Shown: positions 1 to 64,000, counted from the stretch's first letter. The stretch is 64,000 nucleotides of DNA from Orbicella franksi (GCA_964199315.1 OZ116700.1:5952001-6016000); one strand, 5' to 3'. Notes: generated by a model not told the origin, from the letters alone. Numbers and translations: made by a program.

Positions 1-11844: not shown

Positions 11845-12567
11845 CTCATTTTCAATCATTCTTATTTGATTTTAACATTGGCTGCAGGGGTGTTATTAGC
11901 AACAACAAGCGTCGGATTTTAACACCTTATCCAAACAGCTTTTGTCTGTTAGCCCGCACGGCGGAAAGTTTTAAATGTCATAGTAATAATCTAGAAACAA
12001 TTTGGATTTAATAAATAACGTGTAAGCGAGCTCCTGGTCTAAGATGGTTTTGGAAAATGGCAGATCGAATAGCTCAATACATTACACAGGAATATGACTC
12101 AACAAAGAGTACTTGATTTGAACTTAACCACATTTCTCAGTAAAAAAAAAAATCTTTCGAAAACGTTTCCAACATAACTTACGCCTGTCCAATACGGTCG
12201 ACTTGAGCTTCGATGATTCGCGTTATCCCATAATGTGCACCAACCGCTTGATGCAAACCGTTTTTAACGAGTGCATTTTTTGTCCCTTACCCTAGTTCTT
12301 CACGGGCAGAGAAACCAAGCTGCCCGCCTTTGTTGTATATACGAAATTACACGAAGTTAATCCATCGAGTATTCCATCGAAAACTGCTTTTTCAATCGAT
12401 TTCACTCACTTTGCTTTGGTACCACATAACCTATATGGCCGAACTACAACGTCCAATATGATACTAGATTTCATCGATTTAAACTAACTTTCAGTGTTTG
12501 CTACAGAGTTAGGCCATAACTGTAACATTGTGAATGTCAGCGGTATCACAGAGTTTATAAGACATGT

Positions 12568-12918
12568 TAGGGAGTTTAAGAAACCAGGACGCGACGCGGA
12601 GGACAACGTCGGTTAAAAAATGATTTTATATCTTACCTAAGAATCTCATTTTCCTTTTTTTTCTTAGTGTCAAAACTATCACGGAACTGAATCCGAGACA
12701 AGGCGAAACATTTGAAATAAAAATAAAAAATTATCCGTCGTGGTTCACGTTCTACGGACAACGAAGACTTTGGTCATTTCACGTTGTTGTTTTGCAGAGG
12801 ACGGCAAAGAAATGTACCAAGAATTATAACGCACGTACACAGCCATTGGTCTGCTCATTAAACCTCTGGTTTAACGACGGTCGCGTTGCCGTTACCGTCG
12901 TGGTTTTATTAACTCCCT
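12568..12918. mobile_element. MITE with AGGGAGTT...AACTCCCT termini
   Basis: Terminal inverted repeats AGGGAGTTTAAGAAACC / GGTTTTATTAACTCCCT; CpG-rich internal subrepeats. Confidence 0.7.
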
Positions 12919-13662
12919 GTTAAATTCGTTCAAAGGATCACCAGACCTCCTCATGTTACGTCGAACAATCACGACTTAATAGACACCAAACAAACCAGTA
13001 CATCTCGCTGAAAAATTAAATTTTTTTTCTCAGTTCTAAGAAAAAATTCAGATAACGGAAATGCAGCCGAAAGACTTGATTTTCTTTCTGAATCCATTCC
13101 GGATTCAGAAAAAGGAACATCTGCCCGAGAGATTTTCGTCTAGAAAAATTAAAGCTGCGGTAGCCGCGGCAACTTCAGTCGAATACTTTCATATATATGG
13201 AAAAATAAAACCCAGTTAGTGCTAAATAGTGGGGTTTAAAATTACAAATAGATTATCGACCAAAGAGTGTTATTTTTAGCGCGAAACGTGAAACATTTAG
13301 ACTTGCCTCAAACTTCCGCGTTTATGGCTGAGCTTAGCCGGGACAAAAATGGTGCCTGCCAGTTACTTGGCTGCGACAGAAAGACCTTCTGATATCAAAG
13401 AGGATTCGAGGTCAGCCTTCACTGAATCACATGGCTTGTTTGACCAGTTCCGCAAATAGCCTTTTACCGCAAATTGTTTAATATAATTGCATATATATAT
13501 GTCTTGAAAGATCTTCGCTGACGTAAATTTACAAAAGTTACCAAAGTTACCGCCACTTCTGTGAACCACATTTCCGATTAGCTGCTGGTGACAAAGATTG
13601 TGAACGCCAGATTAATTCCTGATTGGTGAAAAACAATCATTCGATATATTGGTTCTTTTCTT

Positions 13663-13976
13663 TCAACTGAAGTACTTAGCATTTCTGTGCTGGCAGATGG
13701 AACCAGAGAACTTTTGCGAGAGATGCAATTGATTTTCGAAAGAATATTTTCACTTCACCATAGAAGTTATATCTGGCAATGAAGAACAATTGTTAATCCT
13801 CGCACAATTTGTCAACTGAAGTACTTAGCATTTAATTTCTTTACCAAACTGTGCTGGCAGATGGAACCAGAAAACGTTTGTAGAAATGCAATTGATTTTC
13901 GAAAGGTTATATCTTCACTTCACCATAGAAGTTATATCTGGTAATGAAGAACAATTGTTAATCCTCGCACAATTTG
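13663..13976. repeat. Two-unit tandem duplication (149 bp + 165 bp)
   Basis: Both units run TCAACTGAAGTACTTAGCATTT...ATCCTCGCACAATTTG; unit 2 is 16 bp longer. Confidence 0.9.
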
Positions 13977-16900
13977 AATTATACAAAATACTAGGATTTA
14001 ACGGAGGACATTCAGAAAGAAACCCCAAGAGAACGGGCTAACTCTGACAACTGGACAGCCCGTGAAAGTAAATCAAATGCACGTGTTTTTTTCTAACTGT
14101 TCAATCATTTCCTTAGCGGGGAGTAAAGAAAATAATTCATTGTTAATATGGCTTCCTTTTAAGAACTTATGCAACTAGGCGGCGAACTAAGAAAACGAAC
14201 AGAACATTCGAGCAATATTGGCAAAAGTTTAGGTCACCAAAAAAACCTCATGGCATGGTAATATTTTGAATACAGTTAAGAAGAACTTACTGAGACTTAA
14301 GCTCTCAAGCTGATCCCTTGAGGAAAAATTGGACTTGAAGTTATCAATATTTCAATACAAACAGACGTTTCGCATCAGTCAAAAACACAATAACACATGC
14401 TTTAAGTATTCTCACTTACGAGGTTTGACATTAACTTTTTCGAGAATGCTTGAGAATTTAATTGCGGGGTCACTCAGAGAAATGAACTTAAGTGAGTTGT
14501 TTTAAATAGTATTCCGAAAGTTACCGTGCTATGAGTAGATTTTTAGTAGATAATTTTTGCACTCATTGCTCGAACTTTGAGTGGAATCCGTCTTAACATT
14601 AAAACGTTATAACGCTGTGACTAGACGATCAATGTTGGTTTATTTACGCTCTGCTATGTCGGTTAGCACTTGTTAGTATTCGACCAGATAAATTAAGGTA
14701 ATTAAATGTAAGCACGCGCTAAATCGTCGGTGAAATATGCTCTGTCCTGCTGCTAAACCCGTGAGACGAAATATAAATTTGTGTTTTACGGCCGGGTTTA
14801 AAATGAAACCATTGATTGTTGCGACCGAGAACTCGTTCAGTCATACATTAATTAAAAACTCGGAGTTCGCGCGAAAAGGAACCTTGGTGAATTTTTTTCC
14901 ACTGATTTCTTGATGTTATCTTCTTTCGCGGAACAAAGTAAATGTGATTAGTATGAGCTAGTATGGGCGGAACACTTTTTCTATGGGCTGTTTCCTGTTG
15001 ATCTGCATACGAGCGTTCATTCGATGCAATCTAACTCGTTGATTAATAGAGTTGCAATCAGTAGCTCCCTGGATTTTGATTTTGATTTTCGGTAAGATTT
15101 TTTCTGTCTGCGTTGAAATGGCAAGCCAATTCATCGGCTGCTTGAGGTACAAAAAAACTTACCGCAACCAAAGCGAGCTCAGTAATGCCACGACCGGGAA
15201 AACAAGCCGATTTGAGTACCGCAACTCGATCATCGGAGTTGATTCTGTTATTTTTCACCGACAATGCTGTAAATTCTTGCCGTAAATTTTCGTCTTGTTT
15301 ACAGCTACGGTTAAACTTATTTAACATGCTGCCAGCCTTACTGACCTAATAACGACCGAAATGTTTACCCAGTAAAAACAACATTGTGTAATAAGCAAGA
15401 TGAAATGATAACATTTTGTATTTTTTATGCTTACCTTTTTAATTTTTTTTCTCAGCTCTGGAACAAATTACAATTAGTTTCTCCTTCTTGGTCGAGGTTT
15501 CGCTTTCAGCCAGATTTGAATAGAACTAGCCATTAAGTCAAGAGTGAAATCCTCGAGGACTTCTTGAAAATGTTGATCTTGATCTAAGGGGGTTCTCGGA
15601 AAGTTAAGAGGCGACTGGGAAAAATTGAAGATTTAAAATTCACTCGGAGAATAGCCAAGCAGCTGGTGGGCGCATTCAGCGAATCAAACACAGGCGCTTG
15701 CAGTGCAAGTGAAGCAAGACCGCCGTCAATGCAACATAAAAAAGATCTTTCAAGAGCAGCATAGTCAAGCCTATGGCACTTTCCAATAGTTTTCAGCAAA
15801 TAATTATTCTTCAGCTACAGCAGTTTCCGCTTTTCCGCTATATCTCTGCAACAAACAAGGTTTTTTTGTCTTGCTGAAAGCGAAACCGGTGGTCACAGAT
15901 CTGGCAAACGAGATCCATCTGACTTTCCCACGGATGACCAAAACAAAATGAAAACTTAATTCGTTTAAAAGCTAAACTAGATCGAAACTATCAACAACTT
16001 AAAAAAAATATTACTTTCTGTTCAGTGTAATTTTATAAAACACTTTTTATTCCATTCTCGTGGCCTGTCCGCATTGAGAAATTTGCAACACAATAACGAG
16101 CACACGATAAAAATTTGCATTCAAGAGAGCTGACGTCAAGCCGTGAAAAACGTGTTTTTCTTCCTGAAGTTTGCATTGAAATCAAGTTGCTTTTAAATCT
16201 CTCGAAGAAAACAATGGTTCTTCCTTGGGCACTTCACCTCAAACGTTAATTTGTGATCAATTATCGATTATTGTTGAGCATGTTCCGGTTTTCTCCATAC
16301 AAATTACTTAACAAGTGGTGCAGGAAAACTACGGCAAGTATTTTTGTTTTCAGAAAGCGTTACCTCTCACTTATATTTTTAGTCACTGCATTCTTGTATC
16401 TTTAGTTACGAAAATATCTTTTGGTGTGAAAATCACAATTGTCCAAATCAGTACAAACTCTTGAAAAAAACTAATTGGGTAAACATTGAAGATGCGAACG
16501 CAACTTCCTTAGCTATTGTAATCATTGGAACAATACTGGTCAATCAGAATGCCCTACCGAACAAGATTTCGTTCAAGTAATGGTGGAATCTTTTTATCTC
16601 GAGTCGAACTTTCTCGATTTTAATCTTAGAAGATTGTTCGCGCTATAAATTGCGTGGTCGTGCCAAAAAATCAAGCTATTTTCGACTGACTTGGTCTAAT
16701 CGAGCCAAATATTCGGAGTCGCTTTGGTGCGTGCTTTTATAATGGCCTCAATTTTCCATTTGTCTTGTTTTCACACAATGCGGATATCCTGTGAAAAATT
16801 TATTTCATCGGCGGAAAAGAACCTGAAATACCAATTTTGGAGCGTTTCAATTTTGCAACTGCAGGATGATCAGAAAATCATGTATACACGATTCACACCA

Positions 16901-18581
16901 GCACACATACATACAAAAACCTATGCGAAGAACAAAACCGATGTTCAACTGCAAATCAATTTTGATAACGGCATTAACAGACGAAATAAAATCCTGAAAT
17001 CGTTTGAACAAGTTCATCCTTCTATTTTTACATCGACATAAAATATTTAACCACGTGGGTAGCCCGACTGTGAGCCGGTACCGGTTAGGGGGGGTTCTAT
17101 TTCCCGCTAAACTGCGCTCCCGGTAAGTCGGTTTGCCCTTTTGACGGCCTCATTCCCAGTCTTCTGGCGTCCTACAATTTTCTCAGAAGAAGAGTCCGGC
17201 CGAACAAATGCTACCAAATCAGCTTTCTGGTCTTGACAATTTATCATAGAGGGGTTAGGTATGACCTTTACGACAAACGGTAAACTTTTGCCGTCTGTCT
17301 TCAGCTGGTTTTACAGCAGAGTGAAAATATTTGAAATTTGCGGAGAATAGGGGAAAAACCCTTGGAGCAAGGCAAGAAGCAACAAAACACTAAGCCCGTA
17401 CAGGGAACCGGGCTGGAACCGAACCCGGGCCACATTGCAGTTCACCAACTGTAAGACTCGTAGACCATTGTTTCACGACCCGTACGAGTCGTACGAGTCG
17501 TGCGAGTTGTACGGGTCGTGGACTTGTGTATACACTCTCTCTAATGATATAGAGTTCACCAACTGTACGACTCGTAAACCTTTTTTTCACAACCTGTACG
17601 GTCGTATTCAGCCATTCACGGGTCGTATCTGTTCGACAGTATTGGACAAGGGTGGCGCTATCACCACTGTGCCATCCCAGCTTCCCAAATTATTATCTGG
17701 ATTACGAGTAGCCCGCATTATTTTTCAAAGATCCTCTTAAGATTCAAAACTTCCCTATGGTTTGGGAACGCCGGAAGACACTTAAGCTCGATTACCAACC
17801 GCTGTTTGGGAAAGGAGCCCGCGCTCCTTACCAGACTCGAGAGAACGAGCGATGAATTTTTCTTTAGGCGTGGCATAATGGTGATCCATTAAACAAGGCC
17901 GGTGTGGTGTAACTCGACTTTTATAGCGCAGGGCCAATACAATTGGGATTAAAGTTGCTTCAAACATATCCCAGTGTGTAGTGTCTTTTAAACTTACCAG
18001 TTGTCGCATCTTGGGGCACCGTCTCGACCAAGCGTTGTACGAGCCAATATTCGCAGTGTTGAAACTTTTTCATAAATCTACATAACGCTTATAATACTTA
18101 CACATATACTGACATACTCTAAATACGGACAGGCCCGACAAAAGTAACCCGATGCAAATAAAAAAACAGAAAACTGACCTCTGAATGCTAGCGTATTTAA
18201 CTATACAACCGAACAGTAACAAGTTTCACATGTCAGACCATAGCTAAACCTGGAAAATGGTATTCATTTTAAATGCAGTCCAGCAGCTAAAACGAAGCAA
18301 TAGGTTTCCTTTTTCTTTTTATCCCTTATCTGGGAATGGACCACTTTGATTTGTCCAACGGTGGGTCCCGGTGCTAATTAACGGAGGAAAATTATGTAAT
18401 ATATTTGGCCTTTGTTACAAGCGATCATCAGAATTCACTTCAGCATCAATTTCAGGTTATTTCGACTTTCAAGCCCCGAAAGGTGGTATTGATGAACGAA
18501 AATATGTAAAATGTCATGCCACTGAAATGAAAACGGCCTCTTTAGAGATTGAAAACCTACGCATAGTTGCTGCTGATGAAT

Positions 18582-18734
18582 TAGGCTGATTTAACAACAG
18601 GACGAGAACGTCAGATGACGACTGCAGGGGGCGCGGAATAACCTGGATTCTGTTCTAATTTGACCATATTTGGGTATTTGTACTGCGCGCGCCGTTGTCA
18701 AGTGACGTTCCCGTTCTCTTGCTAAATCAGCCTA
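18582..18734. mobile_element. MITE with TAGGCTGATTTA termini
   Basis: TAGGCTGATTTAACAACAGGACGAGAACGTCA / TGACGTTCCCGTTCTCTTGCTAAATCAGCCTA. Confidence 0.7.
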
Positions 18735-19692
18735 TTAACTGTTCCTGCACTGCACGCGCTCCCGAAAAACACCAACACTGACCCATTAGTAACTGAAATA
18801 ATTGCCGTGTATAGCTTTACACGGCAATTATTCTCATCTATGATGTCTTGTCCTCAATCTGTGTCTTGTCCTTTTAATGCACTGCATTAAAAACTATGTT
18901 GGTTTCGGGGGCAATTTGCCAAGACTGGCATGTTTATCTGTACTTAGAAAAACGTTGTTCTGAATTATTCACGTTTCGAAAACAAACATCTGCTGGTTAA
19001 AATACACCTTTTCACCTGTAAGTAAGGTATATAGATACATTAAGTACGTGCAAATAAACGAAAAATTACCTCATTTATGGCTGAACTGAAACACAGCGCA
19101 AATGTTCTTTGTACTCGGTATCAAACAATGTCCACCTCTACCTCTGTAGTTGCAAAACGAAGCTGTTCCTCACTCGAGGAGAAGTGTTTTGATGTTATTC
19201 TACCTACCGTACGCGACGTTTTACAGAATTTCTGGTGGTCTCATTCAAATGAACACCCCCTGTTGTTACTTCAACAAATGCAAACACATTTTGGATTGTT
19301 TCTTAGGCTTTATAACGGCACGGAACCTTGTCAAAAAGCCATTACGAAGTTGAAAACATGTAAAATGTGAAGAATGTTTTGACAAGCGCACGCAGATGGC
19401 GAGAGAAGCAAGGGGAGGGGGGGAAGTTTGTCCAGCAGTAATGAGTGTCTTATTTTCTCGTAGATGGCTAATCCCGTGTCAATCATAAAACGCGTCAGAG
19501 ACAAAATATCCGGCCAGAAACTGCCACTTGATAAGATTAGCAAACAGTGTTCTTTATTTATCGTTTTCATCATTATTATTATGATTATAATTTATAACCT
19601 AGGCTCGAGTCCGCGAGGAGCGCAGGCTCCTTTACCGAACAGCGGTTACCAATCGAACCTATTTATAGTTATCTTATAAGCTTGAGTCTACT

Positions 19693-22600
19693 TTATTTGC
19701 CTTGGGATTTTTGCAGTGCAGCCATCTCTGTGGCTCGTGTAGTTGATGTTTCCACAGCGTCGATCAGTGCACTTCTAAAGCTAGCTCTCTCAAGTGTCTG
19801 TACGCCCGCGATCGTTGTGCCACCAGGCGAACAAACTTCGTCTTTCAACTGAAAAGAGTTCAGACAAGCAAAGTTTTGTGAAAAATGTACCTCGCTTTTA
19901 AAACGTGACTACAGTCCAAAACCGGGATATGTAAGACTTCCAGCTCGGAAGGGTTCCGGGCTCAAATAGCTTACAAGCAGGCTCCAGTGTGTGGGTTGCG
20001 CACTCAAGCGCTACTGGCTTTTCCCTTTGGCGCGCGAGCGAGCTGTTACGTACGACGTGTCGGGGACTCGACTCCATGCACACGCGCGCCGGCAAATCTC
20101 GCCGGTTTACCGCGAGTGTGTGTCTTTCGCGGCTTCGCCTCTCGCAGTCTCGCGCCCTCGGCAGCCTGCTCGCAAGCGCTCTCTGACCAAGACCCTCTCG
20201 AGCATTGCGCTCTTTTTCCCACAGTCCTCTCCGTAACCCGTAGGGGTTATGCGTCATCCTTATGTAAAAAAAAATTAACATAGGGATCTTCTTTCGATCA
20301 CTTTCACAGTGAAAATGTTAGGACATAATTTTCGGACGACAAACTTCGGACAAAAACCTTTCGGACAAAAAACTTTCGGACGACTCTTTTGCACAAATTT
20401 GACGTTTTTCCGTCAACGTTTCAGACTTTAGATTCGAACACAAAACAAATACAACGGGTAAAGAATGCGCTGTAAGTGCAGAGTGTAACTAGTAGCAAAC
20501 GAAAAGAATAACTCCAGCAAAAAGAAACTGACGAAGCAAGACCCTCTCATCTCAGTAGTTGTCCGAAAGACCATCCGTCGAAACATTTTCTTTGTTAAAT
20601 GTCGCAGGCATGAAGCCATGCAAAGTACAAATTGAACTTTCCAGACACAAAAAAGGTCAGTATTTCACTACTTTTTCAGGCTGGCCTTCTATTTATTCCC
20701 GACTTGTAAAAACAAAAAGCCATATTACGATAAAGTCACTAAGGGTGCGTTTCTTTGGGAAAATCCAAGATTGAATTCTTAAATCTTAAAAGGGATTGGG
20801 ATTTTGCCTTTATTTGCTAAATAGATTAATCCAAGTGGTGCATCAAAGGAACCGTAAAAGGACAAAGATTCTTCCTTCCCTTTGATGCACCACCATCTGA
20901 GTGAGCATGGATTAATCTGTTTAGCAAAAAAGCGCAAAATCCCATTTTTGTTATCTTGGATTTTCCCGAAGAACTGCACCTTTAACTATAGGTGTTCACA
21001 TACACTGTCCTACCTGGCCTGGATGCTTTCCTGTTTCTTGTACCAGTCGAGCTGCACCTATAAACGCCTGGGTAGCCAAGTCTGTCGATAAAGCTCTTGG
21101 CAATCCAACCCTGACACCGCCATCGCTCATGGCCTCTATTGCGAGGAACAAGAATGCAAGTCCACACCCGCTCACAGAGCTGACTGCGTTCATCTGGGAC
21201 TCCTTCACCTCCACACACATACCTTTCGATAGTTGCACAAAGACTGTCAAGTTTAGAGTACAGTTAAACTTCCCGTATGTGAACATATTCGGGATCAGGT
21301 TAAAAATGCAGTGTTTGTATGTGGCTGGGACCATTACTAAGTGTGGAAAGAAGAGAAAAAGACGAATACATTTAAGGGGCTGGGTGGAGTGAAACATAGG
21401 CTGACCGGACGTGAGAGAGCGGCGAAAATTGAGCCTAAATGAAACGCTGAAGGTACTCTAATGACTACTCCATCACTAACAAGCCCCCAGGGCTATTGAG
21501 GCTAACTAAAGTGCTCTTCAGACGGCCAGCAACTGGCTTATTTTACTTGCTGAAAGAGTGCTTATCTGGAGCTGAAAGGTTGCAAGAAAACGAAGATTTC
21601 AGGTCATTTTTGAGGGGCTCAGGCCAGGAAGACCAAGTGAGCTTGATAATAAGACCACTTAGTTTTTCTGAGTGACATCCGCAAAAAATCATAAAAACAC
21701 TGAAAAATTTACCTACCACTTGTTTGAAGAAGTTTTTTCACCAGTTCTACATCCTTTGCTTGTACACAAGTTCCTTTACAGAAAGCAGAGACACCACACT
21801 GCAGGGCACATGCCAAATTTGGCTGCACTCGAATAACCCGGGTGCTCGATGCTAAATGCTGGCAAACAGGAAGCAAAAGAATGAATAATTGACACATTTT
21901 TACTCTAATTCGCAGTAGGGTCTGCACACGTCAGCTCACAGGGTGGGAGGCTGATATGTGCCCTCAAGCAGACAGACAAGGGAACCCTTAATGCTCTAGC
22001 CCCTGGTAATGTTCTTAGTAGCCAAACAGCGATCAAATAAAAGCAAGTAGCTGTTGCCTTGATATAACCAGATACACTTAAGGCAGGCAAATGCCAACAG
22101 AGAAACCTTAGCCATCAAGGTTAGGGGTAATTGGGCGTGAGGCTAATCACCCCACCCAGATAAAACATCCACTTAAATCTTGTCAATTGCAAGGTAAGGT
22201 TGGGTGCAAAACAATTACCCACTGGTCCCAAGATGGTACTTATATTAGCTGGGTTGATGAACTGTAACAGAAAGGAAGATGGGTCTGATATCTTAGGCAA
22301 AAACCATGGCAACTGTAGCAACAGATATGGAAGCTTGAGAAAGAAAGCAAACATTTCAGCTCTCCACATGTAGAGGGAATTGGCCTCTTGACTGACTGTA
22401 ATGCGCAAACAAGATTTACTCAGTTAAGACTATTTGCAAGAAATGGTATAATTTTTTCACATTATCTATTAACCAATTTGTTAAAGAATTTGTCAAGGCA
22501 AGGTAAAACTGTTACATAACTGTACTCACCGCTTCAATTACCACTGTAGTAATAGCAGTAGCCACAGAAACAACAAGGTGCTTGGATGGGTCAATAGATG

Positions 22601-25069
22601 ACATAACCTCTTTGATAACTGGAACTATTAGGTGAGGTTTTACAGCTAAAAAGACGACATCTGAAAACTGAACAACCTCCTTGTTGTCCAGTGTTGTTTG
22701 ACAACCCATATCCTTTAAAATAAAAGAAAAACATAAAATATACTGTAAAGAGAGTGATGCCATTTTCTTATTTGTCAGTCCTTTCCAACTGGAGATTTAA
22801 GAGTCATGAAAAACCTGGAAACATGTAACTAGATATAAGGAAATGGAAGAAAAACCTCAGGGCAAGGATGCAGATATCAATCATCAGGTATGGATCTAGC
22901 ATAAATGGTGAACAATTTCCATAACAACTGCAGAATGGACCGCTTGGACTGATGCAGACTTTAACTTTTACAGTAACCAGCATGGAGACAGAAATAAGTG
23001 GCCACTGCAAAGAGGTGACTATTGTGGGAAGTTTTGATTAGGGATTATTGAGTGGCTGGGATGATAAAAACCATGGCCATTAAAAGGAGGTATGGGCTCA
23101 ATTTGTGCTACTCTCTTGAGTATGACCTCTTGAACGAGAGCAGGCTCCTTTATCAAACATCTGCTAGTAATTGAGTATAAGGAAGGTGATAATAAGTAGA
23201 GGTTTAAATGTATTTCAATCTCGGTTTACAGAAGGGATTCAAAGACCACAAAAATGGCCAGTTCCTGAGACATGAAGATAACCTTGCCTGTCTCTTTGCA
23301 GGAGGTTCTGATAGGTCCAGTGGCCAAGTAGTTGGCCACTGGAAGATGGATAAAGTAGGTCAGGTTTGAATGCTAACTGAGAGGATTGTGATTTGTTCTT
23401 TGGCAAGACATTTTATCCTGACATTCAGGGCTGCAAATATTTTTTTTCTCTTGAAAGAACATATGTCCTACTAAGACACCATCTTGGTTAGACAAAACAA
23501 ATTGTGGTCGGACATCACCGAAAAAAGTCAGATTTACTCACGGTAGATTTTTATTCATCCTTACCGCAAAACAATTCACAATAAAAAAATTGTCCGTAAA
23601 TCATCCCCAACCAACGGTGGGGATTTCATCAGACATGAGCAAATTTTAAATGGCCAACGTCGGATGACTGACTGTTATTTTCAGCCCTGGACATTGGGCA
23701 TGTGCGTATCATCACAGAAGGTTTAAAAGGGTATTTTTGTGATTCTTGAATGGCCCTATTTCTTCCCCAAGGAGAACTCCCAAATAAAAAGGACAGGGGT
23801 GCTTGCCATACCTTTCAGGGGTTCGAAAAGTGGTTTTGGTACGTCTTAGGGTGTTTAGCCTCAAAAGGTCCACAGAAGGAGCTTTTGCTGTACCTTTTAT
23901 GGTACTGAGCCAAAAAAATATGACAGGAGATTATGTGTTATGTAAGAATTCACACCTCTTAGGGGAGAAAAAATTTCAAGCCATGCCCACAAAACAGGGT
24001 CTTGGTACCTCTTAAGGCACCACTGTCCATTTTATTCGGGAATCCACCCACCAGCTTTCTTCCCCATGAAATGCGAAATGGTTCGTTTTTTTTTTTCCTC
24101 ACAAACTGTGATTTCGTTAGTAGCCCTGAACCGTGATTTTCTGGAATTATTTTCTGTAAAATGAGAAACAAACATATAATTCCCCACAAACCATTTTTGT
24201 GATTATGTCTTCTATTGTGTTTGACAGCCATTGTCTTGTGATAAGCATATAACCTGCACTGCATAAATCAACCTTGTTCCAGGGTCTCTCCTCTTACTAT
24301 CCCCCCTCCTCCTCCCCCAGAGCAAGAGAGGAGGACTCCCCAGGAGACAGGAAGAAGAGAGACCCTGGGAATGAGTTTGTGCAAAATTTCATTAGTTGTG
24401 TAAGTGAAGATGTCCCTCCTTTTTTGCAAGTTTTCTGCGAATTGTGAAAAACCGTTTTTTTCCGTGAACCGTGATCTAGACCCCCATCCCCATCCCCACC
24501 CCAACCCCCGCTTTACCACCCCCATCACACTCATAGGGCAACCTGAGCTGAACTAGAAAAACAAGCATATTTGTAGAGAAACAAAAAATATCTTGCCAAT
24601 TTCCACCAACATGGTCACAATGACGACACATGAAGGACGTTGATAAAACCTATGGCGGTCAAAATGTTGAAACACGTGGACACCAAGAAAGACATGTCCG
24701 TTACCGGGTGTTACGGACTACCCGCATGAACATTTCATTACGCCGCAACTAAACCTTCGGGTCAATCAGTATTTTCTTGAATAGGAATCACTTTTAACAA
24801 AAAAAGGCTACTTTTTAATCGGCCCAAATGAAAAGGCCCACAGGCTGCCTTCTGAAGCGTTGTTCACATGCGCGCAGTGCAATCAGAACTAACGCATTAT
24901 TATCTGAAACAACTTATTATTTCACCTTCCAGACAGCCAGCGTTTTTGTAGTGGTAGCACTTGCAATAATGTTTTCTGCCTTGACCATTTCAGAGGTTAT
25001 AAAGCCTCTGGCTATCGCCTTTGCCATGTTTCCCCCTCCGAGAAACCCGACCTTCAATTCGTCCGCCAT
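19693..25069 (-). CDS. PYCR3: Pyrroline-5-carboxylate reductase, PYCR3/PYCRL-like, 277 aa
   Basis: Exons 25069-24926, 22712-22530, 21858-21717, 21222-21014 and 19848-19693; frames join cleanly. Motifs: Rossmann [38 protein letters not shown]|[17 protein letters not shown]3 rather than PYCR1/2 is inferred from the short C-terminus. Confidence 0.9.
20741..20982. mobile_element. PIF/Harbinger-type MITE (PYCR intron 4)
   Basis: TIR GGGTGCGTTTCTTTGGGAAAATCCAAGAT / ATCTTGGATTTTCCCGAAGAACTGCACCT flanked by TAA on both sides. Confidence 0.65.
24269..24379. mobile_element. CAACCTCGTTCCCAGG micro-MITE, decayed copy
   Basis: TIR remnants with degenerate 9-bp TSD TGCATAAAT/TGCAAAATT. Confidence 0.6.
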
Positions 25070-26021
25070 TTTGAAAATACTGTGCATAAACTCGTGCCCA
25101 GGTCTTTTGAGTTCAGCATCTCCCTTTTCCCGCGTTCTTACAAATCGGGAATGGCGATGGGAAAAAAGCGGATAGATTTTCCAGGTTGCCTCTGTTTCAA
25201 AACGAGACCTTGTGCAAAACCTTTCATATGAAATTGAGTCTGATTTGCATGAAACCAAATGAATGGTTTCATGCGAAGACTCGTTTTGACACAGGGGCAA
25301 AATGGCCAATTCAATGTAAGGCAGTGGCTACTCTGGGGCTCGCTGTCTTTTTCAATGGATAACTAATGCGAGTTTGCGCGCGCGTCAGATATATGTTCAA
25401 ACTTTTTTTGACCCGTTATCAGCAAAACTACGTGTGGTGACCAAATTCAGGTTGTTCTGAAAAAACTATAATTGGAAAATTTTCACTTTCAATCGGTATT
25501 TCGATTTGATTCATTTTCGCAGTTGTCTTCGTACATTTGGCGTTCAGACGTCGCCTTGGTTACTTCTGTAGACCTCTGTAGAGTCGAGCAGGTCTAAGAT
25601 GACGTTAGAAGAGTTGTAGTGAGTATCCTGGATGGTGTTTCAATAGTCACTTCCACTAGGCACATGAAGAAACTTAATTCAATCGGTTACCTTTGAGCTC
25701 ATTACCTACTCTGAAAGGCGGTTCCCCTGGGGGCTTTTTCAAATAGCACGGGGGACCTAGCAAGAATGAAACATATTAGTTACAGTTGATGATTTATTTT
25801 AAAATGCCATCTCTAATTTCTTCCTGTTATTTTATTGGCTGATTGTGCTGTCGGATAATTTCACACTGAAAGAGAATCGACCAATAAGGAAACTAATGTT
25901 GACCTTGTGAAACCTTGAATTGCGCACTACGCGAAACGTAGCGGATTTCGCAAGAGGGGAATTTATATGTACATTCTCGATCACAGCACTTTCATCAGAT
26001 TCAACGAGTCTCAGTTTCACG

Positions 26022-29000
26022 ATGGGGTGCGCCGCCTCGACGGTCTCTCTCAAGAAGTCTAAGAGCGAGGCACCGATCGTAAATAAATTTCTGCACACAT
26101 CAAAACAGAAAGAACTCATTCGTCATTCGTGGAAATTGCTTCAAAAGAAACGGACTGAAATAGGAGTGAAGGTTTTCCTAATGTGAGTATGGTAATTGAA
26201 CTTAGTTTGTAACATGTAGCATCTTCGTACAATTTTTCAGTCGTTTTAATTTTGATTGTGGACTGCGCAAACGGTGAAGATTTCGGCGAGAAAGTTTGTT
26301 TTAAATTTAATTTAAACCTTACATTTCAACTTCAATTTTGTCCTTAACACAAAATTTGACGGCTTCCGTAATGTCTTAGGCCATAACGAATGAGAGGCCG
26401 AGCCTGAACATCACGAATTATAGCTAACTCGGTTAAGTCGTAACACATCCGGTGTGTACATTTTGTACTCGAGACCGTTAGCAATGCAGGCTCTCTATCG
26501 AAGCTTCCAGATTTCGTCAAAAAAATTTTTTTCTCAATATTTTTTCGCTGATTGTTCGGCATTATGTAGGTACAAAATTTGCTCAAAGTCGAGATACAAG
26601 CCATGTTCAATTTAGAAAATTTTCAACCAAAACAGAACACCGATTGAATTACTTATAGCTCGGTTGCACTATTATGGACAAAAAATAGTGTATATACATT
26701 GTACTATTTTCCCGATGCGATTTTGCTTAATAAATTGATTAGATTAATCAAATTTTCTAATAACTTTGCAAGTATTTTTTTAAACCTTTGAAAAGCTGCT
26801 GGTTTGATTTAACGGCAAATACTAACTGAAGTATACACAACATGTGTCTTATGAAAGAAAATGGAAAAACTATTATTTTATAAAAAATACGCCGGCAGTC
26901 ATGATTGAATGATGATTGTAAAAACAAAGTTTCGTTGATCACGTATACTTTTAAAAGCTTTTTTCAACAAATCTGTGAATAAGTGATAATTTCAATGTCT
27001 TGATCATGTCGTAAAATAAATAAGATTGTTACTAATTAGTATTTTGCAACAGTTTTTCACCCGCCACAGTACAAGCAACGTTACATTTGTATTGCCGACG
27101 ATAAAAGATTGCTCATTCAAATTGGATCATTACCCGAGATCAGAAGATCTTTTAAGCAAAATTAGTCTTTCGTTTTGTTCCGCTGCGGGTCGCTTATTTG
27201 CTCATTTACACAATTCAAGTTCGTTGAATGAATACTTAGGCGTGAAATTATTTTGAACAAGTCGAGACATTTAAATGAGCACACTTTCAGTAGTGCTGGC
27301 TGCCCTGATCGATCCCCAGGTCGTGACCGATAATAATGAACTAGTACGACAACTAACATCGTCTTCCTTGCTTGGGGGCGAAAGTAAACACGTTTTCCTT
27401 TTTCTGTATGCAGCTCAGGGTAAAGTCCAAATCGATTTACTTTTTAGTGCTAGTAAAACCGCGGGGGTTAAGATAAGCAAATTTGTGGGCCGTGCAATTC
27501 TGCACGTTTGTCCAATTCGCGACCGATTCAGAGCGCGGGTTTCTCTCATTCGGCGCTAAGTGAAAAACAGTTGACAGGTAGAATGAAATTATTTCGGTGA
27601 AAACAGATCATTTTGTGCTTTCTGATTGGAATATTAATAGAAATGTAATTCTGAATCAAATTAGTGTCACATTTGACAAGAGCTTCTTAGGTAGGTACTA
27701 AAAATCCCCTGAACTCATTATGTCGAAATTACTTCGCGTGCGAATCTCGGCTTTTAAAATTACTTAACTTTGTTTCTTCACCGTTTAATATCGTGATAGT
27801 TCTATAAAAGCCTTACTTATGCGATTTCACTCGGATGAGATGTCAAAAGTTAAAACCCACTTATTTCCGCATTCAGTCATAGAAAGCGCACAGATTTTGA
27901 TCTTTTTTTGCCTTGTGGGTATGTCTAAATTGCTTGTATTTTCTTCAAAATATTTCCTGCCCTTTCTTTGTTCCAAGGTTCGTAAGGTGGGAGACTTAGT
28001 TGGACTATGTTAAGGCTAACAATTTATGTATTAGATAAAGGTCTTGTGTGAATGATTTTCATGATTTCGCTAATTTTATAAGCATAAACTAACTTGTCAT
28101 TTTCGAAAAAAAAATTATCGGTTTTGTCATTACTAGTTTTCTATTAACAATCTGATTTGGCACATCTCGCAGTTTTTGTCAAATATACTGGCAAAACTCG
28201 CAAACTTTCTTGCCTTTGATTTAAGTTAAATTAATATTAAATTGACTATCCTGTGGTTGTGTCGACGCTCCTAGTCCCTGTCCACACTATGCCAGAGATT
28301 TCACTCCGAAAACGTGTCAAATGTTTTCCGTCCACACCACGCTCACCGGTCATTTTGGATTCGTGTTTGAGGAAAACTCAGAAAGGGAAATCACGTGATT
28401 ATCATGACGTCATCGTTTTCGAAAAGCTCCGTTTTCAAAATGTTTCCCGTCCACAATAAAACGCAAAGCCGGCATTTTCAAACTGCGCCGTTTTCGTGAC
28501 GGATTAGCGCGGACGGTAGGTCTAACCATAGAAATAAAGCTGTGTTTTCAAATTTATCCGGCGTAGTGTGGACGCTGCCTAAATTTACAACGTACGTAAG
28601 CATATTTCATTCACCAATCAAACAGCTCGTTCTTGACGATTGAAAATTCAAATTACGGGTATTTTTTGTATTAACCTTCCTGAAATAAAATTTGCCGTAT
28701 CTGATGATATGTTCACTTCTTAGGCTTTTCGAAAAAGATCCGGGGTTACAAAACATGTTCGCAGAGTTCAGAGAAGTGAAATTAGAGGAATTAGCACGAA
28801 CAAGGGAACTTCACGGGCACACTGAGCGAGTGATGCGAGCTGTGGAGAACTGCGTGAACGCAATGGACGATCCAGACTCCCTGAGGGCTTACCTGACGGA
28901 ACTGGGAAGGAGGCACGTGTATCGATCAGCAAAGCCTTCTGTTGGAAACGTAAGTACTACATGAATTGTTTCTCTCAACCTCGTTCCCAGGGTCCTCTCT

Positions 29001-29752
29001 CTTCGAGGTAGAGAGAGGACCCTGGGAACTAGGTTGCGTTTGTCTGGTCTTCAATGCCAATTCAGTTGTGACGTCCTTTGGTAGGGGCGTAGTGTAAGAG
29101 TTGAGGAGTGTGTGTAGTGACGGGGAGGGGGGAAGGAGGGGGATGGGAATTTAATGGATATGGCGTGTCCCGAAACAAACCGACCGTGCGACTTGAGAAT
29201 GGGTGATCTCTTGGTCCTACTTAGGCGGTGGAGAGGCAAATATTGAGTGAATACAAGGAGTGGACCCTGGCCGGGATCGGAGCTGATCTGTACCCATCAA
29301 AGTCCATCCACAAAGTTAACAGACAGTCTACCGCACCAATCAAATTTAGAAGCAAATTACAGTCCGGGAAAAGCGCGGGAAAACGTGTGCGAGCGAGTTA
29401 CAACTGATTTTGGTTTTACTTCTGTTTGGCTGAGAAAGTCGCGAGGTTTTTAACCAAACATTGGGTTAAGTAGTGTAGAACAAAAAACGAATGTAAATTA
29501 GACACCCAAGTGAAAGTCGCTCTAACTGCCAAAGTGCAACTCTTGTATTACATTTCACTCGGAGAGAAATGAGGTAAAGTATTTTATTATCTTTTTCTTC
29601 AACAGTTACACCTTCTTTCCAGGGCATTGATATCAACGTTTCAAGAGACTATTCCCAACGACTGGGTTCCTGAAGTAGCTGCGGCCTGGGAAGTACTGTT
29701 AAACTACTTCACCATCATGCTGAAGGAGGGAATACGCTCCTCTGTTCAATGA
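26022..29752 (+). CDS. Globin with N-terminal acylation signal (globin X / neuroglobin-like), 177 aa
   Basis: Exons 26022-26182, 28724-28949 and 29606-29752. Introns sit at the classic globin positions B12.2 and G7.0. CD1 Phe (QNMF), distal His (LHGHTERVM), proximal His (LGRRHV), A-helix SW and H-helix AAW; N-terminus MGCAAS. Confidence 0.93.
28272..28580. mobile_element. GTCCACACT-type MITE (globin intron 1); related pieces at about 30640-30800 and 31010-31130
   Basis: Inverted GTCCACACTATGCC / GGCGTAGTGTGGAC termini and TTTTCAAA/GAAAACG subrepeats. Confidence 0.6.
28976..29036. mobile_element. 61-bp CAACCTCGTTCCCAGG micro-MITE
   Basis: Almost fully palindromic; degenerate 9-bp TSD TGTTTCTCT/CGTTTGTCT; lies 26 bp downstream of the globin exon 2 donor. 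Confidence 0.75.
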
Positions 29753-30806
29753 CGAGAAAACGTGCTTCATAAAAGAGATGTGTTTCAAGATTTGAATCAA
29801 GGAATTGCATGAGATTTCGATAAAAAGATCGTATTTGGATTATTTTTGCTACTTTTTGTCGCTGAATTCTGTACAATTTGTAATAGCTCAGGTGGCTCAA
29901 AACAATTTCCAACACTTAGATTTTGATGGGTCATTATGACCACTCTTTATCACTTGATGCTACAATCATGGTATCAAAAAACTGCCCAATCATTGGTGAA
30001 CACGTTGTTATCATTTTCGTGACACAATAGGTTACCATAGCAACAGTATGACCTCCTAAAAACACCTTTGATTACAGCTTTAGGGACTTATAATTCAAAA
30101 ACGGCACGGTGAATTTTTTTTTATATTATCAACTTTGATAAGTATGATAAGATGCAACTATTGGCAAAGTTCAAAAAAATTTTATAGTTAGGGTTCAGAA
30201 CCACCTTAAATTTTCGAAAATTTTTGCTGGAAACTGTTTTGAGCCACAAATAAAACTTTGTAAAAAAGAAGGAAAAAAGCCAACTTTGAAGAATAATTTC
30301 TTCGTTCTAAATCAAAGAAACACAAGTGAAAGTTTAAGAGAACGAGAAATGCTTTGGAAATGCACCCCACACCCCCCATTTTAACGATTCCACAGCTATT
30401 TCGAATTCTACCTTCCAAAGTTTCACGACTGTTTAATCGACACATGTAGAAAATATCTTTAATTCACACAAGAAAAAACCCTAGAGAGCCTTTTCGTGTT
30501 TTCTATTGAATTTATCTTAGCACACTTCTTCAGTCAATCAGGGCTTGTTTTCTCTAGGCTTGTTAGGAACACAACTGAGGCCAAGGCCTTACTAATGTGT
30601 TTTCAGAAGTCTCCATTTTCATGTCAAAGAAAACGAAGCAAACGACTTTCATCCACACTAGCGTTTTCGTGTTGTTTTGTCCTGTCCACACTATTGCGTT
30701 TTCATACGGAAGCGCATACTTTTTTATGCATTTTCGTCTAAAACGCCCGAAAACGCTGATGGAAGCAGTATATCACGTTTTTTTCGTCACCGCTTTCTAA
30801 ATTAAG

Positions 30807-31002
30807 TATACTGCGAGCAGTCTCTCTTTTCCTCGAAAACTGTGGGGAAGAGCGCAAAGCGAACGTGACTGTGAGTGTGACCTGCGGCATCGCCGCAAGC
30901 ATGTCACGCTAACAATCACGCTAACAATCACGCTCGCACGCTTACTTGTTTTGCGTTCTTCCCCACGGATTTTCGAGGAAAAGAGAGACTGCTCGCAGTC
31001 TA
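30807..31002. mobile_element. TAGACTGCGAGCAGTCT-family MITE with perfect 9-bp TSD
   Basis: About 33-bp TIRs; TAAATTAAG at 30798-30806 and 31003-31011. Confidence 0.85.
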
Positions 31003-31504
31003 TAAATTAAGCCTCCGTTTTCACCTGTCTACACTAGAAACGGAGCATTTTCAAAACGATGCGTTTTCAAATGACATCACTTTCGAAACCGATTTCGAGT
31101 CTCCATTTTCATCAACGCTTTCGAATCAATTGTACTTTCTCGAAAATACAAGTGACAAGTAGGATATTCCATGGAACAGGGAAGTGTTGCATAACTATAT
31201 TATACCGCGCAATGGAAAATACAAACACGGTCATTACAGGGCACGATGGGAAGGTTGAGTGTATAACGGCTTTCCCGTATTCTGATTGGCTGTATCTATG
31301 CTATGGTTTAAATAATATGCAGCTGCACACTCCAGAAAATTGGTTAACGAACGATTTAATTTAATGATTTTAATACAGACATCTACTTAGGAGTAAAACG
31401 TTTTTAATTTTGCGAAATAGTCTCCGTTGTTCGTTGAGTTCGCGACACAGGTCAAGCGACGTTTTTCATCCCAAAAATGGCTGTAAGGGTGACAAACAAG
31501 ACAA

Positions 31505-31714
31505 TAGACTGTTTACAACCCTCTATTTTCTAGTGTTTTCATTCGATCGCTGAACACGCGGATGGAATCGCGAGAGAACGGGACGCTAGCGCAAAACGGG
31601 AGACTTGGCGGGAAAGGAGGTGGAAAATGCAAATAATAGCTTCGCTCGCCTCCCCGCCCCCACCCCTCTTGTGCTTCGCGTGCGTTAAAAAATAAAGAGA
31701 CTGTGAACAGTCTA
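31505..31714. mobile_element. TAGACTGTT-family MITE with 9-bp TSD
   Basis: TAGACTGTTTACA / TGTGAACAGTCTA termini; TSD ACAAGACAA/ACAAGATAA (8/9). Confidence 0.75.
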
Positions 31715-33004
31715 ACAAGATAATACTAACACTACCCTCCCAGGTCACAACTAGATTCCTTAAACCCGTTTCCACATGATCGCCACACACACGTCAGGTT
31801 GTATATTATTTGGTGCACGTTTTCAAAACAGAGAGAAAGTTTATAACTTTGAGGAAATGTGATGAGCTTACTTCACGCTAAACGACCAACATCCAAGAAC
31901 TGCACTGAATGTCAGCGGTCACATGTAAACCATACCAGTGCTTAGACAAAGATCCGTCACATGGTAGGTTTATATGTAGCGCGTGATCTATTACTTTGTC
32001 CAACGAACATGTGATGTGAACATGTGATGTTCAGCTGGAACAGCTCATATTGAGTAGGGTCAAGGACATGTACGTTATCCCAATATGTTTTCTTAGCTAT
32101 TTTGTTTTTTACTTTTTTTTACTTTGCACACGAATTCCGTTCAAACATTGTATTCTATTTGCTGTTTGCCTAAAGTACAGTAGCAAGAGGGCGGTGTAAA
32201 TTGGTCATTTTTGAGTCTTCAATAGCCAATGACATTTTCCTTGTTATTACGACTTAGATTCCAATGGTTCAGTCAAACTGCCTACGGGCTTCTGACGTCT
32301 AATACAAACTACACGTATTTAAAGAGATTTACCAATGGAATAAAATATAATAAAATATTCACTCTCTTTCAAAATCGATACTCTCTTCAGAATAAATACT
32401 ACTTTACCACCCATTGTCTGGGGACACTTGAGTAAGAAAGGGTCCAAACCTTCAGAGCATTGAGTTGAGCACTTCTACAGATAAGTTGGGGGGGGGGGGG
32501 GGGGCGGTGCCGCCATACGGAGAATATACCACAATCTGATATGTCAAGTTACAACACAAGAAATACCGTAGGGTAAATTTATGGCCATTAAATGTGCCCT
32601 ACTGTATTTCCGAAGTTAATTGTTCTAGCTTTGCAGATTTTGACTGGAATAACAACAGCGTTTTAGTACACCGTGTATCGCGTGGCTCTCTGCACTTAAG
32701 CGTTTCAACAGAGCGAACATCTTGGCGTTTTTAAACTGGAATTACTATATCAGTATTCTCTGACAGAGAAGTACATAACCAAACACAACAATTTACCGAT
32801 TAGGGGTACAAATCGTCAAACTAACAAATCAGCTCTGAAGAAAGTCCTCAAAAATCGTAGCTAGATGAAAAGGTCAGGCTTCTGTGAATAGTTCAGTACA
32901 CACCCCTCTTGAAGTCCCTACCCCAAATTTTCAGGAAGCATTCTCTCACGAGCGGGGTCTACAAACTCCAGAGGGAAGCAGCAAATTGATTTAGTTATTT
33001 GTCT

Positions 33005-36000
33005 TTAGTCGCTATATTCTTCTTCTTCACTCTCTCCACTCTCCTCTATGTCATCTTTATCCTCGTCATCCGAATCAAAGTCCCATTGTTTCGTCTTGAC
33101 CTCTTTTGCTTCCTCTACGTTGATCTGAAAACGTTTGCGGAGTGCCTTTAGTATATTTCATCAGGGTTAAAGATGGTGCAAAAAAGAAAATCAAATAGGT
33201 CAATAGAGATCAGCTTCACTAACTCTACAGTGGTTTTCCCTTAATTTTGTTGGTTTTTGTGTATTTCTAAGAGTTAGGCCGAGGAAATAAACGCGAACCT
33301 CAGTAGACGAAGCCAGCCACTTAACACATTTTGCTTAGTTGTAAGATTGAAAATTTCCTCTAAATTAAAACTCTAAAACGCTCACACAAAATTTTAACCA
33401 AAAACAGATAAGGTCTTTGTACTGATATCGAAGGATAATGGTAGTTCTATTCAAATTTCCCAATTCGATGTAACCAAAGTGATGGGCCCCGGCCACAAGG
33501 TAGAAAAGCGGCTATGTTGGATGCCGAACTTCATCACTGGGACATCGAAAACAAAGAAGAGTCGAGCTTGACTGGTTGAAGTCGCTTTGCATTCTTTTGC
33601 CATCCACCATGGTAGATTCACCATGTGACCAGTTCATGCAAAGGGTCCATTTGGGTCCTCTCAACTGGTACCTAGCTGTACAATTAGGTGTTGGTAGTGC
33701 TACAACTCCCCCCGGATTGAACTGGATAGACGAATGTCCCAGCTCAAAGTCCCAAACCAGTTAACAAGCAGAGTACACAAAAAAAATTACTCACGTTGAA
33801 ATTCTGATGAACATCGAAGTCTAAGTAAGAGTCGGATCGTAACGTGACAGTGTAATGATACGTTTTGGCTTTGTGAGGAGCTTGAAATCTCAGATCCACC
33901 TAGAAAGAGTGAAGACAGCAACCTGTTTAGTCTTCTTATGCTTCTTCACGCAGTCCAGAATTGTTTGACAAGCCCAAACGACGACTGCGTACGACACTAA
34001 GATAGTACATATCACCTAAATCACGTACAAGTAAACAAGCTCTCCTGTTTGAAAGCTCAGTATTACACAAAAGAGCTTTGCATTACCCTGTGGACAGTTC
34101 ACAATGTTCTATAAGCTGCGACAGCTTGGCAAAGTCACCAGAAAACGCCTCTCCTAGACAGGTCAGGGAATTTTGTTCTCAACAATCCAAAGTAAAGTTA
34201 TTCGCCTTATGTAGCCTGAAATGTCAATTGTGATGTCACTCAAACAATAACACTGGTTTGAAGGATGAAGAGACGCTGATATTTCAGGCTACGTCTCTGT
34301 TGAGATGTCGTTTAGACACCTAATCTACCTCTTTCGTATGACGAGAGTAAAGATTGCGTGACAGGTCACACTCTACCTTTTCTTCCTCTTTTAGGTTAAA
34401 TATCTGTTGAGGTGGTGTTATGAGCTCTATTTTCCTGCGATCCGTGACATATATCCACCACCACTCTTGCTTTTCCTGTAGAAATAGCAACAAAAAAAGA
34501 AGTGAAAAAAGTTGAACTAGCCTCACTTCGAAAGGACAACAATATTCCAATCGGTTCGTACCTCTGGGAAATAAGGTGCATGGACAATATGACTTTCTTT
34601 CGACTTCGGATCCAAGATAGGATCACGGCCCTTGACGTCGGCTTGCAGTCGGTCCCACTCGGCCTCGTCTTCGGATTCCCGAGCGCTAGCGTCTTCTTGG
34701 GGAGCGTCACTGTCCTCATCTTCACCGAGGCTAAAGCACAAAGGCATTAGAAAGGTATTCAAAAAACTGTTGCATGAATTAAGGGTGAAAACTTCTCTTG
34801 TAAGGGAGGAGAGATTTGTTGGGTTGGTCTGACTGACATGGTAGATAGTTAGAGCAAGAAAATACAGGTGGCACGTGGGATATTCCATGATATACCACTC
34901 GAAAACGTTGCATAACTAGTACTTATCGCCTGCAGTCTGGCTCCAAATTACTTCAATGTCAGCGAAGTCATAATAGGAAACATAATCTGACGTTGTGTCG
35001 GCGTAGTAATCTAAGAATATTCACAACAATATTTTCAGCCTAAAATGGGCAGAAACATATATTCAGTCTGGGCCGGAAAAACAATATTCTTATATAAAAA
35101 AAAGAGTGTAAATGTAGAAGGACCAACTGAAATAATACCTGCTACTATCCAGATCAGACTCGTCTTCATAAGGTTTTCTTTTCGGTTTCTTGATCTCTTC
35201 AATCTTGTCGTTTGTTTCTTCTTCTTCAGCACCGTCTTCATCATCTTCATCCTCGTCTGCTTCTTCCTTCTCCATCTCCACATCTTCATCATCATCTTCC
35301 TCTTTGTCTTCATCTTCTTCCCGCTTGGTCGCCTTGTTTTTGGTCTTCTTTCCACTTGGCTCCTCTTTTTCTTCGTTGGTTTTCTGAGAAAGTGATGAAA
35401 TACGAACATTCGAAATCATTCAGATTTTCAACCTCGTTCCCAGTGCCTCTCATCTTCCCGCTGCGGTAGGGCGGGAAGATGAGAAACCTGGGAACGAGGT
35501 TGTCAGATTTTATGTACACTTATTGAAAAGCACAGGCACAACGTTTGTTTCCACATGTTACCGAATGTTTTGGATTCCAACTTAAGCAGCCCAGCCCTTC
35601 CTTGCAACCATTACTTCGCTTTTCATGCTACGCTTCTATGCAATATTGGTATGAATCTACTAGCGTTCTGTCACAAATGCCGTTCTCTGATTGGCTACGC
35701 TACTCACTATCTATTCTGTGCTAGATGGTGAGTAGCGTAGCAGTGTGCCCTTGTTAACAAAATGACAGCAGCTTCTTGGCGTTTTCGAAGTGTCTATGAA
35801 GAGGATTTAGATAAAGTTTTGAACTACTAGTAGATTTATACTAAAACAATTAGATTATTCGCTCTCGATTTCTATCGCGCGATAGCTGACTCGGGTTGCA
35901 CCCTCGTCAACTATCACGCGATAGAAATCTCGAGCTCATAATCTAATTGTTTATTAGCAGCGTTGTTTGACACTGGCTGTCAGGGAGACAAGTGAACAGC

Positions 36001-39000
36001 TGACTGAACAATAAAATCGTAGTTTTATCACAATATCCTCACCTCTTTCTCCTCTTGTGACGTTTTCTTCTTAGGCTGTTGTTTCACGGGTTTTTTCTTG
36101 GGCTGTTGTTTTTGTGGCTTGGCTTTTTTGCCTTTCTTTTTGTTTTTCTGCCAAACCTTCTGTCCACCTGCCTGGGGTGATCCCTGCAGTAATTTTAAAA
36201 TCATTGCAATTTTTATCATGATTTCATTGCAATTTTAGATAATAAACACTTAAAATTCCTACTGGGAAGTGACAAGAAAATTTCTGTCATATTGCATACA
36301 ATGCATACAAAGGACTACAAATGCAAAAATTTAAAAACAATTATTATTAACAGAGGATTACTAATAGTAAATAGTAGTAATCTACCTTCGGTTCCACTGT
36401 ATCATTTGGGTGAACACTCTCAAGGGGCGGCAGATCATCTAAATCATCCTCCTCAAAGAATTCCTACAAGAATAAATCATATGATGAAATGTTGAGGGGC
36501 ACAACATTAGCTGAAAGCAGCACAATAAACCATCTGGACCTTTCATGGTCCATGGTTTCCTCTATTTCAGGGCTGTGATTACATTCTGTAACCTGTAAAA
36601 CCTGTTATGGCTGAGTCTGCTTGATTGGCCCTTGATGCTATGGGTGAAATTGCTTGTTGTTGATAGAATTTACCCACAAAGTAACAAGTTTGTTATGGTT
36701 GTGAAGAATAAACTTACAGGCGACTCAAAACTTAATCACGCCCTGTATTTCTCAAACAAAATGAAAAGAAATCTTTAAAAGAATACTCAACCAAACTTAG
36801 GAAACGTGGCAGATTTTGCTTGTGAAAACTAGCTTCCACTTAGTGGCATAAAATGTCATTCGTCTTCTACCCTCACCCCAAATCCAACTTAAGGCTACAG
36901 TAATGCCAGTATCAAGCTACCTGGCCTGACAGATACCATTTGATAAAAAAAATTTTAAGTCTCCCAACCAAAAAATAGACAACAGCAGGCTTCAATATGC
37001 ACGTACCACAATAACACTACTACAGTTTTAAACCAAAAGGAGCTCACCCCAAGGTTTCGTCTTTTTACTGTAACTGACACAGTCACTATTGAACCAGTTG
37101 TAATAAGACCTGCATCGTCTTCATCATCAAGGACTGTGAAAAAAAAAAAACATCTTGAACTTCAACTACATACTGTAAATCATGAGACTTAACAGCAATC
37201 TATTAACTACTAAAACATACTAAAACAAAACTGTCCCAACGGTACTGTTGCTATCTAAATTGATACTAATTCCTAATCTTTCTGCTTCAACTTGAAATCT
37301 AGGCCAAAAAAATACATCTGACTGTTCCATATGGACTCTTTATAATATATAAAATTCTTGAAATCTAAATGATAATAACAAGAGATGCGTGGCAATGCAT
37401 TGCACAATTTAGCAGCATTAGCGTTAGCTAATATACTCACCATGTGGTTTAACTACCATATCAATGACAGGAAACATGGAGCAAACATTGATCACGTCTT
37501 CATACTGTTCGCCAGTCAGGTTCCTTAAAAGGGATCTGAAATACAGTAAAACCTCGTTAATATGGTCACCAATGGACCTTGAAAATTAATGGGGTAGGGT
37601 CAAATTTCATGACTAGTCTACATTGAGCGAAGTCTTAACAGACATATCACAATTGCACTTTTAAACAACTGTCCTTTAATAAGCATCCAGAAAACAGATA
37701 TAATTTTGAAAAAATTGAAACTTCAATCAGTACATATGATAATTTATTAACAATGGAAAGATAAACATAACCAAAAAGCATCACTTAACCAAAAAGCAGC
37801 TTGCTGTTGATAAACATCAGCTACGCGCCCTAGCCTTTTAAAAACGTTTCTTAGAAAAGAGCTCCGCATAATTTATGGATCATTAATGTGCCAAAAGCCA
37901 TGACAAGAAAATATACCATTGATATAGGCAAGGTACACAAGAATAACAGGAATTCCACTATTGTGATAATTGTTTGTAACAGGTACATTTGTGTAACTAA
38001 CCTCCTGTCTTCATCTTTCATGGATGCCAGCTGTCTAATGGAACGAACACTCCTCTGTGTGCAAAGCGTAAAGAAATAACGTCATGATCAACTTGCAAAG
38101 ATTGACATACATGTAGACTACCTTAAAGGAGTAAAATAGGCTGGAGTAATCCATAATTAATAACACCTGGAGGCAAACTTGTGTAAGAGGCCACCGGCAG
38201 GCCATAAAATGGTTTGTGTAAGACATTGTTATGTTATTTACAGTCAAAAGGTATGTAATTAGTACAAATGGCTTCATCTGTATGATTGTACAGCTCCAGA
38301 ACCACACAATAATAATTATTAGTCTTTGATGCCAGACAACAAGACAGTCACAGAATTTCAATATGAAAGCTCTGTACTTAATAATTTCATGATAGACTAC
38401 TGACTTGGAAATGATCGTTACTATACCTTTTTAGTGTTGAAATGTCGTAAATTCTCCTGATTAAGATGTGGTAGTTGTAACAAGGGAGACTTATTGTCCC
38501 AGAGTCCCTGTATCACCATTTGACTTACACGTATACAGTTCTCAAGTGTCTCAAGTCGTGGCATGTTTTGGGCTATAGAGACAACAAGTAAACAAACAGG
38601 TAACCATGGTTATATGATCACAATTTTATCAGTAAATCGATCACTTTAAAAATGTTACGCAGTAATGCCATATTGGGAATTCACTAGCATCCAAGTGAAT
38701 TTGTACAAGTAGTTTATCCATTTTATGTATTAGGGATTATGCTGTACAACTGTACATCTGTACATGTACAACACAAAACACAACTTGTATAAGGTGCACC
38801 TTCCATGAAGAAGTTATTTACATGCATATCTTGGGAGGTCTATAAGCTAAGAATGGAGGCTAAAAAAGAGAGAATTTGATAAGCAAACTTCAAAATTAAT
38901 GGAAGTTTCCACTTACTTCGTCCAGCTTTAGCCATAGCTATAAGCTGTCCTACACAATTGACCATTTCTTGGATGAGGAATGGACTCTTCTGCAGCACTA

Positions 39001-42000
39001 GATCAAGGTCTAGGACAGAGAAAATACAAATTGTGATATAGTCGGCAAAACTGTTAAGTCCAAAAACAAAAAATGGTATACATTTTTATTATATGAATAA
39101 ATTCAATCATTGCTGCAGGTACACAAGATTCTGTGCAGTGCATTTATTGGTTGACAGCATATTACCTTTAGTTAACTCTAGTAAGAAGACACTGAAAACT
39201 ATTTTGAACTTTTAATTCATTCAAGAAATGAGTAGAAAATTCTCTCTGATTATTTTCTGCGAGTTATAGAAACTTTTTGCGTAAGTCTTGGAGAGCTCAA
39301 ACAAGCTGTGAAAACAGCTAACCAACTTCAGGCAAAATTTATGAGGAGCCCAAAGGTCCCTAACCATGCAATCCTGGTTGCCCAGCACTTAAGCTTATAT
39401 GAGAAAAGTAAGTTTTTCAGTTGCCAAAAGGCAAAAGTTAGTCACCTGTGGTACCTGGGTGCTTCTAGAGCATAGCCTTGAACTTCCTACTAACTTTCAG
39501 TTGATACCCTGGCCAATGGGTCGGTTAGGGCATCTGTCAAATTTTCTTGACCATGAATACCCTGTGAAATCCCTAGAACCTTACCTGTTTTGAGTGTGAT
39601 TCTGGGAAGCTCTAACCGTGACAAGTGAGCATGGATCAGAGCTCTTGCCTTGATGCTGTAAGGGTAGCACAGGGGCGGCTCTTTATTTTTATCTCCAAGG
39701 TTGGGCAGGTCACGCATCAACTGAAAACAACAAAAACATTAGCTACATGTATTTATTAGTTATTTATTTCATTTACTGTTACAGTCATACTGATTTCATT
39801 TAGCACTCAGACTGAGAGCACTACTTACTTTTGGTAGCCCAAGGGAGGGCACTTAGTGGAGGAGTGGGGTTGGGGGGTAGTACACTTATAGGGGTGGGGT
39901 ACTTAATTCTTTTTGAATGCATGTACATCTAAATTTGATAAACAATAATTAAAAGAAAAACAACAGGTAATTAAACGCAACAAATGTAACAGCAGGGATT
40001 CTGATAGTCATACTGTTTAAACTTACATTCAGATGAGAAAGAAGACTTCATAATATTCAATAGTCTAATCAGTGTACTATATTCTTTGGCACTGTCTTGA
40101 ATGTCACTCACCATGGGAGCTCTTATTGAACGGGGTACTTCTTGGAATAAGAGCACTTATTGAAAGAATTGACACTTGAGGGTGGGGGATGCACTTCCTA
40201 GAAGGAGGGCACTCAATTGAATCATGGTACAGCCAAAAATGCAGAACTTTGTATTTTGAGTGATCTAGAGAGCACACTTTAAGTGAGCAAAAGCCATCTT
40301 CAAAGGAACTACCTGGGGTGAGTGGAAAGAGGTGACCTTTAGAATAGCCCAGTCCTAGCCAAACTAGCGAGAAAAAAGTTTTTGTACTGGATTAAATCTC
40401 TAAATTCAATTACACCACAACTGCATAGGCAGGTCCTACCTCTGGTAATTCTATATTATCACTTGGTCTCTCCTGAATGTCATTATTGTGACCTTTTTCA
40501 AATTCCAAGGATCCAGCCAAAATCATTAACACACCTACAAAAAAGAAACTATTACTTAAAACATATACAGTGTTGGTTTTTATTATCCAACTACAGCAAA
40601 TACCATCCAAATAACAGTTCAAGTATACAGCGATATTGTGTAGTTATTTGTACAGTAGGAAACCTGTTTGCCATACAGGTTGGTGCGCACACGCAAAACT
40701 GTCACACTCTCCCTCTTTCGTTGATAAATTTATTGACTACACCAGTAGGATAATAAATCTCTCATTAGAAGTTTTGGTGTATAGTATCACTTTATATTTT
40801 TACTCGTTGTTTGTATTTTGACTCGCCCTACAGGCTCGTCAAAATACAGCACAATTCATAAAAATATACAGTGATACTACATGCCAAAACATCTAATAAG
40901 ATATATGTATTGTAATATTTACACAGTTATCTGTGACACAAATTACTCAGGGGTTTCATTAAGGGCCGGGCACCGGACAAATTGACCAGCTGAGAGGATG
41001 GTTTTGTCCAATTTTGACCATCTCGGGGAAATTTCTTCTTATAAAGAAATTCAGTTCAAAAGGTTTTGCCCTGTGAAACCAGTTGCCTTCCAGCTGAAAA
41101 TGTTATTGAAACCACTGATTACTGCTCTTTATATGCACGCATGCAGGTTTAATGTATGAACATTGGATTTTTAAACATGGTTGACTCTTCTTCGTTACAT
41201 ACGTTTAGTCTGCATGGTAGGTGTCTTGTGAAAGAAGTAGTAGTACAGTTGAGTAGTATCCAGTAGAATCTGTTCACAGCTGTACTGAATTGACTTGTAC
41301 CACCAGGTTCCCTGATGAAAAAGAAAAAAGAAAAAAGAAAAAGAAAATAACAGGAAAATGTATTTAACCTAAATTTAAGTCTTACTTAGTCTTGTTGGTT
41401 AAGCAGAATTATGGCAAATGTTATAAATACATCGCAGTATTTTTGCTTACCACTGCAATTGGGAGAATCACCATAAAAGCAAGTCCATAAGCTCCCAATA
41501 CCTAATGTAAAGAACGGAAAAGCAATAAGAAGGTGTTGGACTGAAGGTGAAAAAATAGACTATTTTTTAACACTTTCAAATTTTGAAAACCATTTATACA
41601 TGTACAGTTACTGCTAAGAAAAGAAAAAACAATAGGTTAGCTCATACACACTAATCAGGCATACGCGTATATACTGTATACGCGTATGTGCGTATATGCA
41701 TACGCGTATACGCATATTGGGCTGATGCGAATTACGCGCATATTTTGGTTCGGATATATCTGAGCTGCACTGTAGATGATGATTATAGAATGTAAGATAA
41801 ATGAAATCATAACATTTTTTTTTGTTTAACTAACCCACATGGAGTTTTCCTTGCTTACAAGCCAGGAGGGCAAAGCTATACCGAAGCTTGTTGCTGAAAG
41901 ACATGAGAAATGTGTTACAAATTAAAACAGTAAGTAACCTTTTCAGCAACAGTTTCAACTAGTCTCCTATTATACTTTAAATTTTCGATTAGCCTTCTCT

Positions 42001-45000
42001 CCCTCCACCACTGCTGGGAGTCAAGACAATAAATTATTTCAAGGTAACTAATATTTTACAGTGCGACTACTCTAACCAAGGCCACCCCGAAAAATTTTCT
42101 ACAAATTTAATGAATCAAAATCGTGGAGGTTACCAATAGTTTTCCAACAAATTATCCAAAATGACCACAAATCTGTTGCCTTTGTAATGTAGAGCTTGAT
42201 CACATGGATAATTTGTTGCAAAACTACTGTTATCCTCCAAGATTTTTATTAGTTTAATTTGTGGAAAATTTTGTTGGGTGGCCTTGGTTGGAGTAATAAC
42301 ACCGTAAAAATTATTCAATGACCAAATGAAATATTGGTTGCATTCAGTTGTTACCTTTTAGTGGCAATTACGTTTACAAAATATCTGATTGAAGATTACA
42401 AATAAGTGCCCCCTCCCTCACCCATCTGGCCTTCTTCTCACTTATAAGCCCCATCTCTATTCATCTTAAAAACAAATACCATAATGGGATTTGAGGTGGC
42501 TGGTAACAGTCCAATACTACCACTGTTTATCAAGTGATGCTCCAACATAGGTATCACATAAATGCCCAATTATTTGGAAACAAGTTGTGGTGTTACCAAA
42601 GCAACAATAAACCCTGTTTAAAACACCCTTAATTTAGCTTAAAGTGCCCATAATTCGAAAATGGCTCGGTGAAACCTTTTTTAATCTCTGAATTTTGATA
42701 AGCATGATAAGAGACACTGTTAAAAAATAAAATTTAAAAATTCTGTGGGTAGGGTTCAGAGCCACCTTAAAGTTTTGAACAGTTACGGTAGCTCTGGATC
42801 TTATCTACAGAATTTTTTTAAACTTTGCAAAAAGTGTATCTTATCATGCTTATCACAATTTGATAAATGATAAAAAAAAGGTTTCGCGGAGTCATTTTTG
42901 AATTATACACACTTAAAGCTAAAATTAAGGGTGTTTTTAACAGGCCATATTATTACTTTGGTAACCATTATACCATGAAGATGACTACAACTTGCTTAAC
43001 AATGATTGTGCATTTATGTGATACCAATATTGTAATATTCCTTGACAAAGGGAGCTGGTATTGACCAGTCAAAGTGCAACTGCTGGAAAGAATGAGAAAC
43101 TATTACCAGCCACCTTGAATTAGTTAACGGAATTCAAATTTAAATAAATTTCACACCTAAAAGTTAAGGTACATATTGTACAGGTGTAATACCCTATTCA
43201 ATATTCACATCAACTTTAATGAATAACATTTCGACTAATATTGCTGCAAGTTCATGTCAAAAGAGTCTAAGGATAACATAAGCTGGAGTTTTTTTTAATC
43301 TTTACATACCTCCCGGTCCGTCAGGATTACCATGCTCTTCCCAATTTTTTCTTGATTCCTCATTTGTTAGCCTGTTAAAGAAAACTAAAACTTCAACAAA
43401 CATTTCAGGAACAAAAAAAACAACAACAACAACAACTCTTGTGTATTGCCACTAAAGACCTTTTGTCATAAAGGTGAGATGGAGCAAAACATAGAAGAGT
43501 ACATTATTTAGATAGACCAATGTACTATTACAATATAGGCCACTGACTTCAATGATTGGTTTAAGTTCAATCTAAAGAAAGGAAGGACATATTTAAAGAA
43601 AACAGGAATGAAATATGCATTCTCTAATAACTTCTCCTAGCATAGAGACAGTGATTGAAGAAGACAGATTTTCTAAGAACTTACTAGTAATTTTAATCCC
43701 CTAAATATGCTGGTTCAAATCTATACATACCGGTAATTAAGTAATATGTCAAACAACCAGGACTAGGAAATTACGACACTCACGCTTCATAAGCCTTTGC
43801 TATTCTCATGAACTTCTGTGGGTCACCTGTGTCCTTATCAGGATGGTATTTCATACTTAGTCGCCGATACTGCCGTCTAATATCTGCTGTTGTTGCGCCC
43901 TAAAGGATTCAGATTTTAGTCTTGATATAGTCTTGATAAGTACCTTTGTATTTTACAGCTATACATAAATCTAAATAAAATGATAATGAGAGCAACTGAT
44001 GATAGAGTTCTCACAGCTACATTGTATCAGCTATGTTGTGTATTTTATTAAGAGAATGCAATGCTTACAATGTTATAATACGAAAAAAATCATTCATGTC
44101 TGGAGTGAAGACTGATTCTCTCCGAGTGTAGTGAACACAGAATGTTTTAGGGTAGTGGATGCAAGTTTTTGCTAAACCTTTATGCACACTCTCTGGGCAA
44201 GTGTCTTCACCTTTTCTGCGATTTGTTTTTGGAGGTCACTTTGATGGCAATGTCTCACATACCCTTAGAATAACATAAAGTAAACTGTTGTCAGACTTTC
44301 AGTGCAAAGAAGCCTCAGATCAAAGTAGTGAATCTAACTATGAATTTGAGGCTACATATATCTTTGAACCTTCTGGCCCTTTGTAGCACTGTCCATAACC
44401 AGAATAAACAAAAACTGTGACTGATGATTATTTTTTGGCAAGACATTGCAGCTCAGTGGTTAGCAAATTGGAATTCTAGACTTATCAAGTGGTCTAAGTT
44501 TGAAGACTAGGCAAGGTAGTGTCCTATAATTCAGGTTACCTCTCTCTAGTTAGGAGTGTAAGTCAGAGCATGAACAGTTACTCTTGCAATACTTGACAAA
44601 ATATGGAGGGAGATTACTGTAGCCTATGGAGGACAAGGCTCCTCTTGACTAGAAATTCAGGTTCAGTCAAAAAAGTTATTTATTATACTCTGAAATACCA
44701 AACAACACCACCCCCATCTTCTCCAGTCCCTAGAAGTACCAATTAACCATCCAGGGGGAAGAGGGGGGGTGGGGGAAGGGGGGAATAAAGAAAGCACACA
44801 AAGTGGGACTACCTCTAGTGGAATGAGAAACTTTGGCACCATTAGAGAGTGGAGAAGTCTGCCATGACTTACCCTATCTAACTCTAGCACAGCGTACGGA
44901 TCATACTCGGTGAAGTCTTTCTCAAACTGAGAGATCTTATAAGCTCCAACGAAAAACAAAACCCAAAGAACTGCTAAAACTGAAAGACTGAAAATGGCAA

Positions 45001-46048
45001 GTAAGAGTTAAAATTATATGAGCAGATTACGGGTGTACTCATTGAATAATAATTACAGAAATCTATTTCAGTTTAATGTGAACACTTTTGAGGTTCCAGT
45101 TATATTGAGGAGTAAACATGTTGCACAATATTTTTCCTAAAAATATTCCTGCTAAAAATTGGACAATCTCTCCGGTTTCCTAGCAAACATTTGCTGGTAT
45201 GAGAAAAACGTTTAATACAGTTGTCATTCCCGTAACTGCCTCCCTTCAGAGTGACTTTCCACTTGTTAGCCAAAACAGTTGTAGGTAAATATTATTTCTG
45301 CTAGTAAGTGTAAAGAATGTATTTTTAAGCTACATCATAACTTAACTTGGGCATGAAAATTATGTAAAGAAGTCAATATTAAATAACAAGCTTGAATTTA
45401 AAAGAAGTGAATATAAGGCTTCTGAAACTTGGATATGTACAAACTGAATTGAATCTTCTCAAATTTCATGGCGTCGTGTTTCTTTTTTTTTTTTTTTTGG
45501 TAAAATAGTGTAACAATAACAAAACAAAATTGATAAAACCGTTTCGCTTTCAAAACAGCAAAATTACTCCATTATTTCTCTGAGTCTTACAAAAAGATAA
45601 TCTCAGGACTAAAATACACGTCATTCCTAACGAGATCGAGCCGGCCATATGACTGGCAGATTGAATTGGACTTACCTCGCATAGCGGATACTTTTTGATT
45701 TCGGCTCTTTTTTTCGTAAAAGCTCTCGTTTTTCTACGCAGGGTGGACATCTACATATCTTAACGGCTCTTTTCTGATCATCTGAAATGTGAAGACAAGA
45801 ACCACGTCAAAACGTGGGGAAAAAAGCGTCAAAAAGGCACATCACTGGTAAACAGCTGAGTGAGAGAAAATACCGGAAGTTTACAGTTGCCGTGTGGTAA
45901 CTAGTAAGACATTTCTATACTTACCTGGTAATTTTGTGATCTTCCAGACATAATAGGTTACGGGTACGAGGACTATACCAAAGAATGATATAAGGAAATA
46001 ATAGAAAGTGGTGCCTTTTTCATCGTACTCGAATTGAGCGCCGGCCAT
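33005..46048 (-). CDS. SEC63: Translocation protein SEC63 homolog (DNAJC23), 800 aa
   Basis: 22 exons: 46048-45925, 45781-45676, 44987-44873, 43899-43784, 43371-43310, 41893-41835, 41501-41451, 41311-41203, 40534-40440, 39720-39585, 39009-38917, 38572-38427, 38054-38002, 37535-37441, 37133-37048, 36463-36386, 36183-36043, 35383-35139, 34730-34562, 34475-34377, 33899-33795, 33124-33005 (2403 bp total). MAGAQFEYDEKG start, J-domain KYHPDK, GNPDGP, ATSFGIALP, EKQEWWW, LRSDSY, acidic tail. Confidence 0.97.
35429..35502. mobile_element. 74-bp CAACCTCGTTCCCAG micro-MITE with perfect 9-bp TSD
   Basis: TIR CAACCTCGTTCCCAG / CTGGGAACGAGGTTG; TCAGATTTT at 35420-35428 and 35503-35511. Confidence 0.88.
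35640..35955. repeat. Interspersed repeat ending in a long hairpin (35847-35952)
   Basis: AAACAATTAGATTAT...CTATCGCGCGATAG / CTATCACGCGATAG...ATAATCTAATTGTTT imperfect palindrome. Confidence 0.6.
40948..41117. mobile_element. hAT-like MITE with 6-bp TSD (SEC63 intron 8)
   Basis: TIR CAGGGGTTTCATTAA vs reverse complement CAGTGGTTTCAATAA (13/15); ATTACT at 40942-40947 and 41118-41123. Confidence 0.75.
42500..43110. mobile_element. Large decayed palindromic element (SEC63 intron 5); a related half-copy at about 29950-30240
   Basis: Left arm AAAACACCCTTAATTT...TGATAAGCATGATAAGA mirrored by TCTTATCATGCTTATCA...AAATTAAGGGTGTTTT. Confidence 0.6.
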
Positions 46049-46448
46049 GTTGGTTTTAGAAGAAAGAAACCGTGGGTTGGCCAGCGGTTTTCATAGAAGT
46101 GCCAAGAGACTGGGACTGAATAAAGGGTTAAATTCATGCAGTGATCGTCTGGATTTTATCAAAATACAATGTACTCTGATGAACTGCGATGCGAAGAGAA
46201 TTTTTTCTTGTGTGAAGAGTTTCTTCATCTGTGGGATTGTCAAAGTCACTACTCTTAAATTTTGGTACCGCGGGAAACATATTATTTGGTCGATCGCGCG
46301 CAGAAAAGAAAAGGCGGGAAAATTTCACCGGCTGTCAAAGGTCACGCGTGCGGCCAGTGTAAGTAAAATCGACACAAGAACATGTAGTTTTATAGATTAG
46401 GTTTTTCTCTGTTTATTCTTGGAAGTGTAATAAGTATTTACAAATTTA
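46049..46448. promoter_or_regulatory. Bidirectional promoter region between SEC63 and MCMDC2
   Basis: 400 bp between divergent ATGs; CpG-containing and free of obvious repeats. Confidence 0.55.
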
Positions 46449-49400
46449 ATGGAGGCAAAGAGTATCCCAGAAGTAGCGTTCGAATGGCTGTGTGAATGTG
46501 GGGCCTTTGACCAGCTCAAGAAACAATGTGAATGCTACACAGCAGATTTTGCGGTATGTGTGTTTTCTTTCCATGATTTGACAGAAAATGTTTATTTGGT
46601 TGATGAGACACATTTTATCTCACTACACCGGCGTATAATATTCGATAGTTAATAGTTAACTGAGAAATTTTCTCATCGGTGAGAACATACGGGATCAGCT
46701 TCCAAAAAGCTTAACGACTTAACCTTACATGAAAATGAACATGCTTGTGGGTAAAACTCATTTTCACGTAAGCTTAATCTTACAATTAAAGCAGATAAAA
46801 GGTTTTCCACCAGGAATTGTTAAACAGGAACTCTAAATGGTCTATTCGAGCTGGCATCAAATGCACCTTTTACGGTAACTGCAGAAATTCTCCTGCACTC
46901 AGTGGCTAATTTTCATTGTCAATAGGCAGACACACACATGAATTTATAATTTACACTATGCGTCAATGAGCGAGAGTGGACAATTGGACAATTTGTTAAA
47001 TTGCAAAAAACGAATTGACGTCAGTTTTTCATGCATCTGTCCTGTTATTAACGATGAATTTTGTCATAACATTGTCAAAGAAGCAGACTTGACAGATAGT
47101 TCGTATTGTGTGATCATCCAGGTGAAGGTAGTTCTGAAAAGAACTGTTGTTGGTGACTGACGTTTCGACAACCTGAGCGGAAGTCATCTTCAGAGTGACT
47201 CTGAAGATGACTTCCGTTCAGGTTGTCAAAACGTCAGTCACCAACAATAGTTCTTTTCAGAACTACCCTCACCCGGACGATCACACAATATGAACTACTG
47301 ATACTCCTGGGTTCAAACCATTTACTATGAGACTTGACAATGTTATGATGAAATTCATTATCAGTAACAGGACAGATGCTTCTCAAACTCATTAATAATT
47401 CATAAGGTCAACTACCAACCACAAGATGTATACCACATCACGTGCATGTGTTTGGATACCCAATGAAAAACAGTATACCACTCTCCAGTGAGAGTGGTAT
47501 ATACCACTAAAATATGCACAATGACAACTTGCACAAAATCAATGAATATTTATTACTCAGAAGTAAGCTTTTACAATGTGTCTCCTTTTGTTTTCAAAGT
47601 CACACCCATTCGCGTTGCTTCTTTCATTTCTGCATCCAAAACACGCCGAAATGTCACAAACCTAAGAAAGCGAAAGAAAAAAAGTAGTATTAAAAACAAT
47701 GCACACAAGTAGTTTACGCGAACCAAATTTTATCCCAAAAAATGTAACTTACCTTTGGTCGGACATGTCCAAAGGGTTCAATGCAGCACTTCCATTTACA
47801 TCAGAAAGGTGGCACTTCAGTCTGCAAATAATCGAGTACAACTAACGGGAAGGATAACGTTCCCCAGAGGAATTGTTTACTTCTTGAATGAACTTCGACA
47901 GCCAGTAGTTGAGACTGCATGCAGGCATATCTGTAATGGCCGTTTCCAAAGTTTGCACTCTTTCTTTAAAGTCTTTCCTGGTAAAAAGACCGCCGGGTTC
48001 CAAAGTACAGGACTTCACTAATCGATGCGGTTTCCATTCCTTGAAAACCTTACACGACCATTTGGCTTTATAAGCTGTTGATTTCGGTACTGCATTATCA
48101 ACACTTTTCCTCTCATCCTCCACACTTTTCGGCTACCAAAATCTCTCGAACGACTTTCTTGCGATATATATCCTGACTAAACGACAACTTGTAAATGCTG
48201 GCAACCCCAGCAACTTTCACATCTCAATACATTAAATCGCACCATAAATGCAAATTAATTACGCCGGTAAAAAATATCATTGATATTGAAATTATCGAGG
48301 AAGGAATGTTAGACAGCAAACAATTCTAATTGGAAGTCTTTGTTTATCATTTCTTCAAGAGTGATCATGAGAAGTTATTTCCAAAACTCGTGCTTCGTGT
48401 TTCATCGGGGTATCCAAACACCTCGAAACAATAAAAGCACTTGGCCTACGGCCTCGTGCTTTCATTTGTTTCTCGGTGTTTGGATACCCCAATGAAACAC
48501 TCGCTCTCGTTTTGGAAATAGTACATGAAAAACTGACGTCAACTTGTTAAATTGTTCTAAGTATGCTGCATACACAAATTATACCTGGTGTGTTATTCTT
48601 AATTTATTACCAGTCCTTTAAGGGCACATCCTTGCTAAGGGCCCATTGAAGCCCAAAGAACAACCATCTGGGTAAATTTCAGAACATGGGAGAAAAGGGT
48701 CTTTGTCTAGTACTTACTTGCTTTACACCATGTAGATCATTGTTGTACCCTGGCACTGCACAGTGATTCAATTCTCAACTCCCATTTTCTGAAATTGTGT
48801 GGTTCCAGAAAATATCCATGCCCACTACCAGGAGGGTTAATGGAAATTCCTAAGGGGGAATTTTTAAAGGGAAGTATCAACCAAAACTGGACTTTCCTGA
48901 CTGGGAGATTCAAACTGAAAAAAAACCTTCTTTGAGAGGGGTAAGGATATTTTCTGGACCAACATATTTTGGTCTGTTATGAGAATGACTCCACAAAGGA
49001 TTGGGGTGTACTCAGTAAAACCATCAAGTTGTTGTGTTTACAGCATTAGCAAAATGGCTGTGAAATCTGCCACTCACAATCAAAAGTGTGTTCAGGTGTC
49101 CCCTCATTCCCCCACCCAATCCAAAACTTGCTGCACAGGACCTGATTGCTCAAGCTCTCTGTGGAAGTTCTTAGCCATTTTTTTCTGAGAGTGAATGTTT
49201 TCTGATTTTCTCATTTTATGCAGGAAAAGACTGTTTATAGATTTGTTTTTGGAATGGACTTGATGCATTTGCTGGATTTTAATGGTATGGCTCATAAAGC
49301 AAGTTTAACCCCTTCAATGCCCAGTTCAAAATTTACTGTGCTTGTTCAGCTCCTCCAGTTTTTGCTAAACTAGCTACCGCATTATTTGGTCTTGTAGCTA

Positions 49401-52400
49401 CACTTGGGAATCTGGTTTTAACTGAGCCTTTGAATGCCATTAATGTGTTTCAAGAGGTAAGATGGCTGATTTGTTTGGTAGATCAATGACATAAAACTGT
49501 TACCTATTATTTATAGTTGTAAAGAAAGAGGGACTCTGTTTCACCACTTTAATATTATTATAGACCAGGCTTAAAAGTTAGATCCAGAAAAAGAGTGAGT
49601 ACATCAAGATCGGTAACTAACAATTACTGGAGAATAACTGGTTTACTCTCTAGCTCTAAACTCTTGGTAAAAAACATTCAAACCGTCCTTGTGAAATTCT
49701 CACTGTAAGTATCAATAGTGCATGAAAATTGCTATTCTAAATCCTGGGGAAAGGACTCCCATATAAAAAGAACGGTGATGCTCGTCAGTAATTTTGAAAA
49801 GAATCCCTAAGAGGTACCAAGATGCTGTTCTGTGGGCGTGGCTTGAAATGTTTTTCACCCCTAAGAGGTACCAATTCTATAACAAAACATTATGTCCTGC
49901 CATATTTTTAGGGGCCAATACCCCCAAAAGATGCAGCAGAAGCTCCTGCTGTGGACCTTTTGGAACATAACTGCTTTCTTTTCTTTTTCTAGGTGTGTTT
50001 TGTTATTATTCACACCTTATCATGGATACCTGATTTGTTGTTCCCATCACAAGTTCTTGCTGTGGTCAGGTTTTTGTCAGTTTCACCACGTCAGGAGTAA
50101 GGTTTTGTTTAAAAAGTGGTTTAAGTGCCAGTATGTACTTAAAATACATAGGACAAGCGAATGGGCTGATGAAAAGGTCAATGGACTCTGTTTAGATCAA
50201 GCAATTTGGGTTGAAGGACTGGTTGGAGTTATTGCATTGTGTTCTTGTGCAACACACTTAACTTCCTTTGTCATCATCCAAAATCCAAAACCTGGGTCTT
50301 CTGGTAATTTTTAATCTGTTATGTGCAGCTGTTACAGAATTATACAACAAAAAGATATCAACAGCGGCTATCTTATAAAACAATGAAAAAGTATTAAAGC
50401 TAGTTTTGACATTTTTAAATGGCAGGTGTGTAACCAGTAAGAACCTTGCTAAATATGGTAGATCTAATCTTGTAAAGATTGTTGGCGTTGTGACTGGAAG
50501 AACAGCTGTCACCCAGTACACGTGAGTATCAACAGCCTATGGATGTATTAAGTGTCTTCCTCTGATCCTTTAGGACTGTTATTTTCTTAGTATAGTATAG
50601 TGTAGCATGGCATGATATGACATTGGTAGTTAGTTTTAACAACTTCTTCAACTTTTTGTCGTAGCCAAAGTGCAAGATTCTATTGTCCTCAATCTGAGTG
50701 CTTTGGTTCTGCTAAATATTGTTATATCAGAGTACACTTGGCTGGAAAAACTGAGAATGTTACAATTAGGTAAGTTGTATACTTGAGACCCAAAGAAAAA
50801 CTCTTGTTGAATTCTTCCATCGGCACTGTGGTTATATATGTACAATAGGTACTTTTAAAAAAGCTGAAATGCTGAAGATGCTTGATTTGTTTACTTACAG
50901 CTATTCTAGATCAGTTTTTATTACAACATTTTGTTACTCACTCTTGCATTTGTTATCTAGAAGTGATTTTGTGTGCAAATATTGTGGATCCTCTCTTATT
51001 GAAGATGTCACATGCCGTACTTTAGCAGGTAATTGCCAAATTATATTGTTGCTGTAACCTTAAAAAATTTGTTGTGTACTAAGTGCTTGGATATTGAAAG
51101 TATTTTATGTTTAGTTTCTTATTTTATATATATTGATTTGTAAATTGATTTTATATTTGCCAGATATTTTATCTTCTTTACTGATATGTTTATTTTAGAT
51201 TGCCACTGTGTGCCTCAGCGTGAGATTTTGACCATGTATTGATTATAAACAGTCACTGTCTTTTTTCTCAGATAAGTGTATTGTGCAAGTACTATCTCCC
51301 TTAACAGTACACAAGAATCTATGGATCAACACTGATGAAGGAAAATTCTACCAAGCTATTCCAATTTATGTCAGAGGTAAAAGATAACAGCCACTACTCA
51401 GTCATTAATGTAGGGACAGGGAGCTCTACCTAAAAAGAACCTAAAAGAAACTCTGTGCTTATTTCTGTCTAAGAGTCTAAAATGATTTAGTCCACACAGT
51501 CTCACAGTCTTTGTGTAACTACTAGGTTGTTAGTGATCTTGGCATCTTGTTGAGTCTCAGATTTACTCATTCATCATCCCTCAATTTGTACATGCAGTTT
51601 TATCAGAATATTGTATGTGTACAAGAGCAGCTTTTTTTCTTTGATTTATATACCTTTTTATCAGCTAATTTCTTTATTGTCTCATGTTGTCTTTTGAAAA
51701 TTATTTCCTTGGATAGATGAGCTTATCAAGGAAGTTCAGATTGGTTGCTACTTTTCATTTGTTGTTTTACCTTCCTGTGAAATCCATGATTCATCTGTCC
51801 ACTTCCTTTGTACTCCAGTGTTTGAGGTAACATGCTGTCTTGTTATCAGTGAAATTATGTCTAAATAATAGAATTATTTAATGATGAACATCTGGAGAAT
51901 GTGTGAAACTGTAGCTCTATATCTCATCTTAAACTTGGATTAGTTCAGTTATGACCAGAACTGGACTGTAACTTTGACATGAATTCATATGACTGCGAGA
52001 TAAAGCATCTTGTCCTGTTTAAAAAATTCTACATTTTGGCTGTGGAAATGGCATGTTTCACCATAATTTATTTATTTGTTGTTAGGTCCTTTGGACATTT
52101 ATATTCAAATAAGTGTTATTGTAGCAACTAATTTAGGGATATTGATAATTTTTTACAGGCAAATAACATAGAGAAGGTAAGACTTTTCTGGTCATTTATG
52201 GCATTCTGTCTTGATATTTGCCAATAGTGCCACGTCTGCATGTTTTCAATAACTTAAGATTAGAACGAGTGGCTAGATTTATTGATCTGATGATTACAGA
52301 ATATAAAGATGTGGTTGTTTAGTATCAATGAAAATTGTGAGGAAATAAAGTATGTGTTGTTGATAGCAATACAGTGCTATGTGTTGATTGTTTTGCAACA

Positions 52401-55400
52401 AACTGAAAATAAAGTAATGGCATGGCATTGTTAATTGTGTGTCGATAACTTTTAGCTCAGAAGGTGTTACAAATGTTTCTTTCTCTGACAGATAAGTCCT
52501 AGTCCATTCATAAGTTTAATGCCATCCAGTCTACCAGAGAGCATAGAGTTGCTATACAAAGGTAACATTAGGTCCAATAACATCTTACAAAAGAATACTG
52601 GTCATGAAGGTGATTTTAACTCATAATCGAATTTGGACTTGCTGTCGATGATGAATTAAGGGTCACAAAATAAAATAGCTGTAGGCTAGTAAGGGCACAA
52701 TCCCAGAATCCAACAACATAGGTCAAAAACAAGACAATCTGCTCTGCAGGCCGTTTCTGATGTAGGATATGGCTTAAAAGGGTTACTTCTCCTGCCCACC
52801 CATCCACAGATGCTGAGCAAGTATTTTAGAATCAGTCTAATACTATGAATGATCACTAAATTAAATGTAATTTAAAATGTATATTTTATTTCCATTCAGA
52901 CAGGCTGGACTCACCCTGGAGTTTTGCTGCCAGTCTAACTTACTGCTTTGGAGGTACGCTGTGTTTTAATGATCTTAAAAATGAAAACCCAGAATACCTC
53001 TGTGTAATTGCTAACTAGCCTGTTCTTCGTGATCTGGATGAAATTCAGTTCTTTGAAACACTGTCACTGTTTTTAAGAAGACTGAAATGTGTGACTGTGA
53101 AGAAAACTTCTAATTAGTTGTTTCATGTTCCTTTTTTTCCTTTTAATTGTGTGACTTCAAGTGTTCTTTGTATTCAGTTTTAGTGTGTTTCAAAATGAGT
53201 TGTTTGAGAAAATATATCAAACCCTCGATAGAGAATATGAACCATTAAGGTCAAACATTTCGAATATTGCGTTAGGACATTCCGCTGTGTGTCCCGTTGT
53301 CATTTCCCTTGGTAAACGTTTGAACTGTGAGCAAACGAAATGCTTGATATATAATCAAGATCCCTCATGTACAGGTTGTGTGACACCTCCTGGTACATTC
53401 TTTCAACTGAAAATGTTCATGCTGATGTGTCTGCTGCTGCTTCACTCCTCTGATTCCTCTGAAGATACTAAGCAAGTTCATTCAAGGAATCTTCACTTGC
53501 TTGTTATTGCCGACGATCTTCTCAGGGTTCAACGGCTGTTGTTGTATGGAGCTTCTTTTGCAGAGAGAATGCTTGTCTACTCGCCCATTAGTGAATTGTT
53601 CCCATCATTTTCTCGGGATCCTTTTGGCTCGGACACTTGTATGGTCAATGGTTAGTCATCCTCTAGGTTTTGATCTTTTCTTTATAAATTGTCTAGTAAG
53701 TAACAAGGTAAATTTATGAAGAACATGGAGGCGGAGGACTAAAACTGATGGTTGCTGGTTGCACCAACTAGTAAGTCCAACGGAAACTGTTTTCAGACTG
53801 GAAATTGATGAATTTTTTGCTTGGTTGTAATAACAAGTCAGCTCATAACAACGGGGTGGCTTAAAAGTGAGGTCATACGTTACTCCCAAGTAGATTAGTA
53901 ATATATATACACGACTGCTGCATTAAATTTGTGTCTATAACTAATCTTGTATGAAGGTAATAATATATTCTCAAATCTTCAAATAAACTATGGTGGACGA
54001 CTGAAGAGGCACGAAGAGCGAAATATATATAGAGCTACCAACAGTTAACAGTTTTTTTATCCAGAGATCCATTACCGCAGTTCTAATATCGTTTCGAAGT
54101 TATTTGAAGCCGAGTGCGTCGAGTGGGTATAGAAGGCGTATTGTCTTGTTGTTCTGGATATTCGAACACATTCCAGACCTCAGCGTGTAAACTTTCTTTA
54201 AAGTGTATGGAGGTGCCGTTGGCAAATAGTGCGACGGAATAACATCGTATTCATGGTTTTGTCTCAATGATGAGATATTTTGTCTTAAATTTTATCGCTG
54301 CAGCTGGGTGTATTCCTTTGGCAACTAATGGGATATGTGTTATTCCCAACATGGCTGTTCTGAAGAAGGACCAAAAAGAAAAACTTCAAAGTGGTATGAT
54401 AACTTGCTAAACAATGCAACTATCTGAAATGACCAGAGTGTGTTATTAGCTATAACATTTCAATTTGCTGGCCAGTTATACTGAATGAGGGTTTGATTAC
54501 TCCACACAAGTAAGGAAACATAAATACTTCATAGACAGGCTACGCCTAGCTCAGCCGCAAACACAGACGGATTTTCTTCCTCAATCCCAGGAACGAAATT
54601 ATACGTTGTGTTGCAAGACCACATGACATACATCTAGAGAAACCAGAAAAATTTTTAAAATAGAAGACAAAGTTGAAGGCCACTGTCCCCTACGGGCAAC
54701 ATTTTATACAACATAACAGTTTGTGAAGACTGTCGGTCGCAACACGAATCTTTTATACTTGATACTTTCTTACATAAAGAGGTAGTCACGGCTAATTCTG
54801 TGATGAGTACATAATTCGACCAAAGCCTCATCAATGATCATATTTACTTCATCTGTGCAAGCGTTAGAGAATGGCACCGTGACGGTCAAGGTTCCAGAGA
54901 AGTACTGGGCTTGTCAAGGTTACCAACTGTCTATACCTCTGAGCTGTAGTCTGTGGGCGTGTTCTGAACCAGCACAGAAAACGGGTCCGCACCAAGCAGT
55001 GCTTGATCCTATGTTACACCCAGGTCACATTATAAAGGTACGTTCATCTAATGCGAGTGCTCAGTAGGTTCTTCAAAATACAATTGTTTTAGTCGGTTTT
55101 GGCAATTCCTTTTTATCGATATTTCTTAACATGTGCTTCTTTGTAGGACTGTCCAACATTGCCAAGAGCATTTGTGGAGTAAGTACTGTCCCTTGTCTTT
55201 GATATTTCGTCTTTTCAAATATAATAACAATACAGCTATCTTTCCAAGTTAAGCTTTAAACGCTGTAGATAGGTCTAAGATGAGAAACGAAAATGCTGAA
55301 CGTGTCCTGGTTTTAATGTTGAATATCTTTAGCAAGTTTGACTTTGAACCCTTGCTGTGGTCATTGAGATGTGCTCTTCACTCTCAGTGTTTTGCCATAA

Positions 55401-56335
55401 CCAGGAGTATAGATGGGTACGAGTGAATTGTACGGTGAACCTGACAAAATGCTGGGGCACCAGCGATGGACTAGCATCCCATCCAAAGGGGGGTAGCAAT
55501 ACTCTATAAAGCAGTAGAGCATCCATTCCTTGGGAAATTGATTTAAAGAGTTAAAACAATCTTTCCTTATGAAATTCATTTCGTCTCTTCCGTCTTCTAC
55601 ACATTTCACACCTGTAGACAGTTTTCGCTGGTGTTAAACTTGAGTGGATCAGCTGGGAATGTCGATAATTCTGATGGATTGGTGAGCGAGGAGGTGTTAA
55701 AGAAAGCGATGGAGGACCCAGAAGATGTAGCCTCGTTATACATCAGTGATGAGGAAATGGGGCAGGTATAGCTAATCAGAAAAAAAAAAAGTAGTTTCTT
55801 TGGACGACTATGGATAAGTTTTCATAAATGGATTTCAGTCTGAGTATGGCATGGCTTGATCTTCACGTTCAATAAGAACAGGAAAATAATGCCTGCTCCG
55901 TATTTTTTTGGTGCTTGTATTTGGTGGAATTGATCTTGGCTAGCTAAGCCCTAATCATAAAGCTGTTATTTCCTTGATTGGTTTCCCCGGCGTTACTCGG
56001 AACGTAGGTACGCACCATGTCGCATGGACCACATTACCACCCCCGGCTGAGCTTTGCAAGTTCCCGTTCTTATAGCCGAAGAACTTCCCACCGGAAGCGT
56101 AAGGAAACGCCATTTTAAACCCAGCTCAGACTCAGACAGCTCATTTTCAGAACTCATTCACAGTAAAGGAAATTGGTTGTTAAACTAATAGCTGGTTTTC
56201 ACATGACGTCACTAAAATTCGAACTACAAAACTATTGATCTTCCTGAGATTTTACTTAAATGATGTATAAGAGCAGCTGAAAAACTAATATTCGTACAAA
56301 TTTTCGCTCCGAATGGGTGTTTGGTTTTGTGATAC

Positions 56336-56368
<33 letters not shown>

Positions 56369-56511
56369 CGGCATTTACGTGACGGCCTAGAGAGCTGTCA
56401 TGATGGTTAAAAACGTGTCTTATTTCGGGCAACTTGGCTATCTGAACAGCTCATGTCTTAGAAAAAGTATTATTTTAATGTTTTGGAGTTTCTCGAGGGA
56501 TAAATTTACGT

Positions 56512-56543
<32 letters not shown>

Positions 56544-59500
56544 GTTGGTTTCCGGCCGCCATGTTGGTGCCCATACGGGTGGGCACCAGCATGGCGTCTC
56601 CATACAAATCTCTATAAATGTGGGTAAAAAATTTCTCCGCATATCTCGCATAAGAAAAATTGCTGTGACCAGAATTTTGGCGAGAGTCTTTGCATATTTA
56701 CTTTCTTTCATTTCCCAGATTCTGGACTTTATCTATTGACCGGTTTTGATTTTTATTTTGATCTATTTTGAATTGCGTGACACTGAAAACCAGCAATATC
56801 TGCAGTTTATGCCAGCCTTTGAATTTGTTTCTTTAGTTCCTTCACTATGCTGGACGTCACCATACTGTTCTGACATTGGCAGCACAAGATCTTATTCAAG
56901 GTTATTATCTAGCAAACCGGCGAACCAGAGACTCTCATTCAACAGGTGGCATGGACTTCGCTGCTTCCGCACTGCAAACTCTGTAAGTTCTATTTATTGT
57001 CTCCACTTTGACAACCTACCTCAAATATTCAAAGTAAACTCCTCAGTGTCAAACTATTTTCCGAGATCGATGCATTTTTAATCAAAAGTGCTGTGATTCT
57101 TTTCACCTCCCACCCCCCCACCCCCATCCCTACCCAGTGTTTCTGTTTAGCTATCAAGACCAGTCACCATATTCAAGGTTGTTTTCGGGGAGGGAGTTAG
57201 AAAAATATTAAACAATTCCTTTGACGTTTTCGGCGATCGGCGACCATATCAGAGAATTTTAACATTTGCCACGCTCAGTTGCAATTGGCGGTGCAAGTGT
57301 TTAGTCAGCGTAACTAACGTTTTGACGATTGGCTCAGTTTATTCTTTTTCATTTGCAAGTGATATGCATGTAACCAGTTATCCGGCGTTCGCGAATAACA
57401 ACCATCAGTATCCTTCAGTTGGAGTACAATAAGCGTGTTTTACTTCCTAGGACCAGCCTGGCTATCGCTCATGCGAAGTTATCCCTCAGGTCGGAGGTAG
57501 GTGAAGCAATTAAGAAGTGCAATACAGCAGTACAGAGTGCTTTACATTACTTGTAAAAAAATTCGGACGATTTTAATGTCGGACAAAAAAGGGTCCGAAA
57601 ATAGAGCCATCCAAACGTCCGAAATATTTACAGTACAGTATACACTTTTAAATAGCTCCAAAGCCGTTAGCTTCCTTTATAGAACGAACTATAATTGAGA
57701 CACTGCAGCTTGAGATACAAAACGGCTTGATTGAAGTAACTCAATTTTTCTTATTTTCCCGTCGGTGTATTTGTAAAGCCTTGACCGGTGCAGTAAAACT
57801 GTCATTTTCGCAGATGTTGTTTCAGTCTAAAACGTGTTTTGTAGCCGTAAATTTACGTTAGTTATGTGTCACGTAATTGTCCGAAATTTTCGTCTGAAAT
57901 TTGTCTGAAGTGAGAAAAAAAGTGTCCGAAAATTCAACGTCCGAAATAAAAAGTCCGACAGTTTTTTTGCAAGTAATGTACGTAAGGAATATCCTGTCTG
58001 GTTCTAAGTGCTATTTTTGCGTGTATTGTTTTAATGACGCTGTCGGCACAATCCTATCGAATGCGATGGGCGAAGCTACGAGCTAGTGCGTTCGCTATGC
58101 GTGTGCATTTACTACCTTTCTGAATGCTTCTATAAGCTGTGGTCTGTTATCGAAATTTTGCTTGCGATAATTTGCATTTAGGCCTGGTAATCGTGTGACG
58201 TTAGCGGCGTTGAATGCGAGCTTAACGATTATTTTCCACTGAATGAATTATAGACAAAAATTAAGGCATTAATAGAAGTCAAAATTACTTCTAACAAAAA
58301 GTATTTAGTTCGTCAACAGTACGTCAGTGATGACCGAAGAGACGTTCGGAGGCGGGAAAACGTTGAACAGCAGCCGTGGAGCTTGCGCAGCAGTTGATTT
58401 CCCGAGTTAAGCTTTGAGCGTAAAAAATACATTATTCAGTCCCTATATATAAATCTGTTGTCGTAGTAATTCTGTAAGTCCTAAATATACCTAAACAGGA
58501 AACATTAATCGAGAACGGCTCAGTAACCTTTGAAGTGTGGGAAATAATTTTAACGTTTTTTCCTGCTATGTGGATCGTAGTACCGTTTAGACATTTCATT
58601 GAATTTGCATATGATTTTAACTGTAGTGAGACTGGTTTGCTGCTTCTCAATATTCTTCGACGCATTACATAACAATGACAGCCGATTCGTTTGTAGAATG
58701 ATACCTTCTATCCATCAAGTGAAATGTGTGTTACGTATTTTATAACATATTTTATTGCACAGCAGGTCATGAAGATCCTGAATTGACGTTCAGTATGCGT
58801 TGATACTTCTCTTATGCTGAATTCGAATCAGACTCATGTTCACTGAACATGAAAAAAAAAACATGTCTAAAGATTTTTTTAGCGTGGTTTGATATAATCA
58901 GCGATTTGTTTATGATTTTAAGTTGAGGGATCCGTAGTGACTACAACTGCAAATCACCGGAAAAGTTATTTGGTTGGTTTAACGTTTGCAATGAAAAAAG
59001 AAATATCAGAGACTTGATGTTCATTGGAAACACATCGGCTCTGAGAATCGAAAAAGGCAGGTAAGATTTGATGTAAACTTTCTTAATATGTCTCAGCCGA
59101 GAAATGCTAAAGTCAGATAAGTAAACAATCGATTCCAAAACTTTTGAAACCGCAAGCAAGTCAGCGTATCATTTTTTTTAAGAAGCGATCATCTCGTGAG
59201 AAAAAGCCGTCTGTTTTGACGTAGGAGTGCGAACAGTAATAAAGCGTCGTCATAACCGTTCATAAGCACAACTATTGTATTTTAAATACATGTTAAGTGG
59301 TGTGTATAATCATCTCACTTGATTTTAATTTCGGTAAAATTTGCTCTTTTTCGTTCCGCGACTTCTCAAAATGTTGAAACAAATAATAATTCGACACAGT
59401 TACGGGTCAACAAGAAAAGTATTGGGTTCTGCGTCGAGTAAAATTCAGAGGTTTACTTGTTAAGCGATGCAGTTTACGAAAGTGATCTCAGTCTCCCATT

Positions 59501-62500
59501 AAGACGAAGAATACACTCGATAAATAATCGTTTTTCAGCTGAATTATAATAAAACTGGATCGTGCTGTAGTTAAAAGTAAAGTGTCCGACTTACCAGGAG
59601 CTAGCCTGGCACTACCAAAAAGTACTATTTTTAAGTTATTATTACAAGAAAATGGCCACTTTTTCGAACGAGTTATTATTAGCACTTTTCCTGTAAACTT
59701 TGTTTAGGTTTCGTTTTCGCATATTGTTCACTTTTGATATGATGCGGGATTAACGTCTAATATTTTAGAATTACAAAATGATCAGTAGGTATTGTTAAAA
59801 ACTGCTAAATTTAAAATTTCTTTTGTTGGAAGTAACTTTTTACCTAACGGTCACCTGTCTTTGGTCCCAATAATAGTTGTTTTTTCACACGAATTACAAT
59901 TTAAATATGTTTTGGAAAAAGAGTCCTCGCATTTTCACTAACTACCAAGTTAAATCGAGAAAGCTTCCCTGTATAGCGTTCGAAGAGGGCGAACCATGAA
60001 GGAAATAACCATTCGAAAAGCGGTGGCGACCGACTTTGCAGCCATTCTGGAGATGTCAGAGGGGATTTACAGCGGCCATGATTACTTCCCGTGTATTTTC
60101 CACCAGTGGCTGGCCAAACCAAACCGCACGATTTTTGTTGCTCAGTATGGAGACAAACTCGTTGGTTTGAGAGCAGTTCACATCGTGGACGAAGGCAAGA
60201 CGTTTATCAGTCAAGGCTTGCGAATTCACCCCAGGTTCCGTGGATTGGGGTTAAGTACTCGGTTGATCGACGCCATACATCAGCACATAAGACGGGAATA
60301 TCCCAAGGTTTGCCGAGAACGTTTCACGACCAAGTCCGACAACATTGAACGACTTGCCATTCAGAAAAAATACGGTGACACCGCCTTGTGTGAGCGAGAT
60401 ATTTTTGCCTATTACGTCAACAGGGAAAGCCTGAAACCGCATCATCTGGAAGAGGTGGCGACCAATTTTGACGTGAAGGTCAAACCCTGTACAAGAATGT
60501 TTGTTTACAATTCTATTCTGGACGATTCAGTAGCAAACATGTTTCCTGGTCGTACGATCATCATCGACTGGGAACCTTTCGAAGCTCTCCGATCCAATAT
60601 CGATTGCATTTTTGAAGACGGCGATTGCGTCTTCTCGGACCGAGATGCAGACGACTGCTCCAATGGTCAGCTACCGAAGTCATTCGCGCATGGTCGGCGC
60701 TCGCCCCGAGTGCAGCACATGCATTGGGTGGCGTCCATTTACACAGAAGATCCAGTCATGTTCCAAGTGCATGTTGTTCAACAGCTGAGGAGCGCATGTC
60801 AGCAAGTGGAAGGTGATTTCATCTTCTCCACTTTTCACAAAGAGCGTCACACCAAATGGGGCAAGAAGCTTTTAGAAGAGAAGATCGGAATGAAACCTGT
60901 GGAATTCTTCCGTGATTTTGGACTGATGATGTTTGAACGAACATTTAAATGACTTGTGATCTGTAATAATTTAATTGTGCTCTTACTGAAATATTATTAG
61001 TAAAGCAATTGACTGAAGTTAGCAATGCATGTGCTAAATCTTGTTGACACTCAAATAAAGTTTATTTATGTATGTCATGTATGTATATTACAGAAGTTAT
61101 TACTTCCTTTCTCTTTTTTAAGGAGTGATGTATTTTGTTATCTTCTGAAATACAAATAATAAACTTGTCGTCCAATGACAATCATTTTCGCAATGTTCTA
61201 AAAAAGTGTTAAGTTATTCCCGGGCTTAGCGACCAAAATGCCGAATTTTAACCACTGAAAGCTGTTTTTCTTTTTATTGAAAGGTTTTGGAAGAAGATGC
61301 TGTTGTAGCCATCGTATTTTACGAAGACTCAGTAAAATGGAAATATGGTAATAATGCAAACTTCGGCTGGGCTGTATGACCCCCCTTCTCTCACCTCATC
61401 GGTTGTAGAATGTTGGAAATGTCAAATTATTTCTTTACTCATCTACTTATATCGATCTACTATGCTGCTCATTAAGTAGAATACCATTTAGTAAGCTACT
61501 CATATCGACTAGGGTTCGACTCAATCTTTCAGACCTAACTATGGGGGGCCAATCGTTAAGATTTCACAGATTCCAACACAACAATTTTTTTTCCAGGAGA
61601 AGCTTGATATGCCAGGTTTTGCGTTTATTTCCTTCGATGAACGCCAAAGCATTGAGATGAAGACTCGTTTCTTACATTAGTAATTTTACCTGTCAATAGG
61701 CTTTTCGTCTCTTGGTCCTGTTGATCCTCCTTCGCCCGGTGAAGATGCTTCAGAATTTTTTGGTGCAAAGGTTAGTCTTCGTTACCTCCCTAAGCACTGG
61801 AGCGACATACGCTTCAGTAATTAAATAATCCGTCCATCCCTACCAAGGGGCGTTTTTGAAAATGCGCAGTGACCTCTTTATTGTTAAAAAGGATGAGGAA
61901 TTAGTTTTGCCAAAAGAGTTCTTTACCTTTTCTTCACTTCAGCATGCACTTTTATTGTCCTCTTAAGAACGTTCCTGAAGGGGGGCGGGTGGGGGTGGTG
62001 TTCAAATCCTATTTTCCAGCCCAGATTTTGCTCAAAAAATCCCATTTCACGGCCAATTTTTTCCCAAAATTCATTCCCGTTCTCAATTTTTTGTTTGTGA
62101 TTCCCAGTCCTAGTGGCCTAAATCCGATTTTCCCAGTGATCAAACAGACAAATTCCAGTTTCCATTTTACCACCCAGTGAGGCCCCACCAAAAGACCCGA
62201 GAGGTAATTTACGGGACAAACGGGTCTGTAGGCGAGGAAACCTAAAACTAGACTAAATGAAGGGGACTTCAATTTCAGGGGACCGGAAGGGAGACGGGGA
62301 ACCCTACAGCTACAGGTAATTCTCCTTCCGCCCGCCCGCCTGCAAGGGTTCAACTTGATTAACTTTGCGTATTTGGATTACAATATAATCCACATGTATG
62401 TGAGTCAACTTCGGTCAATTTTGTAGTTGACTGTAATGCAAATAAAAGCTAACCGTGGAAAGGGCTATTCTGTCACGCTGGCTGCTAAACTAGACAGATT

Positions 62501-62921
62501 CATTTGCACAATAGCCTTATAACTAGACGCTTTTGGGGCTCAAAAGATTGCGTGACGAGCCCAAAAAGGATGTGCTTTGGAGGCTAGCCAAGCACTCAAC
62601 GTTCATTCATCTATTGGACGTTGGGATTGTTTCCAGTTCTTTTCGCCCTTGACGGACTCGAGAAAGCCGCGGAAATCGAGCCTACCTTGAAGGGGGATCC
62701 GACGTTCCGACCAAATTTCCAGACGATGTGATCGGGGAGCAATTAGATTTTGTGAGAGTGATCTTTACATTTCAAAACTGGTGTCTATTTTTGAAATTTG
62801 TTCTGCTATTTTCCAGAATGATTGCAGGATGCAACAAATCCATGGTAGAATTCGACGTTTCTGCTCAAGTTTTAAAGATGGTTATTCAACTTCCTTCGTA
62901 GCGTTTCCACACGAGGAGTAA
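46449..62921 (+). CDS. MCMDC2: MCM domain-containing protein 2 (meiotic, catalytically degenerate MCM paralog), 702 aa
   Basis: 22 exons: 46449-46553, 49224-49284, 49398-49456, 49993-50096, 50426-50521, 50665-50769, 50961-51028, 51272-51376, 51717-51826, 52159-52176, 52492-52561, 52900-52953, 53375-53650, 54304-54393, 54862-55037, 55147-55178, 55618-55765, 56837-56982, 57451-57496, 61284-61347, 61700-61770, 62817-62921 (2109 bp total, frame intact). Recognisable blocks: VYRF, TLGNLVLTEP, ARFYCPQSEC..YIRVH, CKYC, TPPGTF, AGCIPLATNGICVI, GYYLANRRTR, AHAKLSLR, VLEEDA. Confidence 0.9.
47097..47326. mobile_element. Penelope-like retroelement terminus as an inverted pair carrying minimal hammerhead ribozyme motifs
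   Basis: 100-bp arms (47097-47196 and 47198-47297) around a single G; CTGAAGA...GTCGAAACGTC core; AGACTTGACA duplicated on both flanks (47085-47094, 47330-47339); inserted inside another repeat. Confidence 0.7.
47465..48525 (-). mobile_element. Degenerate Crypton-type (tyrosine recombinase, DUF3504-associated) element in MCMDC2 intron 1
   Basis: Translation NAVPKSTAYKAKWSCKVFKEW...LNYWLSKFIQEV..SGERYPSR*LYSIICRLKCHL resembles the N-terminal region of Crypton/ZMYM-type proteins. In-frame stop, then a GTAAG donor after 47753. Hairpins at both ends (about 47472-47500 and 48376-48520). Confidence 0.65.
56189..56797. mobile_element. Non-autonomous DNA element with (A)TAGCTGGTTTTCA termini
   Basis: ATAGCTGGTTTTCACATGACGTCAC / GCGTGACACTGAAAACCAGCAAT; internal hairpin GCCATGTTGGTGCCCA..TGGGCACCAGCATGGC; CpG retained, so probably young. 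Confidence 0.65.
57543..57980. mobile_element. DNA element with TACATTACTTG TIRs and TTCGGAC/GTCCGAA subterminal repeats
   Basis: TACATTACTTGTAAAAAAA / TTTTTTTGCAAGTAATGTA; multiple (T)TCGGAC at the left end and GTCCGA at the right end; a similar array at about 20318-20400. Confidence 0.65.
59996..60952 (+). CDS. NAT16: GNAT N-acetyltransferase, NAT16 / histidine N-acetyltransferase-like, 318 aa, nested in MCMDC2 intron 19
   Basis: Uninterrupted 957-bp ORF. SEGIYSGHDYFP..FHQWL..PNRTIFVA..VDEGKT..QGLRIHPRFRGLGLS includes the acetyl-CoA-binding motif A and matches the NAT16 family pattern. AATAAA at 61054-61059 with a GT-rich downstream element. Possible upstream coding exon at 59017-59060. 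Confidence 0.88.
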   Translation: MKEITIRKAVATDFAAILEMSEGIYSGHDYFPCIFHQWLAKPNRTIFVAQYGDKLVGLRAVHIVDEGKTFISQGLRIHPRFRGLGLSTRLIDAIHQHIRREYPKVCRERFTTKSDNIERLAIQKKYGDTALCERDIFAYYVNRESLKPHHLEEVATNFDVKVKPCTRMFVYNSILDDSVANMFPGRTIIIDWEPFEALRSNIDCIFEDGDCVFSDRDADDCSNGQLPKSFAHGRRSPRVQHMHWVASIYTEDPVMFQVHVVQQLRSACQQVEGDFIFSTFHKERHTKWGKKLLEEKIGMKPVEFFRDFGLMMFERTFK

Positions 62922-63157
62922 AAAAATAAACGAAGCCGTTTCGGACTCGGATGATTCGGTCGCGAAATAAAGTATGGCGGAAATTTATATAAGAATTGTA
63001 CGATGTTAAATATTTCGAATGTGTACGATTACATGTAAATCCTATGAATTATTTGAGGAAGAATTATTTTTATGTACAGGCGGCAAAGAATAAATAAAGT
63101 TGTGCCGTTCAACGTTTCGATTTGTTCTGTGTTTTTCTGAAGTCTTATACAAGGAAA

Positions 63158-63393
63158 AGGGCAGGTATGTTTTGCAGGTTGCAGGTTGAAAAATCGACTT
63201 TTCTCACTCGGACTTAAAAGTCCGAATGAGTCTACTCAGCACTTCGGTTAGCCGGAATGACACTCCTGTTAGCCTAAATTAGCTTAGGTTGCTTGTGGTT
63301 AGCCTCTATTCTGGGGTTTATTCGACTTCAACTCAAATAAACAAGTCGTTTCAGCCTGCAACCTACAACCTGCAACCCACAAAATATACCCGT
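63158..63393. mobile_element. MITE with GCAGGTT/AACCTGC subrepeats
   Basis: GGGCAGGTATGTTTTGCAGGTTGCAGGTTG mirrored by CAACCTACAACCTGCAACCCACAAAATATACCC; AAGGAAAAG(G) on both flanks. Confidence 0.6.
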
Positions 63394-63617
63394 CGAAGGA
63401 AAAGGTTTGAAGTGTACATTGCTGAGGTGACCTGGCACTAGGCACTAAGGCAGTAGTTTATTTCCGCTGGCCATTTTGCGGTGCGCTGTGTGTCGTCATA
63501 GCAACGATTATGTATCGCAATCGAAGTCCCTTATTAGCGCGTTTGTTCACGGCAGGCAGATGTTTTGAGATAAAAAGTTATCGCATTTAGATACAAAAGT
63601 CGGCAATTTTTGCCGAA

Positions 63618-63696
63618 ATGGCTGAGGTAATGTATGGACTGGTATCAGAAGCGAGGAAAAATCGGTTTTCAGCGATACCGAAGCTTACGGAAGAAG
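63618..63696 (+). CDS. Probable first coding exon of an unidentified gene continuing beyond the right edge
   Basis: ATG in good context (GAAATGG), open frame MAEVMYGLVSEARKNRFSAIPKLTEE, strong donor G|GTAAGT, CpG-rich upstream region with a YY1-like GCCATTTTG. Product not recognised. Confidence 0.4.
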
Positions 63697-64000
63697 GTAA
63701 GTTAATTGAGAAACCAAGGACTCCCATAATCGAGTCCTTGTCTGTTGCCTTTTCTGCCTTTATGTATGTTGCTTTGCTGAGTTTCGTTTTGAGTGTATTA
63801 CCATAATTTGATGTTGCAGATATCGTGAATGTATGGGACAATGTGTCGAAATTCATCGAAAGACAAATGGCGCTTCAAAAGGTTAGGAAATTCAGTGTTC
63901 CAAAATTTCACTTCACGCACGTGCAATGGAATGTTTCTTGTACCGCGAGCTTCGCGCGTTTATTGAAATCTCGAGAAAGTTTTATAATCACTACTGCAGA

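Follow-up and report, generated by a model that had tools for sequence, protein, structure and literature searches.

The question raised by this locus is how two protein-coding genes on the same strand, one of them enclosed by an intron of the other, came to be arranged in this way, and whether each of them functions as a separate unit. In the 64,000-nt stretch of the Orbicella franksi genome analyzed here (the window), an acetyltransferase gene of the HisAT/NAT16 type (hereafter GNAT gene) lies within intron 19 of a gene that is identified by homology as MCMDC2, a meiotic MCM-domain protein known from mouse (PMC5070785). The explanation that we hold with good confidence is that the nested gene is likely an independent unit, that it reached the intron by an ancient relocation, and that the host is spliced across it.

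Exons 1-19 of MCMDC2, i.e., the 5' and central part of the host (46449-57496, plus strand, as are the other exons of the host and the nested gene), were delineated using tblastn with named orthologs, a splice-site search, and conservation across corals; exact boundaries are given for the 3' exons only. The exons in 46449-57496 are tiled by named MCMDC2 orthologs from five phyla (Branchiostoma, Patiria, Liolophura, the sponge Corticium, and Montipora), exon 13 as a query retrieved MCMDC2 matches in six phyla, and the exon blocks are kept in three other corals. Based on the splice-site search, exon 18 spans 56837-56982 and exon 19 spans 57451-57496, ending with ...AHAKLSLRSE and followed directly by GTAGGT. 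The first-pass annotation placed three C-terminal exons of MCMDC2 downstream of the GNAT gene, and these were recovered by ortholog homology and splice sites, with additional support from RNA reads for the junction between the first two: exon 20 (61284-61347, preceded by ...TGAAAG and reading VLEEDAVVAIVFYEDSVKWKYG), exon 21 (61700-61770), and exon 22 (62817-62930), which ends with ...FPHEE, a TAA stop at 62919-62921, and an AATAAA at 62925-62930. Part of the named orthologs extend into 61284-61347, 61700-61770, and 62817-62921, up to the stop codon, and exons 20-22 supply the final part of the MCM lid together with the conserved C-terminus. The coral host is thus colinear with MCMDC2 from sponge to amphioxus, and it shares with this family a degenerate Walker region (LHLLVIADD) as well as, in the coral orthologs, precomputed MCMDC2_N, MCM, and MCM_lid domains (PF26063 on the Desmophyllum and Montipora proteins; PF00493 and PF17855 on the product of the mRNA contig L025). 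No nested gene came up with the MCMDC2 orthologs from other phyla, which were compared by their coding parts. A search of the own genome with the Pfam MCM profile (PF00493) gave no match inside the window because the MCM domain of MCMDC2 is too divergent.

Intron 19 (57497-61283, GT..AG, 3787 nt) takes in the complete GNAT coding sequence (CDS; 59996-60952), along with the candidate promoter and poly(A) signal of this gene, and is flanked on either side by MCMDC2 exons, so that the GNAT gene does lie wholly inside a same-strand intron of the host. The in-frame joining of position 57496 to 61284, proposed from the sequence at the outset, is borne out by several lines of evidence. The join is in phase 0, and exon 20 completes the MCM-lid helix: the lid motif AHAKLxLRxE|VxEEDAV is formed by exons 19 and 20 jointly and is unbroken in sponge, Montipora, and Stylophora proteins, with the sponge and Montipora MCMDC2 proteins being uninterrupted across the exon 19|20 join. 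In spliced mRNA contigs of three other corals exon 19 is joined to exon 20. The one case with matching genomic DNA is that of the mRNA contigs L025 and L026: 10 exon blocks align with L015, a genome locus, at 99-100%, and the junction 8138->12527 of these contigs (L015 coordinates) skips the intron that bears the GNAT gene at 10001-10963; the transcript-derived proteins P0078, P0076, and P0073 likewise continue across the join. In the window species itself, the junction 61347->61700 (exon 20 to exon 21) is present in four stranded reads, and stranded poly(A) reads map to exons 19-22, with none mapping to the GNAT gene. A search for the 57496-61284 junction, which had been suggested as a check, thus found it in the mRNA of relatives; it is absent from the junction list of the window species, which derives from 10 raw reads in sample X22 at approximately 1x depth. 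Reads from X24 fall solely on repeats. A repeat search also revealed a MITE-like passenger element in the intron (57543-57980) that has terminal inverted repeats of 19 nt and inner repeats rich in GTCCGAAA; at this element, the RNA contigs and reads show loose ends and joints to the opposite strand, which indicates copies elsewhere.

The nested open reading frame (ORF) is intact from ATG to TGA and encodes 318 amino acids in a single coding exon. Pfam detected Acetyltransf_1 (residues 28-104, 4.6e-09) and Hisat_C (PF24066; residues 172-281, 1.6e-20), and the acetyl-CoA motif R/Q-x-x-G-x-G/A is present in the N-terminal GNAT domain as RFRGLGLS at 80-87, of which G83 is invariant across the orthogroup and G85 is found in 23 of its 25 members. 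Human NAT16 PDB chains match the coral protein (E 7e-21), and its AF2 model (pLDDT 89) superimposes over the full length on 9en3, 9emd, and 9emp (TM 0.84-0.85, ~334 columns), compared to TM <=0.60 for other double-GNAT proteins. By sequence, orthology, and modeled fold, the nested gene is a HisAT/NAT16-type double-GNAT acetyltransferase with the same architecture as human and fish HisAT, i.e., an active N-terminal GNAT followed by Hisat_C (PDB 9emd/9emo/9en3; PMC12219266). In a HMMER alignment to 9emo (numbering offset 41), the human residues F63, Y74, Y79, G123, L124, and W246 are matched by F14, Y25, Y30, G74, L75, and W192 of the coral protein, and the residues for histidine stacking and binding (Y74, Y79, W246), the beta-bulge G123-L124, and F63 are therefore all kept; all 25 members of the orthogroup share Y25, Y30, L75, and W192 without change, and the whole contact set is invariant or nearly so. 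The predicted activity is most likely the acetyl-CoA-dependent acetylation of the alpha-amino group of free histidine or of a close analogue. The coral protein differs from HisAT in that identity in the structural alignment is just 22% and its N-terminus is shorter, and the coral gene has a single coding exon and another genomic context, unlike human NAT16, which sits between MOGAT3 and VGF. In addition, the coral genome contains 11 further HisAT-family matches, and the copies analyzed among these have altered beta-bulge residues.

Given its single coding exon and a G+C content above that of the surrounding intron, the ORF was also considered as a possible retrocopy of recent date, a gene remnant in decay, or a chance ORF devoid of function. 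This explanation is already refuted. The dN/dS values of 0.06-0.10 among five corals indicate strong purifying selection, the orthologs are 74-94% identical across corals and 51-58% identical in anemones and other non-scleractinian lineages, the active-site residues are invariant, and the position is common to at least five coral genomes. The chance-ORF, recent-retrocopy, and pseudogene candidates were rejected on these grounds, and the early description of the ORF as intact holds, with a gene that is functional. The Desmophyllum assembly carries a 1-bp deletion in the GNAT gene, at the position that corresponds to 60462 in the window, which could be an assembly error or a genuine loss.

A functional gene in this position would be expressed either from signals of its own or from those of its host. 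Approximately 700-800 nt upstream of the GNAT start codon, a conserved non-coding element was found (59188-59305; core CGTGAGAAA..CCGTCTGTT..AACAAAG..ATTGT) that recurs at a matching place upstream of the gene in five of six further coral loci searched, among them the acroporid locus L015; L021 is the one without it. The stretch 59192-59360 is covered by a poly(A) RNA-seq contig, the element shows no conserved RNA fold (-2.6 kcal/mol), and Rfam gave no match in 57-64 kb; it is a candidate distal promoter, enhancer, or 5' non-coding exon. Closer to the gene, a proximal module (59775-59891) consists of AAAAYGAT at 59775, GTCACCTGT (E-box core) at 59850, TAATAGT at 59871, and TTCACACG at 59884. 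Its motifs are shared by seven coral sequences with identical order and spacing, 100-225 nt upstream of the GNAT gene, and it was not found upstream of the anemone orthologs; from this conservation it is a candidate GNAT core promoter. The conserved upstream motifs could instead serve MCMDC2, e.g., as intronic regulatory elements. Downstream, the AATAAA and GT-rich element reported in the first-pass annotation are both present in the sequence: the AATAAA (61054-61059) lies 102 nt past the GNAT stop codon and together with a GT/T-rich stretch forms a candidate poly(A) site (61054-61090), and an AATAAA or ATTAAA occurs 100-250 nt past the stop in every coral ortholog examined. Parts of the GNAT gene are present in contigs of at least 12 RNA runs from several studies, some of them poly(A)-selected, noting that these Logan contigs carry no transcription start, strand, or 3' end and that library X1 also covers introns and may contain DNA or pre-mRNA. 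A point against active transcription is that the stranded sample with reads on MCMDC2 exons had none on the GNAT gene. Altogether, the nested gene most likely forms a transcription unit separate from that of the host, and would rely on conserved upstream elements and a poly(A) signal of its own. During MCMDC2 transcription, the polymerase would continue past the nested gene, and splicing would then remove the entire 3.8-kb intron to yield full-length MCMDC2.

An arrangement without a separate gene, in which the GNAT ORF depends solely on the promoter of MCMDC2 for its expression, either as an alternative terminal exon or within a retained-intron (bicistronic) RNA, is very unlikely. It would be compatible with the shared strand, with a read-through transcript found in a relative (P0071), and with the Desmophyllum annotation KAJ7363409.1, which joins MCMDC2 exons to the GNAT N-terminus. 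However, this annotated fusion is explained by the 1-bp deletion that splits the Desmophyllum ORF; just 14 open codons precede the GNAT ATG; and splicing of exon 19 to the sole nearby AG (59948-49) leads into another frame that meets a TAG after eight codons. The conserved upstream motif module, the anemone orthologs that function outside MCMDC2, and the host reads of X22, none of which fall on the ORF, also argue against it. An MCMDC2-GNAT fusion protein is excluded by the frames and stops, the Desmophyllum case being due to the 1-bp deletion.

Two independent units may still influence each other. GNAT transcription, or the use of the GNAT poly(A) site by MCMDC2, might truncate MCMDC2 after exon 19, giving a product that lacks the lid end and the C-terminus and a switch between somatic cells (GNAT on) and meiotic cells (full-length MCMDC2). 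P0071, a transcript-derived ORF from a close relative, has exons 13-19 spliced and then runs through 56 codons of intron 19 to the predicted protein end, and it falls in the same protein cluster (>=90% identity) as the canonical P0078 and P0076; nevertheless, partly processed pre-mRNA of a long and slowly removed intron would give similar read-through contigs. The AATAAA inside the intron is canonical and on the host strand, yet no molecule ending near 61075 was seen at ~1x depths, and splicing is canonical in three coral lineages. Poly(A) sample X22 contains host exons without GNAT, and X4 contains GNAT pieces without exon 20, but both samples are very shallow, and such depths cannot measure mutual exclusivity. 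Nested-gene-dependent premature host polyadenylation is known in mammals, according to the account in PMC11694760 that cites Wood 2008 and Cowley 2012. On balance, such coupling is considered unlikely, and slightly more doubtful still is its extended form, in which the same-strand nesting was retained as functional, with the GNAT promoter and poly(A) site toggling MCMDC2 between a truncated form ending in intron 19 and the full-length meiotic form. If true, a meiosis gene would be controlled by an intronic-polyadenylation switch that is ancient and found throughout stony corals, with P0071 as the product of this switch.

To return to the favored explanation of an independent, relocated gene, its age and origin can be approached from the same intron in other genomes. 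The nesting is present in the window, in L012 (Desmophyllum), in L014, and in the Montipora-like loci L015 and L016, and at least five coral genomes share it, an acroporid and Desmophyllum among them; L019 is colinear with the window from inside intron 19 through exon 22. In the tree, the nested copy groups with the anemone orthologs with 100/100 support, and all other GNAT copies of the own genome fall in a second clade. The orthologs of Actinia, Nematostella, and L018 adjoin a TTC21-like gene, and that of L017 has still other neighbors. An own-genome search with a well-conserved TTC21 exon located the TTC21 ortholog of the window coral in a paralog cluster on chromosome 15, 7.4 kb from paralog L005, and two other queries, one TTC21 ORF and an RhoBTB-like ORF from Actinia, yielded at most a weak match. 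Since the anemone orthologs and the coral paralog cluster both adjoin a TTC21-like gene, the intronic position is interpreted as a derived relocation. Among the coral copies, the nested gene would be the one ortholog of the anemone gene found tail-to-tail with the TTC21-like gene, and it would have moved from this family locus into the MCMDC2 intron before the acroporid/Desmophyllum split and stayed there since. The direction of this move is suggested by parsimony across few lineages. The comparison of orthologous introns, proposed to date the insertion, accordingly gives a nesting that predates the acroporid/Desmophyllum split, as judged from gene order.

The insertion had also been described as retrogene-like. 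Relocation is supported by the neighborhood of the TTC21-like gene in anemone orthologs and coral paralogs, and retroposition is not. All 12 GNAT-family matches in the own genome are colinear, 10 of them without an internal stop, and the anemone orthologs have a single coding exon, indicating that the absence of introns is a family trait; with a single coding exon throughout the family, the lack of parental introns cannot identify this copy as a retrogene. Direct reading of the sequence past the GNAT poly(A) signal revealed no A-run, and a poly(A) tract or target-site duplications are not expected to outlast so old an insertion.

Genes nested in either orientation are common, same-strand nesting in mammals included, and current concepts are unchanged by this locus: it is a genuine, old, and tidy gene-in-gene case, ordinary as genome arrangements go. 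Mostly antisense nesting, as presumed in the first-pass annotation, is a weak premise, as a 2024 survey found same and opposite orientations to be "broadly similar" in mouse and human (PMC11694760). The coral pair resembles mammalian host/nested pairs, including intronic retrogenes that shift host polyadenylation (Mcts2/H13, Nap1l5/Herc3; PMC11694760, PMC3192792), in that a small single-coding-exon gene with its own promoter-like and poly(A) signals lies in a host intron, the host is spliced across it, and transcriptional interference or premature polyadenylation of the host could arise. It differs in that both coral genes are on the same strand, the source family itself is intronless so that retroposition is not inferable, and the arrangement is very old, being shared by an acroporid and Desmophyllum; imprinting and regulated polyadenylation belong to the mammalian side of the comparison.

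For coral genomics, the analysis corrects gene models, namely Desmophyllum KAJ7363409.1, in which MCMDC2 is fused to half the acetyltransferase, and Montipora capricornis MCMDC2, which is split in two. It also provides a dated example of a gene that was probably relocated into a host intron and has remained there, on the strand of the host, from a time before acroporids and Desmophyllum diverged, and the pair lends itself to the question of how host transcription gets past an internal poly(A) signal. Lastly, the nested gene is the one coral paralog that retains the histidine-binding site of human HisAT, which makes N-acetylhistidine synthesis in cnidarians directly testable.

Sequence comparison identifies the host gene as MCMDC2, to which the exons downstream of the nested acetyltransferase (GNAT) open reading frame (ORF) are likewise assigned. 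When the largest upstream exon (53320-53652) was searched against 1.8 billion representative proteins, the matches included source-named MCMDC2 of Desmophyllum, Montipora, Branchiostoma, and Patiria, as well as of Liolophura, Ptychodera, Saccoglossus, and the sponge Corticium. MCMDC2 orthologs tile 46449-57496 (tblastn), and several extend past GNAT into 61284-61347, 61700-61770, and 62817-62918. A splice-site search placed exons 18 to 22 on the plus strand at 56837-56982, 57451-57496, 61284-61347, 61700-61770, and 62817-62921, the last with TAA at its end and AATAAA four bases on. Exon 19 runs as ...AHAKLSLRSE to 57496 and is followed by GTAGGT, and exon 20, preceded by AG, reads VLEEDAVVAIVFYEDSVKWKYG from 61284. 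The C-terminus of Montipora foliosa RefSeq MCMDC2 (...AHAKLALHPE/VFEEDAVAAIALYEHSFKWKYG/YSGLGVLDHPRLGSDASEFFGPK/NETRMREFQGRIQRFCSTF...FHEE) is colinear with exons 19-22, and sponge MCMDC2 crosses the exon 19/20 join uninterrupted (AHAKLHLRNEVLEEDAV). The M. foliosa protein is a single one of 682 aa; Montipora capricornis MCMDC2 is annotated in RefSeq as two proteins (P0037/P0068, 414 and 293 aa), probably a split gene model. Some 500 nt past the MCMDC2 stop, a CCDC81-like gene starts on the same strand (63419-64000); its orthologous loci carry HU-CCDC81 domains, and the order MCMDC2-(GNAT)-CCDC81 is preserved in Desmophyllum, locus L014, and the acroporid locus L015.

RNA evidence for the host came from a stranded poly(A) sample of Orbicella franksi (X22) and from relatives. 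Exons 19, 20, 21, and 22 all carry X22 raw reads, each with a minus-strand first mate, the pattern that a standard stranded library gives for plus-strand RNA, and four reads contain the GT..AG junction 61347→61700. The first-pass annotation had proposed in-frame splicing from 57496 to 61284, across the GNAT intron; with 10 raw reads in X22 this junction stayed below the reporting threshold, so that 61347→61700 is the one seen in O. franksi itself, and the proposal holds in relatives. Two Logan mRNA contigs, L025 (SRR22097852) and L026 (SRR22097825), align to L015 in ten blocks corresponding to exons 13-22 at 99-100%, and their junction 8138→12527 skips a 4.4-kb intron with the GNAT ORF at 10001-10963. 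The exon 19/20 join is also crossed by transcript-derived proteins of two further corals (P0078 and P0076; P0073). Ortholog tiling, X22 reads, and these spliced contigs thus bear out that exons 20-22 belong to MCMDC2.

Transcripts ending within intron 19 would be expected if intronic polyadenylation or transcriptional interference from the nested gene switched MCMDC2 off, a reading that we regard as unlikely. It draws on two observations, namely, two shallow samples with one gene visible in each, and P0071, a Logan transcript-derived protein of a close relative in which spliced exons 13-19 are followed by 56 intron-19 codons up to the predicted protein end. P0071, which shares a protein cluster (at least 90% identity) with the canonical P0078, represents either a pre-mRNA that was processed in part or a true truncated isoform. 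Among the 10 X22 raw reads none fell on GNAT, and intron 19 was without reads except in the first ~500 nt past exon 19.

The latter stretch includes a MITE-like element of 438 bp (57543-57980), which begins 47 nt past the exon 19 donor; its terminal inverted repeats are 19 nt long (TACATTACTTGTAAAAAAA), and its interior carries GTCCGAAA repeats. RNA contigs and reads on it show loose ends and opposite-strand joints, indicating transcription of numerous related copies at other places. In intron 21, ~32 nt at 62653-62684 (GACGGACTCGAGAAAGCCGCGGAAATCGAGCC) reach an RNA depth of ~1200 in sample X1 and ~430 in X4, with coverage in X24 too. Loose ends flank this stretch, position 62668 carries a fixed C>G, and Rfam gave no match; the stretch looks like a fragment that an abundant RNA or a repeat located elsewhere also contains.

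The nested ORF comprises 318 uninterrupted codons on the plus strand (59996-60952), with a G+C content of 0.45-0.49 versus 0.33-0.37 in the surrounding DNA. Its product has an N-terminal GNAT domain and Hisat_C (Pfam, 1.6e-20), and the closest solved structures are of human NAT16 (E 7e-21). An AlphaFold model built with 23 homologs (pLDDT 89, pTM 0.88) matched histidine-bound HisAT crystal structures over the whole length (TM 0.84-0.85), whereas other double-GNAT proteins reached at most 0.60. Human HisAT binds histidine through Tyr74, Tyr79, Trp246, and the Gly123-Leu124 bulge, with Phe63 as well (PMC12219266); coral Y25, Y30, W192, G74-L75, and F14 align with these, and every one of the 25 orthogroup members has Y25, Y30, L75, and W192. 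Orthologs are 74-94% identical to the nested gene in many stony corals, 56-58% in sea anemones, and 51-57% in other non-scleractinians. Purifying selection, which the first-pass annotation had made a test of the gene, is evident from pairwise dN/dS values of 0.06-0.10 among five corals, with dS reaching saturation. From sequence and modelled structure, the nested gene is predicted to encode a functional HisAT/NAT16-type enzyme.

We infer that this gene is transcribed independently. In seven coral sequences, a motif module of fixed order and spacing (AAAAYGAT, GTCACCTGT, TWATAGT 20-21 nt on, and TTCRCACG 13 nt later) lies 100-225 nt 5' of the GNAT ATG, in an intron that is not alignable with the acroporid around it; the module is absent from anemone orthologs. 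When six other coral loci were searched for a second conserved element (59188-59305), five had it roughly 700-800 nt before the ATG and L021 gave no match; the element has neither a conserved RNA fold nor an Rfam match. An X4 poly(A) RNA-seq contig (59192-59360) overlaps it, and X4 contigs resume at 59937-60148 and 60258-60390, with none between the element and the ORF. Downstream, a GT/T-rich stretch comes after AATAAA (61054-61059), and every ortholog has AATAAA or ATTAAA 100-250 nt past the stop. The AATAAA with its GT-rich element, the intact ORF, and both exon borders are all present as the first-pass annotation had described them. Across several studies, contigs of 12 or more RNA runs contain parts of the GNAT stretch. 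It is unlikely that MCMDC2 and GNAT form a fusion or that GNAT serves as an alternative terminal exon: just 14 open codons precede the ATG, and splicing of exon 19 to the nearest acceptor before GNAT enters another frame with a stop after 8 codons. Fused models do occur in the Desmophyllum annotation, where the GNAT N-terminus (KAJ7363409.1, 745 aa) is joined to MCMDC2 and the Hisat_C half to exons 20-22 (199 aa), because a 1-bp deletion in assembly GCA_029204205.1 (about 9925 of the Desmophyllum locus L012, equivalent to 60462) splits the ORF; the deletion reflects either a mistake in the assembly or a frameshift of recent origin.

The O. franksi genome contains 12 HisAT family matches, all colinear without introns and 10 without internal stops. 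Seven are on chromosome 15, six of them clustered at 6.03-6.13 Mb (6033132-6135659; single exon each, one with stops) around the TTC21 ortholog (6041453-6052608), with paralog L005 located 7.4 kb past its 3' end. In a maximum-likelihood tree, coral orthologs including the nested copy were sister to an anemone-containing clade (orthogroup support 100/100), and all other own-genome copies in the tree fell in a second clade, leaving the nested gene as the sole coral member of its orthogroup. Replacement of the beta-bulge Gly-Leu (G74 and L75) in the paralog clade, and often of the substrate-stacking Trp (W192), suggests an altered substrate. In Actinia and Nematostella the ortholog is flanked by a RhoBTB-like gene and a convergent TTC21-like gene, and a third lineage (L018) likewise has a TTC21 neighbour; the flanks of L017 differ. 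Since TTC21 also lies inside the coral paralog cluster, the family's ancestral location was probably beside TTC21, with the MCMDC2 intron as a derived position. The retrogene-like insertion proposed initially is thus upheld as to relocation, but since the family it came from has no introns either, intron loss does not argue for retroposition.

GNAT likewise lies on the same strand between exon 19 on its 5' side and exons 20-22 on its 3' side in Desmophyllum pertusum (L012), L014, and a Montipora-like acroporid (L015/L016), and L019 is colinear from inside intron 19 to exon 22. In the accepted coral phylogeny, Acroporidae belong to Complexa and Caryophylliidae to Robusta, so that the relocation is older than the deepest divergence of most living Scleractinia. 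A mouse and human survey published in 2024 does not support the premise that nested genes are mostly antisense: over a tenth of genes take part in host/nested pairs, and the two orientations, same and opposite, are 'broadly similar' (PMC11694760). The coral MCMDC2/GNAT nesting is a clean, well-dated case of a known arrangement rather than a new kind.
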